A stretch of 14,577 bases of DNA from a virus, in the UHGV virus genome UHGV-1333726; one strand, given 5' to 3'. The position numbers were made by a program, and so were the translations under genes. This document shows positions 1 through 14,577 of this stretch, in pieces (positions within the stretch are counted from its first letter, which is position 1; each line of letters starts with the position of its first letter). A model generated the notes under the pieces. The model saw only the letters and a program-made list of their open reading frames with translations, was not told where the DNA came from and made no database searches.

Positions 1-143
1 ACAGGCGGCTCCATCAATGGCGCTGGCGGTTCCGGTGGGGTCGGACACTCGCACGGGTATTGCGTTGACGCGCAGCCTGATAGTACCGTTATCAATGCCA
101 GTACGCAGATCGGCAATGTCAGATCTGATAGCTTTAATCTCAT
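1..143 (-). CDS. Rz1: o-spanin Rz1 (outer-membrane lipoprotein), embedded in Rz, 3' end beyond window
   Basis: ATG at 143 in the +1 frame inside Rz; translation [43 protein letters not shown]... gives a signal peptide with LSGC lipobox followed by a Pro-rich segment; no stop before the window edge. Confidence 0.7.
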   Translation of the reverse strand, partial: MRLKLSDLTLPICVLALITVLSGCASTQYPCECPTPPEPPAPLMEPP

Positions 144-351
144 CGTGATACCTCTTATCAAGTTTTGACAGTTCGGCGTTTCGCTCCTTCATCTGCTGAA
201 TAGTGTTACTTGCCGTTTTCAGTGCGCCTTTCGTCACCGTGACTTCTTCCTGTAACCTTGCCGCCTCACCCTGGTAATAACATGTTACGGCGGTCAGTCC
301 GGCAATAATGCAAACAACAACGGCGATGATTAACGTCTTCACCTTGTCCAT
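1..351 (-). CDS. Rz: i-spanin Rz, 3' end beyond window
   Basis: ATG at 351 with GGGGTGAG upstream, overlapping the last codons of the endolysin; N-terminal TM segment [19 protein letters not shown] then charged helical region; frame open to position 1 (117 codons). Confidence 0.75.
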
Positions 352-830
352 TTCTCACCCCATTCGCAAACGGCATATTCAACATCGCGGCGGTTAACCA
401 GGCCTTGCCACTTCTTACCGCCAGCGTATACCCAGCGCTTAAGCTGTGCGCACGCTTCCGATTTCTTGCCGTCATTGAGTAGCTTTAATAAGGTTGATGT
501 TTTGAAGTTGGTTGCGCCTACGTTATAGGCGAAGGAATAAAGTGCAGCGCGGGTAAAATCTGATACTTCGACTTTGATATATGGGTCAATCGCTTTTGCG
601 GTCTTGTGTAGATCTTTATTTAACAAAGCATCGCATTCTGATTGCGTGTAAGTCTTACCAAGCATGATGTCTTTTCCGACGTGTCCATAACATATCGTGT
701 AAACACCAATGACATCTCTGTATGGCTTATACTCAACGCCTTCAAGATCTTTTATCATCACCCCCGCAATAGCGATCGCCCCACCAGCCGCCGCCGCAAC
801 AATCTTGTTTTTCAGCGATTGGCTAATCAT
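339..830 (-). CDS. SAR endolysin (T4/P21-type lysozyme, GH24-like)
   Basis: ATG at 830, one base after the holin stop; N-terminal Gly/Ala-rich signal-anchor-release segment [17 protein letters not shown] followed by DLEGVEY...GVYTICYGH lysozyme motifs; the ORF-track start at 911 is a non-ATG upstream extension in an alternative frame of the holin. Confidence 0.9.
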
Positions 831-831
831 G

Positions 832-1032
832 TTACTTATTCCCCATTCGCGCGTCGTGTTCCTCTTGCGCTCGCTTGTTCTCCTGTGATTTGAAGTAATA
901 ATTAACGGCAAATGTGCCTACGGTTGATAAGATACCCACAAAGACGGCAATGTCATTGATGGTTATCGCGCCGAAAAAAGCAGTTACGGCCCCAGTCACA
1001 TACGCACACGCCTCCCGTATTCTGTCGAACAT
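832..1032 (-). CDS. class II holin, pinholin-like (phage 21 S-type)
   Basis: 66 aa; ATG 1032 with GGAGGA 6 nt upstream; two TM segments (first is Gly/Ala/Thr-rich), basic/acidic C-terminal tail ...[15 protein letters not shown]; sits directly before the SAR endolysin. Confidence 0.8.
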
Positions 1033-1052
1033 AGATTTTCCTCCAACAAAGC

Positions 1053-1074
1053 AAAAACCCGGCGCGGGGCCGGG
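1053..1074 (-). terminator. intrinsic terminator-like hairpin (candidate tR')
   Basis: On the minus strand CCCGGC-cccgc-GCCGGG (6-bp all-GC stem, 5-nt loop) followed by TTTTT, ending 8 nt before the holin Shine-Dalgarno. Confidence 0.55.
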
Positions 1075-1102
1075 TAGTTACAGTTTCGCATTGTTAGGTA
1101 AT

Positions 1103-1131
1103 ATTTTAATCTGTTTGTTTTCGACCCACAA
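1103..1131 (-). promoter_or_regulatory. candidate sigma70-type promoter (pR'-like) upstream of lysis genes
   Basis: Minus strand TTGTGG (1131-1126), 17-nt spacer, TAAAAT (1108-1103); weak -35, good -10 and spacing; lies in the only intergenic gap before the holin. Confidence 0.3.
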
Positions 1132-1139
1132 ATACGGCT

Positions 1140-1310
1140 TTACGCAGTTCTGTATATCAGTCCGTTATCAAGCAATGTTTGCATGTGTTCGCGATCCATA
1201 CCGCTTGATTCCCAATATTTATTGCCCGCGCTTTGTGTTAACACCCTATCACCTTTAACCAAGTAAGCGAAGTTAAATAACTTGTGCAAATAGATACCGT
1301 CTTCAATCAT
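1140..1310 (-). CDS. hypothetical protein (56 aa)
   Basis: ATG 1310 overlaps the TGA of the upstream gene (ATGA); translation MIEDGIYLHKLFNFAYLVKGDRVLTQSAGNKYWESSGMDREHMQTLLDNGLIYRTA; below the ORF-track size cutoff, found by manual translation. Confidence 0.45.
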   Translation of the reverse strand: MIEDGIYLHKLFNFAYLVKGDRVLTQSAGNKYWESSGMDREHMQTLLDNGLIYRTA

Positions 1311-1501
1311 TTCTTGCGCTCCTTAATGGCTCGCTTGATCTGCACTACCGTCGCATCAAAGAAAGCAAGAAAAACCAATACAGGCCAAAAAGGGATCTCA
1401 AATCCGCAACGGTCAGCCTCACTAACCTTAATAAAACATGACATCAAGATCGCGCCAGCGATATAAAGCAAAACAGTCACAGCAATAAGGCATTCAATCA
1501 T
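1307..1501 (-). CDS. small two-TM membrane protein (64 aa)
   Basis: ATG 1501 with GAGGA 6 nt upstream, 4 nt after stop of upstream gene; two hydrophobic segments (IAVTVLLYIAGAILM, FWPVLVFLAFF) and Lys-rich C-terminus; ORF-track start at 1543 overlaps the upstream gene by 50 nt and is less likely. Confidence 0.55.
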   Translation of the reverse strand: MIECLIAVTVLLYIAGAILMSCFIKVSEADRCGFEIPFWPVLVFLAFFDATVVQIKRAIKERKK

Positions 1502-1748
1502 AATCATCCTCATCGTCCTCATGTTCAGCCAGGAACTCATCAACCACTCTGTAAGTCACTGGCGGGATGTATTCGAAATCATCAGAATCAAGATCAAGCG
1601 TCCGGCTGTCGCCGTCATCGTCCAGCGTATTCATCCCTAATTCACCGAAAGGGCCGTACCCAATGTGGCCCAGGTATTCACATCCAATCGTAAAGCCAGG
1701 ATATTCGCCTTTGCACCTGATTTTGTATGGCTTATTTGATGCGCTCAA
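1494..1748 (-). CDS. hypothetical highly acidic protein
   Basis: Frame has no ATG near the upstream stop; TTG 1748 preceded by GGGGGAA is the best start (GTG 1769 alternative); C-terminal half is extremely acidic (DDDGDSRTLDLDSDDFEY...EHEDDEDDYD). Confidence 0.5.
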   Translation of the reverse strand: MSASNKPYKIRCKGEYPGFTIGCEYLGHIGYGPFGELGMNTLDDDGDSRTLDLDSDDFEYIPPVTYRVVDEFLAEHEDDEDDYD

Positions 1749-2055
1749 TTTTAATTCCCCCTGCCACACCTTCAGTCATTTTGTATTCAGCGATCAGTTC
1801 AGCACCAACCAATTCCACTTCATCACCAGGGAATGGATTAAGTTCCAATGATACTAAGATAAAAAATTTAACGTGATCTGCATTATCAAGATCTTTCACG
1901 TCAAAAGGAGGTTCAGCTACATGGAAGCACTTAACGCCATCCTCTTTGTCAGTGGCTACACGGAAACATGCGCCAGGCTGTCCGGCGAATTGTCCATTTT
2001 TTTCATCTTCTGGAAAAGTGCCACGGAAAACTTTAACGCTGATAAATTTAGACAT
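1732..2055 (-). CDS. hypothetical protein (107 aa)
   Basis: ATG 2055 with AAGGAGA upstream, 3 nt after the upstream stop. Confidence 0.6.
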   Translation of the reverse strand: MSKFISVKVFRGTFPEDEKNGQFAGQPGACFRVATDKEDGVKCFHVAEPPFDVKDLDNADHVKFFILVSLELNPFPGDEVELVGAELIAEYKMTEGVAGGIKIERIK

Positions 2056-2058
2056 TTG

Positions 2059-2316
2059 TCATTCTCCTTCGTAAAGAATTGCAACCAGTTCGGCATCTGT
2101 TAGCGTGTTGTGATCTTTATAAGTACCGTAGCGGGCAACGAAAGCTATTTCGCCAGCTATTTTCCGCCACATAGGGATTGACTCATTAAAATAGGTATTC
2201 TCCATTGCCTCCTTGTATGCCAGTTCATAAAAACGACCGCGATTTACATCTTCAATAACGCGGCTGTATGTGCCATCAACGCTACTAACGCCGCGCCACA
2301 GCCTGAACACAACCAT
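2059..2316 (-). CDS. hypothetical protein (85 aa)
   Basis: ATG 2316 with GGAG upstream, 2 nt after the upstream stop. Confidence 0.6.
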   Translation of the reverse strand: MVVFRLWRGVSSVDGTYSRVIEDVNRGRFYELAYKEAMENTYFNESIPMWRKIAGEIAFVARYGTYKDHNTLTDAELVAILYEGE

Positions 2317-2318
2317 AA

Positions 2319-2693
2319 TTAAAACTCCGCACCAGGTAAGCTACGCGCTTTATTTACAACATCTTGTTTTAACAATAATAGTGAGTGATAATGCATGTTA
2401 AACATTCTGCAAAGTGGTGTTTCACTATTTTCTGACTTAATTTTGAATAACTGGTTTGCAGTAAAAATCATGTCGTCGTCTGTTATGTATAACCAGTCGC
2501 CGCGCTTACCAACAACAATATGAGATTTTCCCCAACTATCTTTAAATTCATAATTGCAGAAAACATCACCTTTAGGAACTTCAACAAAACAGCACGCAAT
2601 GAACTTATTGCTTTTCATGATTTTGCCCATCCGCCTTTCTGTGCTCATATATAACAAAACGGCGCTGCCTGAACAATGCCATTTCGTATACAT
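2319..2693 (-). CDS. hypothetical protein, start uncertain
   Basis: Long open frame; first ATG at 2693, other in-frame ATGs at 2648, 2630, 2618; none has a clear Shine-Dalgarno. Confidence 0.45.
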   Translation of the reverse strand: MYTKWHCSGSAVLLYMSTERRMGKIMKSNKFIACCFVEVPKGDVFCNYEFKDSWGKSHIVVGKRGDWLYITDDDMIFTANQLFKIKSENSETPLCRMFNMHYHSLLLLKQDVVNKARSLPGAEF

Positions 2694-2729
2694 TGTGATA
2701 CTAGTCACATTTTGCGCAATTAACTTTTA

Positions 2730-2981
2730 TCAGAAAACCCCTTTATAATCGACCGTGTACTTTGCAACCAATTTCCATTCACAATAGTTTTCCATGTCGC
2801 GCGGTTGCCACCCTTTCATCCCGACAGCACTCCGCGCAGCGTGACGGCGACAATTGTCGTTGAGGTCCACAACACACCACGGCTGAAGGACAAACATGTA
2901 TCGCGCCTCGTTAACCAGGATCGCCATCTGCTTTCCTGTTGCCTTATCTTTTGCCCGGAAATAACTTACCCTGATTTTCAT
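2730..2981 (-). CDS. hypothetical protein, start uncertain
   Basis: ATG 2981 (GAGG upstream) overlaps upstream gene by 38 nt; alternative ATG 2927 with AGGAAAG upstream gives a 65-aa product without overlap. Confidence 0.45.
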   Translation of the reverse strand: MKIRVSYFRAKDKATGKQMAILVNEARYMFVLQPWCVVDLNDNCRRHAARSAVGMKGWQPRDMENYCEWKLVAKYTVDYKGVF

Positions 2982-3192
2982 TTTTAATAACCTCAATCAA
3001 CATTTCTTCTTCCAGGTTGGCAGGACGTTTACGGAATACCCCGGCAAAAGCCAGATCGTCGAGAAGGTCTTTGCTCTTAAATAGCCATTCCTTCATTATT
3101 ACCCCATCGTCACTGCGATATACCACGCCGTTTTTCAGAAAATAAAACGTGCGCGTGTCTGTCTGTAGGTATAGATCTTCGTAAACGTCCAT
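2944..3192 (-). CDS. hypothetical protein (82 aa)
   Basis: ATG 3192, 4 nt after the upstream stop. Confidence 0.5.
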   Translation of the reverse strand: MDVYEDLYLQTDTRTFYFLKNGVVYRSDDGVIMKEWLFKSKDLLDDLAFAGVFRKRPANLEEEMLIEVIKNENQGKLFPGKR

Positions 3193-3196
3193 GATG

Positions 3197-3424
3197 TTAA
3201 CTCTCTACCACTTCCAGCCCGCGCCCCTTGTCGCCAACGAAGTCGCCCAGGCTGAACGTATACGACCATGCCGGATTAATGTAATGGTCATCAGCGCCCG
3301 CGGCAATTAGGTCAGCACCGTTAATCATGCAAGTGACATCATCGCCATGAACGACATTAACCACCTTACCAACAACCTGTTTCAGTGACGGATAACCGTG
3401 ATCGTGCAAGAATTTGACTTTCAC
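3197..3424 (-). CDS. hypothetical protein (75 aa)
   Basis: GTG 3424 overlaps TGA of upstream gene (GTGA); ORF-track start 3439 is TTG. Confidence 0.5.
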   Translation of the reverse strand: MKVKFLHDHGYPSLKQVVGKVVNVVHGDDVTCMINGADLIAAGADDHYINPAWSYTFSLGDFVGDKGRGLEVVES

Positions 3425-3654
3425 TCTTCTGTCCCCCAACGCTCAATGCTGATTAAAAAGTCCCGGATGGCGTGGCGTTCGTCGCGCGTTGGTTTGCGCT
3501 TCCGGTAGATCTTGAAGTCGAACCATTCTTTTTCCTGTTCAAAATCCAAATCGTAAGCAACAGCTTCAATGTATCCGCATTCGTGATACCAGTACGCCAC
3601 GCCAGCACGGACAAAAAAGCGGGTTTTATCCCGCTTGTGTTCATAGATACGCAT
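3421..3654 (-). CDS. hypothetical protein (77 aa)
   Basis: ATG 3654 with GGGGTG upstream, 10 nt after the upstream stop; ORF-track start 3699 would overlap upstream gene by 35 nt. Confidence 0.5.
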   Translation of the reverse strand: MRIYEHKRDKTRFFVRAGVAYWYHECGYIEAVAYDLDFEQEKEWFDFKIYRKRKPTRDERHAIRDFLISIERWGTEE

Positions 3655-3664
3655 ATTCACCCCG

Positions 3665-3895
3665 TTAAGCAGTTGTGTAGCTGTCCACCAGCTTTTCATC
3701 TTTCATTCTGGCAAGCTGTGCGATGCTCATCGTGTAGCCGCCATCAGAGAAAAGCCATTCCGCAGCCTTGCGACGAAAAGCAATATCATCATGGTTACGT
3801 GTCCATGTAGCGATCACAACGCGTTTCCCGTTAGTGGCGAACATAGACAATTCATTATCAACAACGTCAATAGCACACCAGATTTTTAATTCCAT
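3665..3895 (-). CDS. hypothetical protein (76 aa)
   Basis: ATG 3895 with GGTGA upstream, 10-nt overlap with upstream gene. Confidence 0.55.
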   Translation of the reverse strand: MELKIWCAIDVVDNELSMFATNGKRVVIATWTRNHDDIAFRRKAAEWLFSDGGYTMSIAQLARMKDEKLVDSYTTA

Positions 3896-4251
3896 GATTT
3901 ATCACCGTAGATCTTGAATAGTTCGCGTTCTTCCTGATCTTCAAATATCCCTATGTGCAGGTCACGCAGGCGGCGCATTGTGCGGAATCGCGGCCTGAAC
4001 TCCTGGCTACGTTTAATGTATTTGCCGCCAATTGAATAGATATGCCCGTATGAGTACCATCTATTCCCTACCCATATTTCATATTCTTTTCCTTCGTAAT
4101 TAAATTTTATCGTTAGCTCGCCAACCTCAACTATTAACCCTTTGTCGATGATGTCATTAAGCATTTCGTCCCATTCTTTGAGGAATGGTTGTTGATAAAA
4201 ACCAAAAAGCGTATTCACAGCATGGCAGAGGTAATCAATGATTATTTGCAT
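3886..4251 (-). CDS. hypothetical protein (121 aa)
   Basis: ATG 4251, 4 nt after the upstream stop. Confidence 0.6.
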   Translation of the reverse strand: MQIIIDYLCHAVNTLFGFYQQPFLKEWDEMLNDIIDKGLIVEVGELTIKFNYEGKEYEIWVGNRWYSYGHIYSIGGKYIKRSQEFRPRFRTMRRLRDLHIGIFEDQEERELFKIYGDKSWN

Positions 4252-4255
4252 ATTG

Positions 4256-4468
4256 TCACCACATCATATAATAAACGTTCTCGTCAGCTAACATGTCAGC
4301 TACATCCTGCGTCATGTGTCTGGCATTAAGGAAATAGTCATCACTATGCCATTCCCTTACAAGCATGCGCGCCCATTTACGGCGCTGGCGCTTATTGCGT
4401 CGCAGATCATCAAAAGCCTTTAACGCTTTGTCATACGCCCTTACCAGGCGTTTACGGTTACTTTTCAT
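4256..4468 (-). CDS. hypothetical basic protein (70 aa)
   Basis: ATG 4468 with GAGAGGTG upstream (ORF-track start 4474 is GTG); Arg/Lys-rich N-terminal half. Confidence 0.5.
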   Translation of the reverse strand: MKSNRKRLVRAYDKALKAFDDLRRNKRQRRKWARMLVREWHSDDYFLNARHMTQDVADMLADENVYYMMW

Positions 4469-4769
4469 TTTCACCTCTCAACATCCAATTTCTGTCACAT
4501 TTAATTGCGAATACCTTAACAGGATCAGGGCCGAATAATGGATGAGTGATAGTTTTTACTTCGTACCCAAAATAAGGAAGGTTAATAATCCTGTGTTTTT
4601 CGTGGTTGGCAGGGTATCCCCATTTAATAATCAGGCGTTCATATTCCCGCCCTTCCAGACGTTTACGCCAATAGTCATTATAAAGCCGGTATTCCTCCAC
4701 CTTCTTTCCAGTCCATATGGCGTGGAAATATTCCCCTTTCAGATTCAAATGCAGGTGTTTATTTGCCAT
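4458..4769 (-). CDS. ASCH-like (DUF3850-type) domain protein
   Basis: ATG 4769 with AGGA upstream; N-terminus HLHLNLKGEYFHAIWTGKKVEEYRLYND matches the ASCH pattern (P/GxYFxxI..G.K..E.R.ND) as I recall it. Confidence 0.5.
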   Translation of the reverse strand: MANKHLHLNLKGEYFHAIWTGKKVEEYRLYNDYWRKRLEGREYERLIIKWGYPANHEKHRIINLPYFGYEVKTITHPLFGPDPVKVFAIKCDRNWMLRGENEK

Positions 4770-5028
4770 CACTATGATCCTGTAAACAGTCGTTATAGCC
4801 TTCAATGTATCCGGTTAATCCAGTGTTACTAACTGACCAGTCAGCCGAACGGCGCTTGATGGCCTTGTCCATAGTCATTTCGTCGCCTGGTCCGCCTGGC
4901 TCAATGTATTTTCTTAAATCCCTTGCTATCCACGCCCTTAATTGTTGCGTATCACCGCACAACCGAGCGGATAATGTCAGGTCATTAACCAGCTTTGCAA
5001 ATAGATGTTCTTTTAATTTAGGCTTCAT
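4759..5028 (-). CDS. hypothetical protein (89 aa)
   Basis: ATG 5028 with GAGG upstream; ORF-track start 5061 is GTG. Confidence 0.5.
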   Translation of the reverse strand: MKPKLKEHLFAKLVNDLTLSARLCGDTQQLRAWIARDLRKYIEPGGPGDEMTMDKAIKRRSADWSVSNTGLTGYIEGYNDCLQDHSDGK

Positions 5029-5365
5029 TGTCGTCAACCTCGAAATACTGCTTAATAGCACGTTTGACGTTCATTTCACGCTGATAATTGTTATCGCTAT
5101 AGATTGCGGCTGCCGATACGTGATCGATAATTTGCTGTAATAAATCAGGATGAATTTTTATTTTTTCATCAAGGACAATGCGCGATGGCTTAGGTGCGGT
5201 AGCATTATCATTAACGATTTCTATCTCACCACGACCACCGCATCGCGGGCAAACAAACTTATCACCTTGATACAGCATGAATCCGCGACCTTTTTCAGTT
5301 TTTACGACCATGCCATCGTCGTCGCAGTTTTCGCAATACAGCCACCCAATATTAAGTATTTTCAT
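5018..5365 (-). CDS. zinc-ribbon protein (CxxC...CxxCGGRG), start uncertain
   Basis: ATG 5365 preferred (14-nt overlap with upstream gene; ATG 5428 would overlap by 77 nt); contains CENC...CPRCGGRGE pairs. Confidence 0.5.
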   Translation of the reverse strand: MKILNIGWLYCENCDDDGMVVKTEKGRGFMLYQGDKFVCPRCGGRGEIEIVNDNATAPKPSRIVLDEKIKIHPDLLQQIIDHVSAAAIYSDNNYQREMNVKRAIKQYFEVDDNEA

Positions 5366-5558
5366 TGTCTTTATTCCGTCCGTAAATATGTACTGGCTCA
5401 ACCGGTACGGCTGGCAATTCACCATCATTTAACGCGCTTGCCATGCCTAATATTAAACGCGCTTCAGCACCAGTGACTTTCTTACACCATGCACCGCCTG
5501 TTTTATCTTCGAACAAGATAACAGCAAACTGATCGTTTATTTCCAGCTTATCCATCAT
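5352..5558 (-). CDS. hypothetical protein (68 aa)
   Basis: ATG 5558 overlaps the TGA of Q (ATGA); second ATG at 5555. Confidence 0.5.
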   Translation of the reverse strand: MMDKLEINDQFAVILFEDKTGGAWCKKVTGAEARLILGMASALNDGELPAVPVEPVHIYGRNKDNENT

Positions 5559-6049
5559 TCACCCCGTGTTACTCGTTTGATTTCGTTGTCAGCCCGCGCC
5601 TCTTCTTTGAACAATTCAGCAATGGCGTCTTCATAGAAAGCGCGGTATTTCTTCCACCACGTTGATCGGCTTACCGGGAAAACAAGCTGATTAACCGCCC
5701 GCCGTACAAGATCTACAGGGAAACGCGAGTACCCGCGCCCGCCGCAATGCTGGCACGTTTTGAACACTGGCATTTCCGCCGCTTCACTGGCTGCTTTATC
5801 CGGTACTTCGCCACGGCCCTTGCATTGTTTACAATGATTGCGAACTGTCCCATGCCCCTTGCATTTTTTGCAAAGGTGTTTTTCTCCGTATTCGTCAAAC
5901 GTAAATTTATATCCGCCGCACTCCATACAAGTTTTTTCCGTCGCGGCACTCTGGCAATAATCCCGAAATGCGAAAACGGCAACAAGAATAATGAGATCAT
6001 TGCGTTTGGCCTCGTCCAGTTCCATAACGTATTCATAATCTTTTGCCAT
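5555..6049 (-). CDS. Q: late-gene antiterminator Q, zinc-finger (82/QuuD-like) type
   Basis: ATG 6049 with AAGGG upstream (ORF-track start 6073 is TTG); FAFRDYCQSAATEKTC, CQHCGGRGYSRFPVDLVRRAV and C-terminal ...STWWKKYRAFYEDAIAELFKEEARADNEI resemble recalled Q82/QuuD-family motifs; position downstream of ninG/rusA/ninH-like genes fits. Confidence 0.7.
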   Translation of the reverse strand: MAKDYEYVMELDEAKRNDLIILVAVFAFRDYCQSAATEKTCMECGGYKFTFDEYGEKHLCKKCKGHGTVRNHCKQCKGRGEVPDKAASEAAEMPVFKTCQHCGGRGYSRFPVDLVRRAVNQLVFPVSRSTWWKKYRAFYEDAIAELFKEEARADNEIKRVTRGE

Positions 6050-6083
6050 AGCCCTTAAACGCTCTGTAAGCAAAACTACGGCC

Positions 6084-6206
6084 TTATGCTTTTCCTGTTT
6101 TTAAAATAGAAAGATTGGCCATTGTTATCCCTAATTCATCTGCAAGCTCACCAAGAGGTTTTTTGCGCTTGGCCATTATTACATCCAATCTTACAATTAT
6201 AGACAT
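6084..6206 (-). CDS. short NinH-like helix-turn-helix protein (40 aa)
   Basis: ATG 6206 with GGAGG 8 nt upstream; MSIIVRLDVIMAKRKKPLGELADELGITMANLSILKTGKA has an HTH-like core; small HTH gene directly before Q as for lambda ninH; manually found. Confidence 0.35.
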   Translation of the reverse strand: MSIIVRLDVIMAKRKKPLGELADELGITMANLSILKTGKA

Positions 6207-6218
6207 CTGCAGCGCCTC

Positions 6219-6362
6219 CTATATGGTTAACTTTTGTTCCTCCTGAATCTTATATCCAACCTTAAACACTTGTGCTATAAACAGAAGAGATATACCAAAT
6301 ATGCCAAGGATAACATCTACACTTAAGATTGTTTCACACTCAAACCCGTCTATAGCCAACAT
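6219..6362 (-). CDS. possible small hydrophobic peptide (47 aa), next to N run
   Basis: ATG 6362 directly after the N run 6371-6380; MLAIDGFECETILSVDVILGIFGISLLFIAQVF... has one TM-like segment; the longer ORF-track version crosses the N run. Confidence 0.25.
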   Translation of the reverse strand: MLAIDGFECETILSVDVILGIFGISLLFIAQVFKVGYKIQEEQKLTI

Positions 6363-6432
6363 CTCTATCGNNNNNNNNNNGATAAACGCGGTGATTTTGG
6401 GAAGTGGAATTTGAGAATAGATTCCAGATTCA

Positions 6433-6615
6433 TTACTTGCCCCCGTAACGCGCAACAAGTCTTTTGCGATCAGATATTGCTTGCACCAACTTTCTTTCAA
6501 GCTCTTTAAGCGCAAGCAATTCTCGCATGTGGAAAGCCTGTATTTGTCGCACAGTCTCTAAATCATGCTCATCGCGCTGAATATCTATTTGCAGATCTTT
6601 AATTTCGTTTTTCAT
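6433..6615 (-). CDS. hypothetical protein (60 aa), predicted helical
   Basis: ATG 6615 overlaps TGA of upstream gene (ATGA); heptad-like charged sequence. Confidence 0.45.
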   Translation of the reverse strand: MKNEIKDLQIDIQRDEHDLETVRQIQAFHMRELLALKELERKLVQAISDRKRLVARYGGK

Positions 6616-6848
6616 TTCTCTACCACCTTAAACCGAGTTTTAAAATGACCCTGCAAAAAATACTCATTTTTTGATGGGAAATACTGGACTAATCGCCATG
6701 CGTCGGCGTCGTCGAAATCCGATACAAGATCGTCTTGTAGAATGAAAGCAAAGCACCCATGCTTTATAAAACCTGAATATTTTTTACCTTCAGTGAAAAA
6801 ATCGACGCTTGATTGAGTACATTTAACAACAATGTTTATTAACTCCAT
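6612..6848 (-). CDS. hypothetical protein (78 aa)
   Basis: ATG 6848 with GGGG upstream; 26-nt overlap with rusA end. Confidence 0.5.
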   Translation of the reverse strand: MELINIVVKCTQSSVDFFTEGKKYSGFIKHGCFAFILQDDLVSDFDDADAWRLVQYFPSKNEYFLQGHFKTRFKVVEK

Positions 6849-7251
6849 TGTCGCCCCACATATCAGTTAAGTATTCATTAATATCCGGCAACATGTCGTT
6901 GCGTTCTCGCACCTTGATAAATAAGAGTCCGCCTTTTACCTTCCGGCAACGAACAAACTTCATTGCGTCAACCTGGCTGTCATCGGCCCAAAAGCCGGAA
7001 TAGGTTATAGCGTCAAATAACGCTTTCCCTATATTATCTATATCGCGTCTCCTGTTGTCTGGCGGCGCAATATAAACCGTTATTGATAACCTGCATTTTA
7101 GATTTATATCAAGATTAAAACGCCTTATGACTTCCCTCACCCATTCTCTGTATTTTTTCCCCTCCTTGCTTATATAGTTAACCCCTCTGGCGTGGCGGTA
7201 ATACCTGTTACATGATGGCGGGTAAGGCAGGATAAAAGAATATTCATTCAT
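6823..7251 (-). CDS. rusA: Holliday-junction resolvase RusA
   Basis: ATG 7251 overlaps ninG TGA (ATGA); ILPYPPSCNRYYRH...PDNRRRDIDNIGKALFDAITYSGFWADDSQV matches the RusA family signature (PWPPSNNRYY...RRDLDN...FWLDD). Confidence 0.9.
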   Translation of the reverse strand: MNEYSFILPYPPSCNRYYRHARGVNYISKEGKKYREWVREVIRRFNLDINLKCRLSITVYIAPPDNRRRDIDNIGKALFDAITYSGFWADDSQVDAMKFVRCRKVKGGLLFIKVRERNDMLPDINEYLTDMWGDNGVNKHCC

Positions 7252-7853
7252 GCCGCCTTTCTCCTTAAGGCGTCTAATTTCGCCTGATAAACTTTAATGA
7301 TCTCCTTACATTCTTCGATCGTCCATTTGTGAGTTTCGTTATTATTTTCTAATGCCTCCACCCTTTCTAATCCTATTTTTTTTATTAAATTTATTCTGTA
7401 TAACTCAACATTGCCGTCTAATACCTGATTGCAATGTCGGCATTGTAGGTTTACGTTATCCTCGTTAAATCGAAGGTGTCCGGCTGCCGCTACTGTGCGC
7501 CAGTGTCCAGCATCAGCGCCGCATTGTTCGTAATAATAAGTCCCGCAAGATATACACGGCTGACCCGCGTCACGCTCGCGTATATAAGCGTTAAAAACGT
7601 TTTGTGCCTGTTTAATCCAGTAGCTACGCGGATTTAACTGTTTCCGTTTCCGGTTGCGTTCTTCCCGCTGGCTATCACGGCGTTTCTTCCGCTCCATAGC
7701 CTTCATAGCCTTTTCACGATCGCGGCATAGCTGATCAAACTTCAGTTCTTCCAGACATTCATCGCTGCACCACGTTTGATTGTGATATTTAGGCTCAAAA
7801 AAAACGCCGCAGCATTTGCAACGGCGTCTTATAGGTTTTTTAGGGTTCTGCAT
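7248..7853 (-). CDS. ninG: NinG/Rap recombination protein
   Basis: ATG 7853 (ORF-track start 7943 is an upstream extension); RRRCKCC...YHNQTWCS...PRSYWIKQAQNVFNAYIRERD...PCISCG...HKWTIEECK closely parallels lambda NinG. Confidence 0.85.
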   Translation of the reverse strand: MQNPKKPIRRRCKCCGVFFEPKYHNQTWCSDECLEELKFDQLCRDREKAMKAMERKKRRDSQREERNRKRKQLNPRSYWIKQAQNVFNAYIRERDAGQPCISCGTYYYEQCGADAGHWRTVAAAGHLRFNEDNVNLQCRHCNQVLDGNVELYRINLIKKIGLERVEALENNNETHKWTIEECKEIIKVYQAKLDALRRKAA

Positions 7854-7867
7854 AAAAACCACCCCGA

Positions 7868-8044
7868 TTATTTTTGATTCTCTGTTTCGTTCAGCCTTTC
7901 GGCGTGTCCGGCCCTTAGCCAATGTTCTAAGCATTCGTTGCACTCGTTACAGCCTCCTTTCTTCGTGCTGCATACATTGCACATTGCACGCATGACGCTT
8001 TCTCGTTCATAGTCGTCATGCCATTGGTAATTATCAAAAGTCAT
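7868..8044 (-). CDS. ninF: NinF-like small Cys-rich protein (58 aa)
   Basis: Manually found ORF ATG 8044 to TAA 7868; MTFDNYQWHDDYERESVMRAMCNVCSTKKGGCNECNEC...; position immediately upstream of ninG and Cys-rich character as in lambda NinF. Confidence 0.5.
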   Translation of the reverse strand: MTFDNYQWHDDYERESVMRAMCNVCSTKKGGCNECNECLEHWLRAGHAERLNETENQK

Positions 8045-8161
8045 AATGCTCTCTCCTTTTCAGGTGATTTCTACGCATTTCAGCGCTGCCGGATTTTTAA
8101 AGAGCATTTTGTTTGCTTGAAGTATACAAAATGGATACACCAGAACAAGGCGAAAAGCGCC

Positions 8162-8181
8162 ATTATGTGATCCATATCACG
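8162..8181. promoter_or_regulatory. palindromic GATC-containing motif (candidate operator), site B
   Basis: Forward strand aTTATGTGATCcatATCACg: GTGAT-N4-ATCAC palindrome with GATC at 8169-8172, in the 159-bp gap upstream of ninF; shares TTATGTGATC-N3-ATCAC with site A at 11746-11763. Confidence 0.4.
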
Positions 8182-8203
8182 CAATGACGCCATTTTGTAA
8201 ACT

Positions 8204-8962
8204 TCAGTCCGGTAAAACGCGGTCATGGTTAGCCAGGAATACAGCACGGGCAAAGCCACGCGGTGTTAGTGAGCGGATCATCTTTGTTCGTTTCGTCCTG
8301 CCTCCGGTTTTCGCCCACCCAGGGTTATCACCAGAGTTAAGATCTACAGGTCTAAAAAGCGGCTGCCTGAATCCGTTGCCGCACCATATGCAAGTTTTCT
8401 TCGTGTACGCGTCGCGCGGTGGGTAAACATCAGGGAAAGCAGGATGCTTGTCATCTTCCGGCAGGTAGCCACCGTAAGCGCAAGGATTGAAGATAAAATC
8501 CGGTTTACGCCATAGCGTTGACAGCACACCAACAGGATTCTCCACCATCCACGGCACGTTATACATGTTAGCCAGAGATTCAACCAACATTGCGTTTCTT
8601 GCCGCCCTATTCTGAAAACAAGGATCTTTCCTGTATTTATCAACGAACCAGCGAGCGCCTGACACAGCGAGATCGTCGCATGGAGGAAAGCCCAGGATAA
8701 TGTCAGGCCCTGGATAAACAGACAATTCAGGGGAGAACATTCCCAGGAAATGGCTATCAATCCAGATGTTAACGTATTCAATATTTGGATGAATGATTTT
8801 AACGCCTTCATAATCTCCGTGATTTGCGCCGTCATAGTTGAAGCAATAGCACTTATATCCAGCTTCCGCCCAATCTTTAACGGCGTACCCGCTGCCGTCG
8901 TACAGCGACCACACCACCCAACTTCTAAGCCAATTATTTAACCAATGTTTAGCCCTGCTCAT
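8204..8962 (-). CDS. compact C5-methyltransferase-fold protein (putative DNA cytosine-5 methyltransferase-like enzyme)
   Basis: ATG 8962 overlaps TGA of upstream gene (ATGA); motif I-like LYDGSGY (res 21-27), GFPPCDDLAVSGAR (res 91-104, cf. M.HhaI GFPCQAFSISGK) and VENP (res 140-143, ENV-like) in canonical order and spacing; only 252 aa, no obvious QRR or target-recognition domain. Confidence 0.6.
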   Translation of the reverse strand: MSRAKHWLNNWLRSWVVWSLYDGSGYAVKDWAEAGYKCYCFNYDGANHGDYEGVKIIHPNIEYVNIWIDSHFLGMFSPELSVYPGPDIILGFPPCDDLAVSGARWFVDKYRKDPCFQNRAARNAMLVESLANMYNVPWMVENPVGVLSTLWRKPDFIFNPCAYGGYLPEDDKHPAFPDVYPPRDAYTKKTCIWCGNGFRQPLFRPVDLNSGDNPGWAKTGGRTKRTKMIRSLTPRGFARAVFLANHDRVLPD

Positions 8963-9462
8963 TTTCTACCCTCAAACGTGAAATAGCGGCGCATAATGAT
9001 GGTGATCACCGTTACCGCTGCCATTTTTGAGATGAATTGCATAGCTGATATTTCCGGCATAAATGCCATAAACGATAGCGTAGGAAAAATTAACGCATCG
9101 CCGATGGCGGACGCTATATTTGCAGGCCAGCGTTTCGAATCGAAATCACCAGGTAAAACCCGGTAAACGCCGCCAGAAATAAGCGCACCGGAAACAACCG
9201 CAACGAATGACGCGATCGCCACCATTCCTGCGTCGTAATTTATCAGCACCGTGATTGCGCCAGCGGCGGCGCATGTTGTAGCCGACCATTTCAGACCGCC
9301 GTCATATAACAGAAAGTCGCGGATCATCATATTGACACACACGGCGGCTACCGTGGTGATCGGAATTACCCACGGGCCGCAGTGGTTAACAATAAGGTTG
9401 ATGATCACAAAAACGGCGACATAAACGCAGGCTAATAACCTGTCAATCGTCACCCTTTCCAT
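8959..9462 (-). CDS. polytopic membrane protein, VUT/YhhQ-like (putative queuosine-precursor transporter family)
   Basis: ATG 9462 with GAAGGA upstream (ORF-track start 9537 would overlap upstream gene by 95 nt); about six hydrophobic segments; NIASAIGDALIF resembles the recalled YhhQ C-terminal motif; family assignment tentative. Confidence 0.45.
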   Translation of the reverse strand: MERVTIDRLLACVYVAVFVIINLIVNHCGPWVIPITTVAAVCVNMMIRDFLLYDGGLKWSATTCAAAGAITVLINYDAGMVAIASFVAVVSGALISGGVYRVLPGDFDSKRWPANIASAIGDALIFPTLSFMAFMPEISAMQFISKMAAVTVITIIMRRYFTFEGRK

Positions 9463-9934
9463 TTTTATGATCCTTCGGTGTATACAATAAAGCCTCTTTA
9501 TTAAACCGCCAGCCGTTACCAAGCTGGAAGCTACCATTCATTATTACTTCACCACTAGCGATTAGGTCGCCTGGTATTGAGGTTTTCTTACAGCGGCAAT
9601 TTAACGACATATCAAAATCACCCTGTTTTTTCTTTTGCTCTTCCTCCCGCTCCGCTAATATTTGCTCCGCTTTTAGCGCGTTGTAAGCAATAAGGTCTAT
9701 GAGAGTGTCGAGCGGATCGCTTCCATTGCTTAAAATGGCCTCTAATCGCGCCTCCTTGAGGCAAATCATTAGATCCCATACATCAAGCGGGGTTAAACTT
9801 GTCCCCTTCTTAGCGTTGTAAATAGTGGCTATTTTTGGCGCTGATTTTTCTTCTTTTCGATCGTATCCGTTTTGTTCTCCTCTTGCCTCGATAGTTTCAG
9901 CCGCAAGTCTCAGCAATTCAGCCGCTTTATTCAT
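9443..9934 (-). CDS. hypothetical protein (163 aa), helical N-terminal domain
   Basis: ATG 9934 with GAGGTG upstream, 2 nt after dam stop (ORF-track start 9952 overlaps dam); conserved-looking LTPLDVWDLMICLKEARL segment; no family assigned. Confidence 0.55.
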   Translation of the reverse strand: MNKAAELLRLAAETIEARGEQNGYDRKEEKSAPKIATIYNAKKGTSLTPLDVWDLMICLKEARLEAILSNGSDPLDTLIDLIAYNALKAEQILAEREEEQKKKQGDFDMSLNCRCKKTSIPGDLIASGEVIMNGSFQLGNGWRFNKEALLYTPKDHKNGKGDD

Positions 9935-10466
9935 TTTCTGCACCTCTTGCATATAGCTCTTTACGTGTTATCTGCGTGAAAATACATTCATGTCTGCATC
10001 GTGGATGCCAGATCAAGAACAAGCTCCCTTTATTGTTTCCACTTGCTGGTTTACCTGTTGCAGCATTGATAAACGCCAGCCGCCCGCGCGTGATTAATCG
10101 GCATTCGTTTGCAGTCTCCACGCCGTTCATAAACCAGCTAACAGAAATGTCAGCGGGCAACAACATCACGCAACCGATGTGATTCCGTTGATGTTCGAGC
10201 GCCGCTTTATCAATAAATGGACCCGGATTTGAGTATGGCGGATTCATCCATACATATTCGCCAGGCATTGCCACCGCTCCCCACGGATAAGTAAGCGTGT
10301 CCATTTCTTCGGTTATATATCGCGGGATTAATGCGTTTGCCTTGTTTGCCGCCACGTCAGCGACAAATTCAAACTCGCGGTCCATTCCTCTAAAAACTGG
10401 TTTAGGTGTCTGCCACAGGTCTTTAATTTCCTTCGGTGTGCTGCTGCCTCCAAAATCATTTTTCAT
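9927..10466 (-). CDS. dam: phage Dam-family DNA N6-adenine methyltransferase
   Basis: ATG 10466 with AAGGGGGG upstream; N-terminal DLWQTPKPVF...FEFVADVAA and catalytic VWMNPPYS (NPPY variant of DPPY) are signatures of the phage Dam family. Confidence 0.85.
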   Translation of the reverse strand: MKNDFGGSSTPKEIKDLWQTPKPVFRGMDREFEFVADVAANKANALIPRYITEEMDTLTYPWGAVAMPGEYVWMNPPYSNPGPFIDKAALEHQRNHIGCVMLLPADISVSWFMNGVETANECRLITRGRLAFINAATGKPASGNNKGSLFLIWHPRCRHECIFTQITRKELYARGAENE

Positions 10467-10476
10467 TACGCCCCCC

Positions 10477-10710
10477 TTAAAAATAATCTTGTTCAGTCCC
10501 CCAACGGTTGTTTAAATACCCAACCAACCACACAAAACGCTCAATACTGATTAGCGGGGCGACCTTGCGATAATGCTTGTCGAGTATCAGCCGCGTGGCT
10601 TTATCGCTGTAGCCGTTCTTTTCTACCTCCGTTTTGCAGGCAGAAAGCGCCGCGCGTGCGGCAGTTTTTACGGCGTTAAATTGCGGCTCTGACAGGTTAA
10701 ATAAAGCCAT
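10477..10710 (-). CDS. hypothetical protein (77 aa)
   Basis: ATG 10710, 1 nt after upstream stop; ORF-track start 10767 overlaps upstream gene. Confidence 0.45.
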   Translation of the reverse strand: MALFNLSEPQFNAVKTAARAALSACKTEVEKNGYSDKATRLILDKHYRKVAPLISIERFVWLVGYLNNRWGTEQDYF

Positions 10711-10711
10711 T

Positions 10712-10939
10712 TCATAAAACATCAGTAGAATCAGCGAAAAAGAACCCAACAAATACACTAACAGCAATAATGATCCTTAACATATAAAGCGCATCATCAG
10801 GTGATGGCATTTCTGGTAGTTCCCATGTAACAAAAGACACACCGCATAAAATTCCAATAAGAACCGTAGCTATACATGAGAATACAAAAAAAGAACAAAA
10901 TAGCCAGCCCATAATAAAGTCAATAAGTGCACGCATCAT
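10712..10939 (-). CDS. small two-TM membrane protein (75 aa)
   Basis: ATG ATG at 10939/10936 (ORF-track start 10954 is TTG); two long hydrophobic segments. Confidence 0.5.
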   Translation of the reverse strand: MMRALIDFIMGWLFCSFFVFSCIATVLIGILCGVSFVTWELPEMPSPDDALYMLRIIIAVSVFVGFFFADSTDVL

Positions 10940-10940
10940 T

Positions 10941-11114
10941 CTAAACGTCCTCAATCACACCGCCTTTCACGCGCTCTTTAATATCCCATACGTGAGGCTT
11001 GCATATTTCCTGATAATAGTGATCCGGCCTGCTGCCGAAATACCATTTGCCATCCATATAAAAATAAACGCCAGAAAAATTTCCTGGCGCTGCCTTTGTT
11101 GTCATGATATACAT
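10941..11114 (-). CDS. hypothetical protein, 5' end uncertain (abuts N run)
   Basis: Manually found frame ending TAG 10941; first ATG 11114 but frame stays open upstream into the N run 11129-11138. Confidence 0.3.
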   Translation of the reverse strand: MYIMTTKAAPGNFSGVYFYMDGKWYFGSRPDHYYQEICKPHVWDIKERVKGGVIEDV

Positions 11115-11156
11115 AGGTGCAGCCCCGANNNNNNNNNNTTCCAGTCTTTATAGTGT

Positions 11157-11351
11157 TTAAACTTCATGAGCTTTTAAATAACCTCTTCTGAATGCTTTGA
11201 TGTAAAGTCCTAGCCTTCTTATATGCTGAACACCATCAATGAGGCGCACTAAATAAATCGCCCCGTTTGCGTCAGATACAAAACGACAACCAAAACCAAT
11301 GCCGACTAACTTCAGGTTTTCAGGTATTCTATAATCAGTTTCCTGTTCCAT
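11157..11351 (-). CDS. hypothetical protein (64 aa)
   Basis: ATG 11351 with GAGGTGAGG upstream. Confidence 0.5.
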   Translation of the reverse strand: MEQETDYRIPENLKLVGIGFGCRFVSDANGAIYLVRLIDGVQHIRRLGLYIKAFRRGYLKAHEV

Positions 11352-11449
11352 GCCTCACCTCATATGGTATTCAATAAACCACCTGATAAACAGGCATAAG
11401 GCAATAAAACCCCAGCAACAGCACATATAAAACAATGTATCGTCCATAA

Positions 11450-11668
11450 TTAAGCCTCAATAACACCGTAATCAAACGTGCCTAAATACCGTTCTATACT
11501 TACAACTTCAATACCATCAATGCACCGTTTCCACACAGACACCCGGCTTTCATTTTCCCGGAAGTGCATATTAGAAAGCACTTCATCGGCTGGATAGCTT
11601 TTCCCGGCGACGTAGGCATCGTGACCTACTCCACCCTCAACGCAATAAAGCATTAATTCGCGGGCCAT
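11450..11668 (-). CDS. hypothetical protein (72 aa)
   Basis: ATG 11668 with GGAGG 8 nt upstream; first gene after the 99-bp intergenic gap carrying the palindrome. Confidence 0.55.
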   Translation of the reverse strand: MARELMLYCVEGGVGHDAYVAGKSYPADEVLSNMHFRENESRVSVWKRCIDGIEVVSIERYLGTFDYGVIEA

Positions 11669-11720
11669 CTTGTTTTCCTCCGCGCCGTAAACCTTTTGAT
11701 TTCAGTTCACAAAACGGACA

Positions 11721-11763
11721 TGCGATCACAAAACAAAATGTATATTTATGTGATCGCAATCAC
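11721..11763. promoter_or_regulatory. inverted repeat plus GATC palindrome (candidate operator or RNA hairpin), site A
   Basis: Forward TGCGATCACA (11721-11730) and TGTGATCGCA (11749-11758) are perfect 10-bp inverted repeats with an 18-bp AT-rich spacer; overlapping palindrome GTGAT-cgca-ATCAC at 11750-11763; GATC at 11724-11727 and 11752-11755. Confidence 0.45.
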
Positions 11764-11767
11764 AATG

Positions 11768-12388
11768 TTAATGAAGTACGCGTTTTTCAGGTTCAGGCAC
11801 TAGCTGTGCGTCTTTCCGCGCGTCATTAAGCACAGCTATAGCTGCCTGTACACCTAAATCATTTGCGCGCATATTATTGCCAACCATTTCGCCGTAAAAT
11901 AATGGCATGATCGCCTTTACTTCTTCCTCTTTGTGCCCTTCATCAATACACTTCTGTAACGCTTTAGCCTCGAATACTTTTTTCATTACGCCGCGCACAG
12001 AATACAGCGCAACGCTACCCGTATGATTTTCATCTAACGGGAAAATAACAGCACTTCCGAACGCCAGTGGGTCAATTTCTTCCGGCACTGGTACTCGTCC
12101 AAATTCTTCTTCCATGCGTTTTACGAAAGCAAGGCAGAAGACATAACGAGCTACGGCAGTTTTTTCTTCAGCGTTTAAAGACACATAATCGCGGATCGAC
12201 GCGTCCATCATAATATCAACAATCTGCATAGCCAGGTTTAAATCAGCGTCATACGCGCCAGCTTCCATATCTTTTAATACTTCGTGATAATCCTTCGTTT
12301 CCACTTCATGAAAACTTGCATCTTCAGTGTAGCGAGTGATTAACATGCCATTGCTGCCAAGTGAATAAGCTGTTTTGATGTCGTTCAT
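11768..12388 (-). CDS. hypothetical protein (about 206 aa)
   Basis: ATG 12388 with AAGGA upstream (ATG 12397 also possible); largest unassigned ORF in window. Confidence 0.6.
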   Translation of the reverse strand: MNDIKTAYSLGSNGMLITRYTEDASFHEVETKDYHEVLKDMEAGAYDADLNLAMQIVDIMMDASIRDYVSLNAEEKTAVARYVFCLAFVKRMEEEFGRVPVPEEIDPLAFGSAVIFPLDENHTGSVALYSVRGVMKKVFEAKALQKCIDEGHKEEEVKAIMPLFYGEMVGNNMRANDLGVQAAIAVLNDARKDAQLVPEPEKRVLH

Positions 12389-12401
12389 GATGTTCATCCT
12401 T

Positions 12402-12734
12402 TTATAGTGGGTGATGCCATTTCATTTCAGTTTCTGGGTTGAACGGGTTTCCTTCACTTGAAAGGAATAAATCACGCGCCCGTTTTAGCTCTTCCTGGCC
12501 TATTTCTATTTCATCAATCTGACCGAACGATCCAGGCATCATCCGTTTTAAATCAGATAGCGGGCGCATAAGGCCGCAACCGCGCAACAACATGTCTAAC
12601 GCGAACTGTCGCCGCCCAGCTGCATCATTAAAGCGACGCGCCCACGGTACACACACTATCCGGCGTTCGAACTCAATAAATAGTGATAGCTTATTTGTTT
12701 CGCTATCATAGGCCTTATGTAATTTAATTTTCAT
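12402..12734 (-). CDS. hypothetical protein (110 aa)
   Basis: ATG 12734 with GAGGTG upstream; 11-nt overlap with upstream gene. Confidence 0.6.
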   Translation of the reverse strand: MKIKLHKAYDSETNKLSLFIEFERRIVCVPWARRFNDAAGRRQFALDMLLRGCGLMRPLSDLKRMMPGSFGQIDEIEIGQEELKRARDLFLSSEGNPFNPETEMKWHHPL

Positions 12735-12915
12735 TTAACACCTCAACATATTGTTCAAGATGCCATTTACCCACCTCGTCGTCTTCTTCATCAAATAATG
12801 TTACTTGCCCCCCTGGCCCGAAAGAAAAGGCAGCGACAATAAATTTATAGCCATACCATGTGCGGATCTTTTCGCCGCCTTTCAGGTCTTTAACTTTCAC
12901 TAATTTTATAGCCAT
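12724..12915 (-). CDS. hypothetical protein (63 aa)
   Basis: ATG 12915; 10-nt overlap with upstream gene. Confidence 0.5.
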   Translation of the reverse strand: MAIKLVKVKDLKGGEKIRTWYGYKFIVAAFSFGPGGQVTLFDEEDDEVGKWHLEQYVEVLNEN

Positions 12916-13178
12916 ACGCCAAACATCCCATTCAGTCCGGCAAACAATTTCCGCCAGTGGTTTTCAACATAAGCCCGGAACGGCTTAACGCGAACATTGC
13001 GGGCCTTCAGTTCAATATCATCAAAGAAACGCGGCTCTATGATTGTTCCGTCCAGGTATTTAACCAGTAATGGACGTTCGAGATCGTTACACATCTTATT
13101 CAGTACAACCAGACCAGGGTCATCACGATATTCAGGCAACACGACAAGATCACCAGCCTTTGCATCCCATGTTTTCAT
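12906..13178 (-). CDS. hypothetical protein (90 aa)
   Basis: ATG 13178 shares a base with TGA of upstream peptide gene (TGATG); ORF-track start 13181 is GTG. Confidence 0.55.
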   Translation of the reverse strand: MKTWDAKAGDLVVLPEYRDDPGLVVLNKMCNDLERPLLVKYLDGTIIEPRFFDDIELKARNVRVKPFRAYVENHWRKLFAGLNGMFGVWL

Positions 13179-13297
13179 CACAGTAATCCCCTGAAAATAA
13201 GGCTAACCAGCGCGGCAAATGCGCCACAAAAAACAACCACAAACAGGAAGCAAATAATGCAAAACGCTACAGTCACAATATCCTTACCGACTTTCAT
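13178..13297 (-). CDS. tiny hydrophobic peptide (39 aa)
   Basis: Manually found; MKVGKDIVTVAFCIICFLFVVVFCGAFAALVSLIFRGLL, one TM-like segment. Confidence 0.35.
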   Translation of the reverse strand: MKVGKDIVTVAFCIICFLFVVVFCGAFAALVSLIFRGLL

Positions 13298-13305
13298 GAT
13301 TGGCC

Positions 13306-13419
13306 TCACATGTTAGTAATGAGTTTAATAATCGCTACCGTGATATAAAGAGATACGCTGAGATACAGCACAGCGATAGATAAAGCCGCAAGCAATGCGG
13401 CAATTTTTGCAAAGCTCAT
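13306..13419 (-). CDS. tiny hydrophobic peptide (37 aa)
   Basis: Manually found; ATG 13419 overlaps TGA of upstream gene (ATGA), GGAGGG upstream; MSFAKIAALLAALSIAVLYLSVSLYITVAIIKLITNM. Confidence 0.35.
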   Translation of the reverse strand: MSFAKIAALLAALSIAVLYLSVSLYITVAIIKLITNM

Positions 13420-13640
13420 TTGCCACCCTCCGCAATTAACTTATCAAGCCATTTGTTATTAGCCAGCCGTTCGGCATCTTCGCCGAATGATTTACGGTCG
13501 CTTAATTCCTGGCGAGTAGGCTTAGGCCATTTATCGTGCCACCCCGCAGACGTTTCGAACTCATACAGGCCGCCGTCAAAACAAATAAGCTCATCACGAC
13601 CGTCAGGAATTTCCTTATCTACTTCTTTTTCTTCAATCAT
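13416..13640 (-). CDS. hypothetical protein (74 aa)
   Basis: ATG 13640, 12 nt after upstream stop. Confidence 0.55.
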   Translation of the reverse strand: MIEEKEVDKEIPDGRDELICFDGGLYEFETSAGWHDKWPKPTRQELSDRKSFGEDAERLANNKWLDKLIAEGGK

Positions 13641-13652
13641 GATAACACCTCA

Positions 13653-13949
13653 TTAATCGTTAATGACCTGGCCCATACGCCCGCGATATTTGCGCATACG
13701 TGGATCGACATATTCAGGCCAATGCATATCCGGTTTTCTTTGCAGTGGGTAAAAACTTGCCTGCCAGTTGTCGAACCATATTTGTTTTGCGTACAGGTCA
13801 CTAAATCTTTTTGCCATCCGTTCCGCTGCCGTTCCGCATAAAAAAAGCCCATGATCGATATGATCACGGGCTTCTTTGAGAACTTGCTCTTTTGTTCGCG
13901 GTGGCGGTGGCGTTTTTAAATAATCAACCATCGCTAACCACCTCGTCAT
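13653..13949 (-). CDS. hypothetical protein, start uncertain
   Basis: ATG 13949 with GAGGGAG upstream (alternatives 13976, 13931); contains a PPPP stretch. Confidence 0.5.
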   Translation of the reverse strand: MTRWLAMVDYLKTPPPPRTKEQVLKEARDHIDHGLFLCGTAAERMAKRFSDLYAKQIWFDNWQASFYPLQRKPDMHWPEYVDPRMRKYRGRMGQVIND

Positions 13950-14445
13950 GCGCGTTGGCTCCCTCACCATGCTCATTGTGCCACGCTCGATGGCAAATAG
14001 GACAAAGCCACATAACGTCTAACGGCTTATCATAATCGCAATGGTGAGCGTGCACGCGTTCGCTTCTTCCGCATACTTCGCAAGGTTGTTTGACCAGCTT
14101 GCCGTCACGGATGGCATTTCCTACCATTATTTCAGCGTGCCTTTTCTTTGGGTTACTTCCCTGCCATTTATCCCTGCTTCTTTTCATCGCTTCCTTGCCT
14201 TTTTCAGTTTGCTGATACTTTCTTTTCATCTCCTTTCTTTCTTCCGACTGGTCTCTTATTTTGTCGTATTCCTTATAGTGCTCTTTGTTTTCTTTGTAAT
14301 TATTTTTGACATCTCGTTTTGTACACTCCTTGCATTTATTTAAATAGCCATCAGCCATTTTTTTATGTTTATAGAAACAAGAAAGGGGCAATAACGCCCC
14401 GCATTTAAAACATTGTTTATAGTGCGTAAATTCTGTGTTTTCCAT
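13924..14445 (-). CDS. HNH endonuclease with N-terminal zinc ribbon
   Basis: ATG 14445; C-terminal VHAHHCDYDKPLDVMWLCPICHRAWH is a canonical HNH motif; N-terminal CFKCG...CKEC; the ORF-track extension to 14574 is the alternative frame of the ssb tail. Confidence 0.8.
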   Translation of the reverse strand: MENTEFTHYKQCFKCGALLPLSCFYKHKKMADGYLNKCKECTKRDVKNNYKENKEHYKEYDKIRDQSEERKEMKRKYQQTEKGKEAMKRSRDKWQGSNPKKRHAEIMVGNAIRDGKLVKQPCEVCGRSERVHAHHCDYDKPLDVMWLCPICHRAWHNEHGEGANAHDEVVSDG

Positions 14446-14577
14446 ACTGCAACCCCACGTAACCGAATGGAATCGAATCATCAAAATCCATTGGCGGCTC
14501 TTTATATCCACCGCTATGACTCTGCTGTTGCTGTCCTGCATCATTGCTGCCACCTTTGCCGCCAGTAAACTCAAAGT
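14417..14577 (-). CDS. ssb: single-stranded DNA-binding protein, C-terminal fragment (5' end beyond window) with atypical extension
   Basis: Frame entering from the window edge reads ...GGKGGSNDAGQQQQSHSGGYKEPPMDFDDSIPF (Gly/Gln-rich linker plus acidic tip like E. coli SSB ...PPMDFDDDIPF) but continues GYVGLQYGKHRIYAL before TAA at 14417. Confidence 0.5.
   Translation of the reverse strand, partial: FEFTGGKGGSNDAGQQQQSHSGGYKEPPMDFDDSIPFGYVGLQYGKHRIYAL

Follow-up and report, generated by a model that had tools for sequence, protein, structure and literature searches.

In the stretch of viral DNA analysed here, 14,577 nt long and referred to below as the window, the 107-nt gap that precedes the holin gene probably holds a late gene control unit of the type used by bacteriophage lambda. 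Such a unit combines a promoter (pR′), a Q-binding element (QBE), a pause element and a terminator (tR′), and in the window it would be uncoupled from the gene for the antiterminator Q. We put the probability of this reading at roughly two in three. A pR′/qut/tR′-like unit located away from Q had been proposed in the initial annotation of this DNA, and the proposal gains support from the family to which Q belongs, a sequence skeleton common to the late units of phages with a lambda-family Q, selective constraint on the unit, its modularity and its uniqueness in each genome. The lambda-type reading is further favoured by the lack of room for such a unit beside Q and by the late genes that lie downstream. 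Our confidence is limited by a -35 element that is weak and not conserved, and by the fact that the case is built on sequence. Read in this way, the element is of an ordinary, well-known kind and mechanistically unsurprising, with its separation from Q as the sole twist.

Layout of the gap upstream of the holin gene

The window is 86–89% identical at the DNA level to the mEp021 (mEpimmI) group of temperate coliphages, and all of its genes lie on the minus strand. On that strand, the gap (1033–1139) is bounded by the stop codon of a 56-aa ORF (TAA, 1142–1140) and by the ATG of the holin gene (1032). At its 5′ side lies a -35-like hexamer, TTGTGG (1131–1126), which has three of six matches to TTGACA and ranks as the unit’s weakest element; a 17-nt spacer, GTCGAAAACAAACAGAT (1125–1109), separates it from the -10 hexamer TAAAAT (1108–1103), with five of six consensus matches. 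The 7-nt discriminator ATTACCT (1102–1096), variable at three of its seven positions, leads to a -10-like hexamer, AACAAT (1095–1090), which is predicted to occupy positions +1 to +6 of the transcript and is a candidate sigma-70-dependent pause element (SDPE). Beyond AACAAT, the segment GCGAAACTGTAACT extends to a hairpin, ACCCGGC/CCCGC/GCCGGGT (1075–1057), whose 7-bp stem includes six GC pairs and whose loop is 5 nt long. The last T of the hairpin is also the first of a run of five (1057–1053), and the 8-nt segment GCTTTGTT lies between this run and the Shine-Dalgarno (SD) sequence of the holin gene, GGAGG (1044–1040), which is invariant in relatives.

The two hexamers and their 17-nt spacing, the GC hairpin, the U5 tract and the 8 nt to the SD sequence all lie on the minus strand where the initial annotation had placed them. 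Its figure of about 20 nt to the hairpin holds when counted from the likely start, A1095, but not from the -10, past which the hairpin begins at 27 nt. Neither is this the only intergenic gap ahead of the lysis genes, as had been thought: a second, probably non-coding gap of ~110 nt is found at roughly 2619–2729.

The first gene 3′ of the unit (minus strand, 832–1032) encodes a class II holin of 66 aa (Pfam PF16080, E = 1.6e-14). It is followed on the same strand by a gene for a phage lysozyme (339–830; PF00959), the N-terminus of which is rich in Gly and Ala, as is typical of SAR endolysins, and since this SAR-endolysin-like protein comes next, the designation of the holin as a ‘pinholin’ is plausible. 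Searching the window against Rfam returned no match at the gathering score, and a relaxed search gave the rnk leader alone, which scored 24 bits where the threshold is 55. A search for tRNA genes was negative.

Late units of phages with a lambda-family Q

The target of a lambda-type Q has its QBE between the -35 and -10 elements (PMC4914094, PMC9388147), and in this family of targets a pause at 16–25 nt is followed by a terminator (PMC4914094, PMC4005639, PMC9388147). In lambda itself, the -10-like hexamer AACGAT at +1 to +6 is followed by GGG, and the sigma-70-dependent pause falls at +16 (PMC4005639). Set out from the -35 to the pause hexamer, the late unit reads TTGACT-17-TAAATT-tgactc-AACGAT in lambda and is the same in P22, where P late, qut and tR′ (+31 to +59) are annotated. 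In ST104, which has the closest outgroup Q (39%), it reads TTGCAA-17-TATCAT-aaccct-AACAGT, and in phi80, which carries annotations for pR′ and the Q site, TTGCAT-17-TAGATT-catctct-AACGCT. From the -10 onwards, the corresponding sequences are TAAGAT-tttccc-AACGAT in a Stx2c phage, TTAATT-tgttct-AACGAT in a Klebsiella phage and TAATCT-gattcc-AACGAT in Gifsy-2. Given a start at A1095 or A1094, the window’s TAAAAT-attacct-AACAAT-gcg with its terminator is an exact match to this skeleton.

The motif AAC[AG]NT is present at the equivalent place in all seven reference phages and in 43 of 47 outgroup contigs, the latter encoding Q proteins 31–40% identical to the Q of the mEp group. In these 43 contigs the exact succession of -10, N6-7 and AAC[AG]NT is found, and the remaining four carry one-base or near variants (AATGAT, AAAGAT, ATCATG). 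At the sequence level, AACAAT lies 7 nt past the -10 and retains the critical A2 and T6; the 7-nt spacing from -10 to pause element recurs in phi80 and in an ST104-like contig. The outgroup survey was run without the requirement for a terminator with a perfect stem, a rule that misses most real units. Since the terminator in most outgroup units lies 30–80 nt from the start, a short terminated leader is the normal arrangement and the 194-nt leader of lambda the exception.

Two pause hexamers had been suggested in the initial transcript. AACAAT, which is invariant and sits at the place of its lambda counterpart, is borne out as a candidate. TAACTA was rejected as a second one: it varies among relatives (TAATTA, TATTCA, TATCCA) and lacks a T at position 6.

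Predicted promoter and start site

The comparison points to A1095 or A1094 as the predicted start, rather than to ATTACC directly after the -10, where the initial annotation had begun its transcript. A simple promoter scan requiring at least four of six matches in each hexamer did not list the site, in which the -35 has only three. With an approximate sigma-70 weight matrix, the full site ranks seventh of 28,988 positions and second on the coding strand, which is respectable, not decisive; judged on the -10 alone, TAAAAT is equalled or surpassed by just 19 of 29,082 window positions. A -10 with a second -10-like hexamer within 5–8 nt occurs nine times in the window versus 14.9 ± 4.2 times in shuffled sequences. 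By itself, the promoter/pause pattern is statistically not unusual and constitutes weak evidence; it is conservation and comparison, not the pattern, that make the case for more than chance.

The -35 of the window (TTGTGG) is poor relative to the TTGACT, TTGCAA or TTGCAT of the comparators, and the unit has no extended -10. With a -35 that is poor in the window and absent from 12 of 42 relatives, a viable phage among them, and with no extended -10, the strength of the predicted promoter is doubtful.

Conservation of the unit in the mEp group

A motif-based retrieval from viral contigs returned 52 hits, namely 47 mEp-type contigs with one unit each and five chance matches in unrelated coding sequence. 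Since this search had fixed the -10 and AACAAT by construction, we re-measured conservation on loci fetched via the holin protein (44 close relatives, 42 unique sequences). The unit is present in all 44. The holins of the sampled genomes are 89–100% identical.

Mean pairwise diversity among the 42 unique sequences is 0.036 in the 3′ spacer and -10 (1120–1103), 0.059 in the AACAAT block (1095–1076), 0.007 in the hairpin stems and 0.024 in the T-tract and SD region (1056–1033). It is 0.129 in the discriminator, 0.222 in the hairpin loop and 0.292 in the -35 region, the last value being like that of unconstrained sites. For codon positions 1, 2 and 3, the diversity is 0.024, 0.017 and 0.130 in the holin gene and 0.063, 0.027 and 0.214 in the endolysin gene. 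The 3′ spacer, the -10, the AACAAT block, the stems and the T-tract/SD are under constraint like that on codon positions 1 and 2, and the functional pieces of the unit are under purifying selection, while the loop, discriminator and -35 region drift among relatives. Polymorphism affects 19 of 88 core columns versus 75% of third codon positions, so that variation in the core is far below that at the neighbouring synonymous sites (binomial 9e-26). Both TAAAAT and AACAAT are invariant in 42 of 42 unique sequences.

The -35 region comes in two forms. Form A, TTGTnn, is carried by 30 of the 42 unique relatives, and form B, TCGCGC, by the other 12, together with a different upstream half, CATAAAAAACAAATAGAT. 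TTGTGG, which had been read as the -35, is therefore present in the window but not conserved in the group. Form B is found in MagusPhagus, an isolated plaque-forming phage.

The unit behaves as a module of ~75 nt that persists whichever of at least four genes lies upstream and whichever of two diverged holin alleles follows; in two loci (L046 and L053) the holin allele has been replaced and the module retained. It occurs exactly once per locus, and once per ~54-kb genome. Between the -35 and the -10 sits an invariant block of 12 nt, AAACAAAYRGAT, again once per locus. Located towards the 3′ end of the spacer (minus strand, 1109–1120; AAACAAACAGAT), this block is a candidate QBE by position and constraint, and shows no similarity to the Q sites of lambda or phi80. 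The group has two Q subtypes, set apart chiefly by a Cys-rich insertion and by residues 61–113 of the body; we looked for covariation of these subtypes with upstream forms A and B and found none.

The terminator and the predicted fold of the leader

The hairpin at 1075–1057 ranks first among the terminator-like sites of the window in a terminator scan. A 51-nt leader starting at A1095 folds with -20.3 kcal/mol (z = -3.6), and none of 200 shuffled sequences folds as well. Termination at this hairpin is predicted to yield a leader of ~40–45 nt. In mEp021, where gp45 and a ‘putative class II holin’ flank it, the hairpin is annotated as TERM_5 (score 100), and ARNold terminator annotations lie on the equivalent hairpin in mEp010, mEp013, mEp044 and mEp515. 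Valencia-Toxqui et al. 2023 (Arch Virol 168:92) may have tested the TERM_5 hairpin. The terminators t1, t2 and t5 of mEp021 are termed ‘experimentally demonstrated’, in earlier work (PMC11893012), and t5 of that account may be the TERM_5 hairpin.

The segment AACAAUGCGAAA (1095–1084), which begins with AACAAT, is complementary to UUUUGC/UUGUU (1056–1045) on the other flank of the terminator, and the two are paired in the minimum free energy (MFE) folds; in longer transcripts, CCU (1098–1096) pairs with the holin SD sequence in the MFE folds. Conservation of AACAAUGCGAAA could thus serve RNA structure, instead of or alongside a pause element. Covariation was looked for in the hairpin and in the extended 5′/3′ pairing and none was seen, all paired columns being invariant, which leaves such a search without power.

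These folds bear on an explanation in which the gap holds a terminator and no transcription start. The hairpin would then simply end the early rightward operon, comprising Q and the small genes, and its flanks would act at the RNA level, AACAAUGCGAAA and the U-rich tail extending the stem; in another form of the explanation, a stable structure beside the holin SD would tune translation or mRNA stability. In its favour, the hairpin is canonical, top-ranked and annotated as a terminator in relatives, both the pairing of 1095–1084 with 1056–1045 and that of CCU with the SD are predicted, the -35 is not conserved, and the promoter pattern readily arises by chance. We nevertheless consider it unlikely, albeit to be taken seriously, since it explains neither why TAAAAT and the 12 nt preceding it are invariant nor why the exact -10/N7/AACAAT register is common to 54 other units of the lambda-Q family. 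Moreover, a lambda-type Q needs a promoter-proximal loading site, and the genome offers no other candidate.

The Q protein and the interrupted Q gene of the window

The ORF at 5555–6073 is an antiterminator Q by Pfam PF03589. Its significant matches among solved structures (E <= 1e-16) are to lambda Q only (4MO1/7UBM, E about 1e-17), and a cassette of the phage 21/82 type was rejected on this ground. The Q of the group, 240 aa in length, aligns collinearly with residues 1–207 of lambda Q at 35% identity, the torus-forming N-terminus included and the N-terminal 60 residues especially similar, and has an extra Cys-rich insertion of 31 aa.

The copy of the Q gene in the window is interrupted. Its 3′ part (minus strand, 5555–6073) encodes residues 69–240 of the 240-aa group Q, and a remnant of its 5′ end, codons 1–18, lies on the same strand at 6381–6433, separated from the rest of the gene by ten N (6371–6380). 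Between the two parts, ~276 nt of foreign DNA (6095–6370) split the gene; this piece has coding sequence for two partial proteins, a DUF2975 protein represented by its tail and a Cro/C1-type HTH protein by its first 40 residues. Q homology restarts at about codon 62 through 8 nt of microhomology (GAAAAGCA), closely preceded by an in-frame TAA, and the window’s copy is left without residues 19 to about 61. A survey of 5,426 complete E. coli genomes did not recover the inserted piece, their prophages matching its flanks only. The interruption is either a real insertion or an assembly join.

In lambda Q, residues 1–44 form the torus that blocks formation of the terminator hairpin, and removal of residues 1–38 abolishes antitermination but preserves DNA binding (PMC9388147). 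The ORF at 5555–6049, initially taken for Q, turns out to be a truncated remnant missing the antitermination N-terminus. Since lambda Q requires residues 1–38 for antitermination, the product of this ORF would, by analogy, most likely bind DNA but not antiterminate, and if the sequence is accurate, the window’s own Q could not turn the switch on.

Separation of the unit from Q

The distance between Q and the unit is 4.5 kb in the window, which agrees with the initial estimate, 1.9 kb in mEp021, 3.0–6.3 kb in 30 contigs, and at least 6.8 kb where Q falls beyond the fetched locus. Across ~50 genomes of the mEp group, the sole unit of this kind is located just before the holin gene, from 1.9 to at least 6.8 kb away from Q. 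The window’s unit thus lies elsewhere than in the canonical position directly 3′ of Q, as drawn in PMC9388147. In the outgroup contigs, the pause element is found 74–81 nt past the Q match in 43 of 47 cases and in the same place in the other four; the seven reference phages, too, have the skeleton ~80 nt after Q. Because the outgroup units adjoin Q in 47 of 47, separation from Q is a real peculiarity of the mEp group. As the Q stop codon overlaps the start of the next ORF, no promoter–terminator unit fits beside Q, and the ORFs that follow are tightly packed.

What had been described as an inserted gene block is not a single insertion peculiar to the window: between Q and the unit lies an array of small ORFs that varies, is present throughout the group and is co-transcribed with Q. 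Because the array lies upstream of the unit, its small genes fall within the early rightward operon, for which the hairpin also serves as the end point. The late genes 3′ of the unit are those for the holin and lysozyme in the window, and for a lysis protein, terminase and portal in mEp021. Since Q acts in trans, its separation from the unit is an organisational rather than a mechanistic difference.

Proposed mechanism and alternatives

In the lambda-type mechanism that we propose, host sigma-70 polymerase would start at about A1095 from TAAAAT, with little or no help from the -35. Sigma region 2 would then re-bind at AACAAT (+1 to +6), pausing polymerase after roughly 16–25 nt. In cells lacking Q, transcription would terminate at the hairpin and U-tract (1075–1053), giving the leader of ~40–45 nt and leaving the holin, endolysin and downstream late genes silent. 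When present, Q would bind just upstream of the -10, for which AAACAAACAGAT is the candidate site, and join the paused complex, and the Q-modified polymerase would read through the TERM_5-like hairpin and later terminators.

The position of the unit, kilobases from Q in a co-oriented gene array, and the existence of variants (a quarter of them) lacking a -35 led us to consider that the site may work unlike its lambda counterpart, either as a Q-loading or pause site for polymerases arriving from far upstream or as a node with dual input. We judge such departures from the lambda scheme distinctly improbable. Were the dual-input form true, transcripts of the early operon would mask the SD sequence via CCU (1098–1096) and those starting at A1095 would leave it free, making translation of the holin depend on the promoter from which its mRNA originated.

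Promoter-distal loading of Q, taken as a full account of the gap, would mean that the QBE and a -10-like element act on polymerases from upstream that have retained or re-bound sigma-70, at a site with no promoter of its own. Such loading would be most relevant to the form of the unit that has no -35. There is a precedent in phage 82 Q, which engages in vitro a sigma-containing complex paused ~100 nt from the promoter, but in that system long nascent RNA turned NusA from a helper into an inhibitor, and excess sigma-70 was needed (PMC4914094). Form B, which has no -35 at all, would suit this account, as would the tightly packed, co-oriented upstream genes, which imply that upstream transcription reaches the site. 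Lambda Q, however, threads the 5′ end of the RNA through its torus at 12–16 nt (PMC9388147), which is hard to square with kilobase-long transcripts, and the invariant TAAAAT lies at exactly the promoter distance from AACAAT, as would be expected of a true -10. We therefore regard promoter-distal loading as very unlikely.

That the hexamers are fortuitous and the gap is conserved merely through the close kinship of the mEp genomes would be in keeping with the near-identity of the sampled holins and with the abundance of composite -10-like patterns, yet is extremely unlikely, given that conservation is patterned, with change in the loop, discriminator and -35 but none in the stems, -10 and AACAAT, that the core is much less polymorphic than the synonymous sites next to it, and that the module outlasts replacement of both neighbouring genes.

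Implications

One report, in which mEpimmI phages are said to equal lambdoid phages in frequency in human faecal samples, describes early N-like antitermination in them and describes no late promoter or switch (PMC11893012). A candidate late promoter, pause element, likely Q site and terminator can now be placed precisely in mEpimmI genomes, which is useful for the annotation and study of a prevalent group of gut phages. On the lambda-type reading, adjacency of a lambda-family Q to its target is not a requirement, and this matters for annotation pipelines that seek pR′ right after Q. It also bears on which accessory genes count as early or late: the accessory block of the mEp group would be expressed before Q acts, unlike the stx genes of Stx phages. 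The ~75-nt module is, in addition, a compact candidate for a Q-controlled terminator cassette.

Comparison with known systems

The mEp unit resembles that of lambda in that the two Q proteins are of one family and collinear, the -10 is followed after 6–7 nt by AACNAT, and a terminator precedes the lysis genes. The lambda unit, however, has a strong -35 (TTGACT), a 194-nt leader (6S RNA) and a position ~80 nt after Q, whereas in the window the -35 is weak, and absent from some relatives, the predicted leader is ~40–45 nt long and Q is 4.5 kb off. The spacer sequences, in which the QBE would lie, are unrelated, and the 31-aa Cys-rich insertion of mEp Q has no equivalent in lambda Q.

P22 (BK000583) shares with the mEp group both the skeleton and a short terminated leader, its terminator occupying +31 to +59, so that there is an established precedent for a terminator that follows the pause region directly. 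Unlike the mEp unit, that of P22 adjoins gene 23, and a leader of ~300 nt lies between its terminator and the holin gene, as opposed to the 8 nt between U-tract and holin SD in the window. The unit of phi80 has the same 7-nt spacing, from its -10 to AACGCT, and CCTAACA is common to ST104 and the window; units of phi80 and of the ST104/ES18 type differ from that of the window in lying directly after Q and in having a good -35 (TTGCAT and TTGCAA, respectively).

Stx phages likewise carry a multi-kb accessory block between Q and the lysis genes. Their block lies 3′ of pR′/tR′ and is Q-dependent, and the Stx2c unit is located right after Q, whereas the block of the mEp group lies upstream of the unit and so falls within the early operon. 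Finally, the cassettes of phages 21 and 82 follow the same logic of QBE, sigma-dependent pause and terminator, but are served by unrelated Q families and differ in QBE architecture and pause positions (PMC9388147).

Predicted RNA pairing at the holin terminator and the position of the proposed pause element

Within the late unit, the promoter, pause and terminator proposed for the gap before the holin gene, the predicted 5′ end of the RNA, AACAAUGCGAAA, is complementary to UUUUGC/UUGUU at the 3′ side of the terminator (1095-1045, minus-strand RNA). In RNAs begun farther upstream, CCU (1098-1096) also pairs with the holin Shine-Dalgarno (SD) sequence (1098-1040, minus strand). These pairings suggest either that masking of the holin SD is set by the transcription start site or that the 5′ end is stabilised. 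The pairing columns are all invariant and so show no covariation. At 1045-1136 (minus strand), Rfam gave a sub-threshold hit in which the rnk leader of Pseudomonas scored 24 bits (E = 0.05), where the gathering score is 55; we treated it as a chance match, most likely accounted for by the hairpin and U-tract.

In phages with a lambda-family Q antiterminator outside the mEp group, the temperate coliphages to which the window belongs, the pause element follows the end of Q at an almost constant 74-81 nt. This spacing, read in the first 100 nt after Q in the outgroup loci L161-L208, holds despite very different promoter and QBE sequences.

Additional terminator-like and palindromic elements

At 3617-3636 (minus strand), AAGCGGGATAAAACCCGCTT and the T6 after it resemble a strong terminator. 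This hairpin sits within an ORF of the small-gene array that separates Q from the holin gene. It is probably the counterpart of 'T9', which the annotation of the group member mEp554 places inside a CDS of the same array.

Perfect TGTGA-N6-TCACA palindromes occur on the coding strand at 2694-2709 and 11749-11764, each in a probable intergenic gap; 0.01 would be expected by chance. The motif is the core of the CRP consensus, and its half-sites are kept, with a variable N6, in more than 20 related contigs and three sequence contexts. A hairpin and T-run, annotated as terminator T10 in mEp554, come after the 2694-2709 copy and its relatives at least. A promoter-like TTGTGA-17-TACATT overlaps the other palindrome, at 11765. 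Both palindromes are candidate host CRP sites or candidate operators of a phage regulator.

Interruption and domain composition of Q

The window Q gene is split at 6095-6380 (minus strand), between codon 18 and codon ~62, by a run of ten N (6371-6380) plus ~276 nt of unrelated sequence. The latter codes for the C-terminal fragment of a DUF2975 protein and for an HTH protein of the Cro/C1 type that is truncated. This foreign piece, which rejoins Q at an 8-nt microhomology, was found in none of 5,426 complete E. coli genomes. The interruption could be a genuine insertion disabling Q or an assembly chimera.

We compared the window Q (5555-6073) with that of a second locus (L001, 5551-6273) and with lambda Q (L008, 87-710). 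The two mEp-group Q subtypes differ mostly within a Cys-rich insertion (CxxC...CxxC, DnaJ-like), which holds the majority of their differences (24 of 35 columns). In the mEp-group Q proteins this extra segment is 31-33 aa long and sits directly ahead of the zinc ribbon of lambda Q.

Follow-up and report, generated by a model that had tools for sequence, protein, structure and literature searches.

The small-gene block between Q and the lysis genes of UHGV-1333726 is probably the standard Q-to-lysis region of mEp021-like phages

The mEp021-like (mEpimmI) phages are a known, recently described family of gut Escherichia coli phages. In the published description of mEp021, nutR2 is placed downstream of the cytosine methyltransferase, and mass spectrometry of CsCl-purified virions identified gp41, a protein conserved across all 48 published genomes (PMC11893012). 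Phage accessory regions, for their part, have been characterised as stretches whose interior varies between conserved flanks (Silas et al., bioRxiv 10.1101/2023.04.06.535777). Here we analysed a 14,577-nucleotide stretch of the virus genome UHGV-1333726 (the window), which belongs to a mEp021-like (mEpimmI) temperate E. coli siphophage and is ~88% identical to mEp021, mEp010, mEp013, mEp044, mEp515, mEp554 and MagusPhagus. Our subject is a block of 17 co-directional open reading frames (b01 to b17, counted from the Q side) on its minus strand at 1140-5558. All 17 genes are also found in six gut-metagenome contigs that match the window at 99.4-100% identity, and the block is present in 35 of 5426 complete E. 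coli genomes, with a chromosomal location in every case. The block is bordered by the following features:

5555..6100, minus strand: C-terminal 181 codons of Q (Pfam PF03589, 72.9 bits; tblastn with the Q proteins of relatives)
6077..6380, no strand assigned: chimeric stretch interrupting Q, made up of 294 bp of Bacteroidales DNA and a 10-N gap, replacing 130 bp of Q
832..1032, minus strand: class II holin, first gene of the lysis cassette (PF16080, 54.1 bits)
339..830, minus strand: endolysin (lysozyme; PF00959, 148.6 bits)

The lysis cassette thus lies beyond the block as originally predicted, and the gene on the other flank is, judged by homology, a lambda-family antiterminator: an intact Q (that of L054) aligns with lambda Q along its full length at 35% identity (E = 1e-48). 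What does not stand is the Q reading frame as called (5555-6073), which covers no more than the C-terminal portion of a 240-aa gene; the N-terminal codons of that gene, 1 to about 18, map to 6381-6433. The intervening DNA is 98.3% identical to a contig of the uncultured Bacteroidales UMGS715, carries two truncated genes, one for a DUF2975 protein (C-terminal end) and one for an HTH_26 regulator (start), and is absent from the six near-identical contigs, in which the 240-aa Q is intact. The chimeric stretch is an assembly artefact, Q appearing truncated in the window only because Bacteroidales DNA was spliced in during assembly.

The block itself is tightly packed. The TGA stop of Q overlaps the ATG of b01 in an ATGA with no gap between the two genes, neighbouring genes overlap by 4-38 nt at ten of the 17 junctions and are separated by 10 nt or less at five, leaving a single large gap of 111 nt (2619-2729) between b11 and b12. 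With starts refined using ribosome-binding sites and relatives, the products span 56-121 aa, and an independent gene caller gave the same models in the identical metagenome contigs, except that b16 was 66 aa. Measured against three to seven relatives, all 17 reading frames have dN/dS values of 0.02-0.54, indicating purifying selection; they are therefore real genes and not chance ORFs. Both the coupled array and the overlap with Q had been described in the original prediction and hold up. For each gene we scored presence in the Q-to-holin interval of 52 genomes of mEp021-like relatives, using families defined with a crude ORF finder, so that the counts listed here may be off by a few genomes:

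5352..5558, minus strand: b01, 68 aa, acidic; flexible, 47 of 52 genomes; phrog_35000, unknown function
5018..5365, minus strand: b02, 115 aa, zinc ribbon (CENC...CPRCGGRG); flexible, 23 of 52
4759..5028, minus strand: b03, 89 aa; flexible, 45 of 52; phrog_29262; dN/dS 0.05-0.31
4458..4769, minus strand: b04, 103 aa, basic; flexible, 39 of 52; phrog_625
4256..4468, minus strand: b05, 70 aa, arginine-rich and very basic (pI 10.1); 48 of 52
3886..4251, minus strand: b06, 121 aa, with an invariant RPRFRTMRRL motif; near-universal, 51 of 52
3665..3895, minus strand: b07, 76 aa; universal, 52 of 52; phrog_38280
3421..3654, minus strand: b08, 77 aa, ORFan; near-universal, 51 of 52
3197..3424, minus strand: b09, 75 aa, GTG start; 48 of 52; phrog_5009
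2944..3192, minus strand: b10, 82 aa, homologue of mEp021 gp41; universal, 52 of 52
2730..2981, minus strand: b11, 83 aa, basic; universal, 52 of 52; phrog_38609; dN/dS 0.03-0.18
2319..2618, minus strand: b12, 99 aa; flexible, 37 of 52
2059..2316, minus strand: b13, 85 aa; flexible, 30 of 52; phrog_32200
1732..2055, minus strand: b14, 107 aa, acidic; flexible, about 43 of 52; phrog_23107
1494..1748, minus strand: b15, 84 aa, pI 4.1, its C-terminal tail very acidic; flexible, 40 of 52; phrog_25234
1307..1501, minus strand: b16, 64 aa, small membrane protein (1-2 hydrophobic segments, GRAVY 0.97); 45 of 52; phrog_10061
1140..1310, minus strand: b17, 56 aa; 50 of 52, frequently as two tandem copies in relatives; phrog_15318

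The block encodes one membrane protein and 16 small soluble ones, almost all of them confined to the mEp021-like family. Fourteen of the 17 match PHROGs of unknown function, in keeping with the predicted lack of assignable functions; b12 has no PHROG or Pfam match, and b05 matches the C-terminal half of the phrog_8758 profile. Outside the family, homologues in cultured phages were seen for b04 and b09 only, b04 in Stx, P22-like, P1 and other phages and b09 in rV5-like (Vequintavirinae) lytic phages; homologues of b06 are also found in the early operon of P2-like Salmonella prophages. The occurrence of b10 is limited to E. coli sequences. Its homologue gp41 is annotated as a virion structural protein in mEp021, and detection in virions would be no less expected of a late gene than of an early one. 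The most constrained gene of the block is b08 (dN/dS 0.02-0.06), for which no relatives were found among 1.84 billion representative proteins beyond its own cluster and one truncated copy, and the highest values are those of b14 (0.32-0.54). Of four assignments made originally, the zinc ribbon (b02), the acidic protein (b15) and the membrane protein (b16) are retained. The zinc ribbon gives a weak DnaJ_CXXCXGXG match (E = 7.7e-4, under the Pfam cutoff), and b02 resembles Q at the motif level only. The fourth, an ASCH-like fold for b04, remains below threshold (PF04266, 13.9 bits against a cutoff of 21.2), with a weak match in 17 of 28 relatives as well; homologues are named ASCH domain-containing, RNA-binding or DUF3850 proteins depending on the source, and b04 may best be described as a divergent ASCH/PUA-like protein.

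Comparison across the family bears directly on whether the block was inserted, as had been proposed. All 52 relatives have a Q-to-holin interval (2003-6801 bp, median 5.4 kb; 4522 bp in the window) with colinear gene order, and no block gene is specific to the window. Six genes (b06, b07, b08, b10, b11 and b17) were each found in 50-52 of the genomes and the whole of b06-b11 in at least 48, while the remaining eleven were each found in 23-48, so the predicted variability among related phages is borne out. With the same crude ORF caller the blocks hold 8-28 ORFs each, falling into about 59 families. Gain and loss proceed gene by gene, as presence or absence and not as swapping among many alternatives, and chiefly at a single hotspot between b11 and b12 (from about 2712-2728), where relatives have 0.2-1 kb of extra genes. 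The lower GC content suggested by earlier spot counts is not seen over the block, which has 43.6% GC compared with 44.7% in the rest of the window, 42.6% in the nin-like genes and 46.7% in the lysis genes (per gene, block against other genes, Mann-Whitney p = 0.52). Codon usage of the block correlates with that of the other genes at r = 0.93, the baseline between random halves of the non-block genes being 0.87.

Four elements outside or between the coding sequences, or embedded in them, suggest how the block may be expressed:

8073..8106, minus strand: nutR2-like site, with a boxA-like TGCTCTTTAAAAA (8106-8094) and a boxB-like hairpin with an A-rich loop (8086-8073)
3611..3636, minus strand: intrinsic-terminator-like hairpin and T-run (AAGCGGGATAAAACCCGCTT TTTTGT) inside codons 7-15 of b08, found by scan
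2626..2712, minus strand: conserved non-coding hairpin element in the b11/b12 gap
1033..1139, minus strand: candidate late module of the lambda pR'/qut/tR' type, from sequence, a terminator scan and conservation

The first lies upstream of the NinF-NinG-RusA-Q-block genes, and its position agrees with that published for nutR2; we call it nutR2-like from position and motif resemblance. The late module combines a −35-like TTGTGG (1131-1126), a 17-nt spacer, a −10 TAAAAT (1108-1103) and, seven nt beyond it, a −10-like AACAAT (1095-1090), a layout that parallels the TTGACT-17-TAAATT-6-AACGAT of lambda. A terminator hairpin (1075-1057) with a T-run and a GGAGG ribosome-binding site (1044-1040) follow, and the module folds with z = −3.9. 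Across the 52 genomes the hairpin loop varies, whereas the −10, AACAAT element and terminator stem do not; the −35 is weak and differs in a subgroup of relatives, and a simple promoter scan did not list this candidate promoter. The module lies directly before the holin; as predicted, the 4.4-kb block separates it from Q, unlike the arrangement in lambda.

Of the two internal hairpins, that in the b11/b12 gap, directly upstream of which the hotspot begins, folds at −29.6 kcal/mol (z = −3.3) and is homologous to the ARNold-predicted terminators T8 of mEp010, T10 of mEp554 and T7 of mEp044. In mEp021, terminators t1, t2 and t5 have reportedly been shown experimentally. The hairpin in b08 has a modest folding z-score (−1.7), and 51 of 54 copies share its 26 nt exactly; of the other three, one differs by a G·U change, one in the loop and one (mEp010) by a compensatory double change. 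Third-codon-position variation in b08 is at most 0.03 over codons 7-14 compared with 0.2-0.48 at many of codons 35-72. Conservation of the 5' end of b08 could also stem from translation-initiation constraints.

Taken with the family comparison, these data make it probable that the block is the standard Q-to-lysis region of the mEp021-like family, an ancestral colinear array of small genes that is partly variable and most likely forms the distal end of the early rightward transcription unit. That it is instead a recent foreign, moron-type insertion specific to this genome is very improbable and contradicted by the comparative data: the spot GC counts and the 35% GC of b12, the lowest in the block, would fit such an event, but the shared interval and gene order, the unremarkable composition and codon usage, the absence of window-unique genes and of flanking repeats, and genes that are translationally coupled without a promoter and terminator each all speak against it. 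We also consider it improbable, if less so, that the block products serve late or morphogenetic roles, as virion-associated, assembly or lysis-timing proteins akin to those of the adjacent lysis and structural genes. The presence of gp41 in mEp021 virions, the membrane protein b16 close upstream of the holin and the conserved b06-b11 core favour this. However, only one of eight mEp021 block proteins has a virion annotation, no structural-protein families were matched, and the predicted structure of b10 gave no fold match to known virion proteins; moreover, the block lies upstream of the conserved promoter/terminator module preceding the holin, so that a Q-dependent late transcript would exclude it.

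An early-expressed hotspot of small inhibitors of immunity and host processes, that is, an anti-defence or host-takeover island as first envisaged, is a stronger contender, though still an unlikely one. Its conserved flanks and variable interior match the accessory-region signature of Silas et al., its proteins are small and without known domains, an acidic protein (b15) and an arginine-rich one (b05) are present, b04, b06 and b09 recur in the early or accessory regions of unrelated phage types, and early timing is predicted. Yet direct evidence for such content was not found: the block products matched nothing in PADLOC or NCBIfam and no PDB chains, solved anti-defence proteins included, and two predicted structures gave no informative fold match. 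The six genes in 50-52 genomes, with dN/dS down to 0.02-0.18, are unlike arms-race genes, gene order is fixed with variation by presence or absence, the sole experimental datum, the reported virion location of the b10 homologue, does not point to anti-defence, and the obvious anti-restriction candidates, Dam and cytosine methyltransferases, lie upstream of the block. For the variable block genes, an anti-defence role is plausible.

Returning to the standard-region reading, the position of the block downstream of the nutR2-like site and upstream of the pR'-like module makes it most likely, from the motifs and by analogy with lambda, that it is co-transcribed with Q. RNA polymerase modified by the N-like Gp17 would read through the two internal terminator-like hairpins, and the block genes would probably be translated by coupling, since stop and start codons overlap at most junctions. 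Q, translated from that transcript, would then act in trans 4.4 kb downstream to turn on the lysis and structural genes. The block would thus be an ordinary accessory region of a known phage family and not a foreign island, with a conserved core that probably supports the lytic programme and flexible genes that are candidates for host-modifying or counter-defence roles.

Every long open reading frame of the window lies on the minus strand, in the order Dam methyltransferase, cytosine methyltransferase, NinF-, NinG- and RusA-like genes, Q, the block, a spacer, holin and lysozyme. The main elements are as follows.

9927–10466, minus strand: Dam-type methyltransferase gene
8204–8962, minus strand: cytosine methyltransferase gene
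Upstream flank of the block, minus strand: Q (Pfam PF03589, 72.9 bits, cutoff 26.7)
5558–1140, minus strand: the block, 17 genes encoding 56–121 aa, from b01 (next to Q) to b17 (next to the holin)
Between block and holin, minus strand: spacer of 107 nt
Downstream of the spacer, minus strand: holin (PF16080)
After the holin, minus strand: lysozyme (PF00959)

Gene starts in the block were refined using ribosome-binding sites and the annotations of relatives. The b01 start overlaps the Q stop in an ATGA, leaving no gap between the two genes, and among the 17 junctions 10 overlap by 4–38 nt, five have gaps of at most 10 nt and one has a gap of 111 nt (2619–2729). The same 17 genes, with one start differing, were found by an independent gene caller on identical metagenome contigs, dN/dS was 0.02–0.54 for all 17 genes (3–7 relatives per gene) and 14 of the 17 proteins matched PHROG families of unknown function. 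Together these results indicate that the reading frames are genuine genes, and the anatomy proposed in the original prediction, 17 packed co-directional genes of 56–121 aa flanked by Q and by holin and lysozyme, is confirmed.

The window belongs to the mEpimmI group, described in 2025 as Nus-dependent, non-lambdoid temperate coliphages (Negrete-Mendez et al. 2025, PMC11893012), on the grounds of nucleotide identity, synteny and lambda-like antitermination components. Between 73 and 87% of the 14.6-kb window aligns at 86–89% (about 88%) nucleotide identity to seven complete genomes (mEp021, mEp010, mEp013, mEp044, mEp515, mEp554 and MagusPhagus), and the gene order NinG-RusA-Q-block-holin-lysozyme is identical in the annotated mEpimmI relatives and the window. 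Six independent metagenome contigs represent the same phage (99.4–100% identity) and carry the same 17 genes. Some version of the block is present in 35 of 5426 complete E. coli genomes, always in single copy and always in the chromosome.

For comparison we collected 46 further family members from IMG/VR via the Q protein, which joined the window and its seven annotated relatives; only loci reaching both anchor genes, Q and holin, were counted, giving 52 genomes. Both flanks are conserved in all 52. The distance from Q stop to holin start ranges from 2003 to 6801 bp with a median of 5379 bp, so that the 4522 bp of the window are unremarkable. By a crude ORF call and clustering, the block holds 8–28 ORFs per genome from about 59 families, 27 of them in at least four genomes, in strictly colinear order. 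The block is thus variable among relatives, as had been suspected, in both length (2.0–6.8 kb) and gene number.

Table. Occurrence of the window's block genes among the 52 genomes with both Q and holin.
b07, b10, b11: 52/52
b06, b08: 51/52
b17: 50/52
b05, b09: 48/52
b01: 47/52
b03, b16: 45/52
b14: about 43/52
b15: 40/52
b04: 39/52
b12: 37/52
b13: 30/52
b02: 23/52

Six of the 17 genes occur in at least 50 of these genomes, and none is unique to the window. The junction between b11 and b12 is the main site of gain and loss, where relatives hold up to about 1 kb of extra small genes that the window lacks. An all-against-all hhalign comparison revealed no paralogy among the window's gene families. 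In the b17 family, many relatives (among loci L002–L053 of our collection) have two and some three tandem copies, standing just upstream of the candidate late promoter, where the window has one.

The published mEpimmI phages share with the window the Q and holin flanks, the block gene families and their order, and their annotations predict terminators in the same places; their block includes gp41, the virion-detected mEp021 homologue of b10. They differ in gene number, the window having its own combination of 17 genes, mEp021 eight and MagusPhagus about 25. In the sections of PMC11893012 consulted and by keyword in the remainder, the block genes are treated just as core or flexible hypothetical proteins, and we found there no mention of the late promoter module, the terminator embedded in b08 or the b11/b12 hotspot.

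The original prediction had taken the block for a low-GC insertion. Its GC content is, however, 43.6%, compared to 44.7% for the rest of the window, 42.6% for the nin-like genes and 46.7% for the lysis genes, and per-gene values did not differ between the block and other genes (Mann-Whitney p = 0.52). In codon usage, block and non-block genes correlate at r = 0.93, a higher value than the 0.87 ± 0.03 obtained between random halves of the non-block set. The block is therefore no compositional island, and the lower GC is not seen. Nor were repeats flanking or bounding block genes found in a repeat search. The genes also do not look like morons, which would have their own promoter and terminator and a deviating composition: here genes overlap or abut, and GC and codon usage are phage-like. 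Promoter-like sites were in small excess (16 found, with 12.5 ± 3.6 expected from shuffled sequence). Since the Q-to-holin interval and the fixed gene order occur in all 52 genomes and the composition is phage-like, we conclude that the block is a family trait and not an insertion.

None of the 17 block proteins passed a Pfam threshold, and scans with Pfam, PHROGs, NCBIfam and PADLOC yielded no functional assignment. A search with the 17 proteins concatenated gave no PDB sequence match at E ≤ 1, and likewise there was no NCBIfam or PADLOC match. By family resemblance b04 may be a divergent ASCH/PUA-like protein, below the Pfam gathering threshold: it scores 13.9 bits against ASCH (PF04266, cutoff 21.2) over the first 25 profile positions only, this sub-threshold match recurs in 17 of 28 diverse relatives (best E = 0.006), three match the related DUF3850, and homologues are named ASCH domain-containing or RNA-binding proteins in their sources. 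These homologues, most often next to EaA and DUF551 genes, are widespread and occur in Stx, P22-like, P1, Jersey-like and other phages. In a PDB profile search b04 hit ribosomal protein L15, which we regard as a chance match, and nothing else relevant was returned. Among the other flexible genes b02 encodes a CxxC...CxxCxGxG zinc ribbon, b15 a protein with a strongly acidic tail and b16 one with one or two membrane segments. The idea that b02 is a fragment derived from Q was rejected, the two having the CxxCxGxG motif alone in common.

Relatives of b06 with identity down to 40% are found in P2-like Salmonella prophages (about 42% in loci L061–L063), in the early operon between the Dam methylase gene and the replication gene gpA, indicating that a core gene of the block also moves among unrelated temperate phages. 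The b06 structural model (pLDDT 80, pTM 0.70) gave fold matches to uncharacterised viral proteins only. Relatives of b09 occur in rV5-like lytic phages; an apparent b09–b10 pair in these phages came from a tblastn alignment that crossed a stop codon in the wrong frame and was rejected, so that b09 alone is homologous there. No relatives of b08 outside its own cluster were found among 1.84 billion representative proteins, and b10 is restricted to E. coli sequences. PMC11893012 reports gp41 among the proteins that mass spectrometry identified in virions after purification, describes it as conserved across all 48 published genomes and suggests that it is a RegA-like translational repressor. Structure prediction and fold search with b10 gave no informative match and did not reproduce the RegA similarity.

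Three sites inside and upstream of the block bear on how it may be transcribed.

8106–8073, minus strand: boxA-like TGCTCTTTAAAAA and boxB-like hairpin whose loop is A-rich, located between the genes for the cytosine methyltransferase and the NinF-like protein
3611–3636, minus strand: terminator-like hairpin with T-run, inside b08 (codons 7–15)
Within 2619–2729, the gap between b11 and b12: conserved stable hairpin (z = -3.3)

The position of the first matches that published for nutR2, the site of action of the N-like protein Gp17 (PMC11893012); the Gp17 gene itself is located outside the window. About 40 nt upstream of this nut-like site is a terminator-like GGCGCTTTTCGCC-TTGTT. The 26 nt of the b08 hairpin are identical in 51 of 54 copies, and the three exceptions have a G·U change, a change in the loop and, in mEp010, a double compensatory change. 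Variation at third codon positions of b08 is at most 0.03 over codons 7–14 and reaches 0.2–0.48 at many codons from 35 to 72. The hairpin may serve as a regulated stop inside an early operon. The hairpin between b11 and b12 has homologues among the terminators that the published records of mEp010, mEp554 and mEp044 predict; it also marks the main hotspot of additional small genes in relatives. Rfam and tRNA scans of the window gave no matches. The absence of a gap between Q and b01, the nutR2-like site upstream and the two internal terminator-like hairpins suggest, as the simplest model, that the block would form the distal part of the early rightward operon. Polymerase modified by Gp17 would then read the block together with Q, and the block genes would be translated by coupling.

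The Q gene of the window requires comment. Relatives encode a Q of 240–242 aa, and it is intact at 240 aa in all six contigs of 99.4–100% identity. The window retains roughly the first 20 codons as well as codons 60–240, with 6077–6370 and ten Ns in place of the part in between.

6077–6380: foreign stretch inside Q, 294 bp plus 10 Ns, 98.3% identity to an uncultured Bacteroidales contig

Two truncated coding fragments lie in this stretch, the end of a DUF2975 protein and the start of an HTH_26 regulator. Over 18 nt (6077–6094) the phage and Bacteroidales matches overlap, and the junction was not found in JGI metagenome contigs. The identity to Bacteroidales and the intact Q in the six contigs show this to be a chimeric assembly join and not a biological interruption. 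A second run of exactly 10 Ns stands at 11129–11138; its flanks align without a break to L054, a near-identical JGI contig, so that it resembles a short masked or missing piece and not a rearrangement. Intact Q aligns to lambda Q over its full length with 35% identity (E = 1e-48) and has a 31-residue insertion with extra CxxC motifs.

The spacer between b17 and the holin contains the following elements.

1131–1126, minus strand: -35-like TTGTGG, followed by 17 nt
1108–1103, minus strand: -10 TAAAAT, followed by 7 nt
1095–1090, minus strand: -10-like AACAAT
1075–1057, minus strand: hairpin ACCCGGC-CCCGC-GCCGGGT with a 7-bp GC-rich stem, and T-run
After the hairpin, minus strand: GGAGG ribosome-binding site, then the holin ATG

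The terminator was recovered by a terminator scan and the segment folds at z = -3.9. Among the 52 genomes, including two with a different holin, there is no variation in the -10, the AACAAT-GCGAAA stretch or the hairpin stem, and the hairpin loop varies; dS for the neighbouring b17 is about 0.5–1.1. In lambda, the AACGAT of pR' (TTGACT-17-TAAATT-6-AACGAT) is a -10-like element that pauses RNA polymerase for Q loading. The spacer likewise presents a -10, a -10-like pause element and a terminator ahead of the first late gene, and this shared layout makes the element at 1033–1139 a strong candidate for a Q-dependent late promoter with its terminator.

The likeness to lambda lies in the homologous Q and in the order of -10, -10-like pause element shortly past the start site, terminator and holin; the spacing differs. 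The lambda pR' module begins about 45 bp after Q, whereas in the window 4.4 kb of genes separate Q from the promoter, which supports the earlier statement that the reading frames precede the candidate late promoter. From promoter to terminator the distance is about 45 nt in the window and about 194 nt in lambda, and the window module abuts the holin. Lambda carries its non-essential DNA (orf-64; toxin genes in the case of Stx phages) beyond pR', within the late transcript.

The family has two Q variants, differing in the zinc-finger segment (TCMECGGYKFTFDEYGEKHLCKKCKGHG and VCPKCGGHGHLPNPYC...CARCGGKG). Two forms of the -35 region of the candidate late promoter also exist, with no simple co-variation with the Q variant; mEp010 combines the variant Q with the window-type promoter.

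Other phages have comparable arrays. Like the block, the lambdoid nin regions and the ea regions of P22 and Stx phages consist of small, coupled, tightly packed genes that are present or absent in a mosaic fashion from one relative to the next. Homologues of NinF, NinG and RusA stand just upstream of the block, and in Stx and P1-like phages b04 homologues have EaA and DUF551 genes as neighbours. The nin genes are largely dispensable. The nin and ea regions are part of the N-antiterminated early operon, whereas the block would have such a place by the model proposed here; arrays of that type precede Q, whereas the block follows it, and no block protein has a match among the Nin and Ea families of Pfam. 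The block also fits the general concept of phage accessory regions defined by Silas et al. 2023 (bioRxiv 10.1101/2023.04.06.535777), with conserved flanks and variable small genes of unknown function inside, some of them common to unrelated phages. It differs in that about a third of its genes are present in at least 50 of the 52 genomes and strongly constrained, and in that its variation is one of presence and absence in a fixed order.

Whether the block collects anti-defence or host-takeover genes, as the original prediction proposed, has to be judged against this background. No counter-defence marker gene was recognised in it by searches of PDB sequences, PADLOC and NCBIfam, and with its large, constrained, fixed-order core and no compositional signal the block is unlike an arms-race island. 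An anti-defence role is possible for the flexible genes only (b01–b05 and b12–b16). By analogy with other phages, the obvious candidates for restriction evasion would be the two methyltransferases, encoded outside the block and upstream of the nut-like site. The more unusual part of the block is its conserved core, with a product reported from virions and a gene with an embedded terminator. Two further readings are less likely than not. In the first, the near-universal, family-restricted ORFan genes b06–b11 would form an unrecognised module that the family needs, for instance one linking transcription of the early genes to the late switch or sending in a protein along with the DNA. In the second, at least some of the flexible genes would encode novel inhibitors of E. 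coli defences without known relatives. The original prediction thus stands as observation apart from GC, and as interpretation in part: the variable accessory region is upheld and the insertion is not. We conclude that the block is an accessory region of the usual uncharacterised type, belonging to a phage family already described.

The mEpimmI phages are reportedly as frequent as lambdoid phages in human gut samples, and about half of their genes are unassigned. Within them the block is a compact, well-bounded set of about 30 recurrent small-gene families, and its natural presence/absence variants, ranging between mEp021 with eight genes and MagusPhagus with about 25, make it well suited to screens by gene deletion and on defence panels. 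The candidate late promoter suggests in addition that the gene for a lambda-type Q can lie several kilobases away from the promoter on which Q acts, a distance that bears on the old question of how strong the cis preference of Q is.

Follow-up and report, generated by a model that had tools for sequence, protein, structure and literature searches.

The window analyzed here, a 14,577-nt stretch of phage DNA, carries a gene (1494..1748, minus strand) for a protein of 84 amino acids that is well supported as cytoplasmic, strongly acidic and translated from a TTG codon. Comparison with related loci indicates that this acidic gene is real, conserved and under purifying selection. The protein is predicted to form an acidic SH3-like beta-barrel followed by a helix and a polyacidic tail, an architecture that differs, according to the model, from that of the classical DNA mimics. 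We tentatively suggest that it may be an inhibitor that covers a basic, nucleic-acid-binding surface of another protein. The firm gains of the analysis are a corrected gene model, an acidic region that is predicted to be mostly folded, a three-gene cassette to which the gene belongs, and the exclusion of membership in the Ocr and ArdA families.

Phage context and predicted timing of expression

The 14.6-kb window shares 86–89% nucleotide identity with Escherichia phages mEp554, mEp010, mEp044, mEp013, mEp515, mEp021 and MagusPhagus, which are Nus-dependent, non-lambdoid "mEpimmI" temperate coliphages (PMC11893012). At this level of identity, the window is assigned to a temperate coliphage of the mEp021 (mEpimmI) group. 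All of its genes are on the minus strand. Pfam matches identify genes for a Dam methyltransferase (9927-10466, minus strand), NinG (7248-7943, minus strand), RusA (6823-7251, minus strand), a Q-type antiterminator (5555-6073, minus strand) and a phage lysozyme (339-911, minus strand); also present is a holin gene (832-1032, minus strand). Rfam and tRNA scans across the window were empty.

The interval from Q to the holin gene is occupied by about 17 small open reading frames (ORFs). The acidic gene is one of these; the Dam, NinG, RusA and Q genes all lie upstream of it, and two genes separate it from the holin gene. The conserved gene order is 129-aa, 85-aa and 107-aa ORFs, the acidic gene, a 64-aa membrane protein gene, an extra ORF in some loci, a 56-aa ORF, holin and lysozyme.

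Just upstream of the holin gene is a block (1057..1131, minus strand) in which a promoter-like sequence, TTGTGG-17-TAAAAT (1131-1103), precedes a strong intrinsic terminator (1075-1057). Across 20 related loci the TAAAAT-to-terminator stretch hardly varies, and this holds also for loci whose sequence on the -35 side is different. The late promoter pR' of lambda is accompanied by qut and by the tR' terminator. By analogy with that arrangement, the block at 1131-1057 may be a Q-dependent late promoter with a tR'-like terminator. A scan for a promoter belonging to the acidic gene itself returned no convincing candidate. The gene would then be transcribed as the distal part of an N-antiterminated early rightward transcript, upstream of the late promoter. 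On either reading, its position would place it far from the early promoter.

Gene model and start codon

Translation of the minus strand from a TTG codon at 1748-1746 to a TGA stop codon at 1496-1494 gives LSASNKPYKIRCKGEYPGFTIGCEYLGHIGYGPFGELGMNTLDDDGDSRTLDLDSDDFEYIPPVTYRVVDEFLAEHEDDEDDYD, followed by the stop. A Shine-Dalgarno sequence, AGGGGG (1757..1762, minus strand), lies 8 nt 5' of the TTG and within the 3' end of the upstream gene. The first-pass annotation, made from the sequence alone, had proposed a non-ATG start with a good Shine-Dalgarno sequence, and this is borne out by the related loci: 20 of 22 keep both the TTG and a box of the form GGAGG or GGGGGA. The exceptions are L004, which has a different N-terminus and an ATG start, and L022, which carries a 1-nt insertion.

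A mechanical list of ORFs places the start at GTG 1769, giving a 91-aa product. The only profile family matched by the protein, phrog_25234 (function not annotated), aligns over its full length (1-83 of 83) with residues 8-90 of this 91-aa ORF (E 9.4e-57), so that the alignment starts precisely on the TTG codon at 1748. Database homologs likewise start at the TTG position. The sequence evidence thus favors TTG 1748 over GTG 1769 as the start of the gene.

Public annotations give shorter products. PGAP/RefSeq calls only a 46-aa form that begins at the internal Met39, and RAST/phanotate calls a 59-aa form in mEp554. These calls, together with a weak GGTGA box 7 nt 5' of the internal ATG (noted by eye), would fit either a chance ORF or a gene whose sole product is the 46-aa form. 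We regard both versions as highly improbable. For 19 distinct alleles drawn from the window and 20 related loci, the Nei-Gojobori method gives a dN/dS of 0.13 (dS 0.38, dN 0.049), and the value for the N-terminal half (0.127) is close to that for the C-terminal half (0.134). As purifying selection on the two halves is the same, the half omitted by RefSeq is coding. Further, the N-terminal half is required for the confidently predicted barrel described below and is homologous to short proteins of Tlsvirus phages, and the conserved TTG and Shine-Dalgarno sequence are those of the long form. We conclude that the correct gene model is the 84-aa protein from TTG and that the 46-aa and 59-aa versions are truncations.

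Constraint is not uniform along the gene. The barrel is the most constrained region (dN/dS 0.10), and codons 62-76, the helix region, have a value of 0.29. The amino acid identity of the acidic protein is 89–98% in 21 of the 22 related loci, compared with 47–98% for the products of flanking genes; in L004, the locus with the variant N-terminus, identity is 60%.

Composition and charge

The protein contains 22 Asp/Glu (26% of residues) and six Lys/Arg in 84 residues, for a net charge of about -16 at pH 7 and a calculated pI of at most 4.05, the lowest value that the routine can return. The acidic residues are concentrated in the C-terminal half, as the first-pass annotation had stated, and the strings that it quoted are found exactly: the last 42 residues (43-84) include 19 Asp/Glu and only two Lys/Arg. 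When every stop-to-stop ORF of 60 aa or more in the window (92 in all) is scanned, the next most acidic 42-residue stretch has 12 Asp/Glu. Shuffling the window 200 times gave a best 42-residue value of 8.3 on average (standard deviation 1.2) and of 14 at most. Given how far the observed value exceeds those of both the shuffled sequences and the other ORFs, the acidity is not a chance feature.

The same property extends to the homologs. Of 30 aligned long forms, 29 have a net charge between -11 and -20, and the remaining one, a 50-aa entry, has a net charge of -8. Four of five short homologs have net charges of -7 to -11, and the fifth (P0055) is mildly acidic (-3.4). On this alignment, acidity is a well-supported, conserved property of the family. 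Within the polyacidic tail the composition is retained but the order of residues varies (EDDEDDYD, EDEDDDD, EDDEEDD and EDEGDDD). The first-pass annotation would have been undermined had the acidic part proved to be disordered filler conserved in no homolog. This is not the case, as the acidity is kept in nearly all of them.

Predicted structure

An AlphaFold2 model built on a shallow alignment (30 sequences, mostly close relatives) has a mean pLDDT of 86 and a pTM of 0.71. Strands are predicted at residues 7-12, 24-31, 37-42, 48-51 and 58-61, and a helix at 66-76. The five strands are antiparallel in the predicted model and have SH3 topology, so that codons 7-61 (1566..1730, minus strand) are predicted to form a five-stranded SH3-like beta-barrel that holds both acidic runs. 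The first of these, DDDGD (codons 43-47; 1608..1622, minus strand), forms an acidic turn between strands 3 and 4 (37-42 and 48-51), and the second, DLDSDD (codons 52-57; 1578..1595, minus strand), is an acidic link from strand 4 to strand 5 (48-51 and 58-61). The barrel is followed by the predicted helix YRVVDEFLAEH (codons 66-76; 1521..1553, minus strand), the hydrophobic side of which (V68, V69, F72 and L73) could pack on the barrel. The polyacidic tail, EDDEDDYD (codons 77-84; 1497..1520, minus strand), has a mean pLDDT of 54 for this last block, and its eight residues are probably disordered.

Structure prediction had been proposed as a check on the acidic half. The outcome is that only the last eight residues are likely to be disordered and the rest, the SH3-like barrel and helix, is predicted to be folded. 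Because DDDGD and DLDSDD lie within the barrel and VDEFLAEH lies in the helix, what had been described as an acidic half is, in the model, mostly folded and is not a tail. Acidic residues at these SH3-type turns may be partly structural. When long and short homologs are aligned, D43 and F58 are invariant, and D57 and G46 are nearly so.

A Foldseek search of the PDB gave no match below an E-value of 0.2. The best structural match in BFVD is the protein of phage LL5, which is one of the short homologs. Being generic, the SH3-like fold offers few clues to function.

Two motif-level candidates were considered and dropped. A DxDxDG calcium-binding loop, noted by eye, was set aside as its first position is T, I or V rather than D. 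The segment DDFEYIPP was considered as a possible mimic of the C-terminal DDDIPF tip of SSB or of the C-terminal peptide of FtsZ. It was dropped since the segment is internal and, in the model, constitutes strand 5 of the barrel rather than a free tail.

Homologs and distribution

A search of 5.8 billion proteins identified homologs in 52 clusters at 90% identity, all of which are annotated as "hypothetical protein", as is every named homolog. A search of 1.8 billion proteins recovered 13 representatives at 50% identity. Profile searching increases this narrow family to 77 clusters and adds no named relative. Pfam-A contains no family that matches the acidic protein at E<=1, NCBIfam gave no match, and no PADLOC defense model matched the protein or nine neighboring small ORFs at E<=0.1. 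Neither the family profile nor a short homolog, used as queries against PDB sequences, gave a match at E<=10.

The gene occurs in 29 of 5,426 complete E. coli genomes, in all cases as a single chromosomal copy; no plasmid-borne copy was found among these genomes. All of the related loci that we found are phages or prophages. Only four of 50,697 phage records matched the acidic protein by tblastn, and all four are mEpimmI-type phages.

Short homologs (52-58 aa), which are more distant members of the family, are encoded by T1-like Tlsvirus phages and by Hicfunavirus phages, and include gp73 of Bas08 (DanielBernoulli), gp10 of LL5 and gp11 of HCF1. These align over the barrel at 39–47% identity, with the same acidic turns. 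Shared by the short and long forms are a CxGEYxGFTxGxxY segment, the DDDGDxR turn and a (D/E)(D/E)F motif. The short proteins consist of the barrel only: they end soon after strand 5 and have no PPVTY segment, helix or polyacidic tail. Their setting also differs, as their genes adjoin a polynucleotide kinase gene in virulent phages. Based on these alignments, both phrog_25234 and the short Tlsvirus/Hicfunavirus proteins are true homologs of the acidic protein.

Among the long forms, several (P0048-P0051 and P0054) have a divergent N-terminal half and a nearly unchanged set of 40 C-terminal residues. One natural chimera (P0045), found on seven contigs, has the N-terminal 35 residues of the upstream gene product fused to the acidic protein at ATD|DDGD, and so retains only the acidic C-terminal part after a foreign N-terminus. 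This chimera raised the possibility that the upstream 107-aa gene is a paralog, which was rejected as neither BLASTP nor hhalign detected similarity. Further chimeras and deletions (P0043, P0044, P0046 and P0047) show that, in some prophages, the locus is also decaying.

A three-gene accessory cassette

The acidic gene is flanked by two co-inherited genes. Upstream is the gene for a 107-aa protein (phrog_23107; 1732..2055, minus strand), found in 21 of the 22 related loci, whose stop is overlapped by the start of the acidic gene by 17 nt. Downstream is the gene for the 64-aa protein (phrog_10061; 1307..1501, minus strand), found in 22 of 22, whose ATG overlaps the stop of the acidic gene by 8 nt (ATGATTGA). 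All three genes occur in the identical four records among the 50,697 phage records. Phage mEp021 lacks all three, and its 85-aa ORF abuts its 56-aa ORF. From this comparison, the 107-aa, acidic and 64-aa genes form an accessory cassette, acquired or lost as one piece, within a hypervariable region. The absence from mEp021 shows that the acidic gene is dispensable and accessory. No link was found between the acidic gene and the methyltransferases of the phage itself: mEp021 has annotations for both Dam and a cytosine methyltransferase and does not have the acidic gene.

From a reading of the sequence by eye, the 64-aa protein has a basic end, RAIKERKK, in addition to two hydrophobic segments. 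The perfect linkage of its gene to the acidic gene hints at a different, membrane-associated role for the acidic protein. The two could constitute a module that acts at the inner membrane, in which the acidic protein is translationally coupled to the membrane protein and docks, for instance, on its basic cytoplasmic end. Possible roles of such a pair are superinfection exclusion, modulation of the timing of lysis, or neutralization of a small membrane-active toxin. Beyond the co-occurrence and the 8-nt start/stop overlap, this idea draws on the retention of RAIKERKK in both sequence variants of the 64-aa protein, on the location of the cassette directly upstream of the lysis genes, and on the short homologs, which in Bas08 and LL5 are followed by a 33-aa hydrophobic ORF with a 4-nt overlap and in HCF1 by a 43-aa ORF with a hydrophobic end. 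However, six loci have approximately 120-160 nt between the acidic and 64-aa genes, so coupling is not universal, and the membrane ORFs of the Tlsvirus and mEpimmI phages show no evident similarity to each other. Hydrophobic ORFs of this small size are frequent in the early regions of phages, and the linkage may simply reflect insertion or deletion of a single block. Overall, we consider a membrane module to be unlikely.

Proposed function

Small, very acidic phage proteins are often inhibitors of host nucleic-acid enzymes or of defense systems, and include Ocr, Arn, T7 gp5.9, SPO1 Gp46, several anti-CRISPRs and TifA. Small acidic accessory proteins of phages are already familiar as a general kind. 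The reading that we prefer, while judging it to be possible rather than probable, is that the acidic protein covers the nucleic-acid-binding surface of a target. It would do so as a stoichiometric, protein-binding inhibitor, with its electronegative surface occupying a basic surface of a host or defense protein. Candidate classes of target include nucleases, restriction enzymes and nucleoid-associated proteins. This would be nucleic-acid mimicry in a loose sense, as described for CarS and TifA (see below), and not the rigid B-DNA mimicry of Ocr or ArdA.

Support for an inhibitor comes from the conserved acidity, the predicted fold, the precedents of CarS and TifA, a size and Asp/Glu count in the range used to screen for DNA mimics, the accessory and hypervariable nature of the locus, and the chimera (P0045) that keeps the acidic part. 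Weighing against it is the timing of expression, inferred to be late relative to DNA entry from the position of the gene far from the early promoter, along with the generic nature of the fold, the possible structural role of the acidic turns and the linkage to the 64-aa membrane protein gene.

An alternative is that the protein is an SH3-like adaptor that binds peptides or proteins, with specificity provided by a conserved aromatic loop, C-x-G-E-Y-x-G-F-T-x-G-x-x-Y, which connects strands 1 and 2. In that case the acidic turns would be structural and the tail would serve solubility or spacing, making the acidity incidental and involving no nucleic-acid mimicry. The conservation of this loop between the long mEpimmI and short Tlsvirus forms is consistent with such a role, as are the low pLDDT of the last eight residues, for which only composition is conserved, and the weak charge of P0055 (-3.4). 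Also consistent is the precedent of Gp54 of phage Bas11, a small beta-barrel accessory protein that works by specific protein contact (PMC11578894). In contrast, the N-terminal loop is lost or divergent in P0048-P0051, P0054 and P0045 while the acidic C-terminal part is almost unchanged, and net charge is strongly negative in nearly all members of the family. We consider an adaptor role, too, to be unlikely.

If the inhibitor role is correct, an SH3-like scaffold would be added to the acidic phage inhibitors, for coliphages. It would also provide a function for one member of the large unannotated block of genes between Q and lysis in a prevalent group of gut phages.

Comparison with known systems

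Ocr (T7 gp0.3) is an all-helical dimer that mimics bent B-DNA and is the first gene product expressed on DNA entry. ArdA is an elongated, three-domain dimer of about 166 aa encoded in the leading regions of conjugative plasmids or on transposons. The first-pass annotation had likened the acidic protein to both, and in composition the resemblance stands, as the protein is small, has very high Asp/Glu content (26%) and has a low pI (at most 4.05). In other respects the likeness fails. The protein has no match to the Pfam models of Ocr or ArdA at E<=1. Unlike Ocr, it is predicted to be an SH3-like barrel rather than all-helical, and its gene, which is beyond Q and third from last before the lysis cassette, does not have the position of an immediate-early gene. 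Unlike ArdA, it has 84 aa and a single predicted SH3-like domain, and all 29 E. coli copies are chromosomal, with no plasmid copy in the 5,426 genomes. Thus, sequence, predicted fold and genomic setting lead us to reject membership in either family. The idea that the protein is a B-DNA mimic of this type that blocks type I restriction-modification when phage DNA enters the cell is accordingly very unlikely: a gene beyond Q, in the distal early region, is poorly suited to protection at DNA entry, and the window itself encodes a Dam methyltransferase.

The DNA mimics in general are a functional class and not a homologous family. A screen for such proteins considered those of less than 200 aa with at least 10 Asp/Glu on a surface in which negatively charged residues make up 10% or more (PMC3902945). 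With 84 aa and 22 Asp/Glu, the latter counted over the whole sequence, the acidic protein fits these loose limits in size and in number of acidic residues. A curated database lists 11 DNA mimics among 268 anti-defense proteins (bioRxiv 10.1101/2025.06.06.658234).

Gp54 of Escherichia phage Bas11 (PDB 9AXB), which triggers the CapRel-SJ46 defense via a specific protein contact (PMC11578894), was also compared. It has no sequence similarity to the acidic protein and forms a six-stranded barrel, whereas the acidic protein is predicted to be five-stranded. The structural score against Gp54 is no better than that against generic SH3 domains.

Enterococcus phage phi47 encodes TifA (Orf65), a protein that binds type IV restriction enzymes and inhibits them (PMC11322646). 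It has an SH3-like N-terminal domain, 21.3% acidic residues and an electronegative surface. The nucleases have an electropositive DNA-binding region, and this is the proposed site of TifA binding; the authors of that work stop short of describing TifA as a strict DNA mimic and themselves point out that an SH3-like fold reveals little about function (PMC11322646). The acidic protein is similar in being a phage accessory protein with a (predicted) SH3-like domain and unusually high acidity (26% compared with 21.3%). The two differ in that TifA has a second domain, comes from other hosts and phage lineages, and is an established inhibitor. No sequence similarity to TifA was detected by tblastn against the 50,697 phage records, in which the matches were limited to the four mEpimmI-type phages.

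The CarS antirepressor of Myxococcus xanthus is a five-stranded SH3-like protein with a pI of 4.1 that mimics operator DNA and sequesters the recognition helix of a repressor (PMC2926617). The acidic protein shares with CarS its acidity and, in the predicted model, its five-stranded SH3-like fold. CarS thus establishes that an SH3-like scaffold can act as a nucleic-acid mimic.

Taken further, the acidic protein and its short Tlsvirus relatives could represent a new family of SH3-like nucleic-acid-mimicking inhibitors, common to temperate mEpimmI and virulent T1-like coliphages, that neutralize a DNA-binding host defense or nucleoid protein, possibly together with the coupled micro-membrane protein. 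We offer this fuller proposal, in which the family would be convergent with CarS and TifA, as speculation that is more likely wrong than right by a wide measure. CarS and TifA are the closest functional analogs of the acidic protein, and are convergent with it rather than homologous.

Gene content and integrity of the cassette

The 107-aa gene, the gene for the acidic protein and the 64-aa membrane-protein gene (window 1307-2055, minus strand) are gained or lost jointly. These cassette genes were found in the identical 4 of 50,697 phage records, and within the related loci the membrane gene occurs in 22 of 22 and the 107-aa gene in 21 of 22. Phage mEp021 is without all three, and the flanking ORFs abut there (L024 1641-1994).

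Public gene models truncate the acidic gene (window 1494-1748, minus strand, TTG start). The PGAP model for E. coli strain 127 in RefSeq (L025 1315-1455) uses an internal ATG start and reduces the product to 46 aa, and the RAST/phanotate model in the mEp554 record (L001 3079-3258) reduces it to 59 aa. The omitted N-terminal 38 codons are under purifying selection and belong to the predicted fold of the protein.

Five proteins (P0043, P0044, P0045, P0046 and P0047) are natural chimeras or deletions with breakpoints within the acidic gene; some may be assembly artefacts. P0045, in which the N-terminus of the upstream gene is fused to the acidic C-terminal part, was identified on 7 contigs. The N-terminus of P0043 derives from the 85-aa ORF located upstream of the 107-aa gene, and the C-terminal ends of P0047 and P0044 derive from the 56-aa ORF that precedes the holin gene and from the Q antiterminator gene, respectively. 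In an IMG/VR prophage (L022, ~5001-5020), a 1-nt insertion is present right behind the TTG start (TCAAAATAA versus the usual TCAAATAA). Because this would end the reading frame after five codons, the acidic gene may be inactivated in this prophage.

Transcription signals and other ORFs

A promoter-like sequence (TTGTGG-17-TAAAAT) and, behind it, a strong terminator, ACCCGGCCCCGCGCCGGGT plus TTTTT, lie in the 107-nt gap that precedes the holin gene (window 1057-1131, minus strand). Across 20 related loci the block from TAAAAT through CTAACAATGCGAAA to the terminator is nearly invariant, and the -35 side occurs in two versions. The block looks like the late promoter that depends on Q, combined with a terminator similar to tR'.

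Q itself (window 5555-6073, minus strand) matches the DnaJ-type CXXCXGXG zinc-finger model at 27.6 bits, under the Pfam cut-off of 32.7 bits. A 136-aa ORF two genes downstream (window 5018-5428, minus strand) also matches this model below the cut-off (20.1 bits), and the two matches therefore suggest a second small zinc-finger protein just after Q. For the 252-aa ORF (window 8204-8962, minus strand), Pfam gives no match at E<=0.01. Its possible counterpart in mEp021, the equally long mEp021_33, is annotated as a "putative DNA cytosine methyltransferase"; this label may claim too much, or the enzyme may be divergent.

Comparison with T1-like phages

In T1-like phages, the acidic protein has a short homologue whose gene is directly followed by a tiny hydrophobic ORF. 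This ORF encodes 33 aa (MIENYDPMALAWG...) and overlaps the homologue by 4 nt in both Bas08 (gp74, L003 3674-3775) and LL5 (L026 874-975, unannotated); the corresponding ORF in HCF1 encodes 43 aa (L027 883-1014). This gene order echoes the pairing of acidic and membrane-protein genes in the window.

What the first reader, a model, noticed from the sequence alone, without database searches (positions are those of the whole stretch)
5555..6073. Q-like antiterminator with four DnaJ-type CxxCxGxG zinc-finger repeats and translational coupling to the downstream gene
CMECGGYKF, CKKCKGHGT, CKQCKGRGE and CQHCGGRGY are read directly; from memory, Q82/QuuD-type proteins carry two such motifs. The N-terminal region before the FAFRDY motif is short (about 30 aa). 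The stop codon overlaps the next ATG, so there is no intergenic space for a Q-utilisation site directly downstream.
Basis: partly seen in the sequence, partly recalled or inferred. Interest (0 to 1): 0.45.

Follow-up and report, generated by a model that had tools for sequence, protein, structure and literature searches.

The report
Broken lambda-type Q antiterminator gene
The ORF is the last 172 codons of an ordinary 240-residue lambda-family Q antiterminator of an mEp021-like coliphage; its "short N-terminus" exists only because this record has an N-gap and 276 nt of Bacteroidales DNA in the gene, and four zinc motifs are normal for the family.

Summary
The ORF, the cysteine motifs and the ATGA stop/start overlap are real, on the minus strand. 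The interpretation needs three corrections.

1. The protein belongs to the Q-lambda family (PF03589; PDB 7UBM E 3e-39; model vs 7UBN_Q TM 0.77), not to Q82 or Q21/QuuD.

2. Four zinc knuckles are the family norm: 29 of 51 full-length 50%-identity cluster representatives and 96 of 115 closer hits have them. Lambda's two are the minority.

3. The short N-terminus comes from a broken gene. The true ATG is at 6433 and 17 codons follow. Then come a 10-N run (6371-6380) and 276 nt that are 94% identical to a Bacteroidales gut MAG. Q resumes at 6094. Eight of eight natural contigs carrying the identical downstream gene have an intact 240-242-aa Q. One of them is 100% identical to the window on both sides of the break. 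The second N-run shows the same layout of N-gap, foreign gut DNA and microhomology. An assembly chimera is therefore the likeliest cause.

The window belongs to the published mEpimmI (mEp021) coliphage group. The only non-coding stretch between Q and the lysis genes (1033-1139) has an invariant TAAAAT, then 7 nt, then AACAAT, followed by a terminator. It resembles lambda PR' with its pause element. This is a known kind of protein and of low interest.

The parts
5555..6094 (-). 3' part of the Q-lambda-family antiterminator gene (codons ~62-240 plus the TGA stop). The listed ORF 5555..6073 is the part of it downstream of the nearest in-frame TTG.
   Evidence: The stretch is collinear with mEp021, MagusPhagus and mEp554 Q up to 6094. 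It is 100% identical to natural contig L013. It hits PF03589 and phrog_127.
6381..6433 (-). 5' end of the same Q gene: ATG at 6433 and codons 1-17 (MNLESILKFHFPKSPRL), overlapping the stop of the upstream 60-aa gene as TAATG.
   Evidence: Homology to the relatives' Q starts again exactly at 6381.
6371..6380 (.). Run of 10 N (scaffold gap or mask) at one edge of the foreign segment.
6095..6370 (-). Foreign DNA that replaces 130 nt of Q (about codons 18-61). It holds the 3' end of a DUF2975 membrane-protein gene (stop at 6219), an RBS, and the first 38-40 codons of an HTH_26 (Cro/C1-type) regulator gene (ATG 6206).
   Evidence: The segment is 94% identical over 292 nt to Bacteroidales MAG CAKUYQ010000003.1 (L005 1490-1780), where both genes are intact at 262 and 74 aa. 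It has no match in 50,697 phage records or 5,426 complete E. coli genomes.
6077..6097 (-). Junction between foreign and phage DNA, lying in about 18 nt of imperfect microhomology (Bacteroidales GGAAAGGCAAAGGCTGTA, phage GAAAAGCATAAGGCCGTA).
   Evidence: The blast alignment to L005 runs to 6077, while phage homology starts at 6094.
5906..5929 (-). Zinc knuckle 1, CMECGGYK (CxxCxGxK). It is absent from lambda Q.
5849..5872 (-). Zinc knuckle 2, CKKCKGHG. It is absent from lambda Q.
5810..5833 (-). Zinc knuckle 3, CKQCKGRG, aligned with lambda Q C118/C121.
   Evidence: The cysteines are invariant in 115 sequences.
5732..5755 (-). Zinc knuckle 4, CQHCGGRG, aligned with lambda Q C144/C147.
5555..5558 (-). 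ATGA overlap between the Q stop and the start of the 68-aa downstream gene (5352..5558).
   Evidence: The overlap is conserved in 8 of 8 natural contigs.
1033..1139 (-). The only sizeable non-coding stretch between Q and the lysis cassette, and the candidate Q-dependent late regulatory element. Its parts are: a weak -35 TTGTGG (1131-1126), a -10-like TAAAAT (1108-1103), a 7-nt spacer, the sigma-pause-like AACAAT (1095-1090), an intrinsic terminator (stem 1075-1057 plus T-tract), then the RBS and holin ATG at 1032.
   Evidence: In a holin-anchored set of 44 viral contigs (28 unique), GATTAAAATA and CTAACAATGCGAAA are invariant. Lambda PR' has TAAATT, 6 nt, then AACGAT. The terminator corresponds to mEp021 TERM_5/t5, reported as experimentally demonstrated. 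Function as a Q site is inferred, not shown.

Best explanation
The ORF is the 3' 72% of the late-gene antiterminator Q of an mEpimmI-group (mEp021-like) temperate coliphage. It is an ordinary member of the Q-lambda family.

What the intact protein looks like. The natural protein is 240 aa. It has an N-terminal segment homologous to lambda Q 1-60, which in lambda refolds with NusA into the nozzle at the RNA-exit channel. It also has a helical body with an HTH, and a zinc-ribbon arm. Compared with lambda Q it carries about 34 extra residues at the base of the arm. These add two more CxxCxGxG knuckles, an architecture shared by most of the family.

How it most likely works. By homology it should act like lambda Q. 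It would bind a Q-binding element at a late promoter and load onto sigma70-RNAP paused at a -10-like element. It would then make the polymerase read through the terminator in front of the lysis and structural genes.

Where it most likely acts. The gene sits inside a tightly overlapping operon, so the site of action is not next to the gene. The best candidate is the conserved element 4.4 kb downstream at 1033-1139, just before the holin gene.

Why the N-terminus looks short. In this record 130 nt of the gene are replaced by a 10-N gap plus 276 nt of Bacteroidales DNA. This is most likely a chimeric contig tip joined by scaffolding, so the truncated 172-aa protein is not a biological entity.
For: Family assignment:
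- PF03589 at 72.9 bits and phrog_127.
- phmmer of the intact mEp021 homologue against PDB finds lambda Q 7UBM at E 3e-39. It aligns over residues 1-113 and 148-238.
- The AF2 model of the 97%-identical intact relative has pLDDT 86. Foldseek places 7UBN_Q first at E 1.6e-15, TMt 0.77.

The break:
- Homology to three relatives stops at 6094 and resumes at 6381, with 130 nt missing.
- L013 is 100% identical on both sides of the break and has the intact gene. L007, L008 and L010 are 99.8-99.96% identical and are also intact.
- The insert is 94% identical to a Bacteroidales MAG.
- The truncated proteins are absent from a 15-billion-protein collection.
- The junction sequence is absent from viral and metagenome contigs.
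- The second N-run has the same layout, with a 36-mer found in 62 unrelated gut contigs.

Four knuckles are normal:
- 29 of 51 representatives at 50% clustering have four, and 96 of 115 at 90% clustering do.

Candidate late element.

Mechanism of lambda Q, and the defect of its deletion of residues 1-38: PMC9388147.
Against: - No reads or coverage data are available, so the chimera is inferred from comparison, not shown.
- The nature of the N-runs (scaffold gap or mask) is unknown.
- The function of the extra two knuckles is unknown.
- The -35 region of the candidate late promoter is weak and exists in two alleles.
- No experiment links this Q to the 1033-1139 element.
Confidence: 0.85

Rival explanations
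1. The interruption is real. A phage or prophage variant had Q destroyed by illegitimate, microhomology-mediated recombination that inserted Bacteroidales DNA. It would be a Q pseudogene in a phage defective for late gene expression.
For: The foreign-to-phage junction at ~6077-6097 is continuous sequence and lies in microhomology. By analogy with lambda Q lacking residues 1-38, loss of residues 1-68 would abolish antitermination (PMC9388147).
Against: - The donor is from a different phylum from the E. coli host.
- Both foreign genes are truncated fragments.
- The other edge of the insert is an N-gap.
- A second N-gap 4.7 kb away has the same gap, foreign DNA and microhomology layout, with DNA from yet another context.
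- 8 of 8 natural contigs are intact, including one 100% identical.
- The junction and the truncated protein are found nowhere else.
Confidence: 0.08
2. One reading: a naturally short-N-terminus Q82/QuuD-type antiterminator that has newly acquired two extra zinc-finger repeats.
For: The 172-aa ORF taken in isolation does begin about 30 aa before FAFRDY and has four motifs.
Against: - There is no hit to the Q82 (PF06323) or Q21 (PF06530) families.
- The remaining codons of the gene lie upstream of the gap.
- Relatives are 240-246 aa.
- Four knuckles are the majority state in the Q-lambda family.
Confidence: 0.02
3. The protein is not an antiterminator but a DnaJ-like zinc-finger protein, such as a chaperone or redox protein.
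For: There are weak hits to PF00684 (27.6 bits) and to TIGR02349 DnaJ.
Against: - The PF00684 score is below the gathering cut-off of 32.7, and lambda Q itself gives a similar sub-threshold hit of 23.1 bits.
- There is no J domain.
- The model matches lambda Q over its whole length in sequence and fold.
Confidence: 0.01

Closest known systems
Bacteriophage lambda Q (Q-lambda family, PF03589; PDB 4MO1, 7UBJ-7UBN)
   Same: - It is homologous over the whole length: N-terminal nozzle-forming segment, HTH body, zinc-ribbon arm and C-terminal helix. About 40% identity to the intact relative.
- The four Zn ligands of lambda (C118, C121, C144, C147) align with knuckles 3 and 4.
- The candidate target has the same order of parts as PR': -10, a -10-like pause element 6-7 nt later, then a terminator.
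   Different: - About 34 extra residues with two further CxxCxGxG knuckles are inserted where lambda has P114-G115-A116, at the base of the arm.
- The gene is not followed by its promoter. It overlaps the next gene, and about 4.4 kb of small ORFs separate it from the candidate site.
- The candidate terminator lies only about 20-45 nt after the presumed transcription start, against about 190 nt in lambda.
mEp021 gp37 'putative late gene regulator Q' and the Q proteins of mEp554, mEp010 and MagusPhagus (mEpimmI phage group, PMC11893012)
   Same: It is the same gene in the same position. The overlapping part is 93-97% identical at the protein level, and the gene order NinG-RusA-(small ORFs)-Q-small ORFs-holin is the same.
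   Different: Those genes are intact at 240-242 aa. The window copy lacks about codons 18-61 and carries foreign DNA in their place.
Four-knuckle Q-lambda-family proteins of Klebsiella, Serratia, Citrobacter, Salmonella, Pantoea and Pectobacterium prophages (254-283 aa; PF27659 + PF03589 with PF00684 hits; related to TIGR02642)
   Same: They have the same four-knuckle architecture, with invariant spacing of 13 residues between knuckles 2 and 3 and 25-26 residues between knuckles 3 and 4.
   Different: Their spacer between knuckles 1 and 2 is mostly 30-63 residues. In the mEpimmI type it is 19-21, near the short end of the range (minimum 14).
DnaJ central cysteine-rich domain (PF00684)
   Same: It has four CxxCxGxG motifs in a row.
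   Different: - The score is below Pfam's cut-off, and there is no J domain or C-terminal substrate-binding domains.
- Since lambda Q binds its Zn with the equivalents of knuckles 3 and 4, the pairing here is probably sequential (1+2, 3+4). DnaJ's pairing is interleaved (1+4, 2+3). This is inference and was not verified.

Membership tests
Q-lambda family of antiterminators (PF03589) | Sequence match to the family profile above the curated threshold | tested here: met
   PF03589 scores 72.9 bits for the window ORF and 104.3 bits for intact L013 Q, against a cut-off of 26.7. phmmer to lambda Q 7UBM gives E 3e-39.
Q-lambda family of antiterminators (PF03589) | Fold: four-helix body with HTH plus a zinc-ribbon arm | tested here: met
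   The AF2 model of intact relative P0001 has pLDDT 86.3. Foldseek against 7UBN_Q gives E 1.6e-15 and TMt 0.77 over 237 columns.
Q-lambda family of antiterminators (PF03589) | Four Zn-ligand cysteines equivalent to lambda C118, C121, C144 and C147 | tested here: met
   C149, C152, C175 and C178 (P0001 numbering) are invariant in 115 aligned sequences.
Q-lambda family of antiterminators (PF03589) | N-terminal segment that forms the nozzle (lambda residues 1-44) and is needed for antitermination | tested here: not met
   It is absent from the 172-aa ORF. In the window only codons 1-17 survive, upstream of the gap. It is present and aligned to lambda 1-113 in the intact natural allele. The failure therefore belongs to this record, not to the phage's gene.
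Q-lambda family of antiterminators (PF03589) | Q gene directly followed by PR', a sigma-dependent pause element, a terminator and the late genes | tested here: inconclusive
   Adjacency is not met, because of the ATGA overlap with the next gene and about 4.4 kb of ORFs. A conserved -10 / AACAAT / terminator element does precede the holin gene at 1033-1139.
Q-lambda family of antiterminators (PF03589) | Antitermination activity dependent on a QBE and NusA | not testable with these tools
   This needs a reporter or an in vitro transcription assay.
Q82 family (PF06323) and Q21 family (PF06530) | Sequence match to the family profile | tested here: not met
   Neither family is listed at E<=1 in the Pfam scan. 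The mapping of Pfam accessions to Q families is from PMC9388147.
DnaJ central domain (PF00684) | Profile score above the gathering threshold, in the context of a J-domain protein | tested here: not met
   The score is 27.6 bits against a cut-off of 32.7. Only 52 of the profile's 65 positions are matched, and there is no J domain.
mEpimmI phage group (mEp021-like coliphages) | Collinear nucleotide similarity to mEp021, mEp554 and their relatives | tested here: met
   73-87% of the window is covered at 86-89% identity by six mEp phages and MagusPhagus. The annotated gene order is the same.

The most novel reading that the evidence does not exclude
The extra zinc ribbon (knuckles 1 and 2) is present in most Q-lambda-family proteins but missing from the only member studied structurally. 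It may be a functional module. It is inserted next to the lambda Q residues that contact the RNAP beta' zinc-binding domain. There it could change how Q loads: a different QBE geometry, different sigma region 4 or NusA dependence, or the ability to act at a promoter whose terminator lies only about 20-45 nt from the start, as in the 1033-1139 element. A much less likely reading is that the Bacteroidales insertion in Q is a genuine cross-phylum recombination event.
Probability: 0.25. Interest if true: 0.35.

Novelty: already known. Interest (0 to 1): 0.1.

Why it matters
Mainly as a caution. An apparently unusual short-N-terminus, four-finger Q is an intact, already annotated gene family seen through a damaged record.

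There are two small useful by-products:
- Lambda Q, the structural model for its family, is the atypical two-knuckle minority form. The role of the second zinc ribbon carried by most relatives is unstudied.
- In mEpimmI phages the Q gene and its probable site of action are about 4.4 kb apart. The conserved 1033-1139 element gives a concrete target for testing late-gene control in this common gut coliphage group.

Tried and rejected
- Looked for the foreign 313-nt stretch in phage records and in complete E. coli genomes. Only the 35 nt belonging to Q matched; E. coli genomes gave no match.
- Searched for the junction 41-mer and 37-mer in viral and metagenome contigs. Nothing was found, so there is no independent occurrence.
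- Looked up the exact 172-aa and 164-aa truncated proteins and the 40-aa HTH fragment in the 15-billion-protein collection. All were absent.
- First thought the roughly 28 nt beside the second N-run might be natural phage variation. Rejected: the 36-mer occurs in 62 gut contigs whose flanks are unrelated to the phage.
- Considered Q82/QuuD membership. Rejected for lack of any profile hit.
- Considered a DnaJ-like protein. Rejected because the score is below threshold and the protein is homologous to lambda Q over its whole length.
- The generic promoter scan did not list the TTGTGG-17-TAAAAT candidate, which has only 8 of 12 matches. The proposal rests on conservation and on analogy with lambda PR', not on the scan.

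Full report
**Observation**

All genes in the window are on the minus strand. The ORF 5555..6073 (172 aa, TTG start) reads MLTERLRAMAKDYEYV...FAFRDYCQSAATEKTCMECGGYKFTFDEYGEKHLCKKCKGHGTVRNHCKQCKGRGEV...CQHCGGRGYSR.... Three motifs are perfect CxxCxGxG. The first, CMECGGYK, has K in place of the last G. The stop overlaps the next start as ATGA at 5558-5555. So the sequence-level observation holds, apart from the meaning of the short N-terminus.

**Family**

- The ORF hits Pfam PF03589 'Antitermination protein Q' at 72.9 bits (cut-off 26.7).
- It hits PHROG 127, but only over profile positions 70-252 of 253. About 70 N-terminal residues are therefore missing.
- No hit to PF06323 or PF06530 appears at E<=1. 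According to PMC9388147, PF03589 is the Q-lambda family, PF06530 the Q21 family and PF06323 the Q82 family.
- The intact homologue from phage mEp021 matches lambda Q structures (7UBM/7UBN) at E 3e-39. It aligns over residues 1-113 and 148-238. The difference from lambda is thus a ~34-residue insertion holding knuckles 1 and 2. Knuckles 3 and 4 align with lambda's Zn ligands C118/C121 and C144/C147.
- An AlphaFold2 model of the 97%-identical intact relative P0001, built on a 115-sequence alignment, has pLDDT 86.3. Foldseek puts 7UBN_Q first, at E 1.6e-15 and TMt 0.77.
- The PF00684 (DnaJ) hit is below threshold at 27.6 against 32.7 bits. Lambda Q gives a similar sub-threshold hit.

**Origin of the window**

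- Six mEp phages (mEp021, 010, 013, 044, 515, 554) and MagusPhagus cover 73-87% of the window at 86-89% identity.
- These are the mEpimmI group of Nus-dependent 'non-lambdoid' coliphages. They have been described with an N-like protein (Gp17), three nut sites and 'Q-lambda-like' proteins (PMC11893012).
- In the relatives where Q was located (mEp021, MagusPhagus, mEp554) it is 240-242 aa.

**The gene is broken in this record**

- The minus-strand sequence shows the true start at 6433, ATG AAT CTG GAA ... = MNLESILKFHFPKSPRL. This is identical to the relatives' N-terminus.
- A run of 10 N follows at 6371-6380.
- Then come 276 nt with no phage homology (6095-6370).
- Q resumes at 6094 with GAAAAGCATAAGGCCGTAG = EKHKAVV. 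Together these replace 130 nt of Q, about codons 18-61.
- The foreign stretch encodes the C-terminus of a DUF2975 protein and the first ~40 residues of an HTH_26 regulator.
- A 30-mer from the stretch hits a Bacteroidales MAG from a human gut sample. The window is 94% identical to that MAG over 292 nt, and there both genes are complete at 262 and 74 aa.
- The stretch is absent from 50,697 phage records and 5,426 complete E. coli genomes.

**Artefact or biology?**

- Eight places carry the identical 68-aa downstream protein. They come from E. coli genomes, JGI, ENA and Logan assemblies. All have an intact 240-242-aa Q with the same 4-nt overlap.
- L013 is 100% identical to window 2352-6094 and 6381-7411, and has the 130 nt of Q in between. 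L007, L008 and L010 are 99.8-99.96% identical with the same break points.
- The 172-aa and 164-aa truncated products are not among 15 billion proteins.
- The junction sequence is in neither viral nor metagenome contigs.
- The junction lies in about 18 nt of imperfect microhomology.
- The second N-run (11129-11138) has the same layout. The 10 N are followed by 28 nt that do not match the phage relatives, and these join the phage at an 8-nt microhomology, AACAAAGG. The 36-mer spanning the join occurs in 62 human-gut metagenome contigs whose flanks are unrelated to the phage.

Two independent sites share the pattern phage, gap, gut-bacterial DNA, microhomology, phage. This points to chimeric contig tips joined by a scaffolder, for instance from template-switch chimeras in a gut metagenome or virome. 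That cause is inferred; I could not see reads.

If the interruption were real, the phage would lack the region that in lambda Q forms the RNA-exit-channel nozzle. In lambda, deleting residues 1-38 abolishes antitermination but not DNA binding (PMC9388147).

**Are four motifs unusual?**

No.

- An exhaustive HMMER search of 1.84 billion 50%-identity representatives finds only 175 clusters at E<=0.001.
- I counted CxxC, plus the CxCxGxG variant of knuckle 3, in the 51 full-length (195-300 aa) representatives among the 150 best-scoring clusters that the search listed. 29 have four knuckles, 10 have two (lambda among them) and 5 have three.
- Among 115 full-length hits to a family profile at 90% clustering, 96 have four and 19 have two. 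This second set is biased by a query profile rich in four-knuckle sequences.
- Spacing between knuckles 2 and 3 is always 13 residues. Between 3 and 4 it is 25-26 in nearly all (range 23-27). Between 1 and 2 it varies from 14 to 63. The mEpimmI type has 19-21.
- The four-knuckle proteins come from many Enterobacterales genera. They already carry the precomputed domain string PF27659 + PF03589 + PF00684.

I cannot say strictly that four is 'ancestral', because I built no rooted tree.

**Mechanism**

Shown for lambda Q (PMC9388147):
- The body HTH and the arm bind a 13-bp QBE.
- The arm tip contacts repositioned sigma region 4.
- The zinc ribbon contacts the beta' zinc-binding domain.
- With NusA, residues 1-44 fold into a torus that narrows the RNA-exit channel and blocks terminator hairpins.

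Inferred here by homology: the intact mEp-type Q does the same. Its extra ribbon sits at the arm base, beside the residues that in lambda touch the beta' zinc-binding domain.

Pairing of the knuckles is probably 1+2 and 3+4, because lambda binds Zn with 3+4 alone. A DnaJ-like 1+4 / 2+3 arrangement is not excluded, and the invariant 13-residue spacing between knuckles 2 and 3 keeps it open.

**Where Q acts**

- Genes from Q to the lysis cassette overlap or abut. The only real intergenic stretch is 1033-1139.
- It contains a strong intrinsic terminator (ACCCGGCCCCGCGCCGGGTTTTTGC). This corresponds to mEp021 TERM_5/t5, which has been reported as experimentally demonstrated.
- Upstream of the terminator lies TTGTGG-17 nt-TAAAAT-7 nt-AACAAT. 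Lambda PR' has TTGACT-17-TAAATT-6-AACGAT, where AACGAT is the sigma-dependent pause element.
- In a holin-anchored, hence unbiased, set of 44 viral contigs (28 unique upstream sequences), GATTAAAATA and CTAACAATGCGAAA are invariant. The terminator stem, T-tract and RBS are also conserved. By contrast the upstream gene is mosaic and the -35 region has two alleles.
- I read this element as the PR'-like late promoter with its Q-loading site. That is an inference from conservation and analogy, not a demonstrated function.
- The ATGA overlap is typical of this whole operon and says nothing special about Q.

**Verdict**

This is a known protein family in a known phage group. The feature that looked odd, the short N-terminus, comes from an interrupted record. 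The other feature, four zinc motifs, is the family norm. Interest is low.

Noticed in passing
window 11101-11138: The second 10-N run (11129-11138) is flanked by 28 nt (minus strand TCGGGGCTGCACCTATGTATATCATGAC) that do not belong to the phage. With the adjoining 8-nt AACAAAGG they form a 36-mer found in 62 human-gut metagenome contigs of unrelated context. The piece replaces about 14 nt and removes the natural start of a 67-aa gene (PF23939/DUF7274 in relatives). The layout is the same as at the Q break.
   Followed up: yes
window 1033-1139 (minus strand): A conserved non-coding element lies just upstream of the holin gene. It has an invariant TAAAAT, then 7 nt, then an invariant TAACAATGCGAAA, then an intrinsic terminator (mEp021 t5). 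It resembles lambda PR' with its sigma-dependent pause element and terminator, but the terminator is only about 20-45 nt from the presumed start. The -35 region occurs in two alleles across 44 viral contigs.
   Followed up: partly
window ~5018-5365 (minus strand): The second gene downstream of Q is called as 115 aa in natural contigs. It also carries a CxxC (CENC) and a CxxCxGxG (CPRCGGRG) motif, with a weak, sub-threshold PF00684 hit (E 7.7e-4). It is a small zinc-ribbon protein of unknown function, conserved in the group.
   Followed up: no
window 1140-5558 (minus strand): About 17 small overlapping ORFs of unknown function lie between Q and the lysis cassette. Their content is mosaic among mEpimmI relatives: blocks match different relatives at 78-94% identity and some blocks are absent. 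It is an accessory-gene region sitting where lambda has only PR', the 6S RNA and tR'.
   Followed up: partly
Q-lambda family (proteins P0125-P0272, not in the window): In four-knuckle family members the knuckle 2-3 spacing is invariant at 13 residues and the knuckle 3-4 spacing is 25-26 in nearly all (range 23-27). The knuckle 1-2 spacer varies from 14 to 63 residues. In many members knuckle 3 is CxCxGxG rather than CxxCxGxG.
   Followed up: partly
window 3617-3636 (minus strand): A terminator-like hairpin (AAGCGGGATAAAACCCGCTT followed by TTTTTG) lies inside the ORF 3421..3699. I did not check whether it corresponds to the terminators annotated in this region of mEp554.
   Followed up: no

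Follow-up and report, generated by a model that had tools for sequence, protein, structure and literature searches.

A conserved stem-loop of 36 nucleotides (nt), hairpin 1, was identified on the minus strand at positions 8156 to 8191 of the window (the whole 14,577-nt stretch of viral DNA, UHGV-1333726, that was analyzed), in the gap between a DNA methylase gene and ninF. With modest confidence, we assign hairpin 1 as the Rho-independent terminator that closes the methylase gene, corresponding to the predicted terminator t4 (TERM_4) of the mEp021-type (mEpimmI) phages. This reading is already known as a prediction, both from the mEp021 record and from the 2025 paper on the mEpimmI phages (PMC11893012). 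As the U-run of the hairpin is short and poorly conserved, its stem is atypically long, and termination at the site is only predicted, the terminator reading is put forward with caution.

Bases 7800 to 8500 of the window matched seven phage records only, all of them mEp021-type coliphages, with 95.7% identity to mEp515 and 95.3% identity to mEp021 across this interval, and prophages in 35 of 5,426 complete Escherichia coli genomes matched the methylase-ninF gap. The long open reading frames (ORFs) near the gap are all on the minus strand. Upstream is the 252-amino-acid (aa) methylase ORF (8204 to 8962, minus strand), which carries the product name DNA cytosine methyltransferase in RefSeq and mEp021 and ends with a TGA stop codon at 8204 to 8206. 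Downstream is the 58-aa ninF ORF (7868 to 8044, minus strand), with its start codon at 8044 to 8042 and a ribosome-binding site, GGAGAG, at 8049 to 8054 (minus strand), a site that is annotated in mEp021. These flanking ORFs leave positions 8045 to 8203 between them, in agreement with the 159-bp gap reported in an earlier description of this DNA made from its letters alone (here, the sequence-only reading). In mEp021, the gene for Dam methylase is followed by two hypothetical genes and then by those for cytosine methyltransferase, NinF, NinG, Holliday junction resolvase, and Q. NinG, RusA, Q, and Dam were confirmed in the window using Pfam; as neither the methyltransferase (at 1e-3) nor NinF had a Pfam match, the names of these two rest on the annotation of the records.

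For comparative analysis, forty IMG/VR loci collected through NinF and four more diverged records were combined with the window, mEp021, and mEp515, yielding 34 distinct versions of the gap that have diverged by only approximately 7%. The gap was also retained where neighboring genes differ: one locus (L023; IMGVR_UViG_2695420423_000006) has a different upstream gene, and two others (L082 and L083) carry a different gene in place of ninF downstream of the gap. Judged from these arrangements, the gap appears to behave as a conserved junction between exchangeable modules. An Rfam search of the whole window returned nothing at gathering thresholds, and a search of the gap at E values of up to 10 returned a chance match only.

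The sequence-only reading had drawn attention to aTTATGTGATCcatATCACg, which was found exactly at 8162 to 8181 on the plus strand, and to the palindrome within it, GTGATCCATATCAC (GTGAT-CCAT-ATCAC), which was found at 8167 to 8180 inside the methylase-ninF gap. It had described this palindrome (site B) as a second copy of one located elsewhere in the window (site A). The pattern GTGATNNNNATCAC (GTGAT-N4-ATCAC) occurs in the window only at 8167 and 11750; as two copies were found where 0.01 was expected, and none of 200 shuffled sequences contained two matches, the claim of a second copy is statistically real. What that reading overlooked is the full extent of the inverted repeat, which comprises 15 to 16 pairs running from 8191 to 8156. 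The palindrome thereby forms only the top five pairs and the 4-nt loop of hairpin 1 (8167 to 8180), the whole of which reads GGCGUCAUUG-C-GUGAU AUGG AUCAC-A-UAAUGGCGCU on the minus strand. The stem contains 15 pairs and one C·A mismatch and has a GGCGC base, directly 3′ of which is a run of UUUU (8153 to 8156, minus strand). Hairpin 1 begins 12 nt past the methylase stop codon, on the same strand, and has a predicted folding energy of −18.7 kcal/mol on its own; a 71-nt segment that includes a small downstream hairpin folds at −23.2 kcal/mol (z = −3.06).

A weak hairpin, GGCG-CUUUU-CGCC, had been proposed just downstream of the palindrome. It does exist in the window (8161 to 8149), but it reuses, as GGCG, the four bases that end the stem of hairpin 1 on its 3′ side; the opposite half, CGCC, falls in the most variable block of the gap (reading GCACC, TGTC, or ATTGC in relatives) and is not conserved, and this weak hairpin was rejected. 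A different small second hairpin, CGCC-UUGUUCU-GGUG, displayed apparent covariation by eye and was rejected, with 72% of its cells paired, a result no better than that for shuffles, and an inconsistent register. A role specific to Dam or to GATC is also unlikely, as the number of GATC sites in the window (65) is close to that expected (54 to 58), and GATC is missing from the palindrome in 7 of the 34 relatives.

Across the 34 distinct relatives the arms of hairpin 1 are near-invariant and 95% of stem cells are paired; the 4-nt loop is hypervariable, with ten variants, as are two short blocks 3′ of the stem. One-sided changes that preserved or improved pairing in the sense RNA were U·G to C-G (in two relatives), G·U to A-U (in one), G-C to G·U (in one), U-A to U·G (in six), and C·A to U-A (in 12). 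A stem mismatch was present in five single relatives. No pair of hairpin 1 carried a two-sided compensatory change among the 34 relatives, and covariation measures were within the range of shuffles, in a test that has low power because the relatives are only approximately 7% diverged; thus, the case for hairpin 1 rests on conservation and not on covariation. The hairpin is strand specific, with a mean stability of −20.2 kcal/mol for sense RNA versus −12.4 kcal/mol for antisense RNA, the sense form being the more stable in all 34 relatives. This asymmetry arises because the imperfect positions are G·U pairs on the sense strand.

The U-run keeps its first three U residues in 31 of 34 relatives; variation sets in over the following five bases, and conservation past the third U is among the lowest in the gap. 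The tail that follows the stem reads UUUUCGCC in the window, UAUUCACC in mEp021, and CAUUCACC in locus L007, such that the UUUU of the window, followed by CGCC, corresponds to UAUU in mEp021 and CAUU in L007. A TransTermHP-style tail score, computed here, passed −2.5 in 33 of 34 relatives. Hairpin 1 was absent from the output of a consensus terminator scan with a stricter criterion (at least 5 T in 8). The stem is also much longer and more A+U rich than the canonical terminators of this phage; other terminator-like hairpins are located at gene ends of the same operon, at 13401, 11091, and 3636. A further terminator-like hairpin followed by eight T residues (CGTTGCAAATGCTGCGGCG TTTTTTTT) was observed at 7805 to 7823 (minus strand), inside the ninG coding region, and at the corresponding position the mEp515 record annotates a terminator (T6, assigned with ARNold).

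Orthology to an annotated site is direct. The GenBank record of mEp021 (accession number MH706966.1) carries at 20087 to 20120 the entry "terminator TERM_4; score=79," which is positioned at 7358 to 7391 of locus L001 and corresponds to 8157 to 8190 of the window. Among the terminators of mEp021, t1, t2, and t5 have been demonstrated experimentally, and t3 and t4 are predicted (PMC11893012, Fig. 7 legend), t4 being a software prediction listed by its authors as without experimental demonstration. In the mEpimmI group, the N-like protein Gp17 acts on three nut sites, of which nutR2 is downstream of the cytosine methyltransferase gene, with t4 drawn beside it (PMC11893012). The proposal by the sequence-only reading of a nin-region terminator subject to antitermination therefore fits both the anatomy and the mEp021 annotation, as a predicted terminator.

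The position of nutR2 in the window was assigned from its similarity to nutL of mEp021. By this comparison, boxA (UGCUCUUUAAAAA) is at 8094 to 8106 and boxB, GCGC-UGAAAU-GCGU with an A-rich loop, is at 8073 to 8086, both on the minus strand, and boxA and the spacer (GCTCTTTAAAAATCCGG; 8089 to 8105) are identical in nutR2 and mEp021 nutL. The order on the sense strand, 5′ to 3′, is stop codon, hairpin, U-run, approximately 45 nt of other sequence, boxA, boxB, ribosome-binding site, and ninF. Most relatives have G·U as the bottom pair of boxB, four have A-U, and two have C-G (variants were seen in L032, L038 to L040, L082, and L083), and the loop UGAAAU is invariant; as the change to C-G is two-sided, it supports the boxB stem. 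When contigs were scanned with the 17-mer comprising boxA and the spacer, chance matches and rRNA operon spacers from many Enterobacterales were recovered, with no further homologues of the hairpin. The same GCTCTTTAAAAATCCGG sequence constitutes the boxA region near tRNA genes in the rRNA (rrn) operons of many Enterobacterales (loci L089 to L202), including Buttiauxella, Dryocola, Cedecea, and Salmonella. Given this identity to rrn boxA, the phage nut sites copy the host rrn antitermination signal exactly.

We infer both termination and read-through at hairpin 1, by the following route. The stem-loop would form in the rightward early transcript (the minus strand of the window) just past the methylase gene, where the stem of 15 to 16 pairs, the G+C-rich base, and the short U-run would together make a Rho-independent terminator. 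Unmodified RNA polymerase would stop there, ahead of ninF, ninG, rusA, and Q, and polymerase modified at nutR1 by the N-like Gp17 and host Nus factors would read through. Approximately 50 nt beyond the hairpin, nutR2 could strengthen the complex for transcription of the distal genes.

Beyond the hairpin, the gap is rich in copies of a short motif, ACAAAATGG. No intergenic 8-mer of mEp021 is more over-represented than ACAAAATG(G) (consensus GTWTACAAAATGG), with 14 copies versus 0.34 expected, and 21 of 28 matrix matches of the ACAAAATGG type are intergenic. The motif is usually paired, often as a TATACA-N3-TGTATA dyad. Five copies were found in the window, versus 1.27 expected, at 8190 to 8198 (minus strand), 8126 to 8133 (plus strand), 8105 to 8112 (minus strand), 11733 to 11740 (plus strand), and 1777 to 1784 (minus strand). 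The gap itself holds three exact ACAAAATGG copies, one near copy (the 3′ arm of hairpin 1), and one site resembling that of the cyclic AMP (cAMP) receptor protein (CRP). The ACAAAATG motif may serve as a promoter element or as the operator of some phage regulator; no operator sequences are defined in the mEpimmI paper (PMC11893012).

Two of these copies form a 17-nt inverted repeat that encloses hairpin 1. Its 5′ arm, UGAAGUUUACAAAAUGG (8190 to 8206, minus strand), holds one ACAAAATGG copy and includes the methylase stop codon, and its 3′ arm, CCAUUUUGUAUACUUCA, is at 8118 to 8134 (minus strand). An alternative to the terminator reading, to which we assign a low probability, is that the hairpin is a structural RNA with another job, serving as a 3′ barrier that stabilizes the methylase message, as an RNase III-type processing site, or as an arm of a larger fold (8206 to 8190 with 8134 to 8118) that controls access to boxA of nutR2. 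The two 17-nt arms are 94% complementary and form an outer helix in the minimum free energy (MFE) structure of the 83-nt region in the window (−30.8 kcal/mol), as they do in the MFE structures of most relatives checked; the few changes observed in this helix replace A with G across from U, so that G·U pairs are retained. In addition, the 3′ arm of the repeat can alternatively pair with 8105 to 8118, the 14 nt running into boxA, and the weak conservation of the U-run would suit an RNA with a role other than termination. However, the outer helix showed no covariation across relatives, and a stem of 16 bp containing a mismatch is short for an RNase III substrate. The arms also copy a motif that occurs in many other intergenic regions without a pairing partner, which points to a role at the DNA level.

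The sequence-only reading had also noted CATAAT, resembling a −10 hexamer, directly after the palindrome on the coding strand in the same arrangement as at site A, and had suggested an operator and promoter for ninF-ninG-rusA-Q. CATAAT is present, overlapping the arm as ATCA-CATAAT; the arrangement at site A is only roughly the same, as the hexamer there is CATAAA and not CATAAT. It is very improbable that the palindrome serves as an operator for an overlapping promoter with CATAAT as its −10 element. The hexamer matches TATAAT at five of six positions and is invariant in relatives, and a similar hexamer does follow site A, but no usable −35 element accompanies it, the best candidate at 16 to 18 bp being GCGTCA (three of six positions), and a promoter scan did not list the site. 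CATAAT falls within the 3′ arm of hairpin 1, and so pairing alone accounts for its conservation. At site A, the hexamer varies in relatives (CATAGA, CATAGC, and CATGAA) and has no final T; a promoter there was rejected, as the variation affects the critical second position of this −10-like hexamer. Nor was the dyad found at the immunity promoters of mEp021, where no GTGAT-N4-ATCAC sequence with one or fewer mismatches is present in the immunity region (10.8 to 12.3 kb).

It was also considered whether a short hydrophobic peptide (37 aa) is encoded in the gap from an ATG at 8192 (MASLRDMDHIMALFALFWCIHFVYFKQ...), which would make the palindrome plain coding sequence. This ORF, MASLRDMDHIMALFALFWCIHFVYFKQTKCSLKIRQR (8080 to 8192, minus strand), is open in the window and spans the hairpin and the nut site, and the records of mEp515 (mEp515_47) and MagusPhagus (CDS0096) annotate comparable small ORFs. 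Against this, in 10 of the 34 relatives, mEp021 included, the frame is interrupted by a stop codon or a frameshift or has lost its start codon, and the ORF was rejected on this basis. Moreover, variation within the variable blocks falls at all three codon positions, the ORF has no Shine-Dalgarno sequence, and its distal half is the nut site, making a coding function extremely improbable.

Another candidate for an internal promoter is located 25 to 45 nt further downstream, and for this segment, although not for CATAAT, the earlier suggestion that the gap is a promoter or operator region may hold. A putative −35 element, TTGTTC (8143 to 8148, minus strand), is followed after 16 bp by a putative −10 element, TATACT (8121 to 8126, minus strand). 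TTGTTC forms a conserved island between two hypervariable blocks, with TTGT invariant and TTGTT present in 32 of 34 relatives; TATACT is invariant in all 34, and the spacer is 16 bp in every case. A 17-bp near-palindrome, GTATCCATTTTGTATAC (8122 to 8138, arranged 7-3-7), which is one of the ACAAAATGG copies in the gap, overlaps the −10-like hexamer, and its 15-nt core, GTATACAAAATGGAT, equals a site in mEp021 (11925 to 11939) that abuts the −35 element (TTGACT) of the pR-like promoter preceding gp17, the N-like gene. From its sequence, TTGTTC-16-TATACT may be a weak-looking promoter starting approximately 8 nt before boxA. If so, nutR2 would have a promoter of its own, as nutL and nutR1 have.

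The same candidate promoter bears on a second explanation for the palindrome, which we consider unlikely, namely, that it is a DNA site, as would be site A, for the host CRP-cAMP complex or a protein of the same specificity, located approximately 60 bp upstream of an internal promoter feeding nutR2, ninF, and Q, and acting instead of or beside the RNA hairpin. At site B, the apex of the hairpin plus one flanking base on each side (8166 to 8181) reads CGTGA-N6-TCACA, matching the CRP core at 9 of 10 positions. At site A, GTGAT-N4-ATCAC (11750 to 11763) lies within a perfect core, TGTGA-N6-TCACA (11749 to 11764). Among the 34 relatives, the core at site B is perfect in 11 and matches at 9 of 10 positions in 22, with the hypervariable positions confined to the N6 spacer. 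The intergenic DNA of mEp021 is enriched in sites with one or fewer mismatches to the core: five were found versus 0.18 expected, and none of 2,000 shuffles reached five. These are at 11126, 16519, 20096, 42075, and 44001 of MH706966.1, with weaker sites at 37691 and 52968, and one of the five is upstream of the repressor gene gp15. The center of the palindrome is 47.5 bp upstream of TATACT, placing it at approximately −59.5 from the candidate promoter, close to the class I position of −61.5, and the promoter's invariant −10 hexamer and constant spacer are as this explanation would have them. A promoter just upstream would, furthermore, explain the existence of a third nut site.

Several observations argue against a CRP site. 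The conserved inverted repeat reaches 10 pairs past any CRP site, and its asymmetry, with G·U pairs, favors sense RNA. The −35 element of the candidate promoter matches at only three of six positions, the promoter was absent from the calls of the promoter scan, and −59.5 is 2 bp off the optimal helical face. The match was also noticed post hoc among many possible factors; comparison by eye of the IHF, LexA, TyrR, and FNR consensus sequences with the two motifs gave no fit, leaving CRP as the only one to fit the palindrome. For its part, the terminator reading leaves a feature over, as a CRP match at the hairpin apex that recurs at site A is not required of a plain terminator.

Relatives of site A often alter the bases critical to CRP, with approximately 10 of 29 changed at the critical G/C positions (GTAAT, ATTACA, ATCATA, and ATCGCA), mostly while still pairing as RNA. 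Site A starts 4 nt past the stop codon of a 209-aa gene and is one part of a set of three GTGAT-type arms (11690 to 11770, minus strand), of which the middle arm can pair with either neighbor. Thus, the right arm of site A pairs with its left arm or, in a longer helix of 13 pairs, with a third copy, TGTGATCGC, located 21 nt downstream. The 13-pair helix encloses a TATACA-TTT-TGTAT dyad and is followed by CCGUUUUGU, and this second pairing has a compensatory change of A-U to G-C in two relatives (L044 and L047). Stability at site A is similar on both strands (sense, −14.9; antisense, −12.6), and the site has no terminator annotation in mEp021.

By eye, at least four of the CRP-like sites in mEp021 (16519, 20096, 42075, and 44001) are within approximately 50 bp of ACAAAATGG-type motifs, a motif that often forms a TATACA-N3-TGTATA dyad of 15 to 17 bp. 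A broader proposal can be built on these elements, although we regard it as distinctly unlikely: both GATC palindromes would belong to a set of CRP-consensus sites enriched in mEpimmI intergenic DNA, and the gap would act as a compound control region in which nutR2 is joined by a terminator, a site of CRP type, and an internal promoter open to repression. Expression of Q, and hence the lytic decision, would thereby depend on cAMP and on a phage regulator whose operators are dispersed.

If hairpin 1 is a working terminator, it marks the point at which ninF, ninG, rusA, and the late-gene activator Q become dependent on Gp17, and it would explain why a third nut site is found right behind the hairpin in a group of non-lambdoid phages. 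As the published mEp021 annotation already implies as much, our results are confirmation rather than discovery. The dominant intergenic motif and the CRP-like sites of these gut coliphages are a more original lead than the terminator, and the motif-rich 159-bp gap is a good place to test for an internal regulated promoter in the early-to-late switch.

The closest known counterpart of hairpin 1 is t4 of mEp021, which occupies the same position between the methyltransferase gene and ninF, just upstream of nutR2, and has identical stem arms; the two differ in the loop, which is AUGG in the window and GUGG in mEp021, and in the tail, as described above. The binding site of CRP-cAMP has the consensus AAATGTGATCTAGATCACATTT. 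The palindromes resemble its core, and site A does so perfectly, together with the flanking T and A (GTGAT...ATCAC). Unlike typical CRP sites, the candidate lies in a transcribed gene-end hairpin, the promoter that would lie near a standard distance (such as −41.5, −61.5, or −71.5) is itself only a candidate, and the critical positions at site A are not conserved in relatives. The boxB element of N-type nut sites is a short stem-loop in the early transcript near boxA, and the palindrome can be likened to it in being a short stem-loop in the early transcript close to a boxA. It differs in being upstream of boxA, in having a hypervariable loop, and in forming part of a 16-pair stem; boxB identity was rejected, as the true boxB of nutR2, with its conserved A-rich loop (8086 to 8073), is 80 nt downstream. 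In phage lambda, the nin-region terminators tR2 to tR4 are read through by N-modified polymerase. Compared with these, the stem described here is unusually long (16 pairs) and its U-run is short, and in this phage group, which is not lambdoid, a second rightward nut site follows the predicted terminator. As in lambda, the neighborhood is of the nin type (ninF, ninG, rusA, and Q), and the predicted terminator, like tR2 to tR4, is located between the early genes and Q, within an operon dependent on Nus factors and an N-type antiterminator.

Follow-up and report, generated by a model that had tools for sequence, protein, structure and literature searches.

The four-gene block at positions 8204–10466 of the window (the whole 14,577-nucleotide stretch of the virus genome UHGV-1333726 analysed here) belongs, as an accessory cassette, to the delayed-early operon of a temperate coliphage of the mEp021 (mEpimmI) type. 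We consider it likely that this cassette combines two orphan methylases and a DUF6378 protein with a permease of the 7-deazaguanine type, which would serve the modification of host tRNA. It consists mostly of ordinary, presumably anti-restriction methylases, accompanied by one modestly interesting orphan transporter.

Organization and genomic setting of the cassette

The list of open reading frames and direct reading of the sequence revealed four overlapping ORFs spanning 8204–10466. The earlier note had described them as co-directional and had left their strand unstated; all four lie on the minus strand. They encode a Dam-family methyltransferase (MTase) of 179 aa (9927–10466), a DUF6378 protein of 163 aa (9443–9934), a YhhQ-like membrane protein of 167 aa with about six transmembrane (TM) segments (8959–9462) and a compact Dcm-like C5-MTase of 252 aa (8204–8962). 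The start of the DUF6378 gene was set at MNK/MTK, as in all homologues (a longer ORF of 169 aa begins at 9952), and that of the permease gene at MERV/MNR, again by homologues, the mechanical ORF being 192 aa from 9537. The junctions agreed with those described previously, i.e., overlaps of 8 nt between the Dam and DUF6378 genes (9927–9934, ATGAATAA) and of 20 nt between the DUF6378 and permease genes (9443–9462), and an ATGA overlap between the permease and C5-MTase genes (8959–8962). The motifs NPPYS in Dam, and GFPPCDD and ENP in the 252-aa protein, were also found where they had been placed. A Shine–Dalgarno-like sequence precedes every start (GGGGGG, GAGGTG, AAGGA and GAGGG).

The order of the four genes is common to mEp021, MagusPhagus, a prophage of E. 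coli GF66.2 and contig L004, the proteins of the latter sharing merely 52–65% identity with those of the window. Since this order is conserved across phages, the arrangement is not a chance juxtaposition. The closest matches of the window were E. coli prophages (93–94% identity). In mEp021 (MH706966; mEpimmI, PMC11893012), gp30–gp33 correspond to these four genes in order as well as in genomic position, with 89–90% DNA identity, the window phage being a different member of this group. The mEp021 record labels them as putative N6-adenine MTase, hypothetical protein, putative membrane protein (6 TM) and putative cytosine MTase; the published annotation carries neither a YhhQ/QPTR label for gp32 nor a DUF6378 label for gp31.

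The delayed-early operon of a phage of this type depends on an N-like antiterminator, and the cassette sits between the predicted terminators t3 and t4, just upstream of nutR2, with the NinF/NinG/RusA/Q genes following downstream together with nutR2. The t3 equivalent is a terminator-like hairpin on the minus strand, upstream of the block (11067–11091; 11-bp stem and T-run), and the mEp021 record has TERM_3 at the corresponding position. The predicted t4 equivalent, just downstream of the C5-MTase gene on the same strand (8157–8190), was placed by annotation transfer from TERM_4 of the mEp021 record (L001, 9158–9191), to which the window aligns without indels at an offset of 1001; our own terminator scan of the window made no call at this position. 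Together, t3 and t4 bracket a unit of gp28-like, ipe-like, Dam, DUF6378, VUT and Dcm-like genes. At 8074–8106, also on the minus strand, a unique exact match identified a nutR2-like element, formed by the boxA-like sequence TGCTCTTTA and, after it, a small hairpin whose loop is A-rich (GCGCUGAAAUGCGU). This is in line with the position of nutR2 in the mEp021 group, downstream of the methyltransferase gene (PMC11893012). Four phages share the element at 100% identity, with about 10% divergence in the genes on either side; its hairpin is predicted, with a folding energy no better than that of shuffles. An Rfam scan of 7800–11300 gave no credible match.

The four-gene block was present in 35 of 5,426 complete E. 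coli genomes, and in 30 of these 35 carriers it covered at least 80% of the query. Natural deletion and hybrid variants also occur, and those in which a deletion removes the Dam and DUF6378 genes together with half of the permease gene, leaving the Dcm-like gene, are common.

Two orphan methyltransferases and a DUF6378 protein

At the sequence level, the 179-aa protein was confirmed as a phage Dam-family DNA N6-adenine methyltransferase, as had been called from its motif. It matched Pfam PF05869 over its full length (E = 3e-51, 173.9 bits, cut-off 28.1), the NCBIfam equivalog TIGR01712 (137.4 bits, cut-off 97.05) and phrog_111, and PADLOC classed it as an orphan MTase. The catalytic (D/N)PPY motif is present as NPPYS at residues 75–79, and dN/dS was 0.05–0.09. 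It thus shares both the NPPY motif and the full-length match with the phage Dam family (PF05869/TIGR01712), from which it differs in nothing notable, and its target, extrapolated from relatives, is presumably GATC. The window holds 65 GATC and 33 CCWGG sites, raw counts obtained without shuffles that are uninformative on specificity.

Homology, fold and motifs showed that the 252-aa protein is a compact Dcm-like DNA C5-cytosine methyltransferase of the phrog_757 family. Its motifs comprise DGSG (motif I, residue 22), GFPPCDD (residue 91, with FPPC as motif IV), ENP (motif VI, residue 141) and RSLTPRGFA (motif IX, with RSLTPRG at residue 230), and G23, S24, P93, P94, C95, E141, N142, P143 and RSLTPR are invariant across 44 homologues. 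The gap between motifs VIII and IX spans only about 70 residues and the protein ends in ..FLAN(H), where the invariant terminal Asn, N245, may stand in for motif X. The proposed check against PF00145 failed, as no Pfam match was found at E <= 1, and a few of the homologues carry a precomputed PF00145 match. A single-sequence search of the PDB yielded nothing useful, whereas in a profile search all 13 weak matches were C5-MTases, with DNMT3B and M.HaeIII as the best (E = 0.23). A C5-MTase fold was recovered for this protein, and the earlier fold call was borne out by the invariant FPPC and ENP and by its 60% identity to the Dcm of phage KarlJaspers (Bas06, Drexlerviridae; 232 residues, E = 1e-103).

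The KarlJaspers residues C82, E128 and K175–176 align, with identical spacing, to C95, E141 and K188–189 of the C5 enzyme. For the K42 Dcm, a nearly identical protein encoded by a 711-bp gene, LC-MS showed 5mC at CCWGG, a C82A/E128A/K175A/K176A mutant was inactive, and the K42/KarlJaspers Dcm triggers the retron Ec86 (bioRxiv 10.1101/2023.08.16.553469); our comparison was made with the KarlJaspers Dcm, K42 being reported as 95.4% identical to KarlJaspers genome-wide. The compact DNMT3-like fold is common to the window enzyme and the K42/KarlJaspers Dcm, while a 13-residue N-terminal extension, a short C-terminal tail and its home in a temperate phage are particular to the former. By analogy with this relative, its target is probably CCWGG. 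Since this enzyme shares its family with the Ec86-triggering Dcm, prophages carrying it may be sensed by this retron.

A further possibility is that the C5-like enzyme transfers a non-methyl group as a modification handle, e.g., a carboxymethyl group from host Cx-SAM, as CmoX does. The CmoX signature, however, consists of SPPC and an Arg replacing the motif-X Asn (PMC12783734), in contrast with the invariant FPPC and terminal N245 of the present family. Further, neither CmoA nor a CmoY-type ligase is found in the neighbourhood, and the 60%-identical K42-type Dcm yields 5mC (bioRxiv 10.1101/2023.08.16.553469), so that we consider such a transfer very improbable. The C5 enzyme was also compared by BLASTP, as a possibly mis-annotated transglycosylase, with the DpdA-like proteins encoded next to permeases in other phages; no similarity was found and this reading was therefore rejected.

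As methylases, both enzymes would use S-adenosylmethionine on replicating phage DNA, and the methylated DNA would be expected to escape restriction in new hosts. Across the BASEL collection, methylase genes of this type showed no simple link with restriction resistance (PMC8594841).

The 163-aa protein, left unassigned in the earlier note, now has a family, with no function assigned to it: residues 13–96 matched PF19905 (DUF6378; E = 2.4e-7, 31.3 bits, cut-off 27.1), and the protein also matched phrog_474/9871. Its 238 homologues came mainly from E. coli prophages, and all listed ones carry PF19905. In the alignment, the N-terminal ~100 aa form a conserved, helical part and the C-terminal ~60 aa a variable one; variants of 135 and 99 aa occur. 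The AF2 model was poor (pLDDT 54.7), a single-sequence PDB search returned nothing useful and a PDB profile search gave only a chance-level coiled-coil match. The DUF6378 domain may resemble MazG-like all-alpha NTP pyrophosphatases, a likeness that is not claimed here. PADLOC detected no defence-family match for the DUF6378 protein, the permease or the C5 enzyme.

A short YhhQ/QPTR-type permease and its DpdA-type partners

Through its relatives, the 167-aa protein was shown by sequence comparison to belong, as a short and divergent member, to the YhhQ/QPTR (Vut_1, COG1738) superfamily. On its own, it did not pass the proposed Vut_1 check (PF02592), scoring 12.0 bits, below the gathering threshold of 27.2 (E = 0.27), with profile positions 6–149 of 152 aligned; it matched phrog_4899 at 1.3e-46. 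An exhaustive HMMER search retrieved 257 representative relatives, and 128 of the 131 that were scanned matched Vut_1 (E <= 0.01; best, 1.9e-16). In line with this, hhalign aligned a profile of these 131 sequences with E. coli YhhQ over 142 columns (94.6% probability, E = 7.3e-8), which bears out the YhhQ-like call; a shallow profile of seven sequences gave an insignificant result.

Like YhhQ, the protein is a multi-pass membrane protein and shares with it RD in TM2, ASxxA and (S/T)N…D(S/T)xxF; about six hydrophobic segments were detected, in agreement with the 6 TM of the mEp021 record. It differs from YhhQ in its length (167 aa vs. 221 aa), its sub-threshold Pfam score and the replacement of one conserved Asp. 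It keeps most of the positions that are conserved throughout the family (N22, G29, R48-D49, A82, A84-S85, N115, D122, F126, F131 and K146), while the Asp of the DxxVY motif, conserved in most relatives, is lost, with Ser96 in its place. Of the four genes, that of the permease was the most constrained (dN/dS ~0.011–0.026 at dS 0.2–0.36), and its ORF was intact in 7/7 isolated phages. The very low dN/dS indicates a working gene, and the existence of natural deletion variants indicates that it is not essential.

E. coli YhhQ/QPTR imports preQ0/preQ1. When the surroundings of other short permeases were located by tblastn and exact-protein look-ups, a small DpdA-type DNA-guanine transglycosylase adjoined the permease in 14 of 17 contexts. 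These neighbours were of the phrog_887 (DpdA-type) family in seven phages (E = 1e-62 to 1e-86) and of phrog_15826 in Aoka, L026 and L027, and local HMM scoring added ECO111 5-P, Pam5, L017 and L023. In one case the short permease is fused to QueF, and the lineages P0253, P0258 and CRP-701 have no DpdA neighbour. The adjacency to DpdA and the QueF fusion suggest a 7-deazaguanine substrate for the short permease; judged from this gene association, preQ0/preQ1 is most likely the imported base.

In other phages, DpdA occupies the exact position of the present Dcm-like gene, and the T1-like phage LHE71 has both the permease–DpdA and the Dcm-like modules within 3 kb. Together with the deletion and hybrid variants, this would fit a permease gene that is an inert remnant of a former permease–DpdA module in which the Dcm-like gene took the place of DpdA. 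That reading, which we find highly improbable, is already contradicted by the selection analysis, where the permease gene was the tightest of the four; the intact ORFs of the isolated phages and the extensive block coverage seen in most E. coli carriers (30 of 35) also speak against it.

Absence of DpdA in the mEp021-type lineage and the proposed role of the permease

An HMM of seven phrog_887-type DpdA proteins detected no DpdA in six-frame translations of the window, mEp021 (1–29277), MagusPhagus (1–50000), the GF66.2 prophage and L004, the best E-value being 0.67 compared with 1e-100 to 1e-150 for the positive controls. Pfam analysis of the large unassigned proteins of the mEp021-type genome gave no TGT domain, and the annotations of mEp021, MagusPhagus (PHROG-based) and the RefSeq prophage list neither DpdA nor que/folE genes, which for que/folE constitutes annotation-level evidence. 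The suggested genome search for dpdA, que and folE, carried out on a composite mEp021-type genome, was thus negative; for dpdA it combined one subfamily HMM, annotations and Pfam, which a very divergent transglycosylase could escape. A DpdA is encoded by all phages in which 7-deazaguanines are known (PMC10516641). Since the mEp021-type lineage has neither DpdA nor que genes, 7-deazaguanine DNA is unlikely here, and the base is not expected in its virion DNA.

A phage YhhQ-type permease is shared with the folE-queDEC-yhhQ-dpdA cluster of CAjan and with DpdA-only phages (PMC6884629, PMC7544227, PMC10516641), and close relatives of the present permease are paired with mini-DpdA. Unlike these 7-deazaguanine clusters, the present lineage has neither DpdA nor preQ0 synthesis genes, and the adjacent enzymes are methyltransferases. 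This bears on the idea, raised in the earlier note, that the four genes form one hypermodification or anti-restriction pathway in which an imported base or cofactor precursor, 7-deazaguanine or another non-methyl group, is built into phage DNA. Besides the DpdA and QueF associations of its branch, the translational coupling of the strongly conserved permease to its flanking genes favours such a pathway; DUF6378 could hide an activity, and phages once regarded as DpdA-less were later found to have divergent DpdA3/DpdA4 (PMC10516641). However, apart from the lack of a DpdA/TGT-like ORF, of TGT domains and of annotated que/folE genes, the enzyme next to the permease shares 60% identity with a Dcm that simply forms 5mC, both flanking enzymes are orphan methylases of an ordinary kind, whose reaction calls for no imported substrate, and Dcm-only variants are common. 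The import idea is supported for relatives of the permease, which DpdA nearly always adjoins, and for the present phage we regard the pathway as unlikely.

Of the four products, the transporter alone poses a puzzle, in that the enzyme with which it is usually paired is absent. One reading, which we also rate as improbable and slightly more so, is that the membrane protein is a former QPTR that no longer transports and acts in superinfection exclusion, as a modulator of lysis timing or as a toxin. Its short length, the lost Asp and the missing partner enzyme (likewise in P0253, P0258 and CRP-701) would agree with this, as would the pleiotropic host effects of ipe, its neighbour gene in mEp021. 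Such a role is at odds with the conserved positions that are kept, the full-length alignment to the Vut_1 profile, the absence of PADLOC defence-family matches and the location in an early lytic operon, as opposed to a moron position expressed in lysogeny.

In the preferred reading, i.e., two methylases alongside a permease serving host tRNA, the latter would be an inner-membrane protein of about six helices, belonging to a short phage-borne YhhQ/QPTR branch, that raises intracellular preQ0/preQ1 for the host tRNA-guanine transglycosylase during lytic growth. This supply role is the weakest inference of the scheme. As a counterpoint, the permease itself misses the Vut_1 threshold, is shorter than YhhQ and is devoid of the conserved Asp. 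An extra importer also looks redundant because E. coli has YhhQ and a full preQ1 pathway, and deletion of yhhQ in CAjan left DNA modification unaffected in rich medium (PMC7544227).

A broader reading, to which we give little credence, is that a DpdA-less coliphage retains a strongly selected 7-deazaguanine-type permease for an undescribed use of the imported base. If so, this use could be a reprogramming of host queuosine-tRNA in lytic growth or an unrecognised base exchange, for which the coupled DUF6378 protein would be the obvious candidate.

The practical gain of the analysis lies mostly in annotation, in that the gp32-type "membrane" or "hypothetical" proteins of mEpimmI phages are short permeases of the YhhQ/QPTR superfamily. 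It also raises a modest question, namely the role of a queuosine-precursor-type importer in a phage without a DNA transglycosylase. The two-gene module of short permease and mini-DpdA is a recurrent one, met with in T1-like phages and in others, LHE71, Opt-719 and PEAT2 among them; its DpdA-like gene often goes under the label "hypothetical", and the module marks candidates for salvage-dependent 7-deazaguanine DNA.

Organisation and phage lineage of the four-gene block

The limits of the four genes at 8204-10466 were confirmed on the minus-strand reading, as were the overlaps proposed in the earlier note: Dam (9927-10466) overlaps the DUF6378 protein gene (9443-9934) at 9927-9934 (ATGAATAA), the latter overlaps the permease gene (8959-9462) by 20 nt at 9443-9462, and the permease gene overlaps that of the C5-like protein (8204-8962) at 8959-8962 (ATGA), all on the minus strand. 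Shine-Dalgarno-like sequences precede all four start codons, the starts chosen for the 163-aa and 167-aa proteins match the N-termini of homologues, and the NPPYS, GFPPCDD and ENP motifs were found where they had been placed. The same gene order occurs in contig L004, despite protein identities of just 52-65%; the block is thus a real, conserved accessory cassette.

Positions 8000-10700 are 87-91% identical to the mEp021 group (mEp010, mEp013, mEp021, mEp044, mEp515, mEp554 and MagusPhagus), which are temperate, Nus-dependent ‘non-lambdoid’ coliphages, and the region was also detected in prophages of 35 of 5,426 complete E. coli genomes, with identity up to 94%. The cassette is not new, as annotation existed before: the mEp021 counterparts, gp30-gp33, are described as a putative N6-adenine methyltransferase, a hypothetical protein, a putative membrane protein (six transmembrane segments) and a putative cytosine methyltransferase, and the RefSeq names are phage N-6-adenine-methyltransferase, DUF6378 protein, hypothetical protein, and DNA cytosine methyltransferase or hypothetical protein. 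In mEp021, these genes lie between the predicted terminators t3 and t4 (window equivalents 11067-11091 and 8157-8190), upstream of NinF, NinG, RusA and a Q-like antiterminator. The ORF directly upstream of Dam (10477-10767, minus), a counterpart of mEp021 ipe (‘inducer of pleiotropic effects’), shares the terminator-bounded unit.

An element at 8074-8106 (minus), comprising a boxA-like TGCTCTTTA and a small hairpin with an A-rich loop, is 100% identical across four phages while the flanking genes diverge by about 10%; its equivalent is nutR2, described as lying downstream of the methyltransferase gene (PMC11893012). The long ORFs of the window are all on the minus strand, and no tRNA genes were found in it. 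Two stretches of masked bases, each of exactly ten N (6371-6380 and 11129-11138), fall within small minus-strand ORFs outside the block.

Methyltransferases and the DUF6378 protein

The products had been identified correctly in the earlier note. Two of them are ordinary orphan methylases, and for one of these a member of the family has been characterised by experiment. The Dam call was borne out by PF05869 (E = 3e-51), the TIGR01712 equivalog (above cut-off), phrog_111 and the PADLOC ‘orphan methyltransferase’ model, and the 179-aa product is, judging by these profiles, a routine phage Dam. A further DNA methyltransferase of mEp021, gp05 (L008 2836-3573; PF01555 N6_N4_Mtase, E = 5e-36), adjoins NinB outside the window, and therefore the lineage has three orphan methylases.

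The 252-aa protein had no match in Pfam and only weak ones, all to C5 methyltransferases, in a PDB profile search (E = 0.23). It matches phrog_757 ‘DNA methyltransferase’ (2.5e-86), a very large family with over 7,500 members, about 227-260 aa long, and 1,476 phage records. Among 44 homologues, GS of DGSG, PPC, ENP, WR and RSLT.R are invariant, a pattern that reads as C5-methyltransferase motifs I, IV, VI, VIII and IX. The decisive evidence for a compact C5-methylase-fold enzyme, as the earlier note had it, came from a characterised relative. The 711-bp dcm of phage K42 (Drexlerviridae) is reported to produce 5mC at CCWGG and to trigger retron Ec86; its key residues are C82, E128 and K175/K176, and the K42 genome is 95.4% identical to KarlJaspers/Bas06 (preprint, bioRxiv 10.1101/2023.08.16.553469). 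The 236-aa ‘Dcm-like C5 cytosine methyltransferase’ of KarlJaspers (MZ501090) is 60% identical to the 252-aa protein (E = 1e-103), and in the alignment C95 and E141 of the latter are the counterparts of C82 and E128. The family is thus already known and characterised in part. The possibility that the 252-aa protein is itself a DpdA-like gene product was rejected, as BLASTP revealed no similarity to the DpdA-like neighbours of other permeases. In the Tunavirus LHE71 (L011 1127-1860, minus), about 2 kb from a permease-DpdA pair, the Dcm-like gene is divided into two overlapping ORFs by an apparent frameshift or sequencing error.

The 163-aa protein, previously unassigned, scored above threshold for Pfam DUF6378; the literature search gave no function for this domain, and PDB searches and an AF2 model (pLDDT 54.7) yielded nothing usable. 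The PHROG label ‘phosphofructokinase’ was backed by no other search. The N-terminal ~100 residues are helical and highly conserved, while the C-terminal ~60 residues (9443-9640, minus) are mosaic among otherwise close phages and missing from common 135-aa and 99-aa variants, which accounts for the two-piece form of several BLAST alignments to the block. Between close phages the whole protein is 61-80% identical, compared to 98-99% for the adjoining permease. PADLOC returned no defence-family match for the permease, DUF6378 or C5 proteins.

The permease family and its partners

Alone, the permease matched Vut_1 at E = 0.27, although along the whole profile, and phrog_4899 (unknown function) at 1e-46. 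A word-indexed search gave only 12 close relatives, whereas exhaustive HMMER searching from a profile of seven sequences recovered 257 representative clusters, mostly of 155-180 aa. Vut_1 was matched by 128 of the 131 relatives scanned (best 1.9e-16), one of which also has a QueF domain, and a 131-sequence profile aligned to E. coli YhhQ over 142 columns (94.6% probability, E = 7e-8). Since the relatives match Vut_1 and the profile aligns to YhhQ, an importer of preQ0 and preQ1 (PMC11130926), the YhhQ-like call holds: the permease belongs to the YhhQ/QPTR superfamily, within which it is short and divergent. About 25 relatives of 280-340 aa (among P0271-P0383) carry a C-terminal extension with a hydrophobic linker and a seemingly beta-rich part, often ending in F/W-R-R; two match DUF5020. 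This architecture is odd for an inner-membrane permease and could alternatively reflect merged gene calls.

By tblastn, the short permease was detected in only about 24 of 50,697 phage records. YhhQ homologues in phages were noted in 2019 by Hutinet et al. (PMC6884629), and yhhQ is documented within the 7-deazaguanine cluster of CAjan, where its deletion left the modification unchanged (PMC7544227). Beyond the mEp021 lineage we inspected 17 independent contexts, a non-random sample taken from the best-scoring relatives, and 14 had a DpdA-type gene nearby. A phrog_887 ‘queuine tRNA-ribosyltransferase’ (DpdA-like, 243-275 aa) abuts or overlaps the permease in PEAT2, AB3P2, Opt-719, Tbat1_6, LHE71, RCIP0319 and Phc (by PHROGs) and in ECO111 5-P, L017 and L023 (by local HMM), and one gene intervenes in Pam5. 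In Aoka, L026 and L027/28 the partner is a phrog_15826 protein, labelled a DpdA-like transglycosylase in the Aoka record and distantly alignable to the phrog_887 set (hhalign 64%, E = 6e-5). No DpdA-type neighbour was found in the P0253 clade, P0258 or CRP-701. Further, a 1-kb metagenome contig (L018 121-957, P0340) encodes a QueF-like domain (PF14489, weak) N-terminal to a short VUT permease, a domain-fusion link of this branch to 7-deazaguanine metabolism.

The pairing of a 155-175-aa QPTR/VUT permease with a mini-DpdA (phrog_887, or phrog_15826 of about 200 aa) recurs as a two-gene module in T1-like coliphages, PEAT2, and Acinetobacter, Arthrobacter and cyanophage genomes (L005 5992-7217, L006 5273-6465, L007 5980-7283, L010 3974-5232, L011 3956-5259, L012 3956-5256, L013 3971-5267, L017, L019, L023, L021, L020, L026 and L027). 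Many of its DpdA-like genes are annotated merely as hypothetical proteins, and the modules are candidates for salvage-dependent 7-deazaguanine DNA.

A constrained permease and the missing transglycosylase

The earlier note had suggested that precursor import is coupled to DNA hypermodification or anti-restriction, and had named dpdA, queC, queD, queE and folE as genes to look for in the rest of the genome. A phrog_887-type HMM found nothing in six-frame translations of the window, mEp021 1-29277, MagusPhagus 1-50000, the GF66.2 prophage and L004 (best E = 0.67; controls 1e-100 to 1e-150). No que, folE or transglycosylase genes are annotated in the mEp021, MagusPhagus and RefSeq prophage records, and among the larger unassigned proteins none had a TGT domain by Pfam. 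Since DpdA is encoded by every phage known to have 7-deazaguanines (PMC10516641), such modification appears unlikely in this lineage. The proposed pathway agrees with what is seen in the permease's relatives, but not with this phage.

Comparisons of the window with mEp021, GF66.2 and MagusPhagus revealed the strongest constraint among the four genes in the permease (dN/dS 0.011-0.026; dS 0.20-0.36), followed by Dam (0.05-0.09), the C5-like gene (0.12-0.21) and DUF6378 (0.23-0.28). Judged by selection, the permease is still functional. A strongly constrained queuosine-precursor-type permease without a transglycosylase is the residual puzzle, of modest interest and directly testable. The lineage can do without the permease, as natural deletion variants exist: in P0010 (L032 3001-3348; L033 774-1121), present on at least 11 contigs with an intact Dcm-like gene downstream, Dam residues 1-34 are fused in frame to permease residues 87-167 at a shared FVA microhomology, and two ORFs (P0007 and P0012) are permease::Dcm hybrids.

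Follow-up and report, generated by a model that had tools for sequence, protein, structure and literature searches.

The window, a 14,577-nucleotide stretch of the virus genome UHGV-1333726, carries on its minus strand an orphan phage cytosine-C5 methyltransferase (C5-MTase) gene of a known, annotated family that is already labelled cytosine methylase in databases. The explanation that best accounts for our observations, to which we assign a probability of roughly 0.65, is that its phage-encoded product, which belongs to the compact family PHROG 757, methylates DNA cytosines at C5 with SAM as the methyl donor. Here we establish to which fold and family this protein belongs, how its residues are conserved and in what gene context it lies. 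As it stands, the gene reads as a temperate coliphage's routine protection against restriction, its product being unusually minimal in architecture.

The 252-aa open reading frame that a preliminary description had placed at 8204-8962 is real and lies on the minus strand, as evidenced by both the ORF list and its homologues (Table 1). It is not a chance frame, since its relatives reach E=6e-164, about 1,195 clusters (50% identity) match it and the PHROG 757 profile aligns to its residues 3-249 with E=2.5e-86 (289.8 bits; profile positions 3-222 of 247). The ATG start codon (8960-8962) shares the sequence ATGA (8959-8962) with the TGA stop codon of the membrane-protein gene upstream, and phage mEp021 has a ribosome-binding site annotated at the position equivalent to the GAGGGT element. 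The mEp021 orthologue, mEp021_33, is annotated as "putative DNA cytosine methyltransferase" and the DNA around it is approximately 90% identical to the window, while the phage mEp044 homologue identified with tblastn shares about 92% amino-acid identity with the window protein. The terminator annotated 3' of the gene in mEp021 was not recovered in the window by a simple terminator scan; downstream of the gene, a weak 4-bp GGCG/CGCC hairpin (approximately 8149-8161) alone is visible.

Table 1. Features of the compact methyltransferase gene, its predicted protein motifs and its neighbors in the window.
Feature	Positions	Strand	Residues and description	Basis
Compact C5-MTase-fold CDS	8204..8962	-	252 aa + stop	ORF list
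Shine-Dalgarno-like GAGGGT	8968..8973	-	5 nt 5' of ATG	Read from sequence
Motif I, WSLYDGSG	8888..8911	-	18-25 (F/Y21-x-G23-x-G25); predicted cofactor loop after beta-1	Alignment
Motif IV, GFPPCDDLAVSGAR	8651..8692	-	91-104; predicted nucleophile Cys95 (codon 8678-8680)	Alignment
Motif VI, ENP	8534..8542	-	141-143; Glu141 (codon 8540-8542)	hhalign, collinear with M.HhaI ENV
Family-specific, highly conserved insert, PCAYGGYLPEDDKHPAFPDVYPPRDAYTKK	8396..8485	-	160-189	hhalign against M.HhaI
Putative motif VIII position, YTKKTCIWCG	8378..8407	-	186-195	Collinearity
Putative vestigial recognition region	8297..8377	-	196-222	Includes the model's lowest-confidence loop
C-terminal conserved block	8219..8296	-	223-248	Conservation; model helices H224-231, H235-248
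6-TM membrane protein, upstream gene	8959..9537	-	Same transcription unit; phrog_4899, unknown function	ORF list
Phage Dam-type N6-adenine DNA methyltransferase	9927..10466	-	First gene of block; phrog_111	Pfam PF05869, E=3e-51

The window protein itself belongs to PHROG 757 (pVOG VOG4567), a family that is labelled 'DNA methyltransferase' and includes mEp021_33, gp74 of Klebsiella phage KP36 and a Vibrio phage Vc1 protein annotated as 'site-specific DNA-cytosine methylase'. It shares with them its length, motifs and stand-alone gene organization, and differs in nothing essential. More than 7,500 proteins belong to the family, which occurs in 1,527 phage records, Arthrobacter phages among them; the median length is 232 aa (about 225-260 aa). 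A full-text literature search returned no biochemical study of this compact family and no member shown to methylate anything.

To relate the window protein to characterized C5-MTases, we combined profile searches with structure prediction. The AlphaFold model (pLDDT 89, pTM 0.88) adopts the Rossmann fold of AdoMet-dependent methyltransferases with C5-MTase topology, its best structural match is DNMT3, and BFVD models of PHROG 757 members superpose with TM values of 0.8-0.9. The C5-MTase fold put forward in the preliminary description is borne out by the structural model but not by a Pfam profile match: the window protein has no Pfam match even at E values up to 10, does not reach the PF00145 gathering threshold, and has no match in NCBIfam or, with phmmer, in the PDB. 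Three relatives do score above the PF00145 gathering cutoff (24.7-28.5 bits against 22), in matches that cover only profile positions 4-94, corresponding to motifs I-IV. Likewise, an hmmsearch of the PDB with the family profile reached motifs I-IV only (E 0.16-1.8), recovering DNMT3B, M.HaeIII and DNMT2 weakly (E 0.25-1.8). When the family profile is aligned to M.HhaI with hhalign, motifs I, IV and VI run collinearly, as does the D-Y-G block, the significance of this alignment, like that of the alignment to CmoX, being limited to the N-terminal half or nil; sub-profiles of the middle and C-terminal regions yielded nothing significant. Relatives of M.HhaI gathered for the canonical profile added little depth, none being less than 71% identical.

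The catalytic half of the protein follows the canonical motif order. The strings singled out in the preliminary description occur as LYDGSGY at residues 20-26, GFPPCDDLAVSGAR at 91-104, ENP at 141-143 and CIWCG at 191-195. Motif I aligns to the FxGxG of M.HhaI, CmoX, DNMT3B, DNMT2 and M.HaeIII, with Y21-D-G23-S-G25 corresponding to F-A-G-L-G of M.HhaI. Conservation was assessed on 57 close relatives (51-93% identity; the subfamily) and on 104 cluster representatives of the wider family. G23 is invariant in the former and variable across the latter. In C5-MTases, SAM is contacted at its ribose and adenine by acidic residues from motifs II and III; the wider family carries D42 in 93 of 104 sequences and D67 in 66 of 104. 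The subfamily has instead an invariant N42 and, in 53 of 57 members, W67; its acidic residues lie two positions further on (D/E44 in 52/57, D69 in 48/57). This N42/W67 variant is common to the window clade and to the enterobacterial-phage branch.

Motif IV aligns to the PCQ of M.HhaI, the PCN of DNMT3B and the PCS of CmoX, placing Cys95 at the position of M.HhaI C81 and CmoX C98. The preliminary description had made its assignment dependent on conservation of Cys95 and Glu141, and both are conserved: they are invariant in the 57 close relatives, and the wider family keeps Cys95 in 98 and Glu141 in 103 of its 104 representatives. Next to Glu141, N142 and P143 are present in 94 and 102 of the 104 sequences, and F92 of F92-P93-P94-C95 in 93. 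The PPCD reading of motif IV, in place of PCQ, is indeed present and is a trait of this small clade; the PCD is not diagnostic, since DNMT3 has PCN and CmoX PCS. Across the family the consensus reads F-P-P-C-T-D-L, T96 being kept in 53 of 57 close and 89 of 104 wider relatives, and the window clade carries D96 instead, together with a 15-residue N-terminal extension. The invariant residues in the 57 relatives include C95, E141, N142, P143, R152, K188, T190, W193, R230, S231, R235 and N245.

Downstream of ENP, the protein departs from the canonical plan, and the small size and the lack of a QRR element and of a canonical target-recognition domain noted in the preliminary description all hold. 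The insert at residues 160-189 begins with E/A-Y-G-G (residues 162-165), which corresponds to D-Y-G-(I/V)-P of canonical enzymes and is followed by 20 inserted residues; it is modeled with pLDDT 92-97 and includes conserved P160, Y166, H173, P174, D184, Y186 and K188. No Q-x-R-x-R follows ENP in the window protein. By collinearity, Y186-x-K188-x-T190 probably takes the place of this motif VIII element, and the equivalent of M.HhaI Arg165, which holds the cytosine O2, would thus be absent. The CIWCG string that the preliminary description had highlighted does follow ENP, but it is no special element: it corresponds to a beta strand (residues 190-195) in the model secondary structure, past the motif VIII position. 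Conservation is complete or almost complete at Y186, K188, T190 and W193 but does not extend to C194. We considered a metal-binding or CxxC role for CIWCG and rejected it, since most relatives have Thr or Val in place of its second Cys.

Between this strand and the C-terminal block lie only some 27-35 residues (196-222/230), which across the family are conserved rather than variable, and the window protein has no variable target-recognition domain between motifs VIII and IX. Within this region, residues 211-220 are modeled with pLDDT 64, and a variable stretch separates the conserved G-N-G-F-x-M-P and K-L-G-G-K-S blocks. The C-terminal block reads T-K-x-I-R230-S231-x-T233-P234-R235-G-F-A-x-A-V-F-x-A-N245, after which a median of 7 residues follow. 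It resembles the motif IX sequence R-x-L-T-P-R-E-x-A-R, whereas the hhalign comparison with CmoX places it at motif X, neither correspondence being significant. Judging from sequence, the block would represent either motif IX or motif X, so that the window protein contains just one of the two; the G-N dipeptide of motif X is absent from it. The supply of motif X by a neighboring gene was considered and rejected, as one neighbor encodes the 6-TM protein and the other a NinF-like protein of 58 aa.

Catalysis by the window protein, its use of SAM as cofactor and of DNA as substrate, and its specificity are predictions, and the mechanism that we propose draws on homology with M.HhaI and DNMT3. The target cytosine would be flipped into a pocket, where Cys95 of the F-P-P-C loop would attack C6 while Glu141 of E-N-P protonates N3. 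SAM, bound on the side of the Rossmann domain that carries motifs I-III, would donate its methyl group to C5, and beta-elimination would then free the enzyme. Recognition of DNA would proceed without the large canonical recognition domain, probably through the insert at residues 160-189, the flexible loop at approximately 196-222 and the catalytic loop, and possibly as a dimer, as in DNMT3. Weighing against this explanation are the canonical catalytic and cofactor features that are absent or shifted (Q-x-R-x-R, G-N, one of motifs IX and X, and D42 and D67), the lack of a Pfam or NCBIfam match for the window protein, and the absence from the literature searched of any member with demonstrated methylation.

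Comparison with characterized systems delimits this proposal. Canonical type II C5-MTases and the window protein presumably share their chemistry and biological use, and M.HhaI, M.HaeIII and E. coli Dcm (PF00145) have in common with it the Rossmann-type catalytic domain, the I-IV-VI motif order and the D-Y-G block. These enzymes, however, span 320-480 aa, with a recognition domain of 80-200 aa, Q-x-R-x-R, motif IX and the motif X G-N, none of which the window protein has in canonical form. The catalytic domain of DNMT3A/DNMT3B (PDB ID: 6u8p, 5yx2) is merely 15-20% identical to the window protein and, unlike it, retains the motif VIII R-x-R and both motifs IX and X. Furthermore, DNMT3 forms a tetramer with DNMT3L and has chromatin-reading domains, and the structural match implies no evolutionary link past the superfamily. 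With respect to E. coli Dcm and M.EcoRII, which target CCWGG, the window protein has no EcoRII-type recognition domain and no Pfam or NCBIfam match, and hence does not belong with them by sequence.

The loss of Q-x-R-x-R, of G-N and of the recognition domain, together with the retention of the catalytic Cys and Glu and the gain of invariant R152, K188, T190 and R230-S231, could also be read as a new minimal solution to base flipping and cofactor binding, in which case PHROG 757 might be no plain SAM-dependent, site-specific m5C methylase, but an enzyme using a different donor, such as host carboxy-SAM, or one with an unprecedented way of recognizing DNA, such as an obligate dimer dispensing with a recognition domain. 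We regard this as improbable. If true, an unrecognized mark on DNA, or else a methylase of new minimal design, would be present in more than 1,500 sequenced phages, some of them therapeutic phages of Klebsiella and E. coli. The suggestion in the preliminary description that the protein is, in function, something other than an ordinary Dcm-like methylase finds no support, the protein being a stand-alone member of a very common annotated phage family.

The most specific form of such a departure is the transfer by the C5-MTase mechanism of a non-methyl group, such as the carboxymethyl moiety of carboxy-SAM made by host CmoA, yielding 5-carboxymethylcytosine or another C5 adduct, as would be expected of an enzyme resembling the phage DNA cytosine C5-carboxymethyltransferase CmoX (PDB ID: 8yf3). 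CmoX is a protein of 372 aa, compared to the 252 aa of the window protein, with a full recognition domain, Q-A-R-E-R and motifs IX and X. Its signature combines an S-P-P-C motif IV with Arg350 at the position of M.HhaI Asn304, and its gene typically lies beside cmoA (PMC12783734). The window protein has F-P-P-C rather than S-P-P-C, and although hhalign pairs its R230-S231 with CmoX G349-R350 (E=0.48), the Arg would be displaced by one position; the C-terminal block fits motif IX at least equally well by sequence, an alignment that removes the correspondence and would make Arg230 irrelevant. P-P-C was rejected as a hallmark of carboxymethyltransferases, for it is common in ordinary C5-MTases, as in the G-G-P-P-C-Q of M.HaeIII. 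DNMT3 has G-R at motif X and yet uses SAM. The family is also found in Arthrobacter phages, whose hosts, to our knowledge, are not expected to make carboxy-SAM. In S-B43 the gene order is cmoA, ligase, cmoX, whereas the seven contexts inspected here (the window and members in six other phages) show no such linkage: no cmoA, amide or other ligase, TET, glycosyltransferase or alternative-cofactor partner adjoins the gene. A linked hypermodification pathway was consequently rejected, and transfer of a non-methyl group appears quite improbable.

For the preferred reading, a site-specific cytosine-C5 methyltransferase, phage KP36 offers a hint of activity. KP36 gp74 shares 50% identity with the window protein (E=4e-68, BLASTP). 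EcoRII left KP36 DNA uncut at all 155 of its sites, and every enzyme of the same panel cut the DNA of KP34, which has no methyltransferase gene, different hosts having been used for the phages compared; the 2013 report held KP36 to be without a cytosine methylase and attributed its EcoRII resistance to host Dcm (PMC3620542). That interpretation is probably due for revision, because gp74 belongs to the compact family. In this one genome, CCWGG and GATC show observed/expected ratios of 0.99 and 0.95 and are thus not avoided, while GGWCC, GGCGCC, CCCGGG, CCGCGG, GCCGGC and TCGCGA are nearly absent. The EcoRII resistance, the presence of gp74 and the unavoided CCWGG provide circumstantial evidence, confounded by host Dcm and the differing hosts, that the family is active. 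By extension from KP36, the target of the window protein may possibly be Dcm-like (CCWGG).

The same genome bears on whether a vestigial recognition region might confer very relaxed specificity, with CpG, GpC, CC or nearly any C methylated and the phage DNA given blanket protection. Such an activity would be in keeping with a recognition region of just some 30 residues and with a C-terminal half highly conserved in phages of many hosts, which fits a single shared, simple target, and the best structural match, DNMT3, is a CpG-only reader with a small recognition domain. The KP36 counts, however, argue against it: TCGCGA occurs 2 times against 23 expected, CCGCGG 1 against 20, GCGCGC 4 against 22, GGCGCC 0 against 22 and GCCGGC 1 against 17, and this near-loss of palindromes containing CpG or GpC would be unexpected were all such sites protected. 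In addition, blanket m5C would expose the phage to McrBC-type restriction. We therefore consider relaxed specificity unlikely; the KP36 data circumstantially favor a defined site that would include or overlap CCWGG over CpG-wide or GpC-wide methylation.

Gene context is also consistent with a DNA methyltransferase. The window corresponds to the early, nin-like region of a temperate coliphage of the mEp021 type, and the methyltransferase gene is the last of this early block, next to the NinF-like gene and after the Dam-type adenine methylase gene, a location that makes an anti-restriction role likely. The enzyme would methylate replicating phage DNA and, in lysogeny, the host chromosome, allowing escape from m5C-sensitive restriction enzymes. 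Elsewhere, family members are stand-alone genes in replication or early modules (Hanrivervirus, Vequintavirus, Webervirus, Phapecoctavirus and a Vibrio phage). It is very unlikely that the protein is not a DNA methylase in vivo and acts instead on RNA or tRNA in a Dnmt2-like manner or on free nucleotides, serves as a catalytically weak DNA-binding or regulatory protein, or requires a partner. Conservation of the nucleophilic Cys and of the Glu over about 1,200 clusters argues for retained catalysis, the gene sits among DNA replication genes and the Dam gene, and no conserved neighbor in the six other phages could supply a missing subunit. Moreover, Dnmt2 retains all ten motifs, and hence the window protein is no nearer to it than to the DNA enzymes.

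At approximately 225-252 aa, members of this family are among the smallest proteins with a C5-MTase fold, and they are without the Arg165, Asn304 and recognition domain deemed essential in M.HhaI-type enzymes. Enzymology and the design of small methylation tools would both gain from an account of how so compact an enzyme flips out its cytosine, keeps it in place and selects it. Since the sequenced phages that carry the family number more than 1,500 and include many therapy candidates (Webervirus, Drexlerviridae and rV5-like phages), its specificity bears on host range and restriction escape.

The 6-TM gene upstream provides context only and is not linked to the methyltransferase gene in other phages. 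With the start equivalent to that of mEp021, it would span 8959-9471 and encode 170 aa; mEp021_32 is annotated with 6 TM segments, and the full-length match of the 6-TM protein to Vut_1 is weak (E=0.24).

The open reading frame coding for the compact C5-methyltransferase-fold protein is clearly a genuine gene. Its ATG overlaps the preceding gene's stop codon in the sequence ATGA (8959-8962), and GAGGGT lies 5 bases upstream of it. Although searches of Pfam (even at E up to 10), NCBIfam and, with phmmer, the PDB returned no match for the protein, PHROGs assigned it to the 'DNA methyltransferase' family phrog_757 (E=2.5e-86). Relatives matched with E-values down to 6e-164, with more than 7,500 proteins matching among 8,000 candidates scored, and an exhaustive search of cluster representatives yielded 1,195 clusters at E<=0.001, 101 of them at E<=1e-30. 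The family has a median length of 232 aa (268 sequences) and is carried by 1,527 of 50,697 phage records as determined by tblastn, with Escherichia (576), Klebsiella (521), Salmonella (107), Shigella (41), Vibrio (26) and Arthrobacter (13), among others, as hosts. Since this family is already catalogued and named (PHROG 757, pVOG VOG4567, PGAP 'DNA cytosine methyltransferase'), the protein constitutes a new copy within a known kind. Our full-text literature search brought up no experimental work on the family, and the papers retrieved list it solely as a predicted anti-restriction methylase (e.g. PMC7789013, PMC10100988, PMC8594841).

Several lines of evidence connect the family to C5-methyltransferases. 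In the ranked list of structural matches, DNMT3 is followed by EhMeth, ZMET2, M.MpeI, a Shigella Dcm-like protein, M.HaeIII, DNMT1, DNMT5 and Dnmt2; family profiles align with DNMT3B, M.HaeIII and DNMT2 over motifs I-IV, and these motifs alone bring three relatives above the PF00145 gathering score. The strings identified in the preliminary description are all present: LYDGSGY at 20-26, GFPPCDDLAVSGAR at 91-104 (including Cys95), ENP at 141-143 (Glu141) and CIWCG at 191-195. The putative catalytic pair is not lost in homologues: P94, Cys95, Glu141, N142, P143, R152, K188, T190, W193, R230, S231, R235 and N245 are invariant in 57 relatives (51-93% identity), and a broader set of 104 full-length cluster representatives (31-58% identity) keeps Cys95 in 98 members, with Ser there in 5 others, Glu141 in 103 members and Pro143 in 102. 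The interpretation of the fold and of the catalytic pair thus stands. On the cofactor side, positions 42 and 67 are N and W in the enterobacterial-phage branch encompassing this protein and D in the wider family (93/104 and 66/104, respectively); the branch presents acidic residues two positions further on (D/E44 in 52/57, D69 in 48/57).

Two of the peculiarities initially attributed to the protein require qualification. The PPCD motif found instead of PCQ is indeed peculiar to this clade (family consensus P-P-C-T-D-L), but a residue other than Gln after P-C is not unusual, as DNMT3B has P-C-N-D-L-S and CmoX, a phage DNA cytosine C5-carboxymethyltransferase, has P-C-S. Similarly, CIWCG does not hold up as a distinct element: it is a strand, C-(I/L)-W-(T/C)-G, into which Y186-x-K188-x-T190 leads, and not a CxxC site, because most relatives carry Thr or Val in place of the second Cys.

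To place the protein relative to canonical enzymes, we used the sequences of M.HhaI, checked against 10mh, and of CmoX, taken from the S-B43 genome. A permissive hhalign comparison with the M.HhaI group is collinear at four points: beta-1 of the family falls opposite motif I, and its P-P-C, E-N-P and F-x-P-x-E-Y-G-G fall opposite P-C-Q, E-N-V and N-A-x-D-Y-G-I-P, respectively. As previously described, no Q-x-R-x-R follows ENP; in contrast with canonical enzymes, this segment is replaced by a conserved 20-residue insert, Y-L-P-E-D-D-x-H-P-x-x-P-x-x-I-P-x-R-D-A-Y. The CIWCG strand is followed by some 30 residues, among them the loop modelled with the lowest confidence (pLDDT 64, residues 211-220), and by a conserved C-terminal block, K-L-G-G-K-S-x-x-T-K-x-I-R-S-x-T-P-R-G-F-A-x-A-V-F-x-A-N, with a median of 7 residues beyond it. 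This block looks like motif IX in its identities (R-x-x-T-P-R-x-x-A-R/K; cf. R-V-I-T-P-R-E-A-A-R of 3g7u and R-K-L-H-P-R-E-C-A-R of M.HhaI) and like motif X in its position and secondary structure, a short helix and then the long helix that ends the chain, which itself starts directly at beta-1. In hhalign, the CmoX counterpart of I-R230-S231-x-T-P is V-G-R350-M-V-P, in line with motif X; neither the motif IX nor the motif X alignment is significant. Whichever the assignment, the family differs from canonical enzymes in lacking one of motifs IX and X and the G-N dipeptide. The minimal architecture is real, with no Q-x-R-x-R and a tiny recognition region in place of a full recognition domain, and under-studied.

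The analysis shows the fold, residue conservation and genomic context of the protein, and its catalysis, cofactor, substrate and specificity are inferred: it is probably (roughly 0.65) a SAM-dependent DNA cytosine-C5 methyltransferase using the standard covalent mechanism. Cys95 would attack C6 of the cytosine and Glu141 would protonate N3, with methyl transfer followed by beta-elimination. The roles of M.HhaI Arg165 and Asn304 may be taken by other invariant residues (candidates are R152, K188, R183 and R230/S231), and DNA recognition would fall to the conserved insert (160-189) together with the 196-222 loop, with the protein possibly acting as a dimer. The gene would be expressed together with Dam from the early nin-type block, its product protecting phage DNA from restriction. 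The proposal of a minimal or non-canonical enzyme is borne out in its fold, catalytic pair and architecture, but its non-canonical chemistry is without evidence, and we deem use of an alternative cofactor or of a new recognition mode unlikely.

The loss of canonical motifs could also indicate a protein that is inactive, acts on a non-DNA substrate or depends on a partner. This is very improbable given the strict conservation of Cys and Glu across ~1,200 clusters and the absence of a conserved neighbour in six other phages. The gene stands alone as an ORF in each of these (Hanrivervirus vojen, Vequintavirus pangalan, Webervirus VAC112 and KP36, Phapecoctavirus anhysbys and a Vibrio phage), surrounded by helicase, primase, polymerase, NinB or small early genes, and none of the six presents a conserved partner (cmoA, amide ligase, TET/JBP, glycosyltransferase or second methylase subunit). 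Two large uncultured-phage proteins annotated as 'Helicase/UvrB, N-terminal' (BFVD A0A6J5SE15, 1397 aa, Foldseek E 5e-11; A0A6J5NPY6, 1126 aa, E 1.6e-9) contain a compact C5-MTase-like domain, which suggests methylase-helicase fusions.

Klebsiella phage KP36 offers hints on activity and target. EcoRII cut its DNA at none of the 155 CCWGG sites, a resistance that the authors, having seen no cytosine methylase in the phage, ascribed to host Dcm; in the same panel, every enzyme cut the DNA of the podovirus KP34, which lacks a methylase (Kesik-Szeloch et al., PMC3620542). KP36 gp74 (NC_029099, 47552-48244, minus strand), presently annotated as 'DNA methyltransferase', falls within this very subfamily, with 50% identity (E=4e-68), and the 2013 conclusion on cytosine methylation and host Dcm therefore probably needs revisiting. 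In the KP36 genome, CCWGG (155 observed, 156 expected; ratio 0.99) and GATC (0.95), the latter protected by the phage's own Dam, occur at expectation, and many other GC-rich palindromes are nearly absent: GGWCC (0 observed, 27.5 expected), GGCGCC (0, 22), CCCGGG (0, 19), CCGCGG (1, 20), GCCGGC (1, 17) and TCGCGA (2, 23). These data fit CCWGG protection, circumstantially, as they concern a single genome, host Dcm is possible and the hosts differed. The recognition region, vestigial yet conserved, could alternatively denote a true m5C methylase with very relaxed specificity, but we regard this as improbable, since the site avoidance in this one genome argues, again circumstantially, against CpG-wide or GpC-wide methylation. 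CCSGG is over-represented in KP36 (129 observed, 80.5 expected).

The window shares ~90% identity with the early-right region in temperate coliphages of the mEp021 group (mEp515, mEp021, mEp010 and others). The mEp021 orthologue, mEp021_33, is annotated as 'putative DNA cytosine methyltransferase', and the gene appears in the paper on this group solely as a putative methyltransferase (PMC11893012). DNA-level matches were found in 30 of 5,426 complete genomes; prophage copies in three complete E. coli chromosomes are 99.3-99.5% identical, and PGAP names such copies 'hypothetical protein' or 'DNA cytosine methyltransferase'.

Genes surrounding the C5-MTase-fold gene in minus-strand order; lysis genes follow the Q antiterminator
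Feature	Coordinates	Strand	Remarks
Dam-type adenine methylase	9927-10466	minus	PF05869, E=3e-51
DUF6378 protein	9443-9952	minus	Pfam E=2.4e-7; overlaps Dam and membrane-protein genes
6-TM membrane protein	8959-9471 (longer ORF to 9537)	minus	phrog_4899
Compact C5-MTase-fold gene	8204-8962	minus	252 aa
NinF-like protein	7868-8044	minus	
NinG	7248-7943	minus	
RusA	6823-7251	minus	
Q antiterminator	5555-6073	minus	PF03589

The 6-TM protein gene lies between two DNA methylase genes, its stop overlapping the C5-MTase gene start; in the six other phages it is not adjacent to the family gene. Its product has a sub-threshold, full-length match (E=0.24; residues 16-160 against profile 6-149/152) to Vut_1 (PF02592), which comprises the YhhQ-type queuosine-precursor transporters, making it a candidate phage-borne VUT-like transporter within a DNA-modification block. 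The PHROGs families related to the DUF6378 protein are labelled 'phosphofructokinase', apparently a propagated misannotation. The Q-type antiterminator also matches a DnaJ-type CxxCxGxG zinc finger (PF00684, E=3.5e-6, under the gathering score). A 216-aa protein (13924-14574, minus strand) matches a phage endonuclease family (phrog_2340, E=3.3e-48), HNH and endonuclease VII families more weakly, and, weakly, a Lar-like restriction-alleviation family (phrog_5558, E=5e-6). Runs of X in the translations of ORFs 6219-6515 (minus) and 10992-11153 (plus) indicate short N runs, that is, masked or unresolved bases, at ~6370-6390 and ~11130-11150.

Follow-up and report, generated by a model that had tools for sequence, protein, structure and literature searches.

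The locus analysed here raises the question of why a temperate coliphage should carry, within a block of DNA-modification genes, a gene for a short polytopic membrane protein, and what such a protein might import. The window (the whole stretch of DNA analysed, 14,577 nt of virus genome UHGV-1333726) originates from a temperate Escherichia coli phage of the mEp021/mEp immunity-I group and represents 14.6 kb of a genome of approximately 54 kb. Its nucleotide identity to phages mEp554, mEp010, MagusPhagus and mEp021 is 86–89%, and similar prophages containing this region recur in 35 of 5,426 complete E. coli genomes. Coliphages of the mEp immunity-I group are reported to be prevalent in the human gut by the paper describing them, which does not discuss the gene in question (PMC11893012). 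As shown in Table 1, all genes of the region lie on the minus strand, in the order Dam, DUF6378, putative transporter gene (hereafter the transporter gene) and C5-methyltransferase-like gene, followed by NinF-like, NinG and RusA genes. An earlier note on this DNA placed the transporter gene between two methylases. This is correct for the C5-methyltransferase-like gene, which adjoins it, but not for Dam, which is found one gene further upstream, with the DUF6378 gene intervening.

Table 1. Features of the transporter locus (positions in the window).
Feature	Position	Strand	Basis or remark
Transporter gene, 167-aa VUT/YhhQ-family membrane protein, orthologue of mEp021_32	8959..9462	-	ORF, profiles, fold model, dN/dS
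Shine-Dalgarno-like GAAGGA, 8 nt upstream of ATG 9462	9471..9476	-	read from sequence
Codons for signature N115-x-x-S118-x-x-x-D122, start of helix 5	9097..9120	-	conservation
Codons for invariant R48-D49 pair, end of helix 2	9316..9321	-	alignments A1 and A3, and 122 DpdA-linked relatives
252-aa C5-cytosine-methyltransferase-like gene, downstream	8204..8962	-	ATG overlaps transporter TGA (ATGA)
169-aa DUF6378 gene, upstream; last 20 nt overlap transporter start	9443..9952	-	PF19905, E=2.4e-7
Phage Dam (N6-adenine DNA methyltransferase), first gene of conserved four-gene block	9927..10466	-	PF05869, E=3e-51; TIGR01712, E=3e-40
Endolysin	339-911		phage lysis gene apart from transporter

The open reading frame of the transporter gene comprises 504 nt. 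A mechanically defined ORF begins at an alternative ATG (9537), which has no ribosome-binding site and would extend the overlap with the upstream gene to 95 nt; the start of the 167-aa product was preferred because of the GAAGGA sequence. The close homologues have lengths of 164–173 aa. Judging from the ribosome-binding site, the ATGA overlap and the conserved four-gene block, the gene is translationally coupled to its neighbours. A scan for promoters and terminators contributed no decisive evidence. Comparison with three orthologues (from mEp021, from MagusPhagus and from a prophage of E. coli) gave dN/dS values of 0.011–0.026 (dS 0.20–0.36, dN 0.003–0.009), and the value obtained with a 54%-identical relative was 0.09. 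Protein identity among the isolates reaches 96–99%, versus 86–89% for the surrounding DNA, and the reading frame is intact in seven isolate phages. The phage-encoded gene is thus real, beyond chance, and under constraint, and such strong purifying selection (dN/dS 0.01–0.03) indicates that it is no relic.

Scans of the transporter protein against Pfam and NCBIfam revealed no match at E≤0.1. This includes PF02592 (Vut_1; gathering score 27.2 bits), the model proposed earlier as a check, which does not match the window protein itself. The sole PHROG match was phrog_4899 (unknown function; E=8e-47), and the protein and its orthologues are named 'hypothetical' or 'putative membrane protein' in GenBank and 'hypothetical protein' by PGAP. 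Pairwise BLAST comparisons with E. coli YhhQ (E=0.23) and with gp41 of phage CAjan (E=1.4) were not significant, hhalign with a shallow profile gave E=0.1, and an initial word-indexed homologue search reached close relatives only.

The relationship to the YhhQ/VUT family is resolved by deeper profiles only. A tblastn search of 50,697 phage records identified 14 distant homologues (28–36% identity, E 1e-10 to 1e-22), several of which are annotated as VUT family proteins. Of seven homologues from isolate phages that were tested, three passed the Vut_1 gathering score, at 38–40 bits; relatives with 32–33% identity reach these values. We read the missing direct Pfam match as a limit of model sensitivity and not as a failed biological criterion. 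When 115 short phage proteins positive for Vut_1, none of them a member of the window's subgroup, were combined in an HMM, it matched the window protein end to end (residues 10–158; 65 bits; E=4e-16, with a nominal database size of one million). In the opposite direction, a subgroup-only profile gave 257 matches (E≤0.001) among 1.84 billion representatives, and of the best 147 of these, 140 carry Vut_1 (E≤0.001); one family member among the matches is fused to a QueF domain. Hhalign of a wide family alignment with E. coli YhhQ resulted in a probability of 94% (E=1.2e-7, 141 columns, YhhQ residues 14–192), and the comparison with CAjan gp41, a 'putative preQ0 transporter', in a probability of 96% (E=7e-9, 137 columns). 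A search of the transporter profile against solved structures by sequence returned no match.

These results support the assignment of the protein as a divergent short member of the VUT/YhhQ family (PF02592, COG1738, TCDB 2.A.88), the likeness proposed in the earlier note; all the remote matches were to Vut_1, and the best ones did not belong to a holin or superinfection-exclusion family, which the note had considered as the alternative. As no curated model matches the protein, we file it as a divergent superfamily member and not as an orthologue of YhhQ. Phage-encoded YhhQ homologues have been reported before, and no correlation with any phage group was noted (Hutinet et al. 2019, PMC6884629); the family is thus a known one, to which the window adds a divergent protein that had not been annotated before.

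The architecture of the protein is consistent with this assignment. Both features that had first suggested a queuosine-precursor transporter were recovered: six hydrophobic segments (approximately residues 9–27, 30–50, 58–76, 80–102, 113–132 and 138–160; GRAVY 0.92), in agreement with the six transmembrane segments given for the orthologue in the mEp021 record, and the N-x-x-S-x-x-x-D motif, which reads N115-I-A-S118-A-I-G-D122. An AlphaFold2 model, computed from a 68-sequence alignment, is all-helical (mean pLDDT 88.7, pTM 0.82) and its six helices carry an ECF S-component-like fold. The best match of a Foldseek search against BFVD is titled 'Putative vitamin uptake transporter', with E-values that are weak. 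The basic C-terminal tail would be expected, by the positive-inside rule, to be cytoplasmic, as in YhhQ. Alignments A1 and A3 show no variation at N115 and D122, and conservation of both residues is at least 90% across 148 representatives of the family (alignment A4); of the motif region, the part that can be aligned with E. coli YhhQ is limited to D-(S/T)-x-x-F, D122 corresponding to the Asp in 'SDTLAFF' of YhhQ. The window protein also retains the other polar residues that are invariant in the DpdA-linked relatives described below (N22, R48, D49, S85, Q142 and K146) as well as the nearly invariant N75.

Several known systems can be compared with this protein. E. coli YhhQ belongs to the same superfamily by profile and shares the six-helix inner-membrane architecture, with Asp-(Ser/Thr)-x-x-Phe at helix 5 in both proteins. 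Both are also expected to act without the ECF energising module, which is absent from E. coli K-12 (PMC5372724). However, YhhQ has 221 aa, whereas the window protein is shorter, phage-borne, encoded in an early lytic operon and of putative activity. The ECF S-components FolT, ThiT, RibU, BioY, PanT and CbiM show only 8–15% sequence identity to the window protein, and genes for an ECF A/T module are not present in the window's phage. CAjan gp41 (yhhQ of the Seuratvirus 7-deazaguanine cluster) is likewise phage-encoded, short (159 aa) and homologous by profile, but it represents a different subfamily and is encoded within a full folE-queD-queC-queE-dpdA cluster. Phage EC151 also carries yhhQ inside a full preQ0 cluster (PMC7544227, PMC8310023). 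Deletion of yhhQ in CAjan left the dPreQ0 content, i.e. the DNA modification, unchanged (PMC7544227). Further counterparts are the short phage VUT proteins paired with DpdA, such as those of Pectobacterium phage PEAT2 (gp18), Escherichia phage Opt-719 (gp66) and Flyfo siphovirus Tbat1_6 (gp35), which have 154–173 aa, are 28–36% identical to the window protein over the full length and share with it the invariant N22, G29, P34, R48-D49, N115, D122, Q142 and K146. Their genes abut or overlap the gene for DpdA (DNA 7-deazaguanine transglycosylase), whereas the window gene abuts the C5-methyltransferase-like gene.

This linkage to DpdA is established in the relatives. In all eight isolate phages outside the mEp021 group that carry a homologue (PEAT2, AB3P2, Opt-719, LHE71, Phc, RCIP0319, Flyfo Tbat1_6 and ECO111 5-P), a DpdA gene abuts or overlaps it. 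The DpdA proteins of seven of these isolates matched phrog_887 (E 1e-62 to 1e-86) and that of the eighth was identified with a DpdA profile built for this analysis (E=3.5e-115). Adjoining DpdA genes were also found in the metagenomic relatives P0251 and P0252 (L018, L021) and, weakly, P0317 (L022). Ten of the more distant relatives, nine clearly and one weakly, have DpdA next to the transporter gene, and the short phage VUT gene together with DpdA therefore constitutes a recurrent two-gene module. This agrees with the expectation, voiced in the earlier note, that phage-encoded precursor importers accompany 7-deazaguanine-type DNA modification, and it sharpens the contrast posed by the mEp021-type clade, which is without DpdA even in a complete genome.

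The absence of DpdA from the window's clade is equally established. The note had pointed out that no que or dpdA genes are present in the window, and neither the DpdA profile nor domain scans of the other window ORFs found any. The search was extended, as had been advised, beyond the window. The DpdA profile, for which the positive control gave E=3.5e-115, was run against all six-frame translations of the window, of mEp021 (complete genome, L001+L010), of MagusPhagus (positions 1–50000), of a related prophage, of the 54%-identical relative (L013) and of a 45%-identical relative (P0248; contigs L015-L017), and detected nothing (best E=0.5). None of the ten large unannotated mEp021 proteins matched a queuine-tRNA-ribosyltransferase PHROG, and PGAP annotation of the related prophage names no DpdA or que gene. 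Que genes were likewise not found in mEp021 (complete genome), in MagusPhagus (first 50 kb) or in the prophage annotated by PGAP, and an Rfam scan of the window revealed no family, preQ1 riboswitches included. A hidden DpdA elsewhere in mEp021-type genomes was rejected on the basis of these profile and PHROG searches. The window gene is thus not a member of the VUT-DpdA module, its neighbours being the DUF6378 and C5-methyltransferase-like genes, and links to queuosine/7-deazaguanine genes or to a preQ1 riboswitch are confined to more distant relatives. Neighbour-joining places the window protein with P0009 and P0248 in one clade, with P0253 as the sister or nearest outgroup; no DpdA was detected within 5 kb of P0253.

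On balance, we consider it somewhat probable that the gene encodes a 7-deazaguanine-type importer which has been kept in the mEp021-like lineage for DpdA-independent use. The protein would be a VUT/YhhQ member with an ECF S-component fold, residing in the inner membrane as a solitary carrier similar to E. coli YhhQ. Its pocket, formed by N22, R48/D49, N75, S85, N115, D122, Q142 and K146, would accommodate a small heterocyclic base for transport into the cell. As cargo, preQ0 or preQ1 (queuosine precursors of the 7-deazaguanine type) or a closely similar purine-like compound would be likeliest; import of preQ0 is plausible by analogy with E. coli, in which uptake of this compound has been shown genetically to require YhhQ (PMC5372724). 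The gene would be expressed together with the early DNA-modification genes of the phage, through coupling to its neighbours. It may have descended from a phage-specific clade normally paired with DpdA; in the mEp021-like lineage, DpdA is absent and the small C5-cytosine-methyltransferase-like gene fills the slot next to the transporter. Selection would then have kept the transporter most plausibly for a larger pool of the imported base, e.g. for queuosine tRNA (Q-tRNA) of the host, and such a boosted precursor pool has been proposed for phages that have preQ0 genes but no DpdA (PMC6884629). E. coli carries its own yhhQ and makes preQ0 de novo (PMC5372724), so that it is not obvious what the phage would gain from another importer; the options include more precursor for host Q-tRNA or a new substrate.

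The second of these options, a transporter whose substrate changed after the loss of DpdA (to another purine, a vitamin or a cofactor-related compound) and which now serves the methyltransferase cluster or an early lytic need, is possible but doubtful. It draws on the polar positions that are at least 95% conserved in DpdA-linked relatives and are systematically replaced throughout the DpdA-less clade (N36T, D44N, H52L/F, D96S/A, S114A, S119A and S123A); D44N, D96S, H52L and N36T set the window clade apart from the DpdA-paired VUT proteins. These replacements would fit a changed substrate or coupling, and they make the identity of the substrate uncertain. The gene is, moreover, under very strong purifying selection without DpdA, and is translationally coupled to the C5-methyltransferase-like gene, a pairing that is conserved in L013, which retains the whole Dam, DUF6378, transporter and C5-methyltransferase-like block, with 65% identity between the methyltransferase-like proteins and 54% between the transporters. 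The DpdA-less P0248 is also situated near a DNA methyltransferase gene (N6/N4 type, two genes away). A change of cargo would be in keeping with the S-component fold, which carries many different vitamins, and with the heterogeneous specificity of COG1738, whose subfamilies differ in this respect (PMC5372724). On the other hand, the core binding-site residues common to the DpdA-linked proteins are retained, and no neighbouring gene indicates a candidate substrate. The 252-aa neighbour, for which neither a Pfam match nor a solved structure was found by sequence, belongs to a very large phage family (>7,500 matches), and no transporter annotation occurs among the matches listed. Several members of this family are named 'DNA cytosine methyltransferase' by NCBI, and PF00145 was detected in three of the 120 matches listed. 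Its C5-methyltransferase fold, together with PC and ENP motifs, is in keeping with an ordinary enzyme that uses AdoMet, for which no import would be needed; on the same grounds, its interpretation as a disguised DpdA was rejected. A narrower form of the altered-substrate reading, according to which the DpdA-less clade (the window protein, P0009 and P0248) gained a new substrate or role as a unit with the co-translated DUF6378 and C5-methyltransferase-like genes, seems unlikely to us. On this reading, temperate coliphages prevalent in the gut would take up an external small molecule within their early programme of DNA modification or host takeover; one possibility would be that queuine-family micronutrients are imported to reprogramme the tRNA of the host in the lytic phase.

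We attach little credence to the possibility that the transporter still feeds 7-deazaguanine DNA modification, with a transglycosylase that is encoded outside the window, too divergent for detection or supplied by the host. The window covers only part of the genome, DpdA proteins diverge strongly between families (seven were tested, and none of them matches Pfam), and the transporter family is otherwise tightly linked to DpdA. But in the relatives DpdA always adjoins the transporter gene, and the DpdA profile, which recognised its positive control, found nothing in the window, mEp021 or MagusPhagus, in accordance with the PHROG comparison of the large mEp021 proteins and the prophage annotation.

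That the gene is a decaying remnant of the VUT-DpdA module with no current function might be supposed from the missing partner and the presence of YhhQ in the host, but this very improbable reading is effectively refuted by the selection analysis, in accordance with the intact frame, ribosome-binding site and predicted coupling and with the recurrence of the region in E. coli genomes. A non-transport role, i.e. that of a holin, a superinfection-exclusion protein or another membrane-perturbing protein, is just as improbable: the protein is small, hydrophobic and phage-encoded, and one distant relative has a sub-threshold Hol_Tox match (E=0.05), but no holin or exclusion match was found in Pfam, NCBIfam or PHROG, fold and profiles indicate S-component/VUT transporters only, and the gene forms part of the block for early DNA metabolism, outside the lysis cassette, the holin, endolysin and spanin of the phage being encoded elsewhere (Table 1) and the holin being separately annotated in relatives.

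These results provide a testable function for a conserved 'hypothetical protein' that the mEp immunity-I coliphages encode and that Pfam, NCBIfam and PGAP all miss. The module of short VUT protein and DpdA helps to predict which of the phages with DpdA only could modify their DNA via precursor salvage. The selected copy without DpdA provides a natural case for the role of the importer in a phage apart from DNA modification, a role left open by Hutinet et al. 2019 (PMC6884629). Two aspects of the locus are of moderate interest: sister groups pair VUT tightly with DpdA, and a DpdA-less clade is strongly selected amid DNA methyltransferases.

As regards the upstream neighbour, a MazG-like nature of the DUF6378 protein found no support in a PDB sequence search or in the literature. 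The DUF6378 gene occupies the same position in mEp021, MagusPhagus, a related prophage (L014) and L013.

Analysis of the relatives of the phage revealed that a short VUT gene and the gene of DpdA, the DNA 7-deazaguanine transglycosylase, form an overlapping two-gene module, which recurs in unrelated phages (loci L002, L003-L009, L018 and L021). The carriers are Drexlerviridae, Peatvirus, Obolenskvirus and an unclassified bat-gut siphovirus. No preQ0 synthesis genes were found in the examined flanks of these phages. Seven DpdA proteins were searched against Pfam, all without a match.

The gene order downstream of P0248, a DpdA-less relative 45% identical to the transporter, was also determined. 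In this case the transporter gene is followed by two genes whose paralogous-looking products have no assigned function, and then, in contigs L015 and L017, by an N6/N4 DNA methyltransferase gene.

About two dozen family members are longer (278-340 aa; representative matches P0273-P0378): their VUT domain is N-terminal and is followed by an additional C-terminal part of approximately 140 aa. In most of them the latter has no Pfam match, and two of these long proteins contain DUF5020. Elsewhere among the 147 Pfam-scanned matches, QueF and an Mpo1-like domain were each detected in one protein.

The DUF6378 gene, located directly 5' of the transporter gene (see the table), is kept in all mEp021-type genomes and in the locus of the 54%-identical relative (L013). 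PHROGs families related to its product are labelled "phosphofructokinase", apparently an annotation error that has been propagated. A sequence search of the PDB gave no match for the DUF6378 protein, and the literature provided nothing useful on it.

The product of the other neighbouring gene is unusually small for a C5-cytosine methyltransferase, and its family has a typical length of 227-260 aa. Pfam gave no matches for this protein. It retains both invariant motifs (PC and ENP) and is confidently predicted to adopt the C5-methyltransferase fold; the better structural matches of the model include a DNA C5-carboxymethyltransferase (8yf3).

Features of the window and of the P0248 loci
Feature	Length (aa)	Position	Strand	Remarks
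ORF next downstream of Q-like antiterminator		5018-5428	-	weak DnaJ-type CxxCxGxG match
Q-like antiterminator		5555-6073	-	phrog_127, E=1e-49; CxxC zinc-finger repeats
C5-cytosine-methyltransferase-like	252	8204-8962	-	fold and PC/ENP motifs
DUF6378 protein	169	9443-9952	-	directly upstream of transporter
ORF reaching window edge	216	13924-14574	-	endonuclease PHROG match, phrog_2340
Two proteins after P0248 transporter	136-140 and 144	L015 6516-7363; equivalents in L016/L017		

In the related E. coli prophage L014, the gene in the portal position (6645-8024) carries the PGAP name "anti-CBASS protein Acb1 family protein", while phage records give portal protein; the Acb1 name is probably a naming artefact.

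The window sequence is broken by two runs of ten Ns (6371-6380 and 11129-11138), the first of which lies within an ORF (6219-6515) and introduces X residues into its translation. The ORF at the window edge has weaker matches to endonuclease VII and to Lar-like restriction alleviation proteins, and an endonuclease VII is annotated in the corresponding region of mEp554.

Follow-up and report, generated by a model that had tools for sequence, protein, structure and literature searches.

Three palindromes of the form TGTGA-N6-TCACA, one of them with a single mismatch, lie in intergenic gaps of the phage DNA analyzed here (the window, 14.6 kb in length), and each is followed at the same distance by promoter-like elements. 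We propose that these palindromes, named sites A, B and C, are CRP-type activator sites in CRP-dependent internal promoters, CRP being the cAMP receptor protein of the host. Judged from the sequence, this proposal has about an even chance of being correct. It is built on the match to the CRP consensus, the non-random occurrence of the palindromes, their intergenic placement, their common register with the promoter-like elements and the pattern of conservation in relatives. The sequences point to a CRP-type site with a class I-like layout best at B and C, and more weakly at A, the site of the original prediction.

CRP-like palindromes in intergenic gaps

The window is 86-89% identical to the early-to-lysis region of the mEp021 group (mEpimmI), a group of temperate coliphages, and its genes are located on the minus strand, the coding strand. 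Gene order was assigned by comparison with annotated mEp021 and prophage records. The order starts with anti-RecBCD and small genes, followed by gp24 and gp25 (11768-12397) and the 99-bp gap containing site A, which separates the open reading frames 11768-12397 and 11450-11668. Then come gp26 (11450-11668), gp27 and terminator t3, further small genes, Dam and a cytosine methyltransferase (8204-8962). Beyond the gap with site B lie ninF, NinG, RusA and a Q-like gene, many small genes, and finally holin and lysozyme. The other arm of the genome, beyond the repressor gene, carries the Cro-like gene and the genes for replication. An origin of replication at the sites was considered and rejected, as the genes for an initiator-like protein and a DnaB-type helicase are located on that other arm and iterons are absent. 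The following features are referred to below.

11749-11764, minus strand: site A, 16-bp palindrome TGTGA-TTGCGA-TCACA, perfect CRP core consensus, centre between 11756 and 11757
11721-11731, minus strand: outer repeat arm of site A, TTGTGATCGCA; holds the -35-like TTGTGA (11726-11731), 26-31 nt from the palindrome centre
11704-11717, minus strand: motif CCGTTTTGTGAAC (11705-11717) overlapping the -10-like TGAACT (11704-11709); predicted start at the A of CA, approximately 11697
11450-11668, minus strand: gp26 homologue (phrog_28996), 72 amino acids, function unknown; first gene downstream of site A, with a GGAGG ribosome-binding site upstream
11067-11091, minus strand: intrinsic-terminator-like hairpin t3, closing the gp26-gp27 pair; TERM_3 in the mEp021 annotation
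9927-10466, minus strand: Dam methyltransferase gene (Pfam PF05869, 3e-51), given as context and located outside the element
8166-8181, minus strand: site B, CGTGA-TATGGA-TCACA, 9/10 core positions
2694-2709, minus strand: site C, AAA-TGTGA-CTAGTA-TCACA, perfect CRP core, in a 111-bp gap (2619-2729)

The repeats described earlier at site A were all recovered. The perfect 10-bp inverted repeat consists, on the plus strand, of TGCGATCACA at 11721-11730 and TGTGATCGCA at 11749-11758, separated by an 18-bp AT-rich spacer. The 14-bp palindrome GTGATCGCAATCAC is present at 11750-11763 and extends to 16 bp (11749-11764), and it is followed on the minus (coding) strand by the ATAAAT that had been pointed out. 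The recurrence of the 18-mer TTATGTGATCNNNATCAC is real as well: it occurs at exactly two places in the window, 8163-8180 and 11746-11763, with 0.05 expected, and exact matches to GTGAT-N4-ATCAC were found in those two regions alone. Both copies had been said to occupy the only large intergenic gaps, which is incorrect, since other large gaps are located at approximately 13310-13415, 11352-11449, 2618-2729 and 1033-1139. In one of these gaps the palindrome core occurs a third time (2694-2709); this copy had been overlooked and is referred to here as site C.

TGTGA-N6-TCACA is the core of the Escherichia coli CRP consensus AAATGTGATCTAGATCACATTT. Sites A and C match this core at 10/10 positions and site B at 9/10; the lac site, the sequence of which was checked against E. 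coli genomes, also reaches 9/10. When up to one mismatch was allowed, exactly three core matches were detected in the window (2694 and 11749, both perfect, and 8166 with one mismatch), compared to 0.31 expected. None of 200 dinucleotide-preserving shuffles reached three core matches, and a separate shuffle set agreed with this result. Occurrence at many coding positions at random frequency had been named as the outcome that would speak against a functional motif; the core matches are non-random, and all three are intergenic. The whole genome of mEp021 contains seven core matches with up to one mismatch (1.9 expected), of which five are located in annotated gaps, one in a 37-codon open reading frame that is not called by PGAP in relatives, and one inside a gene. 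The five gap matches include two divergent gaps among accessory genes of the tail region. In lambda, which served as control, we found two core matches, corresponding to the chance expectation, and both are inside genes.

Promoter-like elements downstream of the palindromes

Downstream of the palindromes, sites A, B and C share one layout, with distances counted from the palindrome centre on the coding strand: TTGTnn at 26-31 nt, CCRTTTTGT at 40-48 nt, a -10-like hexamer at 48-53 nt and CA at 59-60 nt. The -35-like hexamer reads TTGTGA at A and TTGTTC at B and C, and the -10-like hexamer reads TGAACT at A, TATACT at B and TTATAT/TATATA at C. Pairwise comparison of nt 20-60 (41 positions) yielded 26, 23 and 24 identities at shift 0, compared to 5-19 at the other shifts from -12 to +12. 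The 17 nt directly 3' of each palindrome are unrelated in sequence and identical in length. Since the three modules may share ancestry, their common register does not amount to three independent observations. The -35 hexamer of lac P1 is likewise located 26-31 nt from the centre of the CRP site. The palindrome centre lies approximately 60 nt upstream of the predicted start; with the 16-bp spacer found here this corresponds to approximately -59.5, the canonical position being -61.5.

In this register the "nested" outer repeat of site A would largely be the -35-like TTGTGA together with neighbouring bases that resemble a half-site. This TTGTGA is kept in 36 of 51 relatives, and its register equals that of TTGTTC at B and C. 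The predicted promoters and the elements next to them are the following.

11737-11765, minus strand: alternative promoter at site A, with the left half-site TTGTGA (11760-11765) as -35, 17 bp, and TACATT (11737-11742) as -10; predicted start near 11729, palindrome centre at approximately -26.5, an operator-type position
8121-8148, minus strand: predicted promoter P_B, TTGTTC (8143-8148), 16 bp, TATACT (8121-8126), predicted start at approximately 8114
8094-8106, minus strand: boxA-like TGCTCTTTAAAAA of the published nutR2, beginning approximately 8 nt past the predicted P_B start
2648-2676, minus strand: predicted promoter P_C, TTGTTC (2671-2676), then CCGTTTTGT and TTATATAT, an AT-rich -10 region; predicted start near 2641, downstream gene from 2618

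A simple consensus scan reported no promoter and no terminator at A, B or C, and we therefore used a sigma-70 matrix with approximate hexamer frequencies, so that its ranks are indicative only. On the coding strand, this approximate matrix placed P_B at rank 9 and P_C at rank 181 of 72,710. At site A, the hexamer TGAACT is weak, having G at -11, where the A is missing, and the promoter with this -10 obtained an approximate rank of 452 of 72,710. In relatives this hexamer is TAAACT, TGAACT or TAAGCC, and the T at -7 is missing in about half of them. The best-scoring candidate at A is TTGTGA-17-TACATT, with rank 3 of 72,710 under the same approximate matrix. The T, A and T of its -10 hexamer TACATT are invariant in 51 loci, and its -35 is poor in most of them (median score 2.7). 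Site A thus contains two weak, partly conserved promoter candidates, and one bound protein could activate one of them and occlude the other.

The motif CCRTTTTGTAWAC is conserved and recurs throughout the genome, and it is not explained by CRP. Comparison by eye with sites for IHF, Fis and OmpR gave no convincing fit.

The overlap at site A bears on the question of which protein would bind. A DNA-binding protein of the phage might use the palindromes as operators or activator sites, with no more than a resemblance to CRP sites; Rep021 (the CI-like repressor), gp14 (Cro-like) or some unrecognised small protein would be candidates. The internal promoters would then be under the control of the phage's own circuit. 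We regard this as unlikely. It would fit that the palindromes adjoin promoter-like elements in three gaps, that the palindrome at A covers the -35 and the spacer of the high-scoring TTGTGA-17-TACATT, and that mEp021 carries a partial copy (TTTGA-N6-TCACA) upstream of its leftward early promoter region; in addition, the neighbourhood encodes numerous small proteins without an assigned function, many of which have no recognisable fold. An immunity repressor, however, is expected to have several operators at a strong early promoter, and in mEp021 the strong early promoter that follows the repressor gene is not overlapped by any copy with up to one mismatch. The tail region, which is distant from the immunity circuit, contains further copies in gaps between accessory genes, and the match to the host CRP consensus equals or beats that of lac. 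A Pfam search with 20 window proteins left 17 without any match, the other three being Dam, NinG and RusA, and Pfam and PHROG scans of approximately 25 window proteins detected no DNA-binding protein. An immunity operator of the CI/Cro type was rejected on the grounds that the surroundings of the repressor gene share no palindrome overlapping a strong early promoter.

The candidate repressor operator of the original prediction is retained in part. The palindrome has the character of a protein-binding site, is accompanied by promoter-like elements on the coding strand and recurs in other gaps; its core is that of CRP, and no phage-repressor operator is recognisable in it. An upstream activator site agrees better with this layout, in which approximately 60 nt separate the palindrome centre from the predicted start, than does an operator placed between -35 and -10; at site A an operator-type function is a possibility as well.

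Conservation in relatives and RNA folding

Conservation was analyzed in 51 loci, comprising seven phages or prophage stretches found by DNA similarity, further E. coli prophages and 38 IMG/VR contigs. All of these are E. coli phages or prophages that are 72-97% identical, which limits the power of the conservation arguments. A search of species-representative genomes with the gp25-like protein detected no relatives that are more distant.

At site B, all of the 50 loci have kept the half-sites (C/T)GTGA and TCACA, and the six-base centre occurs in 13 forms. Next to no variation was seen in TATACT and in GTATCCATTTTG, which precedes it, in the 50 loci, and the stretches between these elements vary. 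Site A shows the opposite of B, its spacer being more conserved than its half-sites: among 51 loci the core has no mismatch in 7, one in 22, two in 21 and three in 1. One clade combines a weakened palindrome (AGTGA or AGTAA; TTACA) with a -10 hexamer lacking the final T (TAAGCC). Site C is perfect in three of the seven genomes compared, with three different spacers, and has one to three mismatches in the others. A mosaic junction is located directly upstream of it, and the upstream sequence differs right up to the palindrome, showing that the palindrome belongs to a mobile module. In four relatives module C is followed by a short open reading frame of approximately 40 codons and a predicted terminator, and one relative is without module C altogether. 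Half-sites that are kept around a free 6-bp centre are thus clear at B and partial at C, and the pattern is reversed at A; a hairpin loop would also give the pattern seen at B.

Part of these data could be taken to mean that the repeats have no function and are remnants of intergenic modules which were duplicated and spread by recombination, their likeness to CRP sites being incidental. The modules could be paralogues of one another, about half of the relatives have a decayed site A, and some have no module C. Remnants would not be expected to keep the half-sites of B invariant in 50 of 50 loci among variable neighbours, nor to keep lengths strictly although the intervening sequence differs; furthermore, the core matches are enriched and confined to gaps, unlike those of lambda. 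We consider this explanation highly improbable.

Nor do the relatives lend support to a role of methylation. The original prediction had drawn attention to a GATC in both copies and to the Dam gene of the phage, and both were found: GATC is present inside A and B and also in the outer arm of A, and Dam is encoded at 9927-10466. The sites might accordingly be methylation-sensitive switches in which phage or host Dam methylates the GATC of the palindrome and changes protein binding, as in pap or agn43, and the dam promoter of prophage T1 is itself regulated by CRP (PMC6737242). Yet 17 of 50 loci have no GATC at B; at A, it is missing from the palindrome in 8 of 51 loci and from the outer arm in 19 of 51, and site C has none. 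GATC is also common in the window (65 observed, 53 expected). As it is part of the flank of an ideal CRP half-site, the GATC "comes for free" with such a site. The suggested sensitivity to methylation finds no support in these comparisons, and we see very little chance for a Dam-dependent switch.

A more serious question is whether the inverted repeats function at the level of the RNA. Located between gene blocks, they could form an intrinsic terminator, an attenuator or a processing hairpin of the RNase III type; B would then be the terminator t4 and A a weaker hairpin followed by CGUUUUGU. The structure concerned at B is the following.

8157-8190, minus strand: extended hairpin around site B, the predicted terminator t4, with 15 pairs and one mismatch, then UUUU; TERM_4 in the mEp021 record

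On the coding strand, the region of site B starts with a stop codon and GTTTACAAAATGG, continues with the palindrome inside the 15-pair hairpin with its UUUU tail, and then reaches TTGTTC-16-TATACT. Approximately 8 nt past the predicted start the boxA-like TGCTCTTTAAAAA begins, which is followed by a hairpin with a GAAA-type loop and by ninF. In the published description of the group, nutR2 is a third nut site downstream of the cytosine methyltransferase gene, and t4 is called a predicted terminator (PMC11893012, section 3.5).

The 91-nt region of site B folds much better than shuffled sequences, with an energy of -36.3 kcal/mol (z = -6.7), to which the outer stem GTTTACAAAATGG/CCATTTTGTATAC contributes. 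Across 35 distinct sequences its arms are 95-99% paired, and wobble positions change to Watson-Crick pairs only. Compensatory changes are absent among these 35 sequences; because the helices are almost invariant, the covariation test is uninformative at B. Since the conserved dyad, which is followed by a U tract, extends past the 22-bp CRP site, a terminator is a real rival at this site and alone would explain the invariant arms and the variable centre.

Folding at site A also exceeds that of shuffles, 56 nt having an energy of -18.3 kcal/mol (z = -3.75). The long hairpin formed there is AU-rich; its loop measures 7 nt, and a U run begins 2 nt past the stem. The hairpin shows weak covariation: the score observed was equalled in 7 of 500 shuffles, and a change from A-U to G-C is present in two sequences. 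Its central pair, however, is broken in 16 of 33 sequences, and the combinations present in one clade (GC in 7, AC in 9, GU in 6 and AU in 1) show that pairing is not selected. The hairpin formed by the palindrome itself has no covariation (257 of 500 shuffles were as good; 33 distinct sequences). Site C would form merely a 5-bp stem with a 6-nt loop. The terminator scan gave no match at A, B or C, a search of the window with Rfam at the gathering threshold gave none either, and a role of the RNA leaves the fixed distance to the -35-like and -10-like elements unexplained.

As an account of the repeats, an RNA-level function is in our view rather unlikely. The terminator or processing hairpin that had been offered as an alternative to an operator thus gains no support from covariation at A, and at B it survives in the form of the extended hairpin, the predicted t4 of mEp021. 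The terminator at B may be a real rival of the CRP-type site or, more likely, a function that overlaps it, and the t4 region probably holds a promoter besides the terminator.

Proposed mechanism and comparison with known systems

In the mechanism that we propose, an mEp021-like prophage would carry a composite promoter module in three copies, A, B and C, all located on the minus strand. The host CRP would bind the 16-bp palindrome TGTGA-N6-TCACA heading each module and, at a position like that in lac P1, would recruit RNA polymerase via the alpha C-terminal domain. That CRP binds to the three sites, where the transcripts start and in which direction expression changes is what we infer from the sequences; high cAMP would allow CRP to boost the three internal promoters. 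The promoter downstream of site A (P_A) would drive gp26-gp27, with transcription ending at t3, P_B, just before nutR2, would feed ninF-ninG-rusA-Q, and P_C would drive the small genes ahead of the lysis cassette. Alternatively, the palindrome at A may instead repress the overlapping promoter TTGTGA-17-TACATT.

In the model of Busby and Ebright, lac P1 is a class I CRP-dependent promoter with a CRP site centred at -61.5. The modules resemble lac P1 in having the palindrome TGTGA-N6-TCACA upstream of a sub-optimal core promoter, with a -35 element that begins 26 nt from its centre. They differ from it in the 16-bp spacer and the predicted centre at approximately -59.5 relative to a start that is itself predicted, in the additional conserved CCRTTTTGT block over the spacer and the -10, and in their location inside a phage operon and not before a catabolic operon.

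Upstream dyads are also known from phage promoters. At the late promoters of P2, 186 and P4, the activators Ogr, B or Delta act via a dyad TGT-N12-ACA centred near -55. As in the modules, a weak core promoter is preceded there by a dyad whose distance is fixed, and several promoters of one phage have this arrangement. The dyad found here, however, is TGT-N10-ACA with full CRP half-sites, and no gene for an Ogr-like zinc finger was found in the window. Temperate phages also carry morons, described by Hendrix and colleagues as accessory cassettes of promoter, gene and terminator. Predicted P_A, gp26, gp27 and t3 in the window, and predicted P_C, short open reading frame and predicted terminator in relatives, are arranged in this way; P_B, in contrast, would feed core genes.

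The predicted order of P_B and the nutR2 boxA, which begins within approximately 10 nt of it, is similar to PL-nutL and PR-nutR of lambda, and transcripts from P_B could be modified by the N-like Gp17 as the early transcripts of lambda are by N. Unlike in lambda, this would be a third, internal pair of promoter and nut site, approximately 8 kb into the operon, with a CRP-type site in place of repressor operators. The location of P_B just upstream of nutR2 would explain the third nut site, since transcripts from P_B would need their own loading site for Gp17.

Regulation of a coliphage by CRP has a precedent in prophage T1, for which it was shown experimentally that cAMP-CRP regulates the promoters pir, dam and recE by repression (Laganenka et al., 2019; PMC6737242). 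As in T1, several promoters of a coliphage would here use the host CRP to couple gene expression to carbon status. The two phages belong to unrelated families, activation is predicted here from geometry only, and the T1 paper (PMC6737242) defines no sites of comparable layout. CRP is not mentioned in the paper on mEpimmI (PMC11893012). The predicted control by CRP would thus be of a known kind and new for this phage family.

A more speculative extension is that the modules, together with similar ones elsewhere in the genome, are phage-wide dual-input promoters, with cAMP-CRP acting on the palindrome and a factor encoded by the phage acting on CCRTTTTGTAWAC over the -10; this factor might be the Cro-like protein or the CI-like repressor. 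P_B together with nutR2 would then tie carbon status to Q and the timing of lysis, which would explain the presence of three nut sites. We consider this extension doubtful, and put it forward as a minor possibility.

As to the annotation of these phages, expression of two or three cassettes of small genes may not depend on the main early promoter. If the proposed control by CRP is true, mEpimmI, a recently described and common family of gut coliphages, reads the cAMP of its host at several points of the early operon, one of them being the promoter-nut pair upstream of the late regulator Q. The nutrient state of the host would then tune some of the early genes, and the unusual third nut site would have a testable explanation. 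The family would also provide, after T1, a second experimentally tractable case of a coliphage that senses nutrients via CRP.

Modules at sites A, B and C

Site A, one of three intergenic CRP-type palindromes, precedes the genes gp26 and gp27. Since these two genes are followed by a strong hairpin (t3), the whole stretch from site A to t3 has the layout of a promoter-genes-terminator cassette. At site B, a boxA-like element starts approximately 8 nt past the predicted start of the promoter P_B, and a small hairpin follows it.

11067-11091, minus strand: t3, strong intrinsic-terminator-like hairpin after gp27
8094-8106, minus strand: boxA-like TGCTCTTTAAAAA
8071-8090, minus strand: small hairpin with a GAAA-type loop, after the boxA-like element; the two together correspond to the published nutR2

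The gap at 2619-2729 holds the third CRP-type palindrome (site C, 2694-2709) together with a promoter-like module. In relatives this module is followed by a short, roughly 40-codon ORF, which it is predicted to drive, and then by a predicted terminator, resulting in a moron-like layout. The window carries site C without this ORF and without the terminator.

Q-like antiterminator gene

The Q-like antiterminator gene (5555-6433, minus strand) looks disrupted or mosaic. Alignment showed that residues 62-240 of mEp021 Q match 6094-5558 and residues 1-22 match 6433-6368; the 273 nt separating these blocks contain stop codons and an N run. The window has two N runs, each of exactly 10 N (6371-6380 and 11129-11138), representing masked or unresolved bases.

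Recurrent 13-mer and operator candidates

The 13-mer CCRTTTTGTAWAC (reverse complement GTWTACAAAAYGG) is repeated in the window and across the mEp021 genome, where 25 matches with up to two mismatches were found genome-wide versus 5.5 in shuffles. Almost all of these are intergenic, and inverted pairs are frequent.

8122-8134, plus strand: 13-mer
8190-8202, minus strand: 13-mer
2679-2691: 13-mer
11705-11717: 13-mer

At all three sites (A, B and C) the 13-mer overlies the -10 element; it also lies immediately upstream of the -35 at site C and at the strong early promoter next to the mEp021 repressor gene. It could be a common extended -10, a repressor/Cro operator or the arms of RNA stems.

Further CRP-core matches were located in mEp021.

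42075 and 44001 (L014 ~14076 and ~16002): divergent gaps, tail-region accessory genes
11126 and 12164 (L013 and L001): near the immunity region

One tail-region match, ATTTGTGATCTACGTCACGCTA, is followed by TTGATA-17-TATATT pointing to gp74. The immunity region (L003 16985-17288; mEp021 10861-11217) contains the palindrome TTGCATCATTGCAA and repeated CTTGCATCA. Both are better candidate operators of the CI-like repressor than the site A palindrome, for which the original prediction had proposed a repressor-operator role.

Follow-up and report, generated by a model that had tools for sequence, protein, structure and literature searches.

The acidic tail of T7 gp2.5 is C-terminal and recruits partner proteins, and its deletion abolishes function. 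The bacterial SSB C-terminus (SSB-Ct; DDDIPF in E. coli SSB) also ends in a terminal Phe, and in the pockets that receive SSB-Ct a conserved basic residue binds the free carboxylate of this last Phe (PMC5872125). In phage HK620, the SSB motif NDYPPF is the true C-terminus, the tip recruits the cognate recombination protein Sak4, and deletion of the motif abolishes function (PMC5928155). The SSB described here is similar to the bacterial proteins in that the tip PPMDFDD[DS]IPF follows a Gln/Gly-rich linker in an OB-fold SSB, and similar to the HK620 system in that it is phage-encoded, belongs to a recombination module with an annealase as neighbour and bears an acidic motif ending in Phe. Yet the motif, which occupies the true C-terminus of both HK620 SSB and T7 gp2.5, is internal in this protein, where the Phe that is terminal in bacterial SSB-Ct is followed by 15 residues of a tail that is conserved and widespread in phage SSBs.

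The gene that follows ssb codes for an HNH-type protein, for which the closest described HNH homing endonucleases are I-KsaII (polA intron of Staphylococcus phage K-like phages), I-HmuI (SPO1) and MobE (T-even-like phages). The resemblance to these phage enzymes includes the small size and the combination of a zinc finger with HNH (33% identity to I-KsaII over the full length), the sporadic occurrence in close relatives, the precise location beside a highly conserved DNA-metabolism coding sequence, and the tight or overlapping junctions with the flanking genes. Unlike intron-encoded I-KsaII, the present gene is not in an intron; in contrast to curated HNH families, its product falls below the Pfam HNH threshold; and the site with which it is associated is a short peptide-coding motif (SSB-Ct tip or tail), present in at least 23 unrelated upstream clusters, and not a single gene family. 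The ssb-HNH gene order is also known from SPP1, in which gene 36.1 follows ssb gene 36 within ~25 nt, and from Achromobacter N4-like phages, in which two HNH genes follow ssb; these proteins are described as I-HmuI-like or NUMOD4/HNH_3 and are compared with the present family by description only. In these phages, the adjacency of ssb and HNH is mentioned only in passing.

The window analysed is a stretch of 14,577 nucleotides from a viral genome (UHGV-1333726), and all of the genes discussed are on its minus strand. The 3' part of ssb (14417-14577) comprises 52 codons and a TAA stop (14419-14417) and runs off the window end; translated from 14575, the partial frame reads FEFTGGKGGSNDAGQQQQSHSGGYKEPPMDFDDSIPFGYVGLQYGKHRIYAL up to the stop. 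Translation bears out the original prediction that a canonical SSB tip is not C-terminal: PPMDFDDSIPF (14465-14497) is followed by 15 further codons, encoding the tail GYVGLQYGKHRIYAL (14420-14464), before the stop. As encoded, the tip Phe thus has no free alpha-carboxylate, and with 15 residues behind it only loss of the tail would allow the carboxylate contact. The upstream gene is indeed an SSB, as tested for the OB fold on full-length homologues, the window itself holding the last 52 ssb codons. A full-length homologue of 149 aa (5580-6029 of L004, a contig with the identical HNH protein) passes PF00436 and TIGR00621, the latter with 85.8 bits (cutoff 53.95); for the copy in mEp554, the PF00436 match is at 7e-24.

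The HNH gene (13924-14445, stop included) codes for 173 aa, with an ATG at 14445, a TGA stop at 13926-13924 and the N-terminus MENTEFTHYKQCFKCG. Its ATG lies out of frame within the tail codons TAT GGA, which accounts for the predicted 29-nt overlap with ssb (14417-14445), and the conserved HNH core (K10-x-C12) starts at the ssb stop codon; the overlap geometry is equal in the loci L016, L167 and L108, with 52-55 nt from F to the first Cys. The right junction, GGTTAGCGATGG (13928-13939), is common to HNH-less phages, where it serves as abc2 leader and start, and in the window it also codes for the final HNH residues. The anti-RecBCD gene abc2 (13653-13931), assigned by phrog_656 (1.7e-32) and by gene calls in relatives, has its ATG at 13931, overlapping the HNH stop (ATGGTTGA). 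The locus probably belongs to a mEp021-like lambdoid phage and to the section of its early-left operon that deals with recombination and anti-RecBCD functions, in the order erf, ssb, HNH (where present) and abc2.

At the N-terminus of the HNH protein is a zinc-ribbon-like CxxC...CxxC module (C12, C15, C38 and C41; 14323-14412), the four columns of which are invariant in a 37-sequence alignment and which has strands (E9-38) in the AF2 model. The HNH core, C122-x2-C125 ... H134 H135 x D137 Y138 ... W146 x C148 x2 C151 H152 ... H156 (13978-14082), likewise holds candidate catalytic or ligand residues that are invariant among the 37 diverse homologues (C122, C125, H134, H135, D137, C148, H152 and H156), and the AF2 model places beta-beta-alpha elements at E132-135, E144-147 and H149-159, so that the modelled core has the beta-beta-alpha-metal fold; the canonical central Asn of the HNH core is not obvious. 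Among curated profiles, PF01844 aligned at the core but reached 10.3 bits (E=0.85), its cutoff being 21.4, the NCBIfam scan of the 173-aa protein gave no match, the PADLOC scan gave nothing above threshold, and searches of PDB chain sequences, by single sequence and by profile, returned noise only. The sole profile match is phrog_2340 ("endonuclease", 1.4e-48). The full-length alignment with I-KsaII (E 2e-18) joins the protein to an endonuclease annotated as intron-encoded in polA, itself putative by annotation, for which we know of no published cleavage data. By this homology to an intron-associated endonuclease, the product is a nuclease of the homing-endonuclease lineage, in agreement with the original prediction, and would combine a zinc finger with a beta-beta-alpha-metal nuclease capable of DNA cleavage. 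Literature searches found no reports of cleavage, homing or expression for any member of the HNH family. Neither Pfam nor NCBIfam has a model for the family, most members of which carry the annotation hypothetical; in the mEp021 record the gene has no annotation.

The tail of the window SSB is a diverged member of a family with the consensus AP[IV]GLxYPRHAI[HY]A[IL], which was revealed by a profile of 52-aa SSB C-termini that returned mainly short SSB fragments and not full-length proteins. Of the 80 IMG/VR loci obtained through this profile 79 are tailed, and HNH is absent from 78 of these and present in one. The tail is found in 100 phage records, among them epsilon34, g341c, HK75, mEp235, Vibrio phages and Klebsiella KB57-like phages, and homologous tails occur on at least four unrelated SSB cores; tip and tail without HNH are seen in HK75 and in loci from E. 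coli (L236) and Salmonella (L238 and L239). In the ssb frame the pN/pS of the tail is 0.41, versus 1.03 and 1.67 in the other two frames, the differences being mostly synonymous in the ssb frame with no such bias in the others; for the tip codons, across the tailed loci, it is 0.08. This pattern of substitution identifies the tail as a conserved and translated module of the SSB, on which purifying selection acts in the ssb frame. Literature searches for the tail peptide found no description of it.

The mEp021-like phages show all four combinations of tail and HNH: mEp044, mEp010 and MS 21-1 have neither, mEp021 has HNH without the tail, the window has both, and the contig L320 has the tail without HNH. 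The original prediction considered an insertion of HNH right at the ssb stop. This location is upheld, but the idea that the insertion removed the stop and led to accidental read-through is contradicted by the 78 HNH-less tailed loci, by HK75, epsilon34 and the mEp021-like L320, and by the purifying selection on the tail. These distributions indicate that HNH insertion did not create the tail, and that the ssb at whose stop codon HNH lies had its tail already.

The placement of the HNH family was surveyed in 167 evaluable loci, pooled from three collections. An acidic [ILVM]PF tip ends at most 135 nt upstream of the first HNH Cys in 152 of them, against a background of 15 such tips in 3262 windows (0.46%), and most of the exceptions have variant tips. 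The upstream tip-bearing proteins are unrelated in sequence and form 23 blast clusters, which include PF00436 SSB, phrog_9002, phrog_743, phrog_7364 and gp2.5-like phrog_112; through the tip, the family is associated with a conserved candidate target in genes of importance. The ORFs downstream of HNH are not conserved (95 clusters in 123 loci). The information content around the Phe codon reveals only the demands of the peptide motif, a preference for TTT, and TAA/TAG or AAT-TAG thereafter; third positions of the tip codons, except TTT, are not unusually conserved, so that the DNA gives no footprint of a recognition site independent of the peptide. Unrelated HNH-bearing phages have no right-hand homology in common, and the spread of HNH between SSB families thus needs illegitimate events. 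Literature searches for a tip-linked HNH family found no description.

The identical 173-aa HNH protein was read on 23 metagenome contigs (40 blocks in the index), and the combination of tail and overlap recurs at 78-95% DNA identity in mEp554, in E. coli prophages (N1286, RM9245 and GCA_034539595) and in an IMG/VR contig. As foreseen for a mobile gene, HNH occurs in some close relatives and is missing from others: only 2 prophages among 32 related ones in E. coli carry it, as do 3 of the 7 isolated phages. The junction was defined by comparison with HNH-less relatives, as originally suggested: relative to mEp044, 525 nt (tail and HNH) take the place of 10 nt between the Phe codon and the right junction, and in a ~150-kb phage lineage the HNH-bearing L016 differs from the HNH-less L245 by an insertion exactly between the tail TAA and the operon terminator. 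In these allele pairs from two phage lineages, HNH lies exactly at the ssb stop codon, and its presence is sporadic at this one precise site. In L320 the opening 9 codons of HNH survive as a fusion to abc2, and L245 still has the out-of-frame ATG and its ORF, so that both alleles may be products of HNH loss and not naive targets. Over the 63 nt that end with the Phe codon, the window shares 96.8% identity with mEp044, which lacks both HNH and tail; left of this codon the window is closest to an HNH-less phage, while its HNH is closest to other phages, and this mosaicism at the tip may be an indirect hint of co-conversion of the flanks. The direct repeats GGTTAcG and GGTTAgCG at the window junction are not shared by N1286 or mEp554 and were thus taken as chance.

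The explanation which we favour, and consider fairly probable, is that a free-standing homing-type HNH gene uses SSB 3' ends as its site and has borrowed a start codon inside a pre-existing tail. Two separable elements would thereby meet in this locus. The SSB represents a widespread phage class with a conserved, translated stretch of ~15 residues behind the tip; the tip would be internal by design and not by accident. The HNH lineage appears to specialise in the 3' ends of genes encoding an SSB-type tip, as suggested by its position directly after the stop of such genes, whatever the SSB family, and by its apparent gain and loss between near-identical phages. The enzyme would recognise and cut HNH-less alleles in or near the conserved tip/tail DNA, and recombinational repair would then copy the gene into the cut allele, the conserved tip codons providing the homology on the left. 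In the sub-lineage of the window, the HNH core abuts the tail stop and translation would start at the out-of-frame ATG in the tail, whence the overlap, such that HNH expression would probably depend on ribosomes translating ssb. This translational coupling is a conjecture: the SD-like GGGG is weak, and the RNA around the HNH start, folded to see whether structure might sequester it, does no better than shuffled sequences (z -0.74).

As a counterpoint to homing, the constant adjacency to tip genes could also reflect a functional partnership with SSB. HNH would then assist phage recombination/replication as an accessory enzyme of that module, working with or recruited by tip-bearing SSBs, and always encoded beside them because they are working partners. 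Adjacency to tip-bearing genes in ~91-97% of cases across very different phages is consistent with this proposal, as are the location of HNH in recombination modules (erf-ssb-abc2), the recruitment of cognate recombination proteins by phage SSB tips (e.g. HK620 Sak4; PMC5928155), and the HNH genes beside ssb in SPP1 and N4-like phages. It is nevertheless unlikely, in view of the sporadic occurrence of HNH among near-identical phages whose module is otherwise complete, its spacing, tied to the stop codon and not to the operon, the lack of a conserved gene downstream, the homology to an intron-encoded endonuclease, and the tail that masks the tip in the window's own SSB. We give still less credence to the tail being a scar of the HNH cassette, whose own 5' leader would be read as an SSB extension, with HNH-less tailed SSBs as remnants. 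Tail and HNH form one 525-nt block relative to mEp044, L320 and L245 keep parts of such a cassette, and SSBs in other HNH sub-lineages have extensions of 1-17 residues, in some cases together with a coupling overlap (ATGA or GTGA); however, almost all tailed IMG/VR loci are without HNH, an out-of-frame ATG is missing from the tails found most often (APVTLPFPRHAIHAI and relatives), and the selection on the tail in the ssb frame holds across deep divergence, with many cultured phages tailed.

The remaining alternatives concern the reading frame itself. A fusion of SSB and HNH by programmed frameshifting, within a 216-aa ORF from TTG 14574, appears highly improbable and was rejected because the upstream open frame is not conserved: the HNH frame has no stop between 14574 and 14445, and PHANOTATE called the longer ORF in mEp554, yet L108 and L167 have an HNH-frame stop 2-4 codons before the ATG. 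Moreover, PGAP and metagenome gene callers start HNH at the ATG, a slippery site was not noted, and other members of the family have their own RBS and spacer. The earlier suggestion that an error of sequencing or assembly, or else a recent frameshift, hides a stop right after IPF draws on nothing beyond the rarity of internal SSB tips and is scarcely credible, since an equal frame and tail are shared by the 23 contigs that bear the identical HNH, by the cultured phage mEp554 and by complete E. coli genomes, the frame is kept by many independent assemblies and diverged relatives, and the tail differences are largely synonymous in the ssb frame only.

The accepted rule that an SSB tip has to be a free C-terminus is systematically broken by the conserved tail in many phage SSBs. 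HK75, epsilon34 and mEp554 are cultured phages with a tailed SSB, i.e. natural variants, and tailed SSBs provide a means to study which contacts phage SSBs make or evade, be it with SSB-interacting proteins of the host, cognate annealases (Erf, Sak4) or SSB-sensing defence systems. It is proposed, tentatively and as a joint claim, that the HNH homing site is SSB tip DNA (together with the tail in one sub-lineage) and, separately, that the tail caps SSB-Ct. The tail would then be a so far undescribed cap, blocking or redirecting the carboxylate-dependent docking of host proteins on the phage SSB. An HNH family that tracks a coding motif of six to eleven residues, and not a gene family, would follow an unusual homing strategy; one selfish lineage of this large, uncurated family could invade the 3' ends of unrelated SSB genes in widely differing phages because tip DNA would be a near-universal homing site. 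This would also account for the "HNH after ssb" gene order, which recurs among phages and has lacked an explanation. Co-conversion may, in the same event, move tip/tail modules between unrelated phage SSB genes. The tip-linked HNH family also offers a simple annotation rule.

A scan of 13500-14577 for promoters found none. A terminator-like hairpin, GGGGCGTTATTGCCCC, with a T-rich run (14375-14400) lies inside HNH codons 15-24; one such hairpin was found versus 1.4 expected in shuffles, which is chance level, and a terminator is annotated at the matching place in mEp554, so that the hairpin could conceivably act as an attenuator.

On the minus strand, which carries all genes in this part of the window, the ssb frame read from 14575 translates as FEFTGGKGGSNDAGQQQQSHSGGYKEPPMDFDDSIPF-GYVGLQYGKHRIYAL-stop, in which the codons of the acidic tip (14497-14465) are followed by fifteen further codons (14464-14420) before a TAA stop (14419-14417), as originally predicted. 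A second ORF, coding for a 173-aa protein with the N-terminus MENTEFTHYKQCFKCG, extends from an ATG at 14445 to a TGA at 13926-13924, and reading both ORFs returns the same 29-nt overlap that had been claimed. The upstream gene is indeed an SSB, as its full-length copy passes PF00436 and TIGR00621. The next gene, abc2 (anti-RecBCD; phrog_656, 1.7e-32), has its ATG at 13931, in an 8-nt overlap with the HNH stop.

The region matches lambdoid coliphages of the mEp021 group, together with E. coli prophages related to them. The exact 173-aa protein was read in 23 contigs (40 blocks in the index listing), and its carriers include gut-metagenome phage contigs of ~55 kb whose genes run cI - erf - ssb (149 aa) - HNH - abc2, one of them ~94% identical to the window. 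The suspicion of a sequencing error as the source of the ssb extension was rejected, because relatives at 78-95% DNA identity all retain an extension of 15 codons, in the same frame and with the overlap of 29 nt (phage mEp554, the E. coli N1286, RM9245 and GCA_034539595 prophages, and one IMG/VR contig). A frameshift fusion of SSB and HNH was likewise rejected.

The Pfam HNH model scores 10.3 bits on the 173-aa protein, below the 21.4-bit cutoff, and NCBIfam, PADLOC and PDB sequence searches gave no match; the only curated-library match is phrog_2340 'endonuclease' (1.4e-48). By tblastn, the HNH matches 551 phage-genome records. An alignment of 37 diverse homologues shows an invariant N-terminal CxxC...CxxC module and an equally invariant C-terminal C-x2-C...H-H-x-D-Y...W-x-C-x2-[C/H]-H...H, and the AlphaFold model built from it (pLDDT 90.9) has a beta-beta-alpha unit at its end. 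One of its distant relatives is I-KsaII, which in Staphylococcus phage K-like viruses carries the annotation of an enzyme encoded by a polA intron; compared pairwise, the two proteins are 33% identical along their full length (E 2e-18). On account of the invariant motifs, the modeled fold and this homology, the protein is treated here as a predicted HNH-type nuclease of homing-endonuclease lineage.

In phages mEp044 and mEp010 and the MS 21-1 prophage, which lack the HNH, ssb finishes at ...IPF-stop, followed after ~10 nt by GGTTAGCGATGG, the abc2 leader and start of the HNH-less mEp021-group phages. Relative to these alleles, 525 nt in the window (tail plus HNH, 14464-13940) replace 10 nt, and over the 63 nt to the left of the Phe codon the window shares 96.8% identity with mEp044. 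Comparison with the ssb of HNH-less relatives had been proposed as a means of defining the insertion junction; the right junction comes out exact. The 3' end of the window HNH is not its own: GGTTAGCGATGGTTGA (13924-13939, minus strand) supplies the last five codons and the stop, and this sequence serves HNH-less phages as abc2 leader and start. Phage mEp021 carries a homologous 174-aa HNH (L006 2180-2704; MH706966.1 13839-14363), while its ssb stops on its own after IPF and is separated from the HNH by a 29-nt spacer with an RBS; its GenBank record leaves 538 nt unannotated from ssb to the anti-RecBCD gene, and the intact ORF lies there. All four combinations of tail and HNH thus occur in the mEp021 group, since the mEp021-like contig L320 supplies the tail without the HNH. 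Among 32 related E. coli prophages, the HNH is covered in only two.

The original prediction took insertion of the HNH as a possible origin of the extension, yet tails are common without it. A profile of the SSB C-terminus retrieved many enterobacterial SSB fragments ending in ...EPPMDFDDDIPF plus a tail (APVTLPFPRHAIHAI, APIGLPYPRHAIYVI and APVGLQYANHAIYVL, among others), and the HNH is absent from the three tailed loci looked up, in one of which, an E. coli prophage, abc2 lies 14 nt past the tail stop. The cultured phage HK75 also has the tail and no HNH, as do 78 of 79 tailed loci in an IMG/VR scan. The tail was matched by tblastn in 100 phage records, including epsilon34, g341c, HK75, mEp235, mEpX2, ECP1, Vibrio phages, Klebsiella KB57-like phages, Acinetobacter ABPH49 and Serratia Kashira, and it is borne by at least four unrelated SSB cores; that of the window, GYVGLQYGKHRIYAL, is a diverged member of the family. 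Over 39 distinct tails, the ssb frame has a pN/pS of 0.41, as against 1.03 and 1.67 for the other frames (0.08 for the tip codons); the tail is therefore translated and, as a peptide, under selection. Four sequence-unrelated cores (loci L108, L016, L167 and L060) share one PPMDFDDDIPF+AP.GLQY.. module, a sign that modules may be exchanged where the tip is encoded. At a further locus (L238 2695-3231), a host-like SSB with the tail APIGLPYPRHAIYVI has an in-frame TAA at ~82 codons and is called as two genes; it is likely to be a pseudogene or to reflect an error in the sequencing of this assembly.

In tailed loci with the HNH, its conserved core (K-x-C-F-K-C) begins exactly at the tail stop codon, and its start is an out-of-frame ATG within the tail (TAT GGN in the window, L016, L108 and L167; CAT GCA in L060). 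In a ~150-kb phage lineage, the HNH-less L245 reads tail-TAA-terminator and L016 reads tail-TAA-[HNH core]-TAA-terminator. The HNH is thus placed at the ssb stop codon, whether ssb ends in tip or tail. In the window, the HNH start lies 19 nt past the Phe codon, with a weak GGGG as the only SD-like element and with the ssb stop 26 nt downstream of the ATG, from which we infer that translation of the two genes may be coupled. RNA folding near this start was not significant. A terminator-like hairpin (GGGGCGTTATTGCCCC then TTTCTTGTTT; 14375-14400, minus strand) lies within HNH codons 15-24, just past the ssb stop, at a place matching a Rho-independent terminator annotated in the mEp554 record; the hairpin count (1 vs 1.4 expected from shuffles) shows no excess.

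In an unrelated ~151-kb phage contig, a 62%-identical HNH likewise overlaps by 29 nt the gene of a 310-aa protein without a Pfam SSB domain, whose C-terminus is EEPPMDFDDDIPF-APIGLQYGRNFLHCF. Family loci were drawn with patterns built on the HNH alone from three collections: IMG/VR, the GTDB genomes and the JGI metagenomes. Of 167 evaluable loci, 152 (91%) have an acidic [ILVM]PF tip whose Phe codon precedes the first cysteine of the HNH by at most 135 nt, compared to a background of 15/3262 equivalent windows (0.46%); the 15 exceptions are mostly variant tips (APF*, TPF*, IGF*, IPW*, EPF*). The tip-bearing proteins form 23 blast clusters with the last 15 residues trimmed (OB-fold SSB, phrog_9002, phrog_743, phrog_7364/18154, gp2.5-like phrog_112 and several families of unknown function), and the crudely called downstream ORFs form 95 clusters over 123 loci. 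The constant neighbour of the HNH family is therefore the tip-coding 3' end, and neither a gene family nor an operon. In other sub-lineages, the SSB ends at Phe (75 loci), one residue later (66, mostly Asn) or 4-48 residues later (11), and some show ATGA or GTGA overlaps, as is usual for translationally coupled genes.

The best-supported reading, and one we consider rather probable, is that of a free-standing homing-type HNH whose site would be the conserved end of ssb that encodes tip and tail, and which, in the window, would have lodged behind an already existing tail; cleavage, target and homing are here inferred. A functional SSB-associated nuclease, the main rival, would likewise account for the adjacency to tips, but it is unlikely, leaving unexplained the sporadic distribution, the stop-codon-exact junctions and the intron-endonuclease ancestry. 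The tail might instead be a scar of the HNH cassette, in keeping with the first nine HNH codons kept in L320, fused to abc2, and the out-of-frame ATG kept in L245; as tails are broad, under selection and independent of the HNH, this is the more doubtful of the two rivals and quite improbable. In the mEp021-like contigs L320 (1832-2122; ERZ28627275 scaffold_3491) and L321 (1253-1444), both with the tail and without the HNH, abc2 begins at the out-of-frame ATG within the SSB tail, and its first nine residues, MAKAGSTRY, match the HNH N-terminus, with a Tyr-Leu join to normal abc2. Such a fusion could be what remains after the HNH core was lost in frame, or else an uninvaded target.

In the pockets that bind the SSB C-terminus, a conserved basic residue contacts the free carboxylate of the terminal Phe (PMC5872125), and phage SSB tips are required for recruitment of the cognate annealase, e.g. 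HK620 Sak4 (PMC5928155). With 15 residues after Phe, this carboxylate contact cannot form in a tailed SSB unless the tail is removed. The tail might mask the tip, provide a second motif or serve another role; tip-like L-P-F / L-Q-Y occur inside it. HNH genes after ssb are mentioned in passing for SPP1 (genes 36/36.1; PMC6316719) and Achromobacter N4-like phages (PMC3915230). Neither a tip-linked HNH family nor the SSB tail turned up as such in a literature search of incomplete coverage, and an earlier description may exist.

Small Cys-rich proteins of 65-67 aa (..C..C.H..) ending in ..W-[IE]-x-x-[IL]-P-F lie directly upstream of the HNH in some loci (L067 1396-1590, L080, L091, L224). They do not resemble SSB, and their only matches are PHROGs of unknown function; the ..[IL]PF-stop codons may be all that the HNH needs, or else these proteins are unrecognised tip-bearers. 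In about 30 of 80 IMG/VR loci (L018-L097; e.g. L019, L065, L074, L075, L090, L093), the SSB ends in ...IPF plus one residue, mostly Asn, and the junction is conserved as CCTTTTAATTAGAAyGGGyCTATAATGG, with TATAAT inside and a hairpin after it whose 3' arm carries AGGAG just 5' of the HNH ATG. The arrangement resembles a promoter carried by the cassette together with a structure that sequesters the RBS. A second, more distant paralogue of this HNH family, not behind a tip, is inserted between erf and ssb in the E. coli RM9245 prophage (L008 1485-2093) and in mEp013 (PP180002.1 10931-11488; ~31% identity), so that at least two sites in the recombination module are occupied by an HNH.
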